Virus record (IMG/VR): IMGVR_UViG_3300017747_003196
Coordinates: 1 to 39,268 of that record
Direction: 5' to 3' (one strand)
Origin: a virus
Taxonomy: Duplodnaviria > Caudoviricetes
Length of the DNA: 39,268 nt
Shown piece by piece: positions 1 to 39,268 of this stretch (the first letter of the stretch is position 1; the number at the start of each line of letters is the position of its first letter). The notes beneath the pieces are model-generated. The model made no database searches, was not told where the DNA came from, and saw only the letters and a list, made by a program, of their open reading frames with translations. The translations under genes were made by a program, and so were the position numbers.

Positions 1-1
1 C

Positions 2-1108
2 CCCGACACAATGCTGGTTCACATGACCCCGGGGGAAGTACAGGGTCTTCAAGCACTTGCGCTGTCCCACGGCGGCTCCCTGACCATCAATCCACATACC
101 GGACTCCCTGAAGCTGGGTTTCTAAAAGATATTTTGCCTACGATTGTAGGAGTAGGTTTGACAATGATGGGGGTCCCTGCGTGGGGCGTAGGGCTTGGTT
201 CTGGGCTAACTTCCTTGGCTACGGGTAAAGACGCTGGTACTGCTTTGATGAGCGGGTTGCTAGCTGGTGGTGGGGCGGGAATGTTTGGTCCGGGCGCTGC
301 AGGTACAGGCGAAGGTGCGGGGGCTTTACTTAATGCGGGAGCCGCTACCCCGGGTGCATACGCGTCTACTCTTGGCGTTGGTGCCGAGCAAGCAGGGCAA
401 CTAGCCGCACAAACTGGTGGATTTGGTCTGGAAGGGCTTACACAAACCGCCGCCAGCGCTGGAGCACAAGCTCCAAGTTACGGGGCTACTCTTGCGGAAG
501 GGTTTAAATCAGCAGCCTCTGATCCCATGGCTTTTGCCAAAAGCAATAAAATGGCGCTGGGTGCTCTTGGTGTAGGGGCTCTGAATGCCTTGGGCGGTTT
601 TGAACAGCCAGCGCTTAATACCGCTATGCCCCAGCAGGAACGTTTTACCGGTAAGTTGTCAGGCCCTATTCGCCGTCCGTACGATCCAGATCGTAATCTC
701 TATACTGACTTCGGCAACTTACGGCCCACATACGCTGCCCAAGGCGGTAACCTCGACATGAAAGACGGTGGTTTTGTTGTGCCGGCCGACGTGGTCAGCC
801 ATCTGGGTAACGGCGATACGGATGCAGGGCTCAAAGCGCTGATGAGCAAAACCCGGGCAAAACCCATCAAAGGGCAAGGCGACGGCATGAGCGATTCTAT
901 CCCCGCGTCAATTAACGGTGTGCGGGAAGCCCGCGTAGCTTCTGGCGAAGCGTATCTTGATCGAAACGAAGTTGCCCGGATTGGCAAGGGTGATCAGAAA
1001 CGCGGGTCAAAGAAGTTGTACGCCATGATGGACAAGGTTCGCAAAGCGCGTACGGGCACCGCCAAGCAAGGCCGTCAAATTAACCCCGATCGGTTTGTGC
1101 CTGCATGA
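2..1108 (+). CDS. Gly/Ala-rich internal virion (ejection-type) protein, probably 5'-truncated
   Basis: Frame is open from nt 2 (PDTMLVHMTPGEV). Gly-rich hydrophobic segments, and C-terminal DGGFVVPADVVS/GDGMSDSIPA motifs that I recognise from uncultured podovirus-like virion proteins. First gene of the + strand structural block. Confidence 0.6.
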   Translation, partial: PDTMLVHMTPGEVQGLQALALSHGGSLTINPHTGLPEAGFLKDILPTIVGVGLTMMGVPAWGVGLGSGLTSLATGKDAGTALMSGLLAGGGAGMFGPGAAGTGEGAGALLNAGAATPGAYASTLGVGAEQAGQLAAQTGGFGLEGLTQTAASAGAQAPSYGATLAEGFKSAASDPMAFAKSNKMALGALGVGALNALGGFEQPALNTAMPQQERFTGKLSGPIRRPYDPDRNLYTDFGNLRPTYAAQGGNLDMKDGGFVVPADVVSHLGNGDTDAGLKALMSKTRAKPIKGQGDGMSDSIPASINGVREARVASGEAYLDRNEVARIGKGDQKRGSKKLYAMMDKVRKARTGTAKQGRQINPDRFVPA

Positions 1109-1527
1109 TGGTGAGTTTGGTGCCCCCGGGGCATGTGCATGAATGCTGGCCGTCCGTGCAAGAGTTTATGGACAAGGCGGCAGAGTATACGTTTGGGCGG
1201 TATCACGAAGACGATATTTATGACTTGGTGACGCAGAGGCCGGACTATAACCTCTGGGTTGCCTTTGAAGAAGGCCCGGTCTACTATGGGGCGGTTGTTA
1301 CCAGCATCACGGAATACCCCAACAAACGGGTGCTGGCTATGCAGTTTTGTGGTGGTGATGAGATAGACCGTTGGAAAGACCCCATGCTGGCGCTGCTGCG
1401 CCGCTGGGCAAAGGACACGCAGTGCAACGCCATCGAGTTTACGGGGCGCAGGGGTTGGATTAAATTATTTGCCAATGACGGCAACCAAGTTCAATGGGTA
1501 ACCTGCGAGTTACCGTTAGGAGAGTAG
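1105..1527 (+). CDS. Phage protein with probable GNAT/acetyltransferase-like fold, of the kind found among ejection-protein genes
   Basis: 140 aa, ATGA-coupled to the upstream gene. C-terminal 'GCxxIExxGRxGW'-like motif (QCNAIEFTGRRGW). Confidence 0.55.
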   Translation: MMVSLVPPGHVHECWPSVQEFMDKAAEYTFGRYHEDDIYDLVTQRPDYNLWVAFEEGPVYYGAVVTSITEYPNKRVLAMQFCGGDEIDRWKDPMLALLRRWAKDTQCNAIEFTGRRGWIKLFANDGNQVQWVTCELPLGE

Positions 1528-1528
1528 C

Positions 1529-4438
1529 ATGGGCAAAGGCGGCGGCGGAGCACCACAACCAACATCACAAAATGTAACGCAGACTAATCTGCCAGAATAC
1601 GCACGTCCCTACTTTGAAGACTTAATGAAGCGGGGGCAGGAAGCTTCGCAAGTTCAGTATCAACCGTATGGTGGCGAACGCACTGCAGGGTTTACGCCGC
1701 TGCAGGAACAAGCATTCCAAGGTATTCAGAATCTTGGACCTTCCCCCCTTACGGGCACAGGCGCAGGACTCACGGGATTGGCTGCAGGTCAAGCCGCACA
1801 GGCTAGTCAGTATCAACCGATGGCCCCCCAACAGACATACCAAGCGCCGCAATACCAAGGCATGGGGATCGAGTATCTGGGCACACAGGCTCCGCAGCTG
1901 CAGCAATTTGGTATGAGGCCTGCTGAACGTGTGCGTACTGGGTCTTTTGCACAGCCCGGAACGGCGGAAGCCTACATGTCTCCCTACATGCAGAATGTGG
2001 TGGACGTGCAGCAACGGGAAGCGCAGCGGCAGGCGGATATCGCCCGGACTCAACGTGGTGCGCAGGCTGTCGGTGCTGGTGCCTTTGGTGGTTCCCGTCA
2101 GGCGATTATGGAGGCCGAAGCTGCTCGAAATTTAGCTACCCAAAAGGGTGACATCCAAGCGCAGGGGCTTCAGTCCGCGTTCCAGCAGGCTCAACAAGGG
2201 TATCAGACCGACGCCGCGCGTCGGCTTCAGGCTGCTCTTGCTAACCAACAGGCAGGACTTACCGTCGGCGGACAGAACCTTGCGGCTGCTCTTGGCGTCC
2301 AACAGCTTGGCGCTCAGACCGGGATGCAGTCTCAACAGCTCAACCAAGCCGCACAGCTCCAAGCGCAACAGCAGGCACTGGGTCAATCGCAGGCTGCCAA
2401 TCAGTTTGCCCAACAGAACGCTCAACTCGCTGCTCAATACGGGCTGGCGGGGCTTCAGGCTGGGGAGCAGTCGCGGCAGTTTGGTGCTAACCTCGGTATG
2501 CAGGGCGCAGGAATGCTCGGGCAGTTGGGCGCGCAGTTTGGTCAATTGGGTCAGACGGCGTTCGGTCAACAAGCAGCAACTGCACAGGCCCAACAACAAG
2601 CTGGTGCCGCGCAACAAGCGTTATCGCAGGATATTCTTAACAAGCGCTACGAAGACTTTATGCAGCAGACGCTGTACCCGCAGTCGCAACTGCAGTTCTA
2701 CAGTTCGTTGCTCCGAGGCGTTCCTGTTGCACCGCAGCAGACCATGTATCAGTATCAAGCTCCCGCATCGACGGCTAACCAGTTATTGAGCGCCGGGCTA
2801 GGTGCTTACGGTGTTAATAAGATGTTTTCCAAAGAAGGCGGTGAGATCAAAGGATACGCTGAAGGCGGTGCCGTAAAGGGTTACGCCGTGGGGGGTAATG
2901 TAGCAAACCCGCAGGCCCAGTACGAGATGGCGCTGCGCATGCCGATTGAACGACTGCAGCAAATAGTGAAAGGCATGCCCGCCCCAATTGAGCAAGGCGT
3001 TGCGCTGTTGGTATTGAACCAGAAAAAGCAAACGCAGACCGCCATGGAAGGCGAACAGGCACAAGCGCAGCTTAACCAGCCCACCATAAAAGATCGCATA
3101 TTGGGTCTTAACGGCTTGGCGGATATGGACATCCCCGAAGGCGGTATTGCTGGTGAACCGGAAGAAGTTGAAGGCGAAGAACCGCTGCAGGCAGCAGCGC
3201 AGGGTGGGCCTATTCGGTTTCAAAATCAAGGTGAAGTGCCTTCTTTGATACCACAAGCATTGCGGGATTTATATTACCGCAAAAGAACGTACGCTACCCC
3301 CGCTGAAGAAGCCCGCGCGCAACGTTTAGAAATTGCCAAAAAAGAACCACTGTTGGCAGCAGCACCCGACGTTATGAGCGGGTTTATGACCGACCCCATT
3401 ACCGGGGTACGGATTCCGGTATCCGATGTTGTGGACCGTAAATACAGCGACCAATACAGCGAAGTGCCAAGCACCGGTATTGCTGATATTGTCTCACCCA
3501 AAGCCAAACCCAAGGCCAAAGCCGCTCCTAAAGACAGCGGTATTGCCGTAGGCCGCTATGCACAAGAACCAGATGCTGCAGGTTCCGGGCCTTCGTCGAT
3601 CTATCCCACGGCTACTGGCGCTCAAGCAGCCCCTCTTTCAGAAGATGAAATGATACGGCAATATGCGGAAAAAGCAGCCGGGTATATGCAAGAGCCGCGT
3701 GAAGCGTTTCGTCGTGCGCAACAGACAGCAACTGCAGAACGGGAAAAAGAACTGGCGGGTATGCGCGAAGAGAGCAAGGGCGTTGCGGCGCTGCGTGCTG
3801 CGGCTGAGCTTTCCAAATCCGGGCGTCAGGGTATTGAGTCTCTGGGCGCTGCCTTTGGTGCAGCTGGCGAAGCTGGCGCTGCCTTTGGTAAGGAACAGCG
3901 GACAGCACTGCGTGAGAAACGCGCAAGCGATCTGGAAGCGGCAAAAGCTGAGATGGCGTTCAAGCAGGGTGACTACGAGCTTGGCGCAAGGCTTATGGAC
4001 AAGTCGGAAGATCGTAAACTTAAAGCAGCAGACCTTGCAGGCATGAACGCCCGGCACGAAGCTGCCTTGGCAATGGAAGGTAAAAAACTTTCTGAAACTG
4101 AGCGTAAAAATAATCTTGATTACGCATATCATATGGCGTACGTAAGAGCGTACGGCGGTAATAAAGGACAGATAACTCCTGCGCTTGCCGCAAACATTAG
4201 CAATCAAGTTAGCGACGATATTGATAAACAGTTGAGCAACGCGCTTACATATCGAGATTATCAAAAAATGTACCCCGGTAAATCAAAAGCAGAAATAAAA
4301 ACAATTTTGGCTGAGCAAGAATTTAAAAAACGGGTACAAGCATTTGGGGGTATTGCAAATCTTGCTACAGCCTCAACTGCCCCGGCTGCTCCGTTAAACC
4401 TAAACGAATTTTCGATTAGAGAAAAAACCGGGAGGTAG
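1529..4438 (+). CDS. Gln/Gly/Ala-rich internal virion / DNA ejection protein
   Basis: 969 aa with RBS AGGAG. Motifs YMSPYMQNVVD and GAFGGSRQAIMEAE, Q-rich helical region, repeated xAxGG motifs. Confidence 0.65.
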   Translation: MGKGGGGAPQPTSQNVTQTNLPEYARPYFEDLMKRGQEASQVQYQPYGGERTAGFTPLQEQAFQGIQNLGPSPLTGTGAGLTGLAAGQAAQASQYQPMAPQQTYQAPQYQGMGIEYLGTQAPQLQQFGMRPAERVRTGSFAQPGTAEAYMSPYMQNVVDVQQREAQRQADIARTQRGAQAVGAGAFGGSRQAIMEAEAARNLATQKGDIQAQGLQSAFQQAQQGYQTDAARRLQAALANQQAGLTVGGQNLAAALGVQQLGAQTGMQSQQLNQAAQLQAQQQALGQSQAANQFAQQNAQLAAQYGLAGLQAGEQSRQFGANLGMQGAGMLGQLGAQFGQLGQTAFGQQAATAQAQQQAGAAQQALSQDILNKRYEDFMQQTLYPQSQLQFYSSLLRGVPVAPQQTMYQYQAPASTANQLLSAGLGAYGVNKMFSKEGGEIKGYAEGGAVKGYAVGGNVANPQAQYEMALRMPIERLQQIVKGMPAPIEQGVALLVLNQKKQTQTAMEGEQAQAQLNQPTIKDRILGLNGLADMDIPEGGIAGEPEEVEGEEPLQAAAQGGPIRFQNQGEVPSLIPQALRDLYYRKRTYATPAEEARAQRLEIAKKEPLLAAAPDVMSGFMTDPITGVRIPVSDVVDRKYSDQYSEVPSTGIADIVSPKAKPKAKAAPKDSGIAVGRYAQEPDAAGSGPSSIYPTATGAQAAPLSEDEMIRQYAEKAAGYMQEPREAFRRAQQTATAEREKELAGMREESKGVAALRAAAELSKSGRQGIESLGAAFGAAGEAGAAFGKEQRTALREKRASDLEAAKAEMAFKQGDYELGARLMDKSEDRKLKAADLAGMNARHEAALAMEGKKLSETERKNNLDYAYHMAYVRAYGGNKGQITPALAANISNQVSDDIDKQLSNALTYRDYQKMYPGKSKAEIKTILAEQEFKKRVQAFGGIANLATASTAPAAPLNLNEFSIREKTGR

Positions 4439-4440
4439 TA

Positions 4441-7400
4441 ATGCCGATTTATGAAATTACTGCTCCAAACGGACGTACGTACGAAATAGAAGGCCCTTCC
4501 GGAGCGAGTAAAGAAGACGCCGTGCGAGCGTTGTTGGCAAAATTTCCTGAAGCAGGGAAAAAACCCCCCGAACCCACTATGGGCGGGTACGTCCAAGAGT
4601 CTTTGAAAGCAATACCCCGTGGCTTTGTTGGCGGTCTTGAAAGCGCGGCGCTTGGCGCTGCAGCGCTGCTGCCGGGAGATACGGAAACCGGGTTTGAAAG
4701 GACTGCCCGGGAAGGTATCAAGGGTCTGGCTGAACGGTTCAAACCGTCCGTAGCCGCTGGCTACGAAGAAGCCATCCCGGTTAAACTGGCTGAAGCCGTG
4801 GGTTCTATGGGTACTTTGCTTATCCCCGGCGGCGCGGCGGGGTTGGCAGCCAAAGGTCTTGGCGCGGCTCAAGGCGCACAACGGGTTGCTCAACTTGCAG
4901 CCACTACACCGGTGGCTGGCGCTATGGGCGCTGGCGAAGCCCGTGAACGCGCTGTTGCTGCGGGTGCTACCCCGGAACAGATTCAGACCGCTACTACTGC
5001 TGGCGTCGTTCCGGGTCTGGCCGAGATGCTTCCGGTTGAGCGCATTTTCCGTAAGATGCCGGACGAACTTAAAGGCGGGATTCTGGAGCGGGTCAAAAGG
5101 GCGCTGGTTACCGGTGGTTTTGAAGGCGCGCAGGAAGCCGCATCTGCCATTGCGCAGAACCTGATTGCTAAAGGGGTATACAAGCCCAGTCAAGAACTGA
5201 TTGAAGGCGTTGGAGAACAGGCCGCATACGGAGTTGGTGCTGGTGCCATTGTGCAGTTCTTGGTGGACGCCGTCGCCGGTCGTCGTGCGCCGCCCAAAGG
5301 TGCAGCGGAACGGGCCCAGAGGCTGGAGGAAGAACGTACGGCTGCGGAGAAGCAAGCCGTGGTTGACGCGTTTAATGCGCTCCCGGGAGAAGTGACAGCA
5401 GACAAAGTAGCGGCTGCAGATCAAAAAATTGAAGCAATCAAGGCAGACCTAAAAACGCTGGGTAAACAACAACGTGGCGGCTCGCCCGAAGCCAATGCCC
5501 TGCGGCAAGAAATACGTAAGCTGCAACAAATTAAAAAGCTTGGAGAATACGGCGGCACGCAGACCGACTTGTTTGGGGAAGTGGGTGGTGGGTTTACGCC
5601 GCTGACGGCGCGGCCTGAAGCGACTACCGAACAAGACAAACAGCAATTCCTAATGAACTACCGCCGGGCGCTGAATGACCTTGAGCAAATCAGCGCGCAG
5701 AAAGCCCAAGCGGAAGAAATGAATAACCAAGCGGCTATCAGCTACTTTGGTCGGTTGGAGCAGCAGCGCAAAGCTGCGCTGGATGCGTTTGAAGAGCAAG
5801 GCAAAAAACTTGGCGTATCCGAAGACGAGCTTAGCGTGGCATCGCGCGGTGTTGTGGGGCAGCTTCAATCTCTGCGCAACCGCCAGAAAACGCTCAACAG
5901 CAAAGGCAATTACGACGAAGCCGCAGCACTGCAGCCTCGTATTGAAACTTTAGAGCAACAGCTTGCAGAGACTACGGGTACCCCGCTGGAGCGGGAAGCC
6001 GGCCAGCGCGCTGAACGGCAAGCCGGGTTGTTTGCCGAAGAAATGGAAGCAAAGCCGTATCCGTCAGTAGCACCCAAAGTTGCGCAACCAGAAGTACCGC
6101 CCGAAGTTGCTGCGAAACTGGAACAGCTTCAAGGACAACGCGCGCAGCTTGTAGATCAAAAGAAAACTACGTCTGGTGCCCGCGCAAAATACATCCAGAA
6201 TCAGATAGACGCCTTAGATCAAGACATTAACGCGTTGCAGCAACAAGGAATTGCATCTGGCGAGTATGCAAGCGGCGCAGTTTTTGGTGAACAGGCGCTG
6301 GAACAACTGACTGAAGCCCAAGAAGCGCGACTGCAACAAGCGCGGGACGTGTTCAACACCCAACGTCAACAGCGAGCGGAGGAAGCCGGGTTGGAGCAAG
6401 CCGGGGCTCGGGCTGAAGTGTTGGCTAAAGAAGCTCCGCTTGAAGCCATTTTGATTGGTAAAGGCATCAAGCTTCGTGAGACGGACGTACGGCGTAAGTA
6501 TCTTGAACGTGTTCAGGCTAACATTGACTCGGGAAAAATCACCACACAGGTAGCATCGCTGCTGGGCTTGCCCAGTGGGGGTATTGATCTTTCGCAACCG
6601 GAGCAGGCGCAACGGGCTCTGCCAACGATTGAAGCGCGACTGCGAGAACTGATGAGTACGCGCAACAATGAGTTCCCAAATATGGAGTTGGTTAAGGATG
6701 GCGCATTGACCAAGGCGGGCACGCAGCTTGTTGGCGTCGAAGCCACGATTGGGGAGTTGAGACGCCTGCAAAGCGTTGCAAGACAATACGCCCAAGAACT
6801 GAGCCCTGCAGAAGCTGGGCTGACTGGCGTGTTTGAAACAGTCGCCGGTAAAGAGACAAAGCAGGAGAGTGAAGAGGCGATCCGCAAACGTGCTTCGGAC
6901 ATCAACAAGTTTGCCGAGCAGCGTAAGACCCAGATGTTTAACTGGGGTAATGAGATTGACTCGTTGCGTAAAGGGGACGACAAAAACGACGTTTCCCGTA
7001 AAGCCGCAGAATTGCGGGCTAAGCAAGTAGCTCTTCTAGCTCGCATGGAAGCGGTTAAGCGTGTTCAGCAAATGGGCGCGGAAATGCCTGTTGAAGCACA
7101 GCAGCAGCTGGAAGAAGAGATCGGCGCTTGGTTGGGGCGCATCACAAATAACGCAAAGCCGGGTGAACCGGCAGGTGCCTTTAAAACGGCACTGAAAGAA
7201 GCGGGGGTTGGTAAGGAAGGGGCGATCGAGCGCGGCATGACCATTGCTGATACCAAAGAGGGGGAGCTGGCGCGACTGCAACAGGGCGTTGATCGTATGA
7301 TCAATAATGCGGTTGAGAAGTTTAAGCCTACCAAGCCTAAGAAGAAGGTTGGTCCGTTCGGGCTTACGCAGCAGTCTGCTGCAGTGCTTTCGCAGCGCTA

Positions 7401-10400
7401 TGACGAGCAACAAGCGGCTGCGGAACCGGAAGCTGCGCCGGAGCCCGATCTTAGCGGTAAACAACGGGAGATGTTCCCGGGGTCTATTACCGAGGTCACC
7501 AAGAAAAAACAGGCTGTTGCAAAGCGTGCAGCCACGATTGCGGCTAAGAAAACGCAGCGGCAGGAAGAGACCAAAGCATTGATGCAAAAAGCCGCTGCAT
7601 TAGCGGCGGAAAAGCAGGCCGAGAAAGCGGAGAAACAGAAAGCCGCGACACGACGGGCGACGGTTAAAGGCTTTTGGGAAAAACTGAGGTCTTACAAAAA
7701 AGATACGGCGGAGCGCAATCTCAAAGAACGGGCAATCAGCCTGCGCACGTTTCAGGACAAACTAAAAGCCGAAATTGCTGAAGTTGAAGCAGAACAAAAA
7801 ACAGAGCGCCAAGCAGATATACGGCTGAGCAGCTTGGCCAGCTTGGGTAAGATTACTCACGTAAAATTTGGCGCAAGCACCGAACAACATTTGAAAGTGC
7901 TACGCACACAGCTGGCGGCAGTAACGGACAAACTAGCGCAGACAGAGCGCCGTGTGGCCCAACTTGTGCAGCGTGATACGCAGGCAGCAGAGGCGAAAGC
8001 ACAAAAAAAAGCAAAAACAACCACGTTTGTTCCGGCGGGGCAAGTAGTAACCCCTGAAGATACGCGCCCTCTCGCTAAAAAAATAACTTCAGAAGAGCAA
8101 GCCGCCCGCGACGCTCTTGCAAATATACGGGAACGTGTTGAGACACAAGAAAGGTTTGTTGCAGAAACCGAGGATGCGATAGACACGGAGCTAAAGCGTA
8201 TTGATGACATACTGGCTGAAGACTTTGCCGACACTATTAAAGGGCGCGGGTACGCTAGGCAGGACTTGGAGTTGCTTGCGGACATGGAGTTTGCGGCGGG
8301 GTTATCTGACGCGGATGTTGCTAAGCTTAAGACTGAAGCCCGAGGTAACGTACGTTTTGCAAACGCGTATAGAAAATTAGTAGCGCGTGAGAGCTACAGA
8401 CAGAAACTGCGGAAAGAAAGCGCCATACTGCAACAGGCCAAAGCGGACTTGAAGCCGTTTAGGAACCAGCTAAAGGCGCTTCAGAAACAAGAAGCATCGC
8501 TGGCTCAGGAACAGCGCGTAAAAGCTTTGCGGGCAAGGGTATTGAAATTTCTTGATACCTTAGCTGCTAGTATGAGCCGCACAGAAGAAGCAGGTGCTGC
8601 TGAGACTAGGCGTGTGAAAGACGTGCTGGCGGATATCGCGCAAGGAAAGATTAAAGGGTCTGAAGGTCTGCGCGGCGTCCCCAAGAAGACGCTTACGCTT
8701 AAAGAAGAGAAGGAAGTCGCAGACCTTGAAGACCAGCTACGTAAAATAGACCCGAAGAAACGCGCTGCGGCAAAGCTGCGCATGCGGATCAAAGAAATCA
8801 AGCGGACCATTGGGGTCGTTTACCAGCAGAAAATGCTGGAAGGCCCGATGGATTTATCGGAAATAGAGGCGGCGCAAACGGATATTGAAACTGGTACAAC
8901 CGCAAAGGAGCGTGCTAAGGAGGCTGCGCAAGAAGAAATACTGTTAAAGTTGCGTCGTCAACGAGCTGCGCTTGCAGCCAAAGTAACAAAAGCTACCGAG
9001 GATCGTAAACTTGGTACAAATGAAAATATAAAAGCCCGCACCGCTGATGTAGCAAAAGCTACGGAAGCTTTGGAAAGCTCCAAAAAAGCGGCGGCTGAAG
9101 TCGCCAGTCTTGGTGATACGGCGTCAGGTAAAGCGTGGGCGGAAGCGGCAAAAGTCAGGCAAAGAGAGGCGGACCTTCTCAGTGCTAAGAAAGCCCTTGA
9201 ACGCGCAAAAGAAGTGCGGGCGCTGTTAGGTCGTGGCGCAGAGACGTTGGCAAAAATGACCAAGACGCTGAGCGATGCGGGGCTCGTCATAACAAGCAAT
9301 GCTAAAAAGACGGCAGTGGCGCAGACCCGCGCCGTGCGAGATACACTATCTGCAGAAGGACGTGCCGGTAAGCGCACTCTACAACCCCTGCGCACAGGCA
9401 TAACAGAAGAAACGGCTATTTTTCCGCCTGAACAGGAAACAGACTTCCGCGACGCCACCGACGCAGACACCGGGGTTGATGCTGGCGAAGCCAAAACCGT
9501 TGCTGACCGGGTGCAGAAAGCACTGCCGGAGGGGATAAAGTTTGTCTACGCCCCGACACTAGTCGATGCCCCCGCCGCCTTTAGGAAAGCACTGGAGCGT
9601 AGCGGCCGCACTGCAGCCAAGGGCGCGGTCATGCCAGACGGCACGGTTATCGTAATTGGGGAGGCGCACAAATCTACGGCCGACCTGCAGGAAACCATCG
9701 CCCACGAACTGATCGGCCACTACGGCGCTGACATGGTGCTCGGCAAGGATGGGGTGCAGGCGCTTACGGACAAACTGTTTGGGCGCGGTCTGGATCACGT
9801 AGCCGAGGTGGCTGTGGGGCTGGGTGTTTACCCGGACGTTGCTTCGGCGCGAATAGCGTTGGGGGCTTCAAAACCGCAAGTAAACATGACTCGTAGGCGT
9901 TTACTGCAGGCTGCGGGTGCTGCGATTGCTAAACCCGTAATGCCCTTAGACGTAAGCAAAGCATTTGAAATAACCGACCCTAAAGCTGCCCTTGATGATC
10001 TCTACGATGCGTGGAGAAAAGCCGATAAGTGGGTAAAAAAAATAGTAAAAATGCTTCCTTCGTCTTTGCAAGAAGAAGCAAAAGATGTTTTGCATACTAC
10101 GCTGTATAGAATTGGGGGCGAAAATTTTTACGAAGCGTGGACAAATCAAGGGGAAGATTGGGTCACGGCATCTTTGATAGAAGAAGCTGTTGAAAAAGAA
10201 GGTGTAAAGACATTAACAGCTAATATCAAACGGGCCTACGATGTTGCCGCAGCCGACATTGCTGCATTGGTAAAACCGCAAGCGTCCAAACAGGAAACTA
10301 AAGAAACCGCCGCAACACAAGATTTTTCTGATGCTTTTAAAACTACATTTGTCCGAGAGCTTATCGCCCGGGCTGCGGAAGGACGGCGCGTCGCCCCCAC

Positions 10401-13242
10401 CTTTGCGGAAAAAGTTAAGACGTTTATACGGGACATGGTTGGCGCTGTGCGTGGATGGTTCCGCAACAGCGGTCTGTCTGATCTGGCCAAGCAAGACACC
10501 AAGCAGATACAGGCCCTGATCAGCAGAGCGGAGCGCGAGCTCAAGAACAGCCGCCCCGGGGTCTACATCTCCCCTGATGGCAATGCAGTCTTCCGTGACG
10601 GCGCTTCGTCTGACCTTGACTGGATGAGCGACACATCGAAAGAAGTTTTGCAACGCGTCGTGGCACAGGAAAAATCGGCCATTGATACCGTCAAGGGTAA
10701 CGTGCTGGGCCTGACTGGCGTGACGCAGTTTATTGACAGGACTGCCCCGTTCTTGGCAGCGCTGCAAAAGGGTGTGGCTACCAAGAAAATCTCGGAACTG
10801 GAAGCGAGCCAAGCGCGCTACTACCTTGTAGCACACGACAAACGGATGAACTTTACCCGCAACGTGGCTGCAAACGGCCCGCTGGAACTGAAGAAGTTTA
10901 CCGAAGGTGCTGCCAACTACTGGATGGTGCAAAACAAAGAAGGCAAAGACAACCCCACCCTGCTAAAAATGTTCAAAGCGCTGGGCGAGTCGGGCATGAA
11001 TGCCGACGAAGCAGGTAGGGTGTTTACCCTGTGGCTGGCTGCGCAACGCGTCAAGAACGAAGGTATCGGCGTTGAAGCGCTCAACTACGGTAAAGACAAG
11101 GACGGGCAGCCCCTGTTGACGGCTGAAAAGCTGCGCGGTGTGGAGAAGGATGTGGCGTCGCAGCCCAAGATTGCTGCGGCTTTTGAGAAAGCGCGTAAGG
11201 AGTACAACGCCTACAACGCCGGTTTGATTGACTTCGCTGTGCAGGCTGGACGTATTAGCCCAGAAGTTGCGGCAGACCTGAAACGCAAGAAGGACTACAT
11301 CCCGTTCTACCGGCAGATGGGCGGAGAGGTCAAACTGTTTATTGGTTCCGAAGGCGCGCCGATTACGATCGGCAACTTGAAAGACCAACCGTATCTGAAC
11401 GAACTGGTGGGTGGTGATAAGCCCATCCAAGACGTGTTTACCAGTTCTATCCAAAACACGCACATGCTGACGGACATGGCCCTGCGCAATATCACGACCA
11501 AGAACGTGGTGTATACCCTGCGCAAGCTGGGCATGCTAGAAGCTGGGCGCGGGGGTATGGTTGTTCGCCCCAAAGCAGGACCGGCGTCTCCCCTGACCAT
11601 TCGCTTCATGGAGAACGGCGTAGAGAAACACGCTATTGTAAAAACCGAAGGCACCATCTTCGAAGACATCCCGGCCGAGCTTCTCGTCAAAGGTCTGGAG
11701 GGTGTCAAAACAACGTTCCCGGCAGCGCTGCAGTTGTTGGGTGCGCCGGCTAAACTGCTTCGCCGCTTTGTGGTGCTGAACCCGCTGTATCCGGTTCGGC
11801 AAATTATGCGCGACTCGTTGTCTGCATACGGCACGTCCGGTGCGGATTTTAATCCGATATTTGATCCGGTGCGCAACGTAGTCAAGGCAATGATCAAGAA
11901 GAGCCCGTCGGCCAAAGAACTGGAAGAGCGCGGGCTGCTGGGTGGGCAGTTGCTTGCCGGCGAAGGACTGGAGGGCATGTCCACAATTCTTCGGGGCGTT
12001 ACCGGTGGCAAAGGTAACTTGTCTACCGCACTGGCGTGGCTGGAGTCCAAGAGCATGTACGCCGACGTGGGCACCCGGGTGTCTGCGTATGACAGCTACA
12101 AACGCATGGGTTTTAATGACCTTGATGCGTTCTTGGCGACCAACGACATCATCGACTTTAACCGGCGCGGTATGTCACCTTCCGTGTACTTTGCCAACAC
12201 GCTGATACCGTTCTTCAACACGCAGCTTCAGAGCTTGAACGTGACCTACCGTGCGGCGCGTGGGCGCATGCCTTATGAAGAACGGCTTGATATCAAAAAC
12301 AAGTTTGTTCGCCGGGGTATTGGTATGGCCGTTATGACGATGCTCTATGCGGCGCTGATGGAAGATGACGAAGCCTATAAGAACGCTACGCCAGAACAAC
12401 GTTTGGCAAACTGGTTTGTGCGCGTGCCCGGACTTGATGAACCGGTTAGGATTCCGATTCCGTTCGAATACGGGTTGCTGTTCAAAGCAATTCCTGAAGC
12501 GGTTGTGAATGTTGCTTTTGGTACCGATGAAGGTGCCCCTATCGCCAAAGGATTGGCGACACTTGCATGGCAGTCGGTGCCCAACTTAACCCCGCAGGTA
12601 GGCAAGCCGTTTATTGAACTGGCTACTGGCAAAGACTTGTTTACCGGCGCGGATGTGGAAACTGCGCGCATGCAGCGCCTTGATCCTACGGAGCGTTTCA
12701 AAGACGACACGACCGAGTTGGCCAAAGTGCTCAGTTCCGTGGGACAGGGGGTGCTGTCTCCGGTGCAAATTGACCAGTTTGTGCGGGGTGTGGGTACGCA
12801 ACTTGCGGTGGCTGTCATGTCAGCTGCGAACCCCATACTGCGCGATCCAAACACTCCGCCGTCGCCTGAAATGAAAGCGTCAAAGCTCCCCGTAGTTGGT
12901 AGTTTGATGCAGCCTAACGACGGTAACCGCGTCATTGATTATGTCTATGAGCAAATGGGGAAAGCGGAGCAGGCGCGGAATACATACAACAAACTAATGG
13001 AAGAAGGCCGGGATGCCGAAGCCGAGCGTTATATCAATCGGGAAGCTGGGCGCATCGCCCTGTCCGACAGCGTAGCGGACTTCCGCAAGGAAATGAAAGA
13101 CATCCGTGATGCCGAGGAAGCTATCAAACGCGACCCCGATATGACGTCAGAACAAAAACGGGACGAGTTGACGGAACTGCGCAAACTAAAGCTTCAAATT
13201 GCCGCCGACTACCGGGACATCATCCGCCAGTCTTCCGAGTAA
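4441..13242 (+). CDS. Large polyvalent virion protein: long coiled coil, zincin-like HExxxH domain, C-terminal LPD38-like domain
   Basis: 2933 aa with RBS GGAGG. TIAHELIGHYG near 9700. C-terminal 'DFNRRG..IPFFN..NWFV..RIPIPFEYGLLFKAIPE..KPFIELATGKDLFTG..SPVQID' resembles LPD38. Confidence 0.75.
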   Translation: MPIYEITAPNGRTYEIEGPSGASKEDAVRALLAKFPEAGKKPPEPTMGGYVQESLKAIPRGFVGGLESAALGAAALLPGDTETGFERTAREGIKGLAERFKPSVAAGYEEAIPVKLAEAVGSMGTLLIPGGAAGLAAKGLGAAQGAQRVAQLAATTPVAGAMGAGEARERAVAAGATPEQIQTATTAGVVPGLAEMLPVERIFRKMPDELKGGILERVKRALVTGGFEGAQEAASAIAQNLIAKGVYKPSQELIEGVGEQAAYGVGAGAIVQFLVDAVAGRRAPPKGAAERAQRLEEERTAAEKQAVVDAFNALPGEVTADKVAAADQKIEAIKADLKTLGKQQRGGSPEANALRQEIRKLQQIKKLGEYGGTQTDLFGEVGGGFTPLTARPEATTEQDKQQFLMNYRRALNDLEQISAQKAQAEEMNNQAAISYFGRLEQQRKAALDAFEEQGKKLGVSEDELSVASRGVVGQLQSLRNRQKTLNSKGNYDEAAALQPRIETLEQQLAETTGTPLEREAGQRAERQAGLFAEEMEAKPYPSVAPKVAQPEVPPEVAAKLEQLQGQRAQLVDQKKTTSGARAKYIQNQIDALDQDINALQQQGIASGEYASGAVFGEQALEQLTEAQEARLQQARDVFNTQRQQRAEEAGLEQAGARAEVLAKEAPLEAILIGKGIKLRETDVRRKYLERVQANIDSGKITTQVASLLGLPSGGIDLSQPEQAQRALPTIEARLRELMSTRNNEFPNMELVKDGALTKAGTQLVGVEATIGELRRLQSVARQYAQELSPAEAGLTGVFETVAGKETKQESEEAIRKRASDINKFAEQRKTQMFNWGNEIDSLRKGDDKNDVSRKAAELRAKQVALLARMEAVKRVQQMGAEMPVEAQQQLEEEIGAWLGRITNNAKPGEPAGAFKTALKEAGVGKEGAIERGMTIADTKEGELARLQQGVDRMINNAVEKFKPTKPKKKVGPFGLTQQSAAVLSQRYDEQQAAAEPEAAPEPDLSGKQREMFPGSITEVTKKKQAVAKRAATIAAKKTQRQEETKALMQKAAALAAEKQAEKAEKQKAATRRATVKGFWEKLRSYKKDTAERNLKERAISLRTFQDKLKAEIAEVEAEQKTERQADIRLSSLASLGKITHVKFGASTEQHLKVLRTQLAAVTDKLAQTERRVAQLVQRDTQAAEAKAQKKAKTTTFVPAGQVVTPEDTRPLAKKITSEEQAARDALANIRERVETQERFVAETEDAIDTELKRIDDILAEDFADTIKGRGYARQDLELLADMEFAAGLSDADVAKLKTEARGNVRFANAYRKLVARESYRQKLRKESAILQQAKADLKPFRNQLKALQKQEASLAQEQRVKALRARVLKFLDTLAASMSRTEEAGAAETRRVKDVLADIAQGKIKGSEGLRGVPKKTLTLKEEKEVADLEDQLRKIDPKKRAAAKLRMRIKEIKRTIGVVYQQKMLEGPMDLSEIEAAQTDIETGTTAKERAKEAAQEEILLKLRRQRAALAAKVTKATEDRKLGTNENIKARTADVAKATEALESSKKAAAEVASLGDTASGKAWAEAAKVRQREADLLSAKKALERAKEVRALLGRGAETLAKMTKTLSDAGLVITSNAKKTAVAQTRAVRDTLSAEGRAGKRTLQPLRTGITEETAIFPPEQETDFRDATDADTGVDAGEAKTVADRVQKALPEGIKFVYAPTLVDAPAAFRKALERSGRTAAKGAVMPDGTVIVIGEAHKSTADLQETIAHELIGHYGADMVLGKDGVQALTDKLFGRGLDHVAEVAVGLGVYPDVASARIALGASKPQVNMTRRRLLQAAGAAIAKPVMPLDVSKAFEITDPKAALDDLYDAWRKADKWVKKIVKMLPSSLQEEAKDVLHTTLYRIGGENFYEAWTNQGEDWVTASLIEEAVEKEGVKTLTANIKRAYDVAAADIAALVKPQASKQETKETAATQDFSDAFKTTFVRELIARAAEGRRVAPTFAEKVKTFIRDMVGAVRGWFRNSGLSDLAKQDTKQIQALISRAERELKNSRPGVYISPDGNAVFRDGASSDLDWMSDTSKEVLQRVVAQEKSAIDTVKGNVLGLTGVTQFIDRTAPFLAALQKGVATKKISELEASQARYYLVAHDKRMNFTRNVAANGPLELKKFTEGAANYWMVQNKEGKDNPTLLKMFKALGESGMNADEAGRVFTLWLAAQRVKNEGIGVEALNYGKDKDGQPLLTAEKLRGVEKDVASQPKIAAAFEKARKEYNAYNAGLIDFAVQAGRISPEVAADLKRKKDYIPFYRQMGGEVKLFIGSEGAPITIGNLKDQPYLNELVGGDKPIQDVFTSSIQNTHMLTDMALRNITTKNVVYTLRKLGMLEAGRGGMVVRPKAGPASPLTIRFMENGVEKHAIVKTEGTIFEDIPAELLVKGLEGVKTTFPAALQLLGAPAKLLRRFVVLNPLYPVRQIMRDSLSAYGTSGADFNPIFDPVRNVVKAMIKKSPSAKELEERGLLGGQLLAGEGLEGMSTILRGVTGGKGNLSTALAWLESKSMYADVGTRVSAYDSYKRMGFNDLDAFLATNDIIDFNRRGMSPSVYFANTLIPFFNTQLQSLNVTYRAARGRMPYEERLDIKNKFVRRGIGMAVMTMLYAALMEDDEAYKNATPEQRLANWFVRVPGLDEPVRIPIPFEYGLLFKAIPEAVVNVAFGTDEGAPIAKGLATLAWQSVPNLTPQVGKPFIELATGKDLFTGADVETARMQRLDPTERFKDDTTELAKVLSSVGQGVLSPVQIDQFVRGVGTQLAVAVMSAANPILRDPNTPPSPEMKASKLPVVGSLMQPNDGNRVIDYVYEQMGKAEQARNTYNKLMEEGRDAEAERYINREAGRIALSDSVADFRKEMKDIRDAEEAIKRDPDMTSEQKRDELTELRKLKLQIAADYRDIIRQSSE

Positions 13243-13423
13243 ACAGGACGCCGTGCTTCCCATCCCTGATACCAAACGCAGCAACCGCTTTGACTCGGCA
13301 GTGCAGGGCCGCCAATAACCCTGCCTGCCTTGTCTTGTGGGGGGCCAACGTCGGCACGAAGAAGCTACAGCCCGGTGGGGTCTGCGCCCACGGGTAGTGG
13401 ACTTTCAGGTGCTTTTTCATCAA
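13220..13423 (-). CDS. Small hypothetical phage protein (YPW..GxSFFVP motif)
   Basis: 67 aa overlapping the end of the primase-helicase. The motif resembles small proteins that end phage replication operons. Overlaps the 3' end of the giant gene convergently. Confidence 0.55.
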   Translation of the reverse strand: MMKKHLKVHYPWAQTPPGCSFFVPTLAPHKTRQAGLLAALHCRVKAVAAFGIRDGKHGVLFTRKTGG

Positions 13424-16304
13424 TGTTCAGCTCAAGCAGTTCTGACTCTGGACGGCTGATCTTGATGGCGTTGACGCGCATCTGTGGGCCCTTGGTCTTG
13501 GCCAGCATGTCCTTCTTGGTGTAGTCCACACGATAGCTTTTCTCCAACTCCTTGCGCATGTCCGCGTAACCATACGACATACTGGAACAGAAACTCTTGA
13601 GCAGTGCTTCTTCTATGAAGAAGTTTACATATCCCGGGGTAACCCCCCGCTCCACGCGCCCATAAATTTCCGTGCGGGTGATGGACTCATCGATCACCCG
13701 GCTATCCCCAATCGACGCATACAGTGTCTTTGACGCTTCATCTACGCGCACGTTGACGAACCGGCCGTAGTATTCACGGATGTAGGCGTTAAGCACATCT
13801 TCAGCGCTGCGGGCGCTGGTGCGCAGCACGCTGCGTGCGTCATCTACGAGCTTCTTAAAAAACGTAATCAGGGGTTGGATGGGTAGCGTGCAGATGTTGG
13901 CGTATTTGGGACCTGCCAGAATGCACCCCGCGATACACGCCGCCACGCCTGCATGCCAGTAGCGTTCGTCGTTGCTCATGTTGAAGTCATCGCGGATTTT
14001 GGTATACACCTGCTGGTAGACGGCCATTGCAGTCGCGCGGTTGAGCGACAGCCAGCGCGCATATACGTTGCCGGCCACGCCGTGGTTGAAGCGTAGGGAC
14101 TTGATGATCTCGACTTCGTGAAGGTCCCACGTCAGCTTATCGTTGACAATCCACTCCAGCATGCGGCGCAGCTCGCCCTCGCTGCTGTGCTTACGCCCGC
14201 CGGTCATGTAGTCCACTACGTGGGTGTTGGACGATACGACGATCAGAAGTGACCAGACCGAGGTGTTGATGCGCTCCTTGTTCGCGCCGCTCTCCATCCG
14301 CTCCTTGCCGCGCCCTTCAGCCATGTCAAAAACAAACTCTGGAAACCACTCAAAGTCCCGCCTGTTCTTGCTGGTTATCTCGTCCGAAATCAAGGGCAAG
14401 TTCTTGAGCAACCCTGCGCGTTGCTGCAGCGCAACAGGCGACGTAGATTTGTTGACGCGGTAGTCACGTGGGTGCCCCCAGATCGATGATGACAAGCTAA
14501 GCGCTAGCGTCTTGCCCGTGCCGGACTGCGTGGAGCCGGCGTGGAATGTCAGCCCGTCCAGCCCTGAGAACTCCATCAGCGGCGACCCGAACCCCGTCCC
14601 GCATCCGATACTCAGCACGTCCCACATTTTGCGGCTTACCAGCATATCGACATATTTGCGCCACGCTTCCAGCGTGCCCTTACTCTGGCACCCATATGTC
14701 ACGTTCTCCAACCCCGGCATGGGTATCTGGCGCACGGTGTTGTCCACCATGAATATTTTGCCGCCGGCAACAAAGCCGCCGTCAGCCTGCCAACCGTAGC
14801 TAGTCGGTACCGGTATGGCTTGCCTGTTTGTGGAAGTATCTTCTACACAACCACGGACGTAGTCGAATAGGTTCTTGTCGTTACCCGCCCCGTAAGAGGC
14901 GATGATGTTCTGCGAAGCCAGCGCCCGGACCGTTTCGTCCTTGCTGACCACGGCCTTCTGCGGCAGCGTAATATTGACTGTGCCTTCAGGGCGCATTGCC
15001 AGCATGTAAACCACGTGCTCCCCCGCCACGTTAAGCAGGTCTACGGCAAACAAGTCGTACGGAAGCACCAGCACCTGCTTCTTGATGACGTTCTTTTCTT
15101 CATCCTGCGTTTCCACTTCGCGGTAGACACCCCCGTTCTTGCCGTAAGAGAAGCCGCGCGGTGGGGTTGGGCGGGTTACTACGACCGACGTAGGCGTGGC
15201 AAGGTTGGGCTCCGCTGCCGGCTCTAACACGATTTCCTTTGCGGCGTTGTCAGTGGCCAGCTCCCTGCCCAGAAACAGCGGGTTGGTGATCTTGCCCCAA
15301 TGCTGGCATCCCGTGCATACCCCCGGGTTCTCGCTGTTGAATTTGGTGCAGGGGTAGGGCCCCTTGATCTCACGCCACTTCTGGGCAGTTCTGTTTTCGT
15401 CGTAGGGGTGCATCGCGGACAACCTGCGCGCCGCTTTCTCCCCGTCACTGCAAGACTTGGCCAGCGACAGCAACCCCCGCCACAACGGCTCCATACCGTC
15501 GTCGGAAGCGTTCTCAATGTAGTGCGCAAGTTGCGCGCATCCGCTACCATTGACTGTTCTGTTAAGTATATTTTTGAAAACTGTTACGCTGTTCTCCACC
15601 AGCTTGATCTGTGTGGCGTTCTCACGGCTACGCTTGGGTCGTTGCCCGGGTATCAGAGATAGCGGCTCCGCTGCCGCCGCAGGTGCTGCGCCCGTACCTA
15701 CTGCTTTGATAAATGCGCCGAAGTCAAAGTGTGCGCCTGTGGACAGAATCTTGACCTTGCGGGGATTGGTCTTGTTCTTCCAGTTGCTGGTGCCCGGCAC
15801 CCGCAAAACCCTAGCAGCGTCAGCAGTAACGGTGTAGTCAATAGACAGTGCGTGTTTCTTACAAAGCAGCTTGAGCGCTTCGGCCGCGTTGCGCCACTCT
15901 TTGATGGGCACGTTGTCCGTGAACGGCCAATATACGTGTAGCCCGCCACCGGAAGATACTACCCATGGATTGCCAAGGATACCCAGCTCTGTCTTTTGCA
16001 GAAACTCGTCCAGCGCAGTAGCGGCAGCTTGCTTTGATGGGTAAGCTTTGCCTTCACCACAATCGATATCCATGAAGCAAGAGCGCATGTAGAGTGCGTT
16101 ACTGATAGTGCGACTGCCGCTCTCGACAAAGCTGCCCAGCGCAAAATAGGTATCAAAGTTTTTGGCGTTGAATTCATCCAACGCGGGCGCGAACTCTTTT
16201 ACGTCTTGTACGAAAACGTGTTGTTTCTTCTTGGTGCTTAGTTCCGCTATGCACAAATAACCGGCGGACGGAACCACAGCCGCTATAAAATCAAGCGGTG
16301 TCAT
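13365..16304 (-). CDS. Primase-helicase: N-terminal AEP/RepB-type primase, Cys cluster, DUF927-like region and P-loop helicase
   Basis: Motifs MDID, SSGGGLHVYW, RVLRVPG, CTKF..CTGC, Walker A GTGKT and Walker B ISDE. RBS GAGGAG. Confidence 0.85.
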   Translation of the reverse strand: MTPLDFIAAVVPSAGYLCIAELSTKKKQHVFVQDVKEFAPALDEFNAKNFDTYFALGSFVESGSRTISNALYMRSCFMDIDCGEGKAYPSKQAAATALDEFLQKTELGILGNPWVVSSGGGLHVYWPFTDNVPIKEWRNAAEALKLLCKKHALSIDYTVTADAARVLRVPGTSNWKNKTNPRKVKILSTGAHFDFGAFIKAVGTGAAPAAAAEPLSLIPGQRPKRSRENATQIKLVENSVTVFKNILNRTVNGSGCAQLAHYIENASDDGMEPLWRGLLSLAKSCSDGEKAARRLSAMHPYDENRTAQKWREIKGPYPCTKFNSENPGVCTGCQHWGKITNPLFLGRELATDNAAKEIVLEPAAEPNLATPTSVVVTRPTPPRGFSYGKNGGVYREVETQDEEKNVIKKQVLVLPYDLFAVDLLNVAGEHVVYMLAMRPEGTVNITLPQKAVVSKDETVRALASQNIIASYGAGNDKNLFDYVRGCVEDTSTNRQAIPVPTSYGWQADGGFVAGGKIFMVDNTVRQIPMPGLENVTYGCQSKGTLEAWRKYVDMLVSRKMWDVLSIGCGTGFGSPLMEFSGLDGLTFHAGSTQSGTGKTLALSLSSSIWGHPRDYRVNKSTSPVALQQRAGLLKNLPLISDEITSKNRRDFEWFPEFVFDMAEGRGKERMESGANKERINTSVWSLLIVVSSNTHVVDYMTGGRKHSSEGELRRMLEWIVNDKLTWDLHEVEIIKSLRFNHGVAGNVYARWLSLNRATAMAVYQQVYTKIRDDFNMSNDERYWHAGVAACIAGCILAGPKYANICTLPIQPLITFFKKLVDDARSVLRTSARSAEDVLNAYIREYYGRFVNVRVDEASKTLYASIGDSRVIDESITRTEIYGRVERGVTPGYVNFFIEEALLKSFCSSMSYGYADMRKELEKSYRVDYTKKDMLAKTKGPQMRVNAIKISRPESELLELNIDEKAPESPLPVGADPTGL

Positions 16305-16333
16305 GAACCTCTCCTCTGGTTATCTGCGTTGTT

Positions 16334-16612
16334 TCAGTTTTTTATGTTGAATCGAGAGCACGCTTTTCTCCAAGCTTGTTCAGCAGTCTGTGCGCCTTTG
16401 AGAATTTCAATAACGTCAGCAACGCGGCTGCGGTAATACGGCGCAACCGGGCTTCCAACAAACCAGTTGTAGACAGTCTGGCGCGTAGCGCCGGTAGCCT
16501 TGGCAACTCGAATTACGGAAATTTTCAAACGTGCTGTTTCTTTGCGCAGTTCTTCACACAAAGTTAGCGGGTCAAGCGTGTAAGTCTCAACGGTTTCTTC
16601 TGTATTTGTCAT
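16334..16612 (-). CDS. Cro-like helix-turn-helix protein
   Basis: HTH signature 'SVIRVAKATGATRQTVYNWFVG'. Confidence 0.75.
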   Translation of the reverse strand: MTNTEETVETYTLDPLTLCEELRKETARLKISVIRVAKATGATRQTVYNWFVGSPVAPYYRSRVADVIEILKGAQTAEQAWRKACSRFNIKN

Positions 16613-16622
16613 GGTTAAGGGC

Positions 16623-16638
16623 GGGGGCCGAAGCCCCC
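16623..16638 (-). other. GGGGGC-UUCG-GCCCCC hairpin between the SSB and HTH genes (terminator/attenuator or stabiliser)
   Basis: 6-bp GC stem with a cUUCGg tetraloop on the coding strand. No clear U tract. Confidence 0.55.
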
Positions 16639-16645
16639 TGTTTCA

Positions 16646-17596
16646 TTAGTCGTCGGTATCCCATTCCTGCACGAGCGCAGCAACCGCTTTTGACTTCGGT
16701 GCCGGCGTCTCGGCGGCCTTGCGCACAGTGGGTTCGTCTACTTCTTCATCCTTAACCTCGGCCTTGGCTTTAGCTTTCTTGGCTGCTTTGGGCTGTGGGG
16801 CCGGTTCTTCGTCATCATCCATCGCCGGAGTCGGCGCGGGCAGCGCAGCAGCTTTGGATTTCGCCGCAGTGGACGGCTGATACTGCGTAGGTGCAACAGC
16901 CTTCTTGGAAGCGTCCGACTCCGACTGCGCGGACACGCCTTCGAACTCCTCGTCCGTCAGCCAACGCATGGCTTTGAAGAACAGCTTCGGCGATTCTGCC
17001 TTGGTATCGAAACGCATACGGGTGATGACTTCGTTGGGCTCGATATTCTGAGCGCTCAACCAGCGCGCATACGCTTGCAGCGGGAAGTTACCGTTCTCCT
17101 CCTTACCGAACAGCGATTTTGCAGGAATGACTACCTGCATGATGTCACCATCCATATCGTTCGCAAGGGTTACAGCAATGCGCTGCGAGAAGCGGCAAGC
17201 ACGGGTGTCACCTTCGCCGCTACCTTTGACATTCTGCGGGCAGTTGGCGCACGTGGCGGACTGCGGGGACGGTACGTTGCTGTCTGGAGCCTCACCATTC
17301 TCTGACCAGCAGGACGGCCCTGCATTCTCGTTCTCGCTGTATTTCGCAGCATAGAAGCTACGCTGCACAGTGGGTGCTGCATTGACAATTACAACGTCAA
17401 GATAACGATCATCGATCTGCGCGATTTCTTTGCCGTCAGCAATAAGACGGAACACACCTCCTTTGATTGAGATGCGACGCGGGAATCCACCGCCACCACC
17501 GCCCGCGAGAGCTTTGGTAAGCATGCCCTTGCCTTCGCGTTTGCGCGCGAACGCCGGGAGTTGAGTGGGGTTAAAAGTGGCTACTTCGTTGGCCAT
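16646..17596 (-). CDS. Probable single-stranded DNA-binding protein
   Basis: RISIKGG, CWS..G..PD and CxxCPQN..GS..ACR motifs, Pro/Ala/Lys linker and acidic C-terminus (EWDTDD). Lies in the replication module. Confidence 0.7.
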   Translation of the reverse strand: MANEVATFNPTQLPAFARKREGKGMLTKALAGGGGGGFPRRISIKGGVFRLIADGKEIAQIDDRYLDVVIVNAAPTVQRSFYAAKYSENENAGPSCWSENGEAPDSNVPSPQSATCANCPQNVKGSGEGDTRACRFSQRIAVTLANDMDGDIMQVVIPAKSLFGKEENGNFPLQAYARWLSAQNIEPNEVITRMRFDTKAESPKLFFKAMRWLTDEEFEGVSAQSESDASKKAVAPTQYQPSTAAKSKAAALPAPTPAMDDDEEPAPQPKAAKKAKAKAEVKDEEVDEPTVRKAAETPAPKSKAVAALVQEWDTDD

Positions 17597-17605
17597 AGTG
17601 TCCTC

Positions 17606-18013
17606 TTAGTTGGTAGGTTTACGAACAGTTACTTCATACTTCGAATCAGAGTTGAGCCCGGGCGGCAGCAAGTCCGGGTTGTCCTCCAAAAACTTGGCCA
17701 TGTTCTTCTGCGCAATGCGCCGCTCAAGAAGATCAACAGCGTCGTTTTGTACAACAAACTTGTGGAACGATTCCCAGTCATGCGTCTCGTAGCGGGTTTT
17801 GATGCTCATGATCACAGTGCCGTAATCAGTGCGAACTGACTTGACGCCAAGTGCTTTCATGTTGTCCCGCATAGCGCTGGCGACTTCGTCGCGTTTGGTC
17901 TGAAGGTCTGCGAGTGCGGCTTCGTATTCTTTGGTCAACGCTTGCATCTTGCCGCGAATTTTCAAGTAAACCTTAGCAAGCGTGTCCATAGGTATAACAT
18001 CATTTTCTGACAC
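17606..18013 (-). CDS. Conserved phage coiled-coil protein preceding SSB
   Basis: GTG start at 18013 with RBS GAAGGAG. Motifs 'YLKIR', 'DWESF..FV', 'LLERRI' and 'PPGL'. Confidence 0.7.
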   Translation of the reverse strand: MSENDVIPMDTLAKVYLKIRGKMQALTKEYEAALADLQTKRDEVASAMRDNMKALGVKSVRTDYGTVIMSIKTRYETHDWESFHKFVVQNDAVDLLERRIAQKNMAKFLEDNPDLLPPGLNSDSKYEVTVRKPTN

Positions 18014-18190
18014 GTCGATCTCCTTCGTTGTATGTTTAGTAGGCCGGTCTTTCCCGGCTGTCAGCATGCACCCCATTGGGAGAATCATCGAAGACGATTT
18101 TGGTCACATGCAGGCGCGGTTGTTTGCAGTATGCGTAACCTGCAGCGGGGCACACTCACGCCTTATGCCTCCGTTTTCTACACGTAAAAC

Positions 18191-18219
18191 ATTTTACACA
18201 TGGATTTTTGCATCCGCAA
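18191..18219 (-). promoter_or_regulatory. Putative sigma70 promoter for the SSB/HTH/primase operon
   Basis: Minus strand TTGCGG-17 bp-TAAAAT at the helicase stop, leaving a leader of about 170 nt. Confidence 0.5.
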
Positions 18220-19771
18220 GCTCCTCCTCGTAAAGTTTGATCAAATCGGTATGGTCAAGTACCCGACCCTCCAGTTGCTTAAACATACGTCGCTCAATCT
18301 CACTGCCTTGTATATGAATAACCGTAACGCTGTCGCTGGTTTGCCCTTGACGGTCTGCGCGGGCGCAGCACTGCACGTAGGTCTCCACGCTCATGACGGG
18401 CCCCCAGAAGATCACCGTGTCGGCTGCCGTCAACGTAACACCGTGAGAAGCAGACTGCGGTTGGATGACCAGCACGCGCGGGTCGGGCGTGGTTTGAAAC
18501 TCGTTGAAAATCATGGACCTTGTGGATGCTGTTACATCGCCGTGTATCTTCTTGTTGCTAACTCCGTTGGCTGTAAGGAAGTCGCTGATAGTGTTGATAC
18601 TGTGGCGGTAGGGTGCAAACACCAGCACTTTGCGCTGCGTTTCTTCCAATGCTTCCAGTAATACGTTGAGGCGAGGTTTGCAGTCAAACTCCACTACCTC
18701 CATCGTGTCCGTGTAGGCTGCGCCGGCACTTATCTGCAACAGCTTATTAACAGATGCCGCCGCGTTGATTGCGGTGATAGTTTCGCCGGCAGCACTGACC
18801 AACATCTGGTCTTTCAGTATCCGGTAGTATTTAATCTGCTGCGGGGTAAGTTCTACCTCACGGGTGACGGTTATGACAGGCGGCAGGTCAAGGCACTGTG
18901 CTTTCGTAAAACGTATTGCGGGTTGCAACGCTTCGAACACTGTGCTATCTGCATTGTCCTTTGGCACCCACTTGAACTTGGTGATCTGGCGCATGACTTT
19001 GTCACGCCACGCTGTAGCGAAGCGCGGCACCGCTGTAGGGTTGACCAGCTTGGCAAGTCCGTACGCATCCTCTGGTGATTGTGCTGCCGGCGTGCCCGTC
19101 ATCAGCCACAGAAACGTTTCCGGCTTCAAAAGTTTGTTCAGCGTCTTCCACCGGCGAGTGCTGGTGTTCTTCCACGCGTTGGCTTCATCACCAATGATCA
19201 GGTCAAACCGTCCATCCTCCGTAATGGCGTTGGCGATCATGGGTAGGCCGTCATAGTTGCATATTACGATCTCGTAGTCGTTCTTGATTATTTCAATGCG
19301 CCTGTCCGACTGCGAGTGATAAGCAATAGCTGCGGTGCGGTGTACAACACTTTTAGCAATGTCGCCCATCCACGCAGATTGCATAATAGAGAGCGGGCAG
19401 ATGATCAACACACGCCTCACTTCCCCCACGGTCATCAAGTAATCTGCAGCCCATAGAGCCGACAGCGTTTTGCCAGTGCCGGGTTCAGAAAACACGAAGG
19501 CGCGGCGGTGCAGCGTCAAGAATGACGCGGTTTCTTTCTGGTGAGCGAATGGTTTGTATTTGCCGGGCCATTTGTAGCTGCGCAGGATGGGCGAGGGCAC
19601 TTCGCGCACACCCAGATTCTTGAGCACTCGCGCTTCGTCCAGCCCCCAATACACCGCAACTTCATGCAAGCCGTTACCTAAGTCTGACACGTGCTTGCTG
19701 CGCGGTATGACCGCGTACTTGTCAGGGTACCTTGTGCGCAGTACCAGCGCTTTGTTGTCAACGATCTGCAT
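18194..19771 (-). CDS. SNF2-family (SF2) helicase
   Basis: EPGTGKT, IIGDEA, LMTGTP, HGVTLTAA and QCCARADRQGQ motifs. Confidence 0.9.
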   Translation of the reverse strand: MQIVDNKALVLRTRYPDKYAVIPRSKHVSDLGNGLHEVAVYWGLDEARVLKNLGVREVPSPILRSYKWPGKYKPFAHQKETASFLTLHRRAFVFSEPGTGKTLSALWAADYLMTVGEVRRVLIICPLSIMQSAWMGDIAKSVVHRTAAIAYHSQSDRRIEIIKNDYEIVICNYDGLPMIANAITEDGRFDLIIGDEANAWKNTSTRRWKTLNKLLKPETFLWLMTGTPAAQSPEDAYGLAKLVNPTAVPRFATAWRDKVMRQITKFKWVPKDNADSTVFEALQPAIRFTKAQCLDLPPVITVTREVELTPQQIKYYRILKDQMLVSAAGETITAINAAASVNKLLQISAGAAYTDTMEVVEFDCKPRLNVLLEALEETQRKVLVFAPYRHSINTISDFLTANGVSNKKIHGDVTASTRSMIFNEFQTTPDPRVLVIQPQSASHGVTLTAADTVIFWGPVMSVETYVQCCARADRQGQTSDSVTVIHIQGSEIERRMFKQLEGRVLDHTDLIKLYEEELADAKIHV

Positions 19772-20069
19772 GGAACGAAAACTTTATGACTTGTTCTGAT
19801 GTAGTGGGAATACCTTCGACGGACATCGCTTTGTTTTCAAATAAATACAGGCTCAGGTCTACCCAAAACTGCTCAATTTTTTCATCTGCTTCAGTCGAGT
19901 AAGACATTTTTAGAGTGTCCTGCGTTCTGTCATAAGAACCTGTGCATATAACAGGTTCTTTACCAAACCGTGTTTTCCAACACAGCAGAAGATCGTCTAC
20001 ACTCCACGACGCAAACTCCGGATATTGTTCTCGGAACTTTGATTTAAACAGGGGCACTTGTTCTGTCAC
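19758..20069 (-). CDS. Hypothetical protein
   Basis: 103 aa. GTGA overlap with the upstream stop, and overlaps the helicase start. Confidence 0.6.
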   Translation of the reverse strand: MTEQVPLFKSKFREQYPEFASWSVDDLLLCWKTRFGKEPVICTGSYDRTQDTLKMSYSTEADEKIEQFWVDLSLYLFENKAMSVEGIPTTSEQVIKFSFHADR

Positions 20070-20293
20070 GTTTTGTTATCTCCTCTATTTGAACTGCGGC
20101 TGCGCAAGCGCAGATTGCCGCCGGTAGACTTGCCGCCCTTGCGGATCGGAGTCTTGTGGTCAATGTCTTTACCGCTGCGGTCAACGCCTTTCTTGTCATA
20201 CATACGCCGAGCGCGCTGGCGCTCGATCTGGTCTTTATCTTCGCCGCGTTTAACCTGCAGTTGGTAGTCGTGTTTCCAATCTCGTTTAGCCAT
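20066..20293 (-). CDS. Small HNH-like protein
   Basis: ATG at 20293 with RBS AAGGAG. DIDHKTPIRKGG...NLRL...NR. Confidence 0.7.
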   Translation of the reverse strand: MAKRDWKHDYQLQVKRGEDKDQIERQRARRMYDKKGVDRSGKDIDHKTPIRKGGKSTGGNLRLRSRSSNRGDNKT

Positions 20294-20303
20294 GTCTATC
20301 TCC

Positions 20304-20963
20304 TTAATGGTCGGGGTGAAATTCGCAGGACTTGACCGGGCACCACGGGCAAAGCCCAGACTGTTTGGGGTTCCATACGTTGTTGGCAGCGCAAGCTTCG
20401 ATGCTGGCAACACGTTCACGGTACCGCTGCTGCAAGTTGTCGCGCATATCCAATGTAACTTTATGCTTGGTCACGCTCTCTTTTACAACAAACAGCAACG
20501 CAGCGTTGACGCGTTCGACTTGCGGGTAGTGAATAAACGTAAGCAACGACATCAAGTCCAGTTGGTCTCGGTCAGGGTATTTGTTACTACCCGTCTTGTA
20601 ATCAACAACCCACGCAACTTTCTTTTCCTCGTCCAATATGAGCAAGTCAACGATGCCGCGTACCCACGCTCTCTTATCAAACCAATCACACGGCTCGTAG
20701 TCAACCGTAGCAGCCAGTTTTAGCTCCGCGTGTTTACTTCCTTGCTTGTCCATCAATGCGGTCAACGTTGGTTGCAAGAAGGCAAACTGTTCAGGCAGCG
20801 GCGTGCCTTTTACGAACTGCTCTGCTGCTTTGTGTAGTTCGTTTCCGTAGCGTGTTTGCTGTGTTTCTACGAAGGGGTGTTTCTTTAATATCCGCGTTTC
20901 GTGATACTTGCGGGGGCAGTTTTCGAAGTCTTTGAGGGACGTGTGGGACCAGCTTATGGCCAT
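20304..20963 (-). CDS. PD-(D/E)XK RecB/Cas4-like exonuclease
   Basis: SHTSL..F..CP, G..LH, GIVDLL, VVDYKTG and C-terminal CPWCP..C. Confidence 0.85.
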   Translation of the reverse strand: MAISWSHTSLKDFENCPRKYHETRILKKHPFVETQQTRYGNELHKAAEQFVKGTPLPEQFAFLQPTLTALMDKQGSKHAELKLAATVDYEPCDWFDKRAWVRGIVDLLILDEEKKVAWVVDYKTGSNKYPDRDQLDLMSLLTFIHYPQVERVNAALLFVVKESVTKHKVTLDMRDNLQQRYRERVASIEACAANNVWNPKQSGLCPWCPVKSCEFHPDH

Positions 20964-21243
20964 TGAACACCTGTTTAATTACTTGCGTTAGCCTGTCGGC
21001 GAAACGGTCAACAAAGCGTTCGTCTTGTTCCAGTTCGTTGCGCATATCGCGCAGCACGGCGTGAACAATTTCATGCCAAAACGCCTGCTCCCGTTCATCC
21101 AAGGCAAAACGGCTGCCGTTGAAAGCGTGCGTAGCAAGTGTGATGTAACGACGTTGGTAGTCAATCTCACCCAACCGCCCATCAGGAAATGACGTTATGG
21201 CATTCAGCGAATACTTTGTACGACCTATGTGGATTGTGTCCAT
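20791..21243 (-). CDS. Small HExxH zinc metallopeptidase-like protein
   Basis: FWHEIVHAVL...DERFV with RBS GAAGGAG. The 3' part overlaps the nuclease gene by 173 nt. Confidence 0.65.
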   Translation of the reverse strand: MDTIHIGRTKYSLNAITSFPDGRLGEIDYQRRYITLATHAFNGSRFALDEREQAFWHEIVHAVLRDMRNELEQDERFVDRFADRLTQVIKQVFNGHKLVPHVPQRLRKLPPQVSRNADIKETPLRRNTANTLRKRTTQSSRAVRKRHAAA

Positions 21244-21269
21244 CGAACATCTCCTTCGTTGTTTTGGTT

Positions 21270-23228
21270 TTACTTCGCGTCACCGTACCGCACAGCCACT
21301 CCAGTTTCTGCTGCCAGCGGAATGCCCGGCATGTACGACGGTTCCTTCACCATCTGCGCCAGCAACCAAGTCTCGGCTTCTTCGGCCTCGGCCTCGGGCA
21401 CCAACGCCACTACTTCATCATGCACTGTCAACACACAGGGATATCGTTTCTGTATCCGCAGCATGCCGTCAGTCATTACGCAGCGTGCAACGGCTTGCAC
21501 TACGTTCTCGGTGATCTTCCCACCATATAGCTTCTTGTGATGCTCGCCGTATGTCCACTGCACCCGACCTTTTTCGTCAGGCTTTCCTTGTAGAGCAGGA
21601 TAGCGCAAATGTAAACCGTTTGGCAACTGAATGCGCCCCTGTTCAAAAGTCAAACACTTGTGTTGATACGTTTTCCCACCAGCAATAGCCCTGATCAGCA
21701 TGGCATCACACAGCCCCCAGAAGTCGCGCACTGTCTCCGCACGTTCCCGATACAGGTCAATGATCTTCTTTGCTGCAACGCAATGCACAATGATTTCGTC
21801 GTCTCCGCACAAGCGCGGTATGGCCAGCGCCTTCTCCACGTTGGGTTCGTAGTTGACGAAGTCATCGAGATACTGCTTGTTTACGCCAAGCTGTTTAGCA
21901 AAAGATATGTCGTACCGGATAGGGGGTGCCCCGAGGAAGCCGGTGAGAAGCTGCGCCGCAAATGATGCCCACCCCAACCCATAGCCGGCCCCCAGCAGTG
22001 CGGATTTGGCGCTCTGGCGCAGGTCTGGGTGCGTGTCCTTGGTCAACCCCGGGATGCCGAACATCTGCGCACCAAAGGCCGCGTATGCGTCCTGACCACT
22101 GGCAAAAATCTGCAGCAGCTCCCGATAGTCAGCCAACCACGCCAGCACGCGCGGCTCGATCTGCGACAGGTCAGCCACCACCAACACGTGACCATCGGGG
22201 GCCATGATGGCGCGGCGCAGGAACGAATTGCGCTTCAGGTTCTGCATATTGATGCCGCTGCCTCGGCTTGCCGACCAGCGTCCCGTGTGCGCGCCGTAGT
22301 AGTTAAGCGGCACCGGCAAGGTGCCCCGCTGCGCGATGTCCAGAAAACGCTGGGCGCGGGTTCTGTCTAACGTACTTTTGACAGCCAGTCTTGCTTCACA
22401 CAGCAGCGACACATCTTCGTTATCCCCGTTGAGCAGGGCTTGGAACATGGCATCATTTTTGGCGAAGGCAAACGCCTGCTTGCCGGTTGTTTTGCTAATC
22501 TTCGTTGGTGGCTCCACGCCCATAAGGCGCAGCACGTTGGCAAATTTGTCATTGCTGGCAAGGTCTGTCTCCGGCACCCCGAGCTTAGCCAGCAACCCCT
22601 CCCGCCGCTCCTTCTCCTCTTTGATGGCGTCTTGCAGCAGGTAGGGGTCAAGCTTCAGCACCGGGTTCACAAACATGCGCAGCGTCATGTCAATCAGGCG
22701 CAGTTCTTTCTTAGGATAGTTTGTTATCAGGTTGTCAAATACCCCCTCGCACAATGCGACATCGTGAATGCAATACTCCGCTAGTTCTTGCTCAACGTGC
22801 GGCGGCAAAGCATCCAACATCCCATCCGTGCTGTGGACAGCATCGCCTTTCGGCGGCAACCCAAACGTCTCTGCCAGCTTCTTCAGGCTGTTTCCTACCT
22901 CCACCCCACGCAACGCTCGCGCCATGCTAAGCGAGTCGAAGATGAACGCAGGCACATGGCCGTAGCGCCATGACAGAATGGACACGTCGAATTGCGCGTT
23001 ATGTGCAAGGACCGCTGTGGTAGACCAGTCAATGGAGTCGAAGAACTTTTGAAGGTCTGTAGCCGATACCCACTGCGGCGTTTCCTTACTTCCATACCAA
23101 CGCCAAGCGGCACCCCATGCTTTGAAGCGAGGGTCTCGAATGTACTGCTCGGTTGTCAGTTTTGATAGCGTGTATTCCTTACGATCCCATGCCGTTTCAA
23201 AATCCAACACCATTATTTGCGTAAACAT
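21270..23228 (-). CDS. polA: Family A DNA polymerase with 3'-5' exonuclease
   Basis: Exonuclease motifs LDFET, AHNAQFD and YCIHD. HTGRWS, motif A DLSQIE, motif B RQSAKSALLGAGYG, motif C TVHDE. Confidence 0.92.
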   Translation of the reverse strand: MFTQIMVLDFETAWDRKEYTLSKLTTEQYIRDPRFKAWGAAWRWYGSKETPQWVSATDLQKFFDSIDWSTTAVLAHNAQFDVSILSWRYGHVPAFIFDSLSMARALRGVEVGNSLKKLAETFGLPPKGDAVHSTDGMLDALPPHVEQELAEYCIHDVALCEGVFDNLITNYPKKELRLIDMTLRMFVNPVLKLDPYLLQDAIKEEKERREGLLAKLGVPETDLASNDKFANVLRLMGVEPPTKISKTTGKQAFAFAKNDAMFQALLNGDNEDVSLLCEARLAVKSTLDRTRAQRFLDIAQRGTLPVPLNYYGAHTGRWSASRGSGINMQNLKRNSFLRRAIMAPDGHVLVVADLSQIEPRVLAWLADYRELLQIFASGQDAYAAFGAQMFGIPGLTKDTHPDLRQSAKSALLGAGYGLGWASFAAQLLTGFLGAPPIRYDISFAKQLGVNKQYLDDFVNYEPNVEKALAIPRLCGDDEIIVHCVAAKKIIDLYRERAETVRDFWGLCDAMLIRAIAGGKTYQHKCLTFEQGRIQLPNGLHLRYPALQGKPDEKGRVQWTYGEHHKKLYGGKITENVVQAVARCVMTDGMLRIQKRYPCVLTVHDEVVALVPEAEAEEAETWLLAQMVKEPSYMPGIPLAAETGVAVRYGDAK

Positions 23229-23482
23229 CAGTTGTACTTTCTCGCCAGTGCTTCGCTTTCTGTTACGGATATAGCGATTGTTTTTAAAACTTCGAACGAC
23301 TCCTTGTTATCCATATTAAATTTATATACTCGTAAAGAACGCGCGGCCCCTACATCGTGTATATGCACAAAAATCCCTTTATCACATTCGTAGTCATCGT
23401 CGTTTGACCAGATACAGTTGTGTACTACCTCCATAACGGAGTTAAACATTTGCTGCCTGTCTTGTTCGTTTTCCTTGGGCAT
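23228..23482 (-). CDS. Hypothetical protein
   Basis: ATG at 23482 after CAGGAAG. TGATG overlap with polA. Confidence 0.55.
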   Translation of the reverse strand: MPKENEQDRQQMFNSVMEVVHNCIWSNDDDYECDKGIFVHIHDVGAARSLRVYKFNMDNKESFEVLKTIAISVTESEALARKYN

Positions 23483-23483
23483 A

Positions 23484-23780
23484 TCAACTTCTTCCTGAAG
23501 GTACGTAGCCAACCAGTTCAGCACTGCTCAGCAGGTGCACACTATCTCCTACCTCGTCATCTTCACGCACCCATTTGAATTTAATCTCCGGTCTGACGCA
23601 CTTACCTTGCGCCTTCATCTTGGCTTGGTATTGCGGGGTGCAGTCGGTGCAGAACCATGCAGAAAGATTCGGGCGGCTCAATCTGGCCCGTTCCCTCCAT
23701 TCATCATATTGCGCAGCCGTAGCACAGGGGTAATACATACTGGCCACGGTCCGCCGATAGTCCGAGTTCTTCGAGTTCAC
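23484..23780 (-). CDS. Hypothetical protein with Cys cluster (FCTDCTP..C)
   Basis: GTGA-coupled start, four Cys residues. Confidence 0.6.
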   Translation of the reverse strand: MNSKNSDYRRTVASMYYPCATAAQYDEWRERARLSRPNLSAWFCTDCTPQYQAKMKAQGKCVRPEIKFKWVREDDEVGDSVHLLSSAELVGYVPSGRS

Positions 23781-23944
23781 GCCATCCCCCCTTCCATCGA
23801 GTCCTCAATATCCGCCTTCGGGAACGCAGTAACCCAAAACACATCAAGTGCAAACGGTTTTAACTCGACCGGATTTTTCCTTGCGTCATTTGTGACGGGT
23901 AAATGCTTTTTAAAAACGCTTATCAGTAGTTCTCGTCTGCTCAT
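23777..23944 (-). CDS. 55-aa hypothetical protein (not in ORF track)
   Basis: Hand translation MSRRELLISVFKKHL...SMEGGMA. ATGA/GTGA overlaps at both ends. Confidence 0.55.
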   Translation of the reverse strand: MSRRELLISVFKKHLPVTNDARKNPVELKPFALDVFWVTAFPKADIEDSMEGGMA

Positions 23945-24129
23945 TTCTTCTTGCCTTTCACCAAGCGTACGGGCTCGATCTTTTCGACTTCCATTCGGTA
24001 CAACCTAACCGTCTCTGCGACATCGGTATGTGCGGCGTTTGTCGGCACGAACTTGCAGCCGGGGTCAATGATGTACTTCTTGCGGCTACGCAGATACGCA
24101 ATAGCTTCGTCTCGCTTGTCCTGTCTCAT
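23941..24129 (-). CDS. Hypothetical protein
   Basis: 62 aa with RBS GAGGAGG. Confidence 0.65.
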   Translation of the reverse strand: MRQDKRDEAIAYLRSRKKYIIDPGCKFVPTNAAHTDVAETVRLYRMEVEKIEPVRLVKGKKK

Positions 24130-24353
24130 AGCGGTGCCTCCTCGATGTCATTTAGATTTGCTGGACTTACGCGCTTTACGGGCTTTGGACATTTTGGTTT
24201 TGACTTTGGGGCTGCTCCAATACTTGCTGCGCTTGGTGTATTTGCGCTTGGGCTTGGGGGCATTGGCGAATGTCCACTCAATAGGCTTGTGAACGAGGGA
24301 AACGGCCAGCTGCTCGGCAGATTTTGGAGGTTCGACCTTGTAAGGTGCTTCAT
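24126..24353 (-). CDS. Pro-rich 75-aa protein nested out of frame in 24148-24459
   Basis: Own RBS (GAGGAG) upstream of the ATG. WPFP...DIEEAPL; stop is ATGA-coupled to the next gene. Confidence 0.45.
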   Translation of the reverse strand: MKHLTRSNLQNLPSSWPFPSFTSLLSGHSPMPPSPSANTPSAASIGAAPKSKPKCPKPVKRVSPANLNDIEEAPL

Positions 24354-24459
24354 TACTACGCTCCTCTTTTGCTTTATCAGACATTTTAACCAGCATATAC
24401 AAAACCCAAACAGCAACGGCAAAAGCAACAGCGATAGCAATGATCTTAACGATTTCCAT
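24148..24459 (-). CDS. Membrane-anchored protein with basic C-terminus
   Basis: RBS GGAG, N-terminal TM helix, APYKVEPP, and KPKRKYTKRSKYW Lys/Arg tail. Confidence 0.6.
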   Translation of the reverse strand: MEIVKIIAIAVAFAVAVWVLYMLVKMSDKAKEERSNEAPYKVEPPKSAEQLAVSLVHKPIEWTFANAPKPKRKYTKRSKYWSSPKVKTKMSKARKARKSSKSK

Positions 24460-24461
24460 GG

Positions 24462-24668
24462 TTATCTCCAAATATACTCTTTAGGGTTAGTTACTTCAGT
24501 CTTGTTACCGCACACATCACACTTGGCGTTAGTCCACTTCGACTTCAGCCAGCGATCCACCTTGCCACCCAACTTACCGGCGCATGAAATGCAGATAGCT
24601 TCATACTCCAACGGCGGCTTCACCTCACGCGCTTCCTTCTCAAAAAATGATTTCATAAACATCTTCAT
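24462..24668 (-). CDS. Small zinc-ribbon protein
   Basis: CISC...CDVC. Confidence 0.6.
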   Translation of the reverse strand: MKMFMKSFFEKEAREVKPPLEYEAICISCAGKLGGKVDRWLKSKWTNAKCDVCGNKTEVTNPKEYIWR

Positions 24669-24736
24669 TTTCTATTTCCTTTTTTCTTTGGGCTTTTCGC
24701 TATTCGCGAATCAAGAATATCAAATATGTCGCTCAT
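24665..24736 (-). CDS. Possible 23-aa ORF
   Basis: MSDIFDILDSRIAKSPKKKGNRK fills the gap exactly and is ATGA-coupled to the next gene. Weak RBS. Confidence 0.35.
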   Translation of the reverse strand: MSDIFDILDSRIAKSPKKKGNRK

Positions 24737-24739
24737 AAC

Positions 24740-24946
24740 TCACTCTCTGTAAAATTTGAGCACACGTTCTATAGCATCTACCATCGCCTTTATTTCTGCG
24801 ACATCCTCCCTCTTGTTGGTGCTAAACACAGCACATCGCCTTCCGTCTTTATGCTTCTGAAGGTCTGAACGCAGCAACTCCATTACGGAAACCAGCTCTT
24901 GTTGAACAATGCTAGATGCTGTGTCGTTGTCTATTTCTATTTTCAT
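24740..24946 (-). CDS. Hypothetical protein
   Basis: ATGA-coupled start with RBS GGAGG. Confidence 0.6.
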   Translation of the reverse strand: MKIEIDNDTASSIVQQELVSVMELLRSDLQKHKDGRRCAVFSTNKREDVAEIKAMVDAIERVLKFYRE

Positions 24947-25191
24947 CTCCACCTCCAACACTTAATCACTCCGCCCTCGACGACATAGATAGTCATCTCC
25001 CCCTCGGTCTGGGGCATAGGGCATACAGACAGCGCAACCTTCTGAGCGGCGGGTTCAACTTCATTGACCCGATACCCAACAGCAGCTGCAGCCGCGCCAA
25101 CAAACAATCCCGCCACTGCTACTGTCGCCATGCGCTTGACCATTACTGGCCCGTCGATGAAGTAGGGTTTCATCTTAAAAATCTCCATCAC
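24943..25191 (-). CDS. Hypothetical membrane protein
   Basis: TM segment VAVAGLFVGAAAAAVGY. Coupled overlaps at both ends. Confidence 0.55.
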   Translation of the reverse strand: MMEIFKMKPYFIDGPVMVKRMATVAVAGLFVGAAAAAVGYRVNEVEPAAQKVALSVCPMPQTEGEMTIYVVEGGVIKCWRWR

Positions 25192-25412
25192 TGCAAACTA
25201 CGCCCTGCTACTGCAACAACATCTTCATACACCCATTCTTCGGGAGCGCAGTAGTAAACACCCAAGCATCGGTGTTCATAGTCTTTCATGATCTTTGCAA
25301 ATCGCTTCTCGTCAAGCGTCATGGTGCGGATTCGGCCGTCAATGACGAACGCCGCAATCATTTGGGTTTTGGACTTATCTGCTACGTATTTTGCCATCTG
25401 TTGCATGTTCAT
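25188..25412 (-). CDS. Hypothetical protein
   Basis: 74 aa with RBS CAGGAG. Confidence 0.6.
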   Translation of the reverse strand: MNMQQMAKYVADKSKTQMIAAFVIDGRIRTMTLDEKRFAKIMKDYEHRCLGVYYCAPEEWVYEDVVAVAGRSLQ

Positions 25413-25423
25413 GTTATCTCCTG

Positions 25424-25708
25424 TTATTTAAAAATATCTACCAGCGCGTTTAACGATTCTTCGTTCACAACAAAAGCACTACCACCGGCGTCTATGATGC
25501 GCATTAACTCACGTTGTTGTAGTGCTGTAGGCGTGTTATCACCAGCCTTGCATTCAATACCGATAAACCGCCCTTTGAAACACACAATGATGTCGGGAAC
25601 ACCTGACCGACCAAAGCCGCCTGTTGCGGGGAAAAAGTAATATGCACCCGCCGCCTTCAGAATGTCAACAACTTTCTTTTTTACCTTGCCTTCTGGTGTC
25701 ATAGCCAT
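25424..25708 (-). CDS. VRR-NUC family nuclease (Holliday junction resolvase-like)
   Basis: TPEGKVK, GVPDII, FIGIECKA and PTALQ motifs. Confidence 0.88.
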   Translation of the reverse strand: MAMTPEGKVKKKVVDILKAAGAYYFFPATGGFGRSGVPDIIVCFKGRFIGIECKAGDNTPTALQQRELMRIIDAGGSAFVVNEESLNALVDIFK

Positions 25709-25908
25709 CAGATACTCCGTCCCTCTTTAATACCTTTCTCATACAGCGCATCCAACTTCCACATGACTTGGCGCTTCAGCCCTTTGGCACGCAGGAACAT
25801 TATTCCGTCCCCGCGCACCGTAACGATTAACTCCCGCGCACCAGCGTCCTGCACAACAATCGCCAGTTCACGGACGATTTCTTTACCACCATTTAGCTTT
25901 GTTGCCAT
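25708..25908 (-). CDS. Hypothetical protein
   Basis: 66 aa with RBS AAGGA. TGATG overlap with the VRR-NUC gene. Confidence 0.6.
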   Translation of the reverse strand: MATKLNGGKEIVRELAIVVQDAGARELIVTVRGDGIMFLRAKGLKRQVMWKLDALYEKGIKEGRSI

Positions 25909-25916
25909 GATTGTCC

Positions 25917-26825
25917 TTACCAGTTGAACTTACCCAGCATACCGTCAACCTGCGCCTTGAGGGCGCTGCGTTGCTGCATGTCCTCGCGCAGCGTATCCGC
26001 CACCGTCAACGCGTTGCCGTTCTTCTTGGTAATAACGTTGACACTAGTCAAGCTGCGCTCTAACGCCAGCCGCGCCCGCTCAAGGTCTGCATCCTGCGTA
26101 ATGTTGAGAGACTTGACCATGTCGCACAGGTCTAACCCGGAGTCTACCAACGTGTCATGGAAACGACGCGGCTTAGGCTGTCCGTCTACGATGTCAACAG
26201 TAAGTCTGTCAGACATACGCTTCAGGTGGTCACTGATACGGGCGCGCACGTCAGCCATCGCGCTCTCCACCCTCTTGTCAGCCAGTTCTGCCAGTTGCTT
26301 CTGCAGCTCCGCTTGCGCCGCATCACCGACATCGACACGGAAGTCACCGGAGGTGGGCACGGGCATGTAGTTGACGCTGAAGCCAAACTTGCCCTTGATG
26401 GTGTCGGGTGACGGATACTCGTCGCGCTTGAACATGGTGCCCAACGCCATTGCTTGTGCAGTAATCAAGGACGGATACACTGTCACAAAGTCCTCGCACA
26501 GTTTCCAATACTTATCTTCGTGTTGGGTCATGTCAGCGTTGAAGCTCTGGAACTTGATGACCGGCAACAGGCGCAGCCCGCTGTCAGACCACGGCAGCGT
26601 GTTGGCATACACGAAGTTGCGTATCTCGCTGACGAACTGCTGAATAACCTCCAGCTCCTTGCGCCCAGCCAGCAGGTTCTTGTTGACGCGCGCCGCACCT
26701 TTCTCGGCCGCACCCTTGTCACGCACTACTTCGTCAGTCACACCACGGTCCAGCTTGCGCGCCGTCCATACACTGGCGTTGAACTCGACGAGCATGGCGC
26801 ATGTATCAATGTTGTAGCGTTGCAT
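25917..26825 (-). CDS. DUF3150-like phage protein
   Basis: RBS AAGGAG. W.ARKLD, TLPW.DSG.RLLP and F...EYP motifs. Typical neighbour of MoxR/vWA genes in phages. Confidence 0.65.
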   Translation of the reverse strand: MQRYNIDTCAMLVEFNASVWTARKLDRGVTDEVVRDKGAAEKGAARVNKNLLAGRKELEVIQQFVSEIRNFVYANTLPWSDSGLRLLPVIKFQSFNADMTQHEDKYWKLCEDFVTVYPSLITAQAMALGTMFKRDEYPSPDTIKGKFGFSVNYMPVPTSGDFRVDVGDAAQAELQKQLAELADKRVESAMADVRARISDHLKRMSDRLTVDIVDGQPKPRRFHDTLVDSGLDLCDMVKSLNITQDADLERARLALERSLTSVNVITKKNGNALTVADTLREDMQQRSALKAQVDGMLGKFNW

Positions 26826-26844
26826 AATGATTCTCCTTGGTTGG

Positions 26845-27213
26845 TTATTTAACACGCATTACTTCGACACAGTCTTTGTTCGATGCGATTATTGCTGACC
26901 CCGTGCCCCAATAGTTGCAAGCCCACGCGGACATCGAACTGGCCAAGTGCGCTGGCTTGAAGCCGTTGACGGGGACGCTTGCGATCTGCCCTACGATCAT
27001 GTCCTCCATGAAAGCGCGGTAATGTGATGACAGATCACCATACTTGCGGTTGCCCCGCATCTTGCGACGCGGCTGCTCTTTCTTGGCTTTCTTAACCACG
27101 ATGTTGCCCCGCGTATGCTGCGTGCCGTCAGGCAGAACAATCACGTAATTCGCGTTGAATGCGGTCAGGATGTTGAGGGCAATAGTGACGCTTCTGTTCT
27201 GTAACTTACTCAT
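26845..27213 (-). CDS. Hypothetical protein
   Basis: ATG at 27213 with RBS AAGGAG. Confidence 0.6.
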   Translation of the reverse strand: MSKLQNRSVTIALNILTAFNANYVIVLPDGTQHTRGNIVVKKAKKEQPRRKMRGNRKYGDLSSHYRAFMEDMIVGQIASVPVNGFKPAHLASSMSAWACNYWGTGSAIIASNKDCVEVMRVK

Positions 27214-27229
27214 TACGTTATCTCCTTGA

Positions 27230-28438
27230 TTAGATGTTGATGCTGCTGATGTCAACCTTCATGCCAACGCGCGGCTTGAAGGACTTGTTGTCAACCACGC
27301 CCCACAGACACGGCACGTCAGGAACGGTGTAGCTGCTCTCGATGTAGCCATCTGTGAGGTAGATCACTGCTACAGGCTTGTATTGCTTCTCTGCTACATA
27401 CTCGGCAACGCAGGACACGCGAGTGCCGCCGCCACCCTGCGGCTTCATCAGACCGGCGATCTTGTCGTAGTCGTCGGGGGTGAATACTTGCTCGCTGTTG
27501 ACGCCATCGTCCCACCATATGATGCGGACACGCTCCGGCCGCACGGTCTCGCAGATGAGGGCGATCTCGCCGAACACAGTGGGATATACGCCGCCCATTG
27601 AACCCGAGGTGTCGCATGCCACGATCAACTCGCCGATGGTCTCGCTGAAGTGTGAGGGCATGATGAAGCCCAGCGGCTGCAAGCGCTTGTTGGGCGGGCA
27701 GAAGCGGCTGTTGTCGTAACCCGAGCACATGGACTGGACGAAGTCACGCAGCGCCTCGCGCCAGTCGGTCTCGCGTTGCTGGATGGTGGCGTCGAGCGGG
27801 TTGCCGCCGTTGCCGGTGCCACGACCGCGCAGCTTGTCGGACAGAATCTTGCCCTGCCGTAGCGCCTCATCAACCTGCTTGCCGACACGCTGCATCTCGT
27901 CATCGCCAAGCTCGCTGCCATCGAGGTGCTCATCGAACGAACCGCCCGAGTTTCCATCGTCACCGTCATCATCTGGCTTGCCGTTCTTGATGAGGTCTTG
28001 CAGGACTTCGATGAAGCTCCAGCCCTTGTATTTGGGATCACGGCATATGCTGTCAAGCGGTAGCTGCACAAACTGCCAGTGTGGGTCACACTCCTCGATC
28101 ATCAGGTTGATGACGTGATCCTGCGCGATGTTGCTGAGCTTGGGATACTTCTTGACGATCTCCCGATACTCAACGCAGTGTCGCATGGCTTTGTGGCCGT
28201 TCTCGTGCAGCACCACGTAGCGCATCTGCTTCTGGTTGAGGTCGCCGCAGAACTTGCGGCCGTAAAACACGTCGCGGCCATTGGTTGCAGCGGTGGGGTA
28301 ACTGTCGCTGATACGGACGTCACCCATGCACACGATACCCGCGAACAACGCATACTCGGGGTGCCGCATGATGTCGGTGTGAACAACCTTGATGCGCGCG
28401 GACAAGTCCTGCGCTTGCCATACACGTTCAGGTAGCAT
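27230..28438 (-). CDS. Metallopeptidase-vWA protein (DUF2201-like)
   Basis: TAATNG and HENGH (HExxH), acidic linker, vWA MIDAS DTSGSM, GGGGT and LTDG. Confidence 0.85.
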   Translation of the reverse strand: MLPERVWQAQDLSARIKVVHTDIMRHPEYALFAGIVCMGDVRISDSYPTAATNGRDVFYGRKFCGDLNQKQMRYVVLHENGHKAMRHCVEYREIVKKYPKLSNIAQDHVINLMIEECDPHWQFVQLPLDSICRDPKYKGWSFIEVLQDLIKNGKPDDDGDDGNSGGSFDEHLDGSELGDDEMQRVGKQVDEALRQGKILSDKLRGRGTGNGGNPLDATIQQRETDWREALRDFVQSMCSGYDNSRFCPPNKRLQPLGFIMPSHFSETIGELIVACDTSGSMGGVYPTVFGEIALICETVRPERVRIIWWDDGVNSEQVFTPDDYDKIAGLMKPQGGGGTRVSCVAEYVAEKQYKPVAVIYLTDGYIESSYTVPDVPCLWGVVDNKSFKPRVGMKVDISSINI

Positions 28439-28465
28439 GATGGTTCTCCAGTTGTAGGTGTTGCG

Positions 28466-29593
28466 TTACTTCAGGTTGAGGAACAGCTTGTTGTCCGACA
28501 TCATGGAACGGAAGGCATCCACGGTGGCGAAGGTATTCAAGCGTGGGCTGTTGGATATCTGATTGACGAACAGCGACTGCATCTCCGCACGCATGCGCTT
28601 GATGTAGACCGTGACTGCTTGCGCATCCTCGCGGGACTTGGTGTTGACAATGAACTGCTGTATCTGCATGAGCTGCGCTGCAGGGTTGTCAATGATGGGA
28701 GTGTTGACGGGATCAGCAACGATGCGGTCATACAGCGGGATGTCACGATCAAGTGCAACCAACGCCATCAACGTGCGGGCACCCGCCTCACCTATCGCAC
28801 CGGCAAGCGCTGCCAACAACGTGTCGTGGTCAAGGTGGCCACATGTGTGCAACACGTCACTGGCTGCATGCAATGTGCGGGGGCTGACGTATCCGTCCTG
28901 CTTGATGCGGGGGTTGAACGGATACACGTTGCACTTGCTCATGTCCTTGCCAGCGTTGATGCCGCCCGGCTCGTAGTCCATGAACGACTCGAACACGATG
29001 GGGTTCTGGTCAACGAACACGATGACGGCGTGGTGCAGCCCGAACGGATACGCAAACTCGTTCTTCCACTCGTCCTTGGTGGGCTTGCGCATGATGACCT
29101 TGAGCATGCGGGTGCGCAGGTGTGCGAGCACCGAGTCGCCCAGACCCTCAACAGCTAGGTTGCTGGTGCCCCAGATGATGCTGCCCTCGGGGTAGTGCAG
29201 GGTGCCGGTGCGCCGCTCGAAGATGACGGGTGCGAGCACGTTCTTGATGAACTGCGGGGCTTTGAACAACTCATCAAGGCAGATGATGGACGGCCGGCTG
29301 CCGGCTAGACCACGATGGTTGGCCTTGCTGAGACAGAAGCGCTCGTTGGGAAGCTCGCGCGACACACCCGCCTCACGATCGATGTCCGGCATCCACACGC
29401 TACCGTCAGACAACTGCGTGCAGTCGATGGGGTCGAGCACGTTGTGCCCCAAGAACGCGGAGTCTTGGCGAAGCTCGTATTGGATGCTGGTCTTGCCAAC
29501 GCCGTTCTCGCCAAGGACGATCACGGTGCGCTTGTGACCCACGGACTTGATGAGGTCACGGACTTGCGAATGCGACAGAGTCGGAATCTGCAT
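28466..29593 (-). CDS. MoxR-like AAA+ ATPase
   Basis: GENGVGKT, ICLDE, GTSN and SPRT motifs. Adjacent to the vWA gene. Confidence 0.85.
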   Translation of the reverse strand: MQIPTLSHSQVRDLIKSVGHKRTVIVLGENGVGKTSIQYELRQDSAFLGHNVLDPIDCTQLSDGSVWMPDIDREAGVSRELPNERFCLSKANHRGLAGSRPSIICLDELFKAPQFIKNVLAPVIFERRTGTLHYPEGSIIWGTSNLAVEGLGDSVLAHLRTRMLKVIMRKPTKDEWKNEFAYPFGLHHAVIVFVDQNPIVFESFMDYEPGGINAGKDMSKCNVYPFNPRIKQDGYVSPRTLHAASDVLHTCGHLDHDTLLAALAGAIGEAGARTLMALVALDRDIPLYDRIVADPVNTPIIDNPAAQLMQIQQFIVNTKSREDAQAVTVYIKRMRAEMQSLFVNQISNSPRLNTFATVDAFRSMMSDNKLFLNLK

Positions 29594-29653
29594 GGTAATA
29601 CTCCTTCGTTGTAAGAGTGGGACTTGTGTCCCACTTTGTGTTGTTTGTTTGGG

Positions 29654-29682
29654 AGAATAATTAACTAGAAACTAGATGTCAA
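29654..29682 (-). promoter_or_regulatory. sigma70 promoter for the MoxR/vWA operon
   Basis: Minus strand TTGACA-17 bp-TATTCT. Confidence 0.7.
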
Positions 29683-29701
29683 GAACTTTACACCTCCTTC
29701 G

Positions 29702-30733
29702 TTAGTAATAATACGTTTTGGGGAGAGACTCGGGAAACTGCCCGAGGTCTACGGGGACATCACCTTTCCGGATGGGGCAGATGTTGTCGCGCAGGTAACG
29801 CTCGAAGGAACTGCGAACGGCATCGGGGGAGAGCATGGGCATGTGCTCGGGGATGGGGCTACCTGACCAGTGGAAATACTTGTGGGCATCCTGCCACGAC
29901 ACCTCGCGCTGCACCCACACGCCGAACGCATGCTTATAGACCGCCGCGAATATATCCTGCAGCACCTTGAACATGGGCTCGGACATGTCACCCAAGCGCT
30001 CATTGCTCCATTGCAGCAGATCACCAACTTTGTTGCGCGGGTAGTAGTCAATACCCTTGAACGCACGCCCATCGTCGCGATTGATCTTCGTCTCGGCATG
30101 CACCGAGGGTATGGAAAGCAGCAGGATGTCAATGTAGGGCTTCAGTTTGTCCATGAACTCGGTGCGCGTGGCGGTGGCGTCCTTGCTTGTGCGCTTGATG
30201 TATACGGGGCGATGGGCTGACCGCTCCAAGACCAACCCGTTGTCCTTGAACGTAAGGACAGCGCTCCAACTGGAAGGCACCGTGACGCCGTTGTCGGCCG
30301 TGAAGGCTGATGATACGTAAGTAGATAATGGTATCCGCACAGGACGTTTGGGTTGTCGCTTTTCTTGCTGGTCTGTTGTGTCCCATGCTTCGCGGACGCT
30401 GTGGCCGCTGAAGTTAGCCACACGCCACAGAAACTGTCTGGATGTCGTGGAGTTATGGTTGCGCAGCCACACTACGCTTGACCCATCGGCTTCGGGTTGG
30501 AAGTAGCGCACCATGGACGTGCCGTAGAGCATCAAGTCGTAGAACTCGGGGGAGCCTTGCAGCGTGGTTCTGCGTTCGATGCGGTAGTGCGTTGCGGATG
30601 TGGTGTGCAGCGGGCGCTGGTGTTCTTCCCAACGCTTGGAGCGTGGCGGCTTGCGCGTCTCGTTGAAGTAGCGCTGTGCCTGTGGGTAACCGCTGATGGT
30701 GGGAAGGTTGTGTATTGCTGTCTGAAATGACAT
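29702..30733 (-). CDS. Hypothetical early protein (343 aa)
   Basis: Long ORF with RBS GGAGAATCATC-ATG. No recognisable motif. Confidence 0.75.
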   Translation of the reverse strand: MSFQTAIHNLPTISGYPQAQRYFNETRKPPRSKRWEEHQRPLHTTSATHYRIERRTTLQGSPEFYDLMLYGTSMVRYFQPEADGSSVVWLRNHNSTTSRQFLWRVANFSGHSVREAWDTTDQQEKRQPKRPVRIPLSTYVSSAFTADNGVTVPSSWSAVLTFKDNGLVLERSAHRPVYIKRTSKDATATRTEFMDKLKPYIDILLLSIPSVHAETKINRDDGRAFKGIDYYPRNKVGDLLQWSNERLGDMSEPMFKVLQDIFAAVYKHAFGVWVQREVSWQDAHKYFHWSGSPIPEHMPMLSPDAVRSSFERYLRDNICPIRKGDVPVDLGQFPESLPKTYYY

Positions 30734-30812
30734 GATGATTCTCCGTAGTTAGTTTATACAAAGTGAAAGTGGGACGGTGTGTCCCGGTTTGGGGCTTGAC
30801 ACTAGTCGTAAC

Positions 30813-30998
30813 TCATTCTGGCTGCTCCGTTTTGGTTTCGTTGAGAATTACTCGGGCGCGGGTCATGGCGTTCTCGATCTCTGACATTGATGCCTCCATG
30901 TCCCACAGCGCCACGATGTTATCGAGGCACACCCACAGCGCATCGTGCTCGTCCACGATTTCATCGAACGCTTCTTCCCAGTTACGGGGTCGTTTCAT
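30813..30998 (-). CDS. Acidic 61-aa hypothetical protein
   Basis: RBS AAGGAG. Confidence 0.6.
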   Translation of the reverse strand: MKRPRNWEEAFDEIVDEHDALWVCLDNIVALWDMEASMSEIENAMTRARVILNETKTEQPE

Positions 30999-31013
30999 TC
31001 TGTCTCTCCTTGG

Positions 31014-31190
31014 TTAATTTACGGCGGTGTGGATTACTTCGCTGCCGTCAGCGCGCTCGGCCAGCACAACGGTTACTTCCCATGGGCGCTTCACGCGTAG
31101 CATGCGCGCAGCTTCGGCTTGCGCCTGTTGTGACGTTTCCGCCCTGACTTCGACTCGCTTCCTGTTATGGAAGCACACGTATCCGTTCAT
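31014..31190 (-). CDS. 58-aa phage protein (not in ORF track)
   Basis: Hand translation MNGYVCFHNRKRVEVRAETSQQAQAEAARML...VVLAERADG, RBS GGAGG. Resembles a recurring small phage family (MNGYxAFY..K..EV.A). Confidence 0.65.
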   Translation of the reverse strand: MNGYVCFHNRKRVEVRAETSQQAQAEAARMLRVKRPWEVTVVLAERADGSEVIHTAVN

Positions 31191-31191
31191 C

Positions 31192-31287
31192 TCATACCTC
31201 CAAAGAAAGAACTACGACAAAAAACAACCACGACAGCAGCACCGCGAGCAGTGCTGCACCTACGATTTGCAGCGTTTTAAACATCAT
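31192..31287 (-). CDS. 31-aa single-TM peptide (not in ORF track)
   Basis: MMFKTLQIVGAALLAVLLSWLFFVVVLSLEV. ATGA-coupled, with a G-rich RBS. Confidence 0.55.
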   Translation of the reverse strand: MMFKTLQIVGAALLAVLLSWLFFVVVLSLEV

Positions 31288-31475
31288 TCACCCCCTTTCC
31301 TTTGTTGATACTTCCCGTTTTCCTCGCCCAACAGATACTCATGACCGTAACTAATTGAGCAGTCCATAACCCAATCGGGGTCAACATCCCCAAGTTCCTC
31401 GGGCGTCCACACAATCACGGCATAACCCTCGTTCCACATCTCTTTCATTACATCCATCCATTCCTTTTTCATCAT
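31284..31475 (-). CDS. Acidic hypothetical protein
   Basis: RBS AAGGAG. GYAVIVWTPEEL motif. Confidence 0.65.
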   Translation of the reverse strand: MMKKEWMDVMKEMWNEGYAVIVWTPEELGDVDPDWVMDCSISYGHEYLLGEENGKYQQRKGGE

Positions 31476-31484
31476 TCTTCTCCT

Positions 31485-31697
31485 TTACAGGGTGTGGGAG
31501 CTGCGCAGGTGGGGTTCCTTCCAAGCGGGTATGGCCTCGCTCTTGCGCAGGATTTTGATGAAGCGATCGGGTGGGTTGATCATCCTGCCGGCGCAGTATG
31601 CGATGGGGCGGCGCATCGTGAGCGTGAGGATGGGTTGAAGGGTGGAAGGGGTGTTGCGGGTGCTAAGGTCGTGCTGGTAGGTATGCTTGATACGCAT
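31485..31697 (-). CDS. Hypothetical early protein
   Basis: RBS GGAGAATCATC-ATG. Confidence 0.6.
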   Translation of the reverse strand: MRIKHTYQHDLSTRNTPSTLQPILTLTMRRPIAYCAGRMINPPDRFIKILRKSEAIPAWKEPHLRSSHTL

Positions 31698-31797
31698 GAT
31701 GATTCTCCAAAGTAAGTTAGTGAAAGGTGTTGCTGTGCTGCGGGTGCTGCATCCAAAGTGGGACAGGGCGTCCTGCTTTTATAAACCATGCCCCACT

Positions 31798-32202
31798 TCA
31801 AATTCTGGTTGTGACTTTCATGTAGCTGCCGCGCTTGCGGCCGGTCAGCGCTGCGCTGATCTTGGCGCGCCGCTCCTGTTCCTTCTCCAACCCAGCGCCG
31901 TAGCGTTTCATTTCAGCTTGGCGCTTGCGCAGTTTGGACACGACGTTGTTGCGCCGCCGGGTTGCCCGCTCTTTGCGCAGCAGGTTGAGCTTGGTCTGGA
32001 GTGCTCGCGCATCCAGTTCGGTGATGTCGCCACGCCACAACGCACGTTGAATAGCACGGCCGGAGTTGTCGCGCAGAAGCGTGGCGGTGCGGCAGGAAAA
32101 GCATGCGCGTTCGACGATTAAACGCTGTTTGAAGGGGCGCAGGAAGGCTTTTCTGTCCAAGTTTTTACAACAAACAGGGCACATCCAAATTATTTTAGGC
32201 AT
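31798..32202 (-). CDS. Basic Zn-finger protein with NUMOD3-like C-terminal motif
   Basis: ATG at 32202 with RBS AAAGGA. CPVC..CFSC and RRAKISAALTGRKRG. Confidence 0.6.
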   Translation of the reverse strand: MPKIIWMCPVCCKNLDRKAFLRPFKQRLIVERACFSCRTATLLRDNSGRAIQRALWRGDITELDARALQTKLNLLRKERATRRRNNVVSKLRKRQAEMKRYGAGLEKEQERRAKISAALTGRKRGSYMKVTTRI

Positions 32203-32256
32203 GTTTACCGTTCCTTTGTGCTTGTTAATCAATGTGTTGCGTGGTCGTGTCATCAG

Positions 32257-32533
32257 TGTCCACCTACGTCCAAAATGAAACCCCCGATATTGGCGTAAAT
32301 GTTTCTGCGTTATCAACATGTTAGGTCGAGCGTGTCCGGATGTCCACCTATTTTTGACCTTTAAGCTTTCCGACTTGCTTTCGACGGAAAACGTCCACTT
32401 AAAACGTATATATATATTTAGAAAGCTAAAAGAGTATATATATGTGGACATCTGGACAGGTGGACAGAACGTCTTTGATTTGTTTCAGTAATTTGCGCCA
32501 ATATCGGGGGTTTGAAATTGGACGCACTGGACA
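32257..32533. repeat. Nested inverted-repeat element with GTCC(A) iterons and (TA)n core; putative replication origin
   Basis: Perfect 18-bp IR at 32278-32295/32496-32513 and 14/15 IR at 32333-32347/32444-32458. Five GTCC[A/G] on the left, five TGGAC on the right, AT-rich centre at about 32400-32443. Confidence 0.7.
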
Positions 32534-32576
32534 AATGTCTGGCATGTCAAATATTTGACATGTTCTCATTAACGTA

Positions 32577-32813
32577 TCAGTGAGAGATGAAGTAGGACAT
32601 TACGTCCCACTTTTGCTTGGCCGCGCCGGAGGTGAAGCGGCGCGCGGTGACCTTGAACCCGAAGTTGCGCGCCAGCGTGGCGGCTTGGTCGGGTGTGGTT
32701 GGGAAGCCAAGCGTGGTGAGCTTGACGCTGAGTCGGGCGCTGGTGGTGCGGCCACGCCCTTGTTTGATGCAGCCCTCGATGGTGTCGAGGGCAAACTCTT
32801 TCATCTTTCCCAT
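32577..32813 (-). CDS. Hypothetical early protein
   Basis: 78 aa with RBS AAGGAG. Confidence 0.6.
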   Translation of the reverse strand: MGKMKEFALDTIEGCIKQGRGRTTSARLSVKLTTLGFPTTPDQAATLARNFGFKVTARRFTSGAAKQKWDVMSYFISH

Positions 32814-32815
32814 GT

Positions 32816-33082
32816 TTATATCTCCTTGGCGATGTGCGCTAAGGTCTGATTTCCCAGCGCGTTGCAGATTGTTGGCGATTCCATGTCCTCAATGGAGGCT
32901 TTTACCTCCGTCCATGACGGGGCTTCCACCTCCGCCCATTCGAGGAAGGGCTTTAACTCCTCCCAACCTTTCTGGACGGTAATGGCGTCACACGTCAGCC
33001 ACCCATTAACTGTTTCATCCATGCGATCCCACGCTATTTCTGCGTGAACCGCGTTCAAAAACTTTTGAGTCTTTAAGTCCAT
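32816..33082 (-). CDS. Acidic hypothetical early protein
   Basis: ATG at 33082 with RBS GGAG, just downstream of a palindrome copy. Confidence 0.6.
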   Translation of the reverse strand: MDLKTQKFLNAVHAEIAWDRMDETVNGWLTCDAITVQKGWEELKPFLEWAEVEAPSWTEVKASIEDMESPTICNALGNQTLAHIAKEI

Positions 33083-33196
33083 GTCGTTCTCCATAACAAA
33101 GTGGGACAAAGTGTCCCGTTTACGATTGAACGCGCAAGGGGTTGGAACAGCGCCGACACCCTCGCGCGCCCTGTCTCTCACAAACAAACTGCCAAA

Positions 33197-33565
33197 TTAC
33201 TTGGCAGACTTCAGGAAGCGGCGCTGCTGAGCCGCTGACAACTTGCCAAACTTCCGCAACAGCAGGGCAACCGGATCGGCCTTGGCGCGCTTGGTGTTGC
33301 TCTTACCCTGATACGCCAGAGAGAGCAGCCTGTTCAGCGCACGCTTGGCTGCTGCGGCCGCCTTGCACCCCTTAGCCCAACGCACTGCGCCAGACTTGGT
33401 TGTGGTAGTGCGTGCACCGTAAGCTTTCGCCATTGCCGGCAGCATTGCTTCCTTCGCCTTGTCCCTGCTGCGGCACGCCTTGCGTAGTTGCGTGGCAGCC
33501 TTGTCCTGCGCGGCAGCGCCTTGTTTGAACGAGAGGGCGATACGAACGAGTTGTTTCAGTTGCAT
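33197..33565 (-). CDS. Highly basic Ala/Lys-rich early protein
   Basis: ATG at 33565 with RBS GGAGAATCATC. 122 aa. Confidence 0.7.
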   Translation of the reverse strand: MQLKQLVRIALSFKQGAAAQDKAATQLRKACRSRDKAKEAMLPAMAKAYGARTTTTKSGAVRWAKGCKAAAAAKRALNRLLSLAYQGKSNTKRAKADPVALLLRKFGKLSAAQQRRFLKSAK

Positions 33566-33674
33566 GATGATTCTCCTAAGTGTGTTAATACAAAATGAAA
33601 GCAGGACTACTGTCCCACTTTTGCTTTGGGCATGATGCCCTGCATGACCCCGCTGGCGCAGGGTCATGCAGCGA

Positions 33675-33848
33675 TCACGCAGTTTCTGGGACGCCAAGTG
33701 AAGTCAATTCGGCGTTGAGGGATACAACTTCGGCATCGCCCTCATGGAATCGCGCTATTGGCATGGCATCGAGCAGCGCGTAAAGCTCAGCGATGCGCTT
33801 GTTGCGCGCATCGCCACGCGCATGAAAATATTGGCCTTCGATCATCAT
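33675..33848 (-). CDS. 57-aa hypothetical protein (not in ORF track)
   Basis: Hand translation MMIEGQYFHARGDARNKRIAELY...GVPETA, RBS AAGGA. Confidence 0.55.
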   Translation of the reverse strand: MMIEGQYFHARGDARNKRIAELYALLDAMPIARFHEGDAEVVSLNAELTSLGVPETA

Positions 33849-33876
33849 GGTTGCTTATCCTTGTCGTGATGTTGGG

Positions 33877-33984
33877 TTATTTCTTGGCGAGCGCCGCAAG
33901 CAGGGCAGCAGCGAGAGCGTGGTTGCGCTCATACTGCGAGCGCAGCGTGTGAACAGCTGCTTGCTGCATTTGTTTCTGGGTCAT
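33877..33984 (-). CDS. 35-aa first early peptide
   Basis: MTQKQMQQAAVHTLRSQYERNHALAAALLAALAKK, RBS GGAGAATCAAC-ATG. Confidence 0.55.
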   Translation of the reverse strand: MTQKQMQQAAVHTLRSQYERNHALAAALLAALAKK

Positions 33985-34083
33985 GTTGATTCTCCAAAAG
34001 AAAGTGGGACACGAAGTCCCACAAGAAAGCCCCGCAAGCGGCGGGGCGGCGCAGTCGCTTGGAACCCCCAAACAACTACTTCT

Positions 34084-34094
34084 ATTATACCACA
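34084..34094 (-). promoter_or_regulatory. Extended -10 promoter driving the leftward early operon
   Basis: Minus strand TGTGG-TATAAT, a perfect TGnTATAAT. Confidence 0.65.
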
Positions 34095-34286
34095 GCGTGT
34101 TTTGGAAAACTGGAACCTTCTGTTAGCCCTCCAACAGACCCCACTGGGGGGCGGGGAGGCGTTTTGGCCGGGCAGCTTGGCAGCGACGCGATAACACTGT
34201 TTGTCTCCAATATTTATAAATACCACCCCTAGATGTAAAATATTAGACACAAAAAATTTTTTGTAAAATTTTTGACAAAGCATGTC

Positions 34287-34319
34287 AAAAAAATCCCCAG
34301 AGAGGAGGTTCCGGGGATT
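34287..34319 (-). terminator. Intrinsic terminator of the putative sRNA
   Basis: AAUCCCCGGA-ACCUCCUC-UCUGGGGAUU-UUUUU. The single non-Watson-Crick pair is G-U only on the minus strand. Confidence 0.7.
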
Positions 34320-34357
34320 AAAGGTGCCTAAGTAAACGGCACTACAACGAAGGAGCT
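34287..34357 (-). ncRNA. Putative ~70-nt trans-acting anti-RBS small RNA
   Basis: Promoter TTTACG-17-TATACT, 5' seed CUCCUUCGUUGUA, hairpin GUGCC/GGCAC, then a 10-bp terminator stem and U tract. Complementary to several phage RBSs. Confidence 0.65.
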
Positions 34358-34360
34358 TGC

Positions 34361-34389
34361 AGTATACTACCACTTGAGGGTATCGTAAA
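34361..34389 (-). promoter_or_regulatory. sigma70-like promoter of the putative sRNA
   Basis: -35 TTTACG (34389-34384), 17 bp, -10 TATACT (34366-34361). Confidence 0.6.
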
Positions 34390-34417
34390 CCCCATTCGCT
34401 ATATAGCGCGGAGTAAA

Positions 34418-35050
34418 ATGTTTGACCACCTTGTAACGGCAAGCGACGCTGATTTCGTGCCGGAAATTTTGGCCGCCGCTGGCGCTTTCACGCCTGATAG
34501 TAAAATTGCGCCCCATGAAATCATCGACGGCAAAGTGAAAACAGCCGAATGGTTACAAGAACTTGGCATCGATGATGACGAAGCTCTTGACGAAGCCGAA
34601 AAGAAAAGCGCGCAGCAAGCATTCGCCGCGCTCACCACGCCACTTGACGTCGAAGATCAGAAGAAAGCCTTGACAAACGTCGCAGTGCCGGGGGCTGTGA
34701 AGCACTTGGTAGGCATGCTGACCGCCTATGATTGGGCTTTTGTTGAGCAAGCCAAGGAGCTTAGAGGCTATTGCATTGCACAACTGCTTGAAGAATCGAA
34801 GCACCCCGATGCAAAAATAAGACTCAAAGCAGTTGAGTTGCTTGGTAAAGTCACAGAGGTAGCGCTCTTTACCGAACGCGTCGAGCTGAAGAAAACAGAG
34901 CTGTCTGACTCGGAGTTGCAAGCTGAAATTGACAAGCGCATGGGTAAATACATGCACTTGATGAAGGTTGTTGACGGCGAAACGCTTGACAACGAGCCCC
35001 CTCTAACAGAAACAGTGCCCCAAACCGATGACAGCCCCGCAGAGTCGTGA
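34418..35050 (+). CDS. Probable terminase small subunit
   Basis: Directly upstream of and overlapping terL. 'IRLKAVELLGK' helix motif, RBS GGAG. Confidence 0.65.
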   Translation: MFDHLVTASDADFVPEILAAAGAFTPDSKIAPHEIIDGKVKTAEWLQELGIDDDEALDEAEKKSAQQAFAALTTPLDVEDQKKALTNVAVPGAVKHLVGMLTAYDWAFVEQAKELRGYCIAQLLEESKHPDAKIRLKAVELLGKVTEVALFTERVELKKTELSDSELQAEIDKRMGKYMHLMKVVDGETLDNEPPLTETVPQTDDSPAES

Positions 35051-36503
35051 AGAGGGGGAAGCGCTGTTAAGCCTTCTGGACGAGCGAATCAAGCGTCTGG
35101 AGGTGAAAGCGTCCCAAAACGATCTGTTGGAGTTTGCCAAGAAGGTCTATCCTAACTACAGCGTCGGCGCGCACCACCGCCACATGGCTCGTATCTTCAA
35201 GGATGTGGCACTTGGCAAGAAAAAACGGGTGATCATCAACATTGCCCCGCGCCACGGCAAGTCCGAGCTGACATCGTTTCTTTTGCCGGCTTGGTATCTG
35301 GGGTTGCACCCGGATCATCAGATAATTATGGCCACGCACACCGCGTCGCTGTCCGAAGATTTTGGCGGCCGGGTAAGAAACTTGATTGCTTCTCCTGAGT
35401 ACGCGTCAATATTTACAAAAACCAAATTGGCGGACGACAAAAAGGGCGCAGGTAGCTGGGCGACGCAGGCAGGCGGTAAATATTACGCGGTTGGTGTGGG
35501 CGGTGCGCTGGCTGGGCGGGGTGCTAATCTGCTTGTAATCGACGATCCGCACTCGGAACAGGACTTGAAGAGCGGCAGCAAGCTGCCGTTTGAGCAGGCT
35601 TGGAATTGGTATCAAACCGGCCCGCGCCAGCGTTTGATGTGGGGCGGGGCCATCATCGTTGTGATGACCCGGTGGGGTGAGATTGATCTTACGTCCAAGC
35701 TGGTGAACTACCAGACCAAAAATCCCGACGCCGATCAGTGGGAAGTGGTTGAGTTTCCGGCTATTTTGCCCTCCGGAAAAGCGCTATGGCCCGAGAAGTG
35801 GCCGATCGAGGAGTTGGAGAAAACCAAAGCAACTATCGATCCGCGCTTCTGGAACGCGCAGTACATGCAGCAGCCGACGGCAGATGTGGCGGCGCTTATC
35901 AAGCGAGAGATGTGGCGCGTGTGGCCGGAAGAAGACCCGCCGCCGTGTGAATACGTGATACAGTCATGGGATACGGCGCACGATACCAAAACTTCGTCAG
36001 ACTATTCCGCCTGCACAACGTGGGGGGTTTGGTACAACGAAGAGGAAAACAATCGCCCAAGCTTGGTTTTGCTTGATGCTTTCAAAGATCGGATGGAGTT
36101 TCCGGAATTGAAGCAGGTTGCCTTTGACCATTGGAAATCGTGGAACCCAGACGCGTTCATTGTTGAAAAGAAAGCGGCGGGCGGCCCGTTGATTCAAGAA
36201 CTGCGCTCGATGGGTATACCTGTGCAGGAGTTTTCTCCCAGCCGGGGTAATGATAAAACCGTCCGGGTAAATGCAGTAAGCGACATGTTTAGTAGTGGGC
36301 TGGTTTGGGCACCAGACACGCGATGGGCTCGGGATGTAATTGAAGAGTTGGCAGCCTTCCCGGTGGGGGAGCATGACGACTATGTTGACACGACGACACA
36401 GGCTCTGCTGCGCTTCCGGCAAGGTGGGTTTATTCGTACCGATCTTGATGAAAAAGATGAGCCGCAGTTCTTCAAGCGGCGTAGACAGGCTGGATACTAC
36501 TAG
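35028..36503 (+). CDS. terL: Terminase large subunit
   Basis: APRHGKS Walker A, VIDDPH Walker B, MTRW, QSWDTA, VEKKA and HDDYVD nuclease motifs. Confidence 0.95.
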   Translation: MTAPQSREEGEALLSLLDERIKRLEVKASQNDLLEFAKKVYPNYSVGAHHRHMARIFKDVALGKKKRVIINIAPRHGKSELTSFLLPAWYLGLHPDHQIIMATHTASLSEDFGGRVRNLIASPEYASIFTKTKLADDKKGAGSWATQAGGKYYAVGVGGALAGRGANLLVIDDPHSEQDLKSGSKLPFEQAWNWYQTGPRQRLMWGGAIIVVMTRWGEIDLTSKLVNYQTKNPDADQWEVVEFPAILPSGKALWPEKWPIEELEKTKATIDPRFWNAQYMQQPTADVAALIKREMWRVWPEEDPPPCEYVIQSWDTAHDTKTSSDYSACTTWGVWYNEEENNRPSLVLLDAFKDRMEFPELKQVAFDHWKSWNPDAFIVEKKAAGGPLIQELRSMGIPVQEFSPSRGNDKTVRVNAVSDMFSSGLVWAPDTRWARDVIEELAAFPVGEHDDYVDTTTQALLRFRQGGFIRTDLDEKDEPQFFKRRRQAGYY

Positions 36504-36514
36504 GAGTTTACGGA

Positions 36515-36856
36515 ATGGCTAAGTCTCTTGTAAACGAAAAGGCTTTGCGGGCTGCATACCAGCTGCTCAAGGTGACGACGTTCAAGGACGTGAAGCTGCC
36601 GACCGCCAGTAGGGTAACTTTTAGAGCAGCAAAGCTGAAGAAGTATCACGCATTATATGAGTGGCCCGAACATGTAATGACCGTGAATGTGGATACAGAG
36701 GCTTTGTCGGACATGCTAAAGATTGTTGCGCACGAAATGATACACATAGCACTAGAGCACAACGCCAAGTGTGATCACGACCACCACGATGAGAATTTCA
36801 TTGAGATGGCTAATCAGGTCTGCAGAGACTTGAAATGGGACGGCGGCGTTTTGTAA
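36515..36856 (+). CDS. SprT-like/zincin HExxH protein
   Basis: VAHEMIHIA...H..NF, RBS AGGAG. Confidence 0.7.
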   Translation: MAKSLVNEKALRAAYQLLKVTTFKDVKLPTASRVTFRAAKLKKYHALYEWPEHVMTVNVDTEALSDMLKIVAHEMIHIALEHNAKCDHDHHDENFIEMANQVCRDLKWDGGVL

Positions 36857-36877
36857 GACATTTTTTAAGGATAAATC

Positions 36878-39268
36878 ATGGCAATAGACAAAGCACTGTA
36901 CGAAGCCCCCGTTGGCGTTGAAGAAGCCGCTATCGCGGAGCCGGAAGTTGAAATTGAAATCGTTGACCCGGAGTCGGTATCCATCGGCATAGATGGTGTT
37001 GAAATTGAACTTACACCGGGAAAAGAAACTTCGGAAGATTTTGGAGCCAACCTTGTTGAGTATATCGACGCAGGGGAGATGGAGTCCATTGTTTCGCAAG
37101 TTGCCGGGGATGTACGCAACGATTTGAATAGCCGCTCGGACTGGGAAAAAATGCTGAAGGAAGGCATCCAGTTGTTAGGTCTTAAATACGAAGAGCGAAG
37201 CGAGCCATGGTCGGGTGCGTGCGGTGTATTCCACCCCATGATTACTGAAGCGGTAATTCGTTTTCAAGCAGATACAATAATGGAAACGTTCCCTGCGCCC
37301 GGACCAGTCAAAACCAAGATTGTTGGCAAAGTTACGCGCGACAAGGAAGAAGCTGCGACGCGGGTTGCTGATGACCTTAACTGGCAGCTAACTGAAAACA
37401 TGACGGAGTTTCGCCCCGAGCATGAAAAGATGCTGTGGGGGCTGCCAGCATCTGGCGCTGCATTCAAGAAGGTCTACAAAGACCCGATGTTGGACCGCCA
37501 GACTTCTGTTTATGTGGCGGCGGAAGACATCATTTTGCCTTACGGCTCTTCTGATCTTCAGACCGCGCCGCGCATCACCCACCGCATGCGCAAGACCAAG
37601 AACGAAGTGGCCATGCTGCAGGCCGACGGGTTTTGGGTTGATAGCGATCTGGGCGAGCCGTCAAGGATGGTGGACGATATTCGCAAGACCAAGGACACAG
37701 AAGCTGGCGTGTCCGCTATTAACGACGACCGATACGTGATTGACGAAGTATGCGTAGACCTTGATTTGCCCGGATACGAAGATACCGATAAAGAGGGTAA
37801 CCCAACCGGTGTTGCGCTACCGTACATCCTGACTTACGTTGTGGGGTCCAATATCCCGTTGTCGCTGCGTCGCAACTGGCGCGAAAACGACAACAACCGC
37901 AGGAAGCGTTTGCACTACGTGCAGTATACGTATGTGCCCGGGTTTGGGCCTTACGGGTTCGGTCTCTTTCACCTGATTGGTGGTTACGCCAAGGCGGGTA
38001 CGTCCATTCTCCGCCAGTTAGTTGATGCAGGTACGCTGTCTAATCTGCCCGGAGGGCTGAAGTCGAGGGGTCTGCGCATCAAAGGGGATGACACGCCGAT
38101 CGCTCCGGGCGAGTTTAGGGACGTTGATGTGGGTAGCGGAGCCATACGGGACAACATTCTTCCGTTGCCTTACAAAGAACCGTCGCAGGTGCTGGCTGGG
38201 CTGCTGGACAAGATCATCGATGAAGGCCGACGGCTGGCTGCTTCCAGTGATTTAAAAGTTGCGGACATGTCCGCTCAGACCCCGGTTGGCACAACGCTCG
38301 CACTGCTGGAGCGGACGCTCAAGCCCCTGACGGCTGTGCAGGCACGGGTCCACTACTCGTTCAAGCAAGAACTGCAGTTGATTGCTGAGATTGTCCGCGA
38401 AGATTCTCCTGCTAACAAAGAGTATCCGTATGACGTGGACGCGCCGCAAGGGCGCAAGGCCAAGTACGAAGACTATCGTCATGTGGAGATTATTCCCGTC
38501 TCCGACCCCAACGCGGCGACGATGACGCAGCGAATTGTGCAGTACCAAGCCGTTATTCAACTATCCCAGAGCGCTCCGCAGATTTACAACTTGCCGGAAC
38601 TGCACAGGCAGATGTTGAATGTTTTGGGTATTAAAAATGTGGATAAACTGGTGCCGACGGAAGATGATCTTAAACCGATGGACCCGGTGACGGAAAATCA
38701 GAACATCCTGAACGGTAAACCCGTGAAAGCGTTTGCATATCAGGACCACGAAGCACATATTGCGGTCCACATGATGATGAAACAAGACCCGCTTATCCAG
38801 CAGATCGTAGGGCAAAATCCGCGCGTTAATGCTCTTGTTGCCGGGTTGGAAGCGCATGTTGCCGAACACGTTGGGTTTGCATACAAAAACAAAATCAGCG
38901 AAGCGCTGGGTGTGGCTATTCCGCATGCGGATGCTGATGAAGGTATGCCGGAAGAAATTGAATTTCAATTATCCAAGTTGCTTGCACAGGCTGCCCCGCA
39001 AGTTCTTGCGCAAAGTAAAGCAATGGTTGCACAACAGCAGGCCCAGCAGAATATGCAAGACCCCCTGCTGCAGCTTCAGAAACAAGAGTTGGACCTTAAA
39101 GCACAGAAGCAGCAACAAGACGCTGCATATAGAGACAAGAAACTTGCAGTAGATTCGGCCGCTAAAGCAGATGAATTGCAGCTGCGGGAACAGGAAATTG
39201 CGGGGCGACAGCGGATAGATTCGCTGCGCGTGGTTACGGACGCTGCGGCTAAAGCCGCACAATCTGAA
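36878..39268 (+). CDS. Portal protein, 3'-truncated (absent from ORF track, consistent with no stop before the window end)
   Basis: ATG at 36878 after AAGGA. Segments I translated: MAIDKALYEAP, SRSDWE, PWSGACGVFHP, FKKVY, PGFGPYGFGL, LRQLVDAGTLSNLP, and a Q-rich barrel-like tail. Confidence 0.88.
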   Translation, partial: MAIDKALYEAPVGVEEAAIAEPEVEIEIVDPESVSIGIDGVEIELTPGKETSEDFGANLVEYIDAGEMESIVSQVAGDVRNDLNSRSDWEKMLKEGIQLLGLKYEERSEPWSGACGVFHPMITEAVIRFQADTIMETFPAPGPVKTKIVGKVTRDKEEAATRVADDLNWQLTENMTEFRPEHEKMLWGLPASGAAFKKVYKDPMLDRQTSVYVAAEDIILPYGSSDLQTAPRITHRMRKTKNEVAMLQADGFWVDSDLGEPSRMVDDIRKTKDTEAGVSAINDDRYVIDEVCVDLDLPGYEDTDKEGNPTGVALPYILTYVVGSNIPLSLRRNWRENDNNRRKRLHYVQYTYVPGFGPYGFGLFHLIGGYAKAGTSILRQLVDAGTLSNLPGGLKSRGLRIKGDDTPIAPGEFRDVDVGSGAIRDNILPLPYKEPSQVLAGLLDKIIDEGRRLAASSDLKVADMSAQTPVGTTLALLERTLKPLTAVQARVHYSFKQELQLIAEIVREDSPANKEYPYDVDAPQGRKAKYEDYRHVEIIPVSDPNAATMTQRIVQYQAVIQLSQSAPQIYNLPELHRQMLNVLGIKNVDKLVPTEDDLKPMDPVTENQNILNGKPVKAFAYQDHEAHIAVHMMMKQDPLIQQIVGQNPRVNALVAGLEAHVAEHVGFAYKNKISEALGVAIPHADADEGMPEEIEFQLSKLLAQAAPQVLAQSKAMVAQQQAQQNMQDPLLQLQKQELDLKAQKQQQDAAYRDKKLAVDSAAKADELQLREQEIAGRQRIDSLRVVTDAAAKAAQSE

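Follow-up and report, generated by a model that had tools for sequence, protein, structure and literature searches.

In phages P1 and P7, the c4 RNA carries target-specific loops on a fixed scaffold and occludes a ribosome-binding site (RBS), as described in the available parts of two reports (PMC5320573, PMC12197685). A protein-based route is known from T4, in which RegB cleaves early Shine-Dalgarno (SD) sequences, thereby inactivating early messages and easing the move to later stages, according to the accessible text of PMC9409239. In cluster K mycobacteriophages, the available sections of Pope et al. 2011 describe a 13-bp SAS, of which a single inverted copy occurs in four genomes (PMC3203893); the function of SAS was described as not known, and was still so described in 2024 in the part of PMC11373665 available to us. 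Here we describe a locus that shares features with all three. In a virus record of 39,268 bases (hereafter the window; estimated completeness 62%), a conserved pseudoknotted RNA with a variable loop complementary to the RBSs of the phage's own upstream genes probably blocks translation of these genes in trans, as judged from sequence comparison.

The plus strand of the window carries the terminase and virion genes. The minus strand, read from right to left, carries small genes without assigned function, an ATPase gene (29593), a DUF2201 gene (28438), DNA polymerase, exonuclease, helicase (19771-18194), a 135-aa gene (18013), a 316-aa gene without assigned function, and primase. The 135-aa gene had been named SSB in the original prediction, a name not upheld here, as the protein falls in a PHROG without known function, has no Pfam match and belongs to unnamed Atlas clusters. 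Cultured phages are distant from the window, their helicases being approximately 37-40% identical at best. We use "early" for the block upstream of the polymerase, a label given by gene position only.

The element (18043..18169, minus strand) is about 127 nt long and comprises a pseudoknot plus two or three hairpins; covariance model R1 scored it at 102.8 bits, this copy being part of the training set. Reading 5' to 3' on the minus strand, stem P1 (18149..18169) pairs 18169-18166 with 18152-18149, as judged from pair counts in relatives, and its loop carries the 5' strand of the pseudoknot helix (18113..18162), in which GGCGUGAGU (18162-18154) pairs with ACCGCGCC (18120-18113), as judged from double changes in alignment A3. 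The element further has a variable hairpin A (18125..18145), with no family-wide RBS match, and a hairpin B (18064..18111), whose outer stem covaries and whose loop is variable and pyrimidine-rich. Hairpin B contains the anti-RBS tract GAUGAUUCUCC (18079..18089), and the element ends with a linker, UGACA, and a 3' hairpin, GCCGG-GAAAGA-CCGGC (18043..18063), a module widespread in viruses. All four hairpins originally listed for this leader are present in the minus-strand sequence, a list that did not hold the GGCGUGAGU/ACCGCGCC helix. The occlusion of the antisense segment by a stem, which had been raised as a weakness, was also borne out: in the window copy 7 of the 11 nt lie in a local stem (GAUGAUU paired with AAUCGUC), and CUCC is predicted to be mostly free and could serve as a toehold. 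The sister copies (L001, G001, and L284) are predicted to leave most of the tract unpaired in the loop. When folded as a single sequence, the window segment was not better than shuffled sequences (z -0.37), and singly folded hairpin B regions were uninformative (z -0.5 to -1.9). The case for structure therefore rests on covariation in relatives.

Among 54 loci picked by polymerase, four close relatives had a long spacer behind the helicase, and most others spanning the junction had less than 100 nt there; model R1 had no match in the remaining 50, many of which are fragments. Scanning viral and metagenome contigs for the pattern yielded the first family members, and an alignment of 24 of these was used to build model R1. 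In a gapped-pattern scan, about half of the 44 distinct matches were chance and were removed by eye, and one candidate, L228, was rejected as a tRNA. Because the search pattern had fixed the core, we assembled a set of 80 loci using the helicase protein alone (the best 80 of 594, ranked against the helicase of a carrier and thus a non-random sample). R1 matched 35 of these 80 loci (E<=1), and 33 were kept as members, one of which (L344) is the contig of a training member; L349 and L325 were dropped since they matched at the 3' hairpin only.

In the alignment of 34 distinct R1 matches from the helicase-picked loci (A3), which was fitted to the structure model, 96.1% of 613 cells were paired and double changes occurred at 18 of 20 pairs. 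The main pseudoknot helix (GGCGUG) had double changes at five of six pairs with 99% of cells paired, and was judged on A3 only, its invariance in alignment A1 being an artefact of the search pattern. P1 formed at least three pairs in 25 of 31 helicase-picked members, with a mean run of 3.8 versus 1.5 when partners were shuffled (0/10000). These values were counted over two registers; one fixed register gives 39/93, a low count because two registers exist. As P1 crosses the GGCGUG helix, the fold is a pseudoknot. Furthermore, G-U cells outnumbered unpaired cells in A3 (63 versus approximately 24), which places the element on the minus strand.

The search of Rfam that had been proposed for this leader returned nothing over the element in Rfam 15, at either the gathering threshold or E-value thresholds, among riboswitches, self-cleaving ribozymes and phage motifs. 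The segment 18169-18043 is thus apparently an unannotated structured RNA family, to judge from covariation. It resembles the RNAs from comparative screens, as described in the available parts of PMC5737381 and PMC10690425, in being intergenic, covarying and phage-borne. Literature searched for the hairpin sequence or for such an arrangement yielded no family description in the text available, and an unnamed listing in the supplement of PMC5737381 or in two large supplements of PMC10690425 is possible; the core motifs were absent from seven supplementary files of the latter.

The element has much in common with c4 as described in the available text. Both are structured phage RNAs with a conserved scaffold and one or more variable loops pairing at a phage RBS, and in the element, too, the variable loop is complementary to phage RBSs and changes with its target. 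c4 is processed from a longer transcript, as the element may be; in c4, RNase P makes the 5' end, and a second specificity loop pairs upstream of the RBS. On the other hand, c4 consists of three stem-loops (P1-P3) in about 77 nt, whereas the element has about 127 nt and a pseudoknot; c4 pairs through a' plus b', whereas the element would use one guide loop; c4 targets the ant message, whereas the element has about six predicted targets sharing an extended RBS; and c4 lies in an immunity region, whereas the element lies in a replication operon. A search of five genomes with the c4 model RF01695 (E<=10) gave nothing at the element, its sole match lying elsewhere at 11.7 bits against a cut-off of 45. 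By these model and structure tests the element is outside the c4 family. With RegB, again as far as the available text describes it, the element shares a predicted purpose, the inactivation of early messages via the SD region. RegB is a protein nuclease recognising GGAG, whereas the specificity of the element would lie in RNA pairing that is reprogrammed between phages.

The tract and its target sites in the window are as originally described. The 11-mer occupies 18089-18079 of the minus strand, and GGAGAATCATC, its complement, stands immediately before the ATG of a 122-aa gene (33565; site 33566..33576), a 70-aa gene (31697; 31698..31708) and a 343-aa gene (30733; 30734..30744), all on the minus strand. 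Copies with one mismatch (10/11) precede the ATG of a 35-aa ORF (33984; 33985..33995), the DUF2201 VWA/metallopeptidase gene (28438; 28439..28449), whose orthologous RBS changes with the loop in relatives, and a 302-aa gene with a weak, sub-cut-off DUF3150 match (26825; 26826..26836), again all on the minus strand. These six are the predicted target RBSs, by complementarity to the tract. A further near match at 38399-38409 is not followed by a start codon. In total, eight matches to GGAGAATCATC occur at one mismatch or fewer versus 0.45 expected (0/100 shuffles), and the early leaders in the window are repeats of one cassette. When folding cost was included, the best four of 41 window start regions (33565, 26825, 31697, and 28438) were all motif sites; the perfect site at 30733 fell outside the top seven under this method, which is unable to model loop pairing with the stem kept. 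The RBS and GTG start of the 135-aa gene (18011..18032, minus strand), which adjoin the element, are a poor partner for loop B, ranking 24th of 41 with folding cost included.

Across the family, an anti-SD 5-mer occurs in 41 of 53 distinct B loops versus 11.1 in shuffled loops, and an SD 5-mer in 1 of 53. The tract is conserved within the clade of the window, where a 9-nt core is shared by the window, G001 and L001 and differs at one base in L284; at tract positions 10-11, no covariation was seen between the window and G001. We then asked how loops and RBSs change together, the comparison originally put forward for this tract. Start regions were called in 57 members, proteins were clustered, and each loop was compared with its own and with foreign start regions. 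In tests of the 22 largest clusters, p<0.01 was reached in two early-block clusters, and nothing was seen for the helicase or the 135-aa gene. Pooled tests kept 34 of the 57 members; the 23 left out were near duplicates, lay on short contigs, had a different gene context or had a misaligned loop. In five early-block clusters (14 genomes, 39 genes), which were picked post hoc after the per-cluster results, own matches averaged 6.12 nt versus 5.00 +/- 0.21 nt in permutations that ignore relatedness (0/20000), and the excess persisted without the window (0/20000). The own loop ranked first in 8 of the 14 genomes and only 4th-8th of 14 in G004, G008, L385 and L396, and many matches span 5-7 nt. 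With no choice of genes, the best three of all upstream start regions also showed an excess (6.60 versus 6.00, 1/20000; 24 genomes), as they did without the window (15/20000).

The matching words differ among branches: GGAGAATCATC in the window, GAGGTAGCGA in L203, ACAGAAGGA and GGAGAT in L323, GACGAAAGG in L330, AGAAAGCG in L327, GAGGAGT in G002 and CTAGGAGA in L340, and the helicases of branches with differing words are 53-82% identical. The RBS of the DUF2201 gene tracks the loop in the window, G001, G002, L203 and L327. Sequence comparison among these phages shows the scaffold, the strand it lies on, the anti-SD nature of loop B, and loops that change in step with the early-block RBSs, the last across 14 divergent phages. 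The element is most likely a c4-like trans-acting anti-RBS RNA with several targets. Hairpin A showed no family-wide match to the early block or to start regions (-20 to +3; 4.17 versus 4.17) and was rejected as a general guide. In one clade (L190, L264, L218, and L346) the hairpin A loop is complementary over 7-9 nt to the polymerase RBS, and may be a possible second guide loop there.

Two alternative readings bear directly on these comparisons. The element might inhibit translation broadly through anti-SD pairing, chiefly with host messages, the matches to phage genes being a side effect. The loops are indeed generically SD-complementary, and several own-genome matches barely exceed the SD core. 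We nevertheless consider this improbable, as the excess is limited to own early-block genes, the matches reach spacer bases beyond the SD, and replication genes, which have the same host SD preference, showed no own-loop excess (34 genomes, 169 genes; 16890/20000). Phages have pseudoknotted 5' operators and put-type antiterminators, and in most members the element is directly followed by the helicase or the 135-aa gene and often preceded by a promoter; L284 also has an 8-nt match to its own downstream RBS. The element might thus be a leader that acts in cis on the operon behind it, as a translational operator, an antiterminator or a processing scaffold, its loop match being incidental. However, the RBS of the adjacent downstream gene does not covary with the anti-SD tract (26 genomes; 4.58 versus 4.48 nt, 6477/20000), so that a loop dedicated to that RBS was rejected; L197, L227 and L275 have no same-strand gene start close behind the element; and the early-block covariation would be left unexplained. 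This reading, too, appears unlikely.

A predicted sigma-70-type promoter (18191..18219, minus strand), recognised from the sequence and from relatives, overlaps the helicase stop. It reads TTGCGG-17-TAAAAT with an extended -10 TG and scores 8/12, under the scan threshold; the same site scores 9/12 in two sister phages, and a similar site is found in relatives without the RNA element. A sigma-70-like promoter lies within 100 nt upstream of the element in 13 of 53 members versus a background of 2.7%. An operator-like palindrome (18183..18198, no strand assigned) covers the -10 box and the predicted start site. The form TGTMAAA-N2-TTTKACA (<=2 mismatches) occurs at 18183 and at seven other window positions (29677, 32154, 32545, 34234, 34262, 34412, and 21610), including one at the start of a 210-aa gene before the terminase, and similar sites are found in helicase spacers of relatives.

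Contigs from RNA libraries overlap the element in four of the eight runs compared, out of 15 listed (X1, X5, X8, and X12), and in X5 and X8 the overlapping contig is the sole piece in 20 kb; these contigs carry no ends, strand or level. Among the pieces listed for X2, X3, X10 and X11, no contig lies over the element. Three of the four overlapping contigs run upstream of the predicted start site, from the helicase end. Because the contigs show no ends and three extend upstream of the start, the overlap is at most a weak hint of expression.

As a mechanism for the preferred reading, an anti-RBS RNA acting in trans, transcription from the 18191-18219 promoter would produce the RNA at the start of a message that continues into the 135-aa gene and the genes behind it. 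The RNA could act within this leader or after release, with the pseudoknot and the 3' hairpin shielding its ends. Pairing would begin between CUCC and GGAG and then invade the 7-bp local stem, and the resulting duplex of 10-11 bp would cover the SD and spacer and keep the 30S subunit off. The extended RBS common to the targets would be the address by which one RNA lowers about six genes once replication functions are expressed.

Since targets and element share one strand, the loop might instead pair in cis with RBSs that lie earlier on the same long read-through transcript, rather than with separate messages. A crude scan found no intrinsic terminator on the minus strand between 34000 and 13000, and the three RNA-library contigs that span the helicase end into the element point the same way. 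We regard this as quite unlikely, because the targets lie 8.7-15.4 kb upstream, too far for one intact bacterial message given mRNA turnover, because six sites are not coverable by one loop in cis, and because of the excess of promoter-like sites close upstream of the element. A last reading is that the match arose by chance or descent, as an early leader that was duplicated and inverted or as an RBS serving an ORF on the other strand, and that no functional RNA is involved. It could draw on the cassette-like early leaders, an opposite-strand ATG right behind the motif in G001 and opposite-strand SD-like sequences that yield two-gene matches in the non-carrier G010. It is very improbable, as on the plus strand of the window no start codon stands at SD distance, covariation of the scaffold is on the minus strand and differing loop/RBS pairs recur on separate branches, a covariation that already largely argues it away.

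A second candidate anti-RBS RNA (34287..34357, minus strand) has a promoter-like site, a single-stranded 5' tract, two hairpins and a U run. It is complementary to 18032-18020 (13 nt), 29613-29601 (13 nt) and 21262-21251 (12 nt), which are the RBSs of the 135-aa gene, the ATPase (29593) and a 150-aa gene (21243); all three partners are kept in G001. Exactly two same-strand sites in the window are complementary over at least 10 nt to at least two start regions, namely loop B and this RNA, so that two non-overlapping sets of predicted RNA and RBS partners coexist in the window genome. In G002 and G008, both partial genomes, no further anti-RBS site of at least 10 nt with several targets was seen. 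The two RNAs had been joined into a two-tier cascade with early, middle and late ordering. This cascade is only partly supported: its complementarity at 18020-18032 holds, and the ordering is not supported in the form given. A strict early-middle-late chain does not follow because the ATPase gene, a target of the second RNA, sits between 30733 and 28438, which are targets of loop B; because a duplex at 18020-18032 would block the gene behind that site rather than the RNA, which lies upstream; and because the RBS matches of 10-11 nt include no late (plus-strand) gene. Moreover, most members carry the RNA before the helicase gene and not before the operon of the 135-aa gene. Pairing of the second RNA at 18020-18032 could, as one conjecture, trigger a cleavage that frees the upstream RNA. 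In L385, about 7000 nt downstream of the element, another anti-RBS tract lies before a hairpin and is complementary over at least 10 nt to five of the phage's own start regions. In G010, upstream of the homolog of the 210-aa gene (window 34418), lies a diverged version of the 34287-34357 RNA whose 5' tract has changed; no 11-nt RBS match was found for it, and shorter ones are visible.

The repeated RBS of the window is comparable to SAS/ESAS as the available text describes them, in that an extended RBS is repeated before many non-structural genes, one inverted copy lies away from any start, and a subset has an upstream inverted repeat (ESAS). The two differ in host phylum and have no sequence or model similarity; a comparison of the 13-bp SAS consensus with the window showed the repeated RBS there to be a different sequence. 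In the window, an inverted repeat ending in GTCCCACTTT is repeated before early genes in a layout comparable to the cluster K ESAS (34010, 33107, 31764, 30775, and 29623 on the minus strand; 33612, 32604, and 29628 on the plus strand), with operator, promoter or RNA hairpin as candidate roles. Positions 32267-32524 hold long nested inverted repeats flanking an AT-rich core, resembling an origin. Within positions 20000-59646 of Adephagia (JF704105) there are 16 SAS copies on the gene strand and one inverted copy in the gap between genes 92 and 93. On the gene strand, the latter supplies the loop (CCUCCUAUCC) of a strong hairpin (L400:38661-38715; z -3.76 for a 161-nt region), and we propose this hairpin as a candidate anti-SAS RNA in a cultured phage. 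R1 had no match in the same Adephagia segment, and as only one genome is concerned the likeness is one of analogy; the presence of the inverted SAS in a hairpin loop makes the idea testable in culture.

If the trans-acting reading is true, one RNA silences a whole class of its own phage's genes via a shared extended RBS, which would make it the RNA equivalent of T4 RegB and a form of c4 with several targets. This would also give a reason for the repeated extended RBS motifs in phage genomes, of which SAS is the best-known case; Adephagia, a phage with working genetics, has the inverted copy that the idea predicts, in a hairpin loop. A natural scaffold tolerating many guide loops would further be a ready chassis for programmable translational repressors. 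More tentatively, and with some doubt, the element may be a mobile, reprogrammable scaffold in which a fixed pseudoknot core carries a swappable guide loop that reads the RBS address of a gene class; the window clade would have gained it and its early RBSs would have converged, the second non-overlapping pair (34287-34357) in the same genome would mean that orthogonal anti-RBS RNAs control stages, and the same logic would explain the cluster K SAS.

In most members the element lies before the helicase gene, and in the window clade and the L256 group it lies behind the helicase. A helicase tree of 23 rows groups the window with G001, L001 and L284 in a supported clade, nested among the non-carriers G010, G009, L033 and L045. 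Of the start regions called, GGAGAATCA occurs in 4 of 41 for the window, in 6 of 66 for G001, in 0 of 92 for the non-carrier G010 (80,000 of 80,527 bases covered), and in none for the partial G009, G011 and G012. The simplest reading is that the window clade gained the RNA behind a pre-existing promoter and that the early RBSs then converged on the loop. As related phages are without the RNA (the 50 polymerase-picked loci, many of them fragments), it appears dispensable in the lineage. The sole match in prokaryote genomes (L316) has no hairpin B, falls within coding sequence and was set aside as chance, so the host was not found. The pseudoknot core also occurs in other layouts (L197, L227, L275, L200, L261, L263, and L192), before a gene resembling the terminase small subunit or behind capsid- or portal-like genes, with ORF labels assigned by inspection. 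Finally, the 3' hairpin module is present in an estimated 1300 or so viral stretches, often directly before tRNA genes. In the 60 nt upstream of the module, an anti-SD 5-mer is present in 34 of 97 distinct contexts (L055-L174, several of them related) versus 12 downstream and 16.8 in shuffled sequences, and the module may mark the 3' ends of other anti-SD RNAs.

Follow-up and report, generated by a model that had tools for sequence, protein, structure and literature searches.

Results

Layout of the small-RNA unit

The window, i.e. the whole stretch of DNA analysed (39,268 nucleotides), is a 39-kb linear fragment of a podophage and is ~62% complete. The structural genes are on the plus strand, while the early and replication genes are on the minus strand. 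Between the early region and a terS-like gene, the minus strand carries a promoter-like sequence followed by the parts of a putative small RNA (sRNA):

34418..35050, plus strand: terS-like gene, named by its position before terL, divergent from the sRNA gene and used as the anchor for comparison
34389-34361, minus strand: candidate sigma70-type sRNA promoter, TTTACG (34389-34384), 17 nt, TATACT (34366-34361), judged by consensus match
34343..34355, minus strand: unpaired 5' seed CUCCUUCGUUGUA, an anti-Shine-Dalgarno (anti-SD) motif plus 7 flanking nucleotides
34324..34342, minus strand: middle hairpin with a 5-bp stem and a 9-nt loop
34285..34319, minus strand: intrinsic terminator, a 10-pair stem (34319-34292) followed by a U tract

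This order of promoter, seed, hairpin and terminator had been proposed from the letters of the window (hereinafter the original prediction); all parts were located, and the seed is predicted to be open. Transcription is predicted to start at 34354-34357 and to give a product of roughly 70 nt, with a predicted folding energy of −23.1 kcal/mol (z −3.2) and the first 14 nt unpaired. The −10 element sits in a palindrome (34361-34368), and the plus strand likewise reads TATACT there, which may make the promoter bidirectional. The original prediction also held that the unit contains no open reading frame, which is correct only in part. A 153-codon TTG frame (33981-34442, minus strand) crosses the unit; it lacks an SD sequence and is absent in 16 of 31 genomes, and it was rejected as a real gene. 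Two features of trans-encoded sRNAs appear to be present, namely a promoter and an intrinsic terminator of its own (both consensus matches) with no conserved ORF, and a conserved, predicted unpaired seed complementary to distant translation initiation regions. In three metatranscriptomes, short assembled contigs lie over terS and other coding parts and none lies over the sRNA, and such contigs cannot show strand, ends, absence or a 70-nt RNA.

Predicted targets in the window

Exact copies of the 12-mer ACAACGAAGGAG lie on the minus strand of the window at 18020, 21251 and 29601 and on its plus strand at 34344. The three minus-strand copies are ribosome-binding sites (RBSs), each at the head of a gene block:

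29601..29613, minus strand: target 1, RBS of an AAA ATPase gene (28466-29593), the first gene of the ATPase/vWA block; predicted binding −19 to −20.5 kcal/mol
21251..21262, minus strand: target 2, RBS of a 150-aa gene (20791-21243), which heads a PD-(D/E)XK nuclease / HNH / SNF2-type helicase block; predicted binding −17.8 kcal/mol
18020..18032, minus strand: target 3, RBS of a 135-aa gene (17606-18013, GTG start, DUF7307-like), which heads a block of 135-aa, 316-aa and HTH genes; predicted binding −18.0 kcal/mol

The complements are exact and of the lengths originally claimed, 13 nt at 29601, 13 nt at 18020 and 12 nt at 21251, with the start codon 6–7 nt downstream of each. In predicted pairing with the 36 genes of the window, found with a crude gene caller of our own, these three RBSs rank as the top three. 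The seed duplex is predicted at −21 to −23 kcal/mol; the corresponding value for the 16S tail motif is −8 to −9 kcal/mol.

The matches are far more numerous than shuffled sequence would give. Specifically, 10 sites match ACAACGAAGGAG with at most two mismatches, compared with 2.83 ± 1.60 in 100 shuffles, none of which reaches 10. Three of the seven AAGGAG sites have identical six flanking bases, for which the chance is ~4e-9 given the base make-up of the other RBS flanks in the window, or ~4e-6 when one site is allowed to define the motif. A chance origin of the shared RBS flanks is thus excluded even with the SD sequence granted.

Two further matches had been put forward. The additional pairing of GTTTA and TAGGC (18034-18044) with the middle hairpin exists as a sequence match, but it is unused in the predicted duplex and is altered in the nearest relative, G001. 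The 10-nt match at 29694-29703 is likewise present, but it is probably incidental because GTG TAA follows it, its predicted binding is weaker (−11.8 kcal/mol, compared with about −18 to −20.5 kcal/mol at the three predicted targets) and it is changed in G001. Both were dropped as target features.

The gene labels fared unevenly. ATPase and vWA are supported, while "peptidase" for the 150-aa gene is a lead from SprT/M78-like clusters at 0.92, with no Pfam match. The terS-like and SSB-like genes have no family match, and the labels "terS" and "SSB" rest on position.

Conservation of the unit in related phages

A search with terS yielded 80 loci, of which four are too short upstream. With loose patterns, a −10-like hexamer, an anti-SD motif and a terminator were found opposite the terS upstream region in all of the remaining 76 loci. 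ATPase-anchored loci supplied further seed types. We fetched the 30 longest contigs (six without their last 0.1–2.4 kb), delimited each sRNA from the −10 element to the U tract with hand-set anchors, and sorted the RNAs into 11 seed groups, by eye from seed type and not from a tree. One relative (G007, an 80.5-kb record) carries a second terL, a primase and a helicase of an unrelated phage (L092:1-16700) and is probably chimeric.

The seed is near-invariant in 17 of the 80 terS-anchored loci, which form seed group A, the group of the window. In the relatives the stem of the middle hairpin is kept, while stem sequence and loop length vary. Among 22 group B sequences, the seed columns do not vary, while double changes are seen at 4 of 16 stem pairs. 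RNAalifold gave no consensus for 13 group A sequences because variable loops were misaligned, and single folds were taken instead. Across the groups, the predicted folds are of three kinds: the seed forms a 5' tail in group A, joins two hairpins in B, C and others, and lies within a large loop in D. Despite these differences, in 29 of 31 genomes the anti-SD motif is predicted to be unpaired (at least 0.72). An exposed CUCCU-like motif is the one trait shared by every group. Many group A RNAs have a second CCUCCU motif in the terminator loop (34292-34319 in the window). Position and spacing of the sRNA promoter are conserved; the −35 element matches the consensus at 5–6 of 6 positions in group C, and at 1–2 of 6 in 7 of 31 genomes.

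Rfam searches gave no match to the sRNA; in the window the sole hit was Chlorobi-1 at E 0.95, outside the sRNA, and 11 related loci gave weak, terminator-driven matches, all below gathering score. Scans with promoter-plus-seed patterns hit the terS region at 9 of 47 and 7 of 12 examined loci (in the second scan, one of 13 was left out as non-independent), the rest being mostly unrelated chance loci. Judged by its conservation across these sequences, the sRNA unit is a real, conserved element.

Several observations were made alongside. In four unrelated viral contigs with no terS or terL match (L132, L143, L160 and L166), the same seed stands before a hairpin-terminator, which may reflect convergence or transfer of an RNA. 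The terS gene lacks an SD sequence in groups B and C, and in C there is a GAGG inside a hairpin. A group C phage has, among its early genes, a stretch (L205:3135-3184, plus strand) that resembles a type III hammerhead (36.8 bits, E 3e-4, below gathering score).

The plus-strand copy at 34344 could also be read with no antisense RNA at all, as the RBS of a lost or small upstream gene (the fallback of the original prediction) or as a DNA repeat or protein site common to early genes. Groups B2, C and E do have an ATG at RBS spacing after this copy. However, the frames that follow are 2 to 59 codons long and share no peptide, and no such frame exists in the window or in 13 other genomes; such an upstream ORF was dropped as a candidate. 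Moreover, the orientation of the copy is always opposite to that of the targets, it lies between the −10 element and the terminator, and compensating stem changes surround it. We regard this reading as highly improbable.

Covariation of seed and targets

The covariation of seed and targets across relatives, proposed as a check, was examined at the level of the 11 seed groups. Orthologues of the three window targets were paired with cognate and foreign RNAs. The longest complement is 9.0 nt for cognate pairs and 6.1 nt for swapped pairs, and the binding is 12.8 and 7.5 kcal/mol, respectively. The RNA of the own phage is favoured with p 1e-5 (0 of 100,000 permutations), and the result is the same without group A; with all early genes, p is 5e-6. 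Internal early genes show no effect (p 0.28 and 0.63) and terL is borderline (p 0.09 and 0.05). For terS, p is 0.0013 by length (5.5 versus 4.9 nt) and 0.34 by energy, the length signal possibly arising because the terS leader abuts the sRNA locus. The cognate RNA is the best binder in 6 of 11 groups by energy and in 8 of 11 by length; in groups B1 and D (G013, G030 and G038), mean early-gene binding is weaker for cognate than for foreign RNAs. The relatives compared are not independent, and CUCCUCC-seed variants, known from contigs without target genes, lie outside the comparison.

Group A RNAs would pair upstream of the SD sequence, while those of groups B and C would pair across the start codon, at the same orthologues. 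In 10 genomes, the early strand holds 54 of the 60 top-six targets; the difference between early and late strand is significant in seven of them and has p 0.32, 0.058 and 0.14 in the other three, with G007 retained despite its unrelated phage segment. In 20 genomes, seed cores picked by eye have 86 early-strand matches, 78 of which precede a start codon, and 5 late-strand matches, a partly circular count. G006 retains the seed with imperfect target sites. G050, a genome obtained only once these tests were complete, has a new seed, and its two best early-strand matches in 83.8 kb fall on the RBSs of the 135-aa and 150-aa orthologues.

These data make it highly probable that the sRNA pairs in trans with these RBSs. 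Because seed and targets changed together across relatives, the sRNA likely switches those blocks off. The RNA might instead be a general anti-SD sponge that acts mainly on host mRNAs, the phage matches being secondary, a reading that would suit the exposed CUCCU-like motif as the sole all-group feature and its second copy in the group A terminator loops. The bases beyond the SD sequence, however, track the RBSs of the own phage group by group, which makes a sponge very unlikely.

An operator layer on the same units

A 16-bp operator-like palindrome, TGTCwAA-nn-TTwGACA, occurs at six sites in the window, all on the early arm (listed without strand):

34262..34277: operator-like site 9 nt behind the sRNA terminator
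34234..34249: second operator-like site, in the early promoter region
32545..32560: operator-like site before a 217-aa early gene
32154..32169: operator-like match inside the 217-aa early gene region, not seen there in relatives
29677..29692: operator-like site overlapping the −35 element (TTGACA) of the ATPase promoter
18183..18198: operator-like site ~170 nt upstream of the 135-aa gene

The palindromes at the early, ATPase and SSB-block promoters are in the same places in most relatives, and in most other groups an operator-like site lies directly before the RBS of the 135-aa orthologue. A palindrome is found within 40 nt behind the sRNA terminator in 25 of 31 genomes and over the sRNA promoter in only one of 31. 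The top three sRNA targets include 12 of 31 operator-headed genes and 54 of 547 others (Fisher p 5e-5), for a pattern relaxed after inspection, among related genomes and operon heads that tend to have strong SDs, with the unrelated segment of G007 left out.

A candidate binder of the palindrome is encoded in the block headed by target 3:

16334..16612, minus strand: Cro-like HTH gene, 92 aa, the last gene of that block

The gene is conserved, and its family matches HTH_23 in 8 of 15 members (best E 5e-6) and P22_Cro in 3 of 15. PDB profile searches with the 135-aa and HTH families gave nothing useful. The 92-aa gene has no SD sequence and lies behind a GC hairpin. We infer that its product binds the palindrome. 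A protein repressor arm, made up of the conserved operator on these units and this HTH gene, does appear to be present in the phage. The apparent coincidence of a palindromic operator with the units targeted by the sRNA, together with the conserved Cro-like HTH gene, is new here.

An inverted GTGGGAC...GTCCCAC motif is also repeated in the early intergenic regions (29617-29634, 30769, 31758, 33101, 33612 and 34004-34022), with one copy immediately preceding the ATPase RBS, and G001, G002, G008 and G047 have similar GGGAC/GTCCC motifs. It may serve as another protein site or form an RNA hairpin.

The same pairing could be timed by the sRNA promoter itself, if its palindromic −10 element were shared with terS and the sRNA came on with late transcription, or the RNA could merely tune a threshold. 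A TAnnnT on the opposite strand overlaps the −10 element in 25 of 31 genomes; the palindrome is exact in the window and most of group B, and in some relatives the −10 element lies 12–22 nt from the terS start. Nevertheless, TAnnnT hexamers are common in AT-rich DNA, the window lacks a plus-strand −35 element, the opposite −10 is missing in 6 of 31 genomes, and the group C −35 boxes are near-perfect in the sRNA direction. We consider such timing, or plain tuning, distinctly unlikely.

Phage group and lifestyle

The phage belongs to what appears to be a large, widespread, uncultured and apparently lytic group from lakes, with at least 559 confirmed terS relatives in an IMG/VR scan. Neither blastn with the sRNA region nor tblastn with terS gave a match among isolated phages, and no cultured member was found among the isolates compared. 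Pelagiphages of the HTVC023P type have a terL 48–57% identical to that of the window phage, with no terS match and a different gene order, and the DNA polymerase is at most 32% identical to that of any isolate. Of the 80 terS-anchored contigs (L001-L080), 16 stop at scattered points 75–490 nt upstream of terS, either at an assembly break in a variable region or at a genome end. A block of small minus-strand ORFs without family match follows terL in the window (36515-39262), where G001 has the portal gene directly.

A different role for the same pairing is RNA immunity or dormancy. The switch of these integrase-free lake podophages would then be one sRNA with a lineage-specific seed code in the replication-operon RBSs, acting beside the Cro-like repressor; a stable RNA would silence the replication blocks in a carrier state or in a newcomer with the same seed, and the seeds, diversifying like immunity groups, would define 11 or more groups that hold dormancy or exclude same-seed competitors. 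Several observations fit this role. The sRNA promoter looks constitutive and operator-free, and there are at least 11 seed types with matched targets, resembling the heteroimmunity of P1/P7 c4 (PMC12197685). In addition, one MAG contig, G050 (C24 near 48990-49130; L370:8990-9130), joins the phage to a bacterial ligA and Bacteroidota-type genes ~300 nt past the sRNA.

This junction, the only one, is probably chimeric because the promoters and the lack of SD use in Bacteroidota differ from what this phage carries, although a prophage end would look alike. No integrase or partition family was found in the scanned ORFs of G001 (57 of 84), G030 (81 called, at least 79 scanned) and parts of G029 and G013. 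A DNA polymerase scan of 185,579 genomes gave no relative, the five matches from the terS scan are all in MAG contigs, and no credible prophage was found in these scans. An immunity or dormancy role is accordingly an unlikely one. The original prediction had allowed for dormancy without a CI repressor, which finds no direct support here: no integrase was seen among the scanned ORFs, no credible prophage came to light, and a Cro-like repressor arm appears to be present. Its other proposal, a late switch acting on the middle and replication blocks, fits, and the underlying pairing with RBSs is strongly supported by covariation.

Discussion

The comparison with related genomes suggests that the locus is likely a stand-alone sRNA gene. 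Its product of ~70 nt would pair in trans with the SD regions of the genes that head the early and replication blocks of the same phage, and would thereby keep these genes from being translated.

Several known systems share parts of this arrangement. The c4 RNA is processed from the antirepressor operon of a temperate phage and controls that one operon, while the window sRNA has a predicted promoter and terminator of its own and several operon-head targets about 5–16 kb away. The scanned ORFs include no antirepressor or integrase family, the targets being the ATPase, 150-aa and 135-aa genes, and the c4 model RF01695 gives no match at E 1 in the window or at E 0.5 in 11 related loci. P22 sar lies opposite its single target, while the targets here are 4.7, 13 and 16 kb from the sRNA locus; the original prediction named both RNAs as precedents, and the membership in the sar-type cis-antisense class does not hold, whereas a c4-like occlusion of RBSs is predicted from the sequence. 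The c4 antisense RNA of P1/P7 (RF01695) is likewise a phage RNA that pairs near the RBS of a phage mRNA, phage-specifically, and blocks its translation (PMC12197685, PMC8201110, PMC2864571). Phage-specific RBS pairing of this kind is predicted for the window sRNA. Like sar, lambda OOP and aQ, BTP1 STnc6030 and PAK_P4as15 are phage RNAs that repress phage genes by pairing and lie opposite their single target (PMC12197685). Unlike such cis-antisense RNAs as sar and OOP, the window sRNA is distant from its targets and would act through a seed of 9–16 nt, with matches of 12–13 nt in the window.

The order of seed, hairpin and terminator is also that of RyhB and GcvB. The trans-encoded seed sRNAs lambda PreS and VP882 VpdS similarly have an unpaired seed, a hairpin, an intrinsic terminator and several targets. 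Unlike them, the sRNA has its traced targets at the operon heads of its own phage, and within its family even the seed has been exchanged. PreS acts on host dnaN, and VpdS influences mRNAs of both host and phage via Hfq (PMC12197685). An exposed CCUCC-type motif is common to the window sRNA and the Cuckoo/CcsR sRNAs, and the predicted specificity of the former reaches beyond the SD sequence. Cuckoo/CcsR sRNAs carry repeated hairpins with CCUCCUCCC loops; the window sRNA has no repeated CCUCCUCCC-loop hairpin modules and no Rfam match at gathering score.

A published description of such an sRNA was not found in the full-text papers searched, subscription papers being mostly outside that scope. 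Five seed strings are absent from six supplement files of PMC10690425 (10,006 candidate viral RNAs), and its other supplements may list the family unnamed. The seed-sRNA would be a new form of trans-acting antisense control, well supported by the sequence comparison.

How the RNA would act in time can be outlined. Because the sRNA promoter has no operator, host sigma70 polymerase would transcribe the sRNA from infection onward. Early and middle mRNAs from strong promoters would initially exceed it and be translated. The Cro-like HTH protein would then accumulate and repress the operator-bearing early, ATPase and replication promoters, upon which the sRNA would outnumber the leftover mRNAs, its duplexes of 12–13 bp covering the RBSs much more strongly than the pairing of the 16S tail. 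The predicted outcome is a sharp cut-off of the ATPase/vWA, nuclease/helicase and SSB-like blocks, with possible polar effects on the genes downstream. On balance, it is somewhat more likely than not that the sRNA has this timing role, as the RNA layer of a two-layer early-to-late shut-off, protein plus RNA, during lytic growth.

The phage regulatory RNAs described so far are mostly from temperate phages and have one gene or the host as target (PMC12197685). Here, an apparently lytic group seems to govern several of its own operons by one seed, and seed, fold and targets seem to have been rewritten together many times. The family would thereby provide a natural collection of matched and mismatched RNA-target pairs, testable without the host. 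An RNA layer tied to an operator layer on the same operons may be one answer to the question of how phages without an RNA polymerase of their own silence their early genes.
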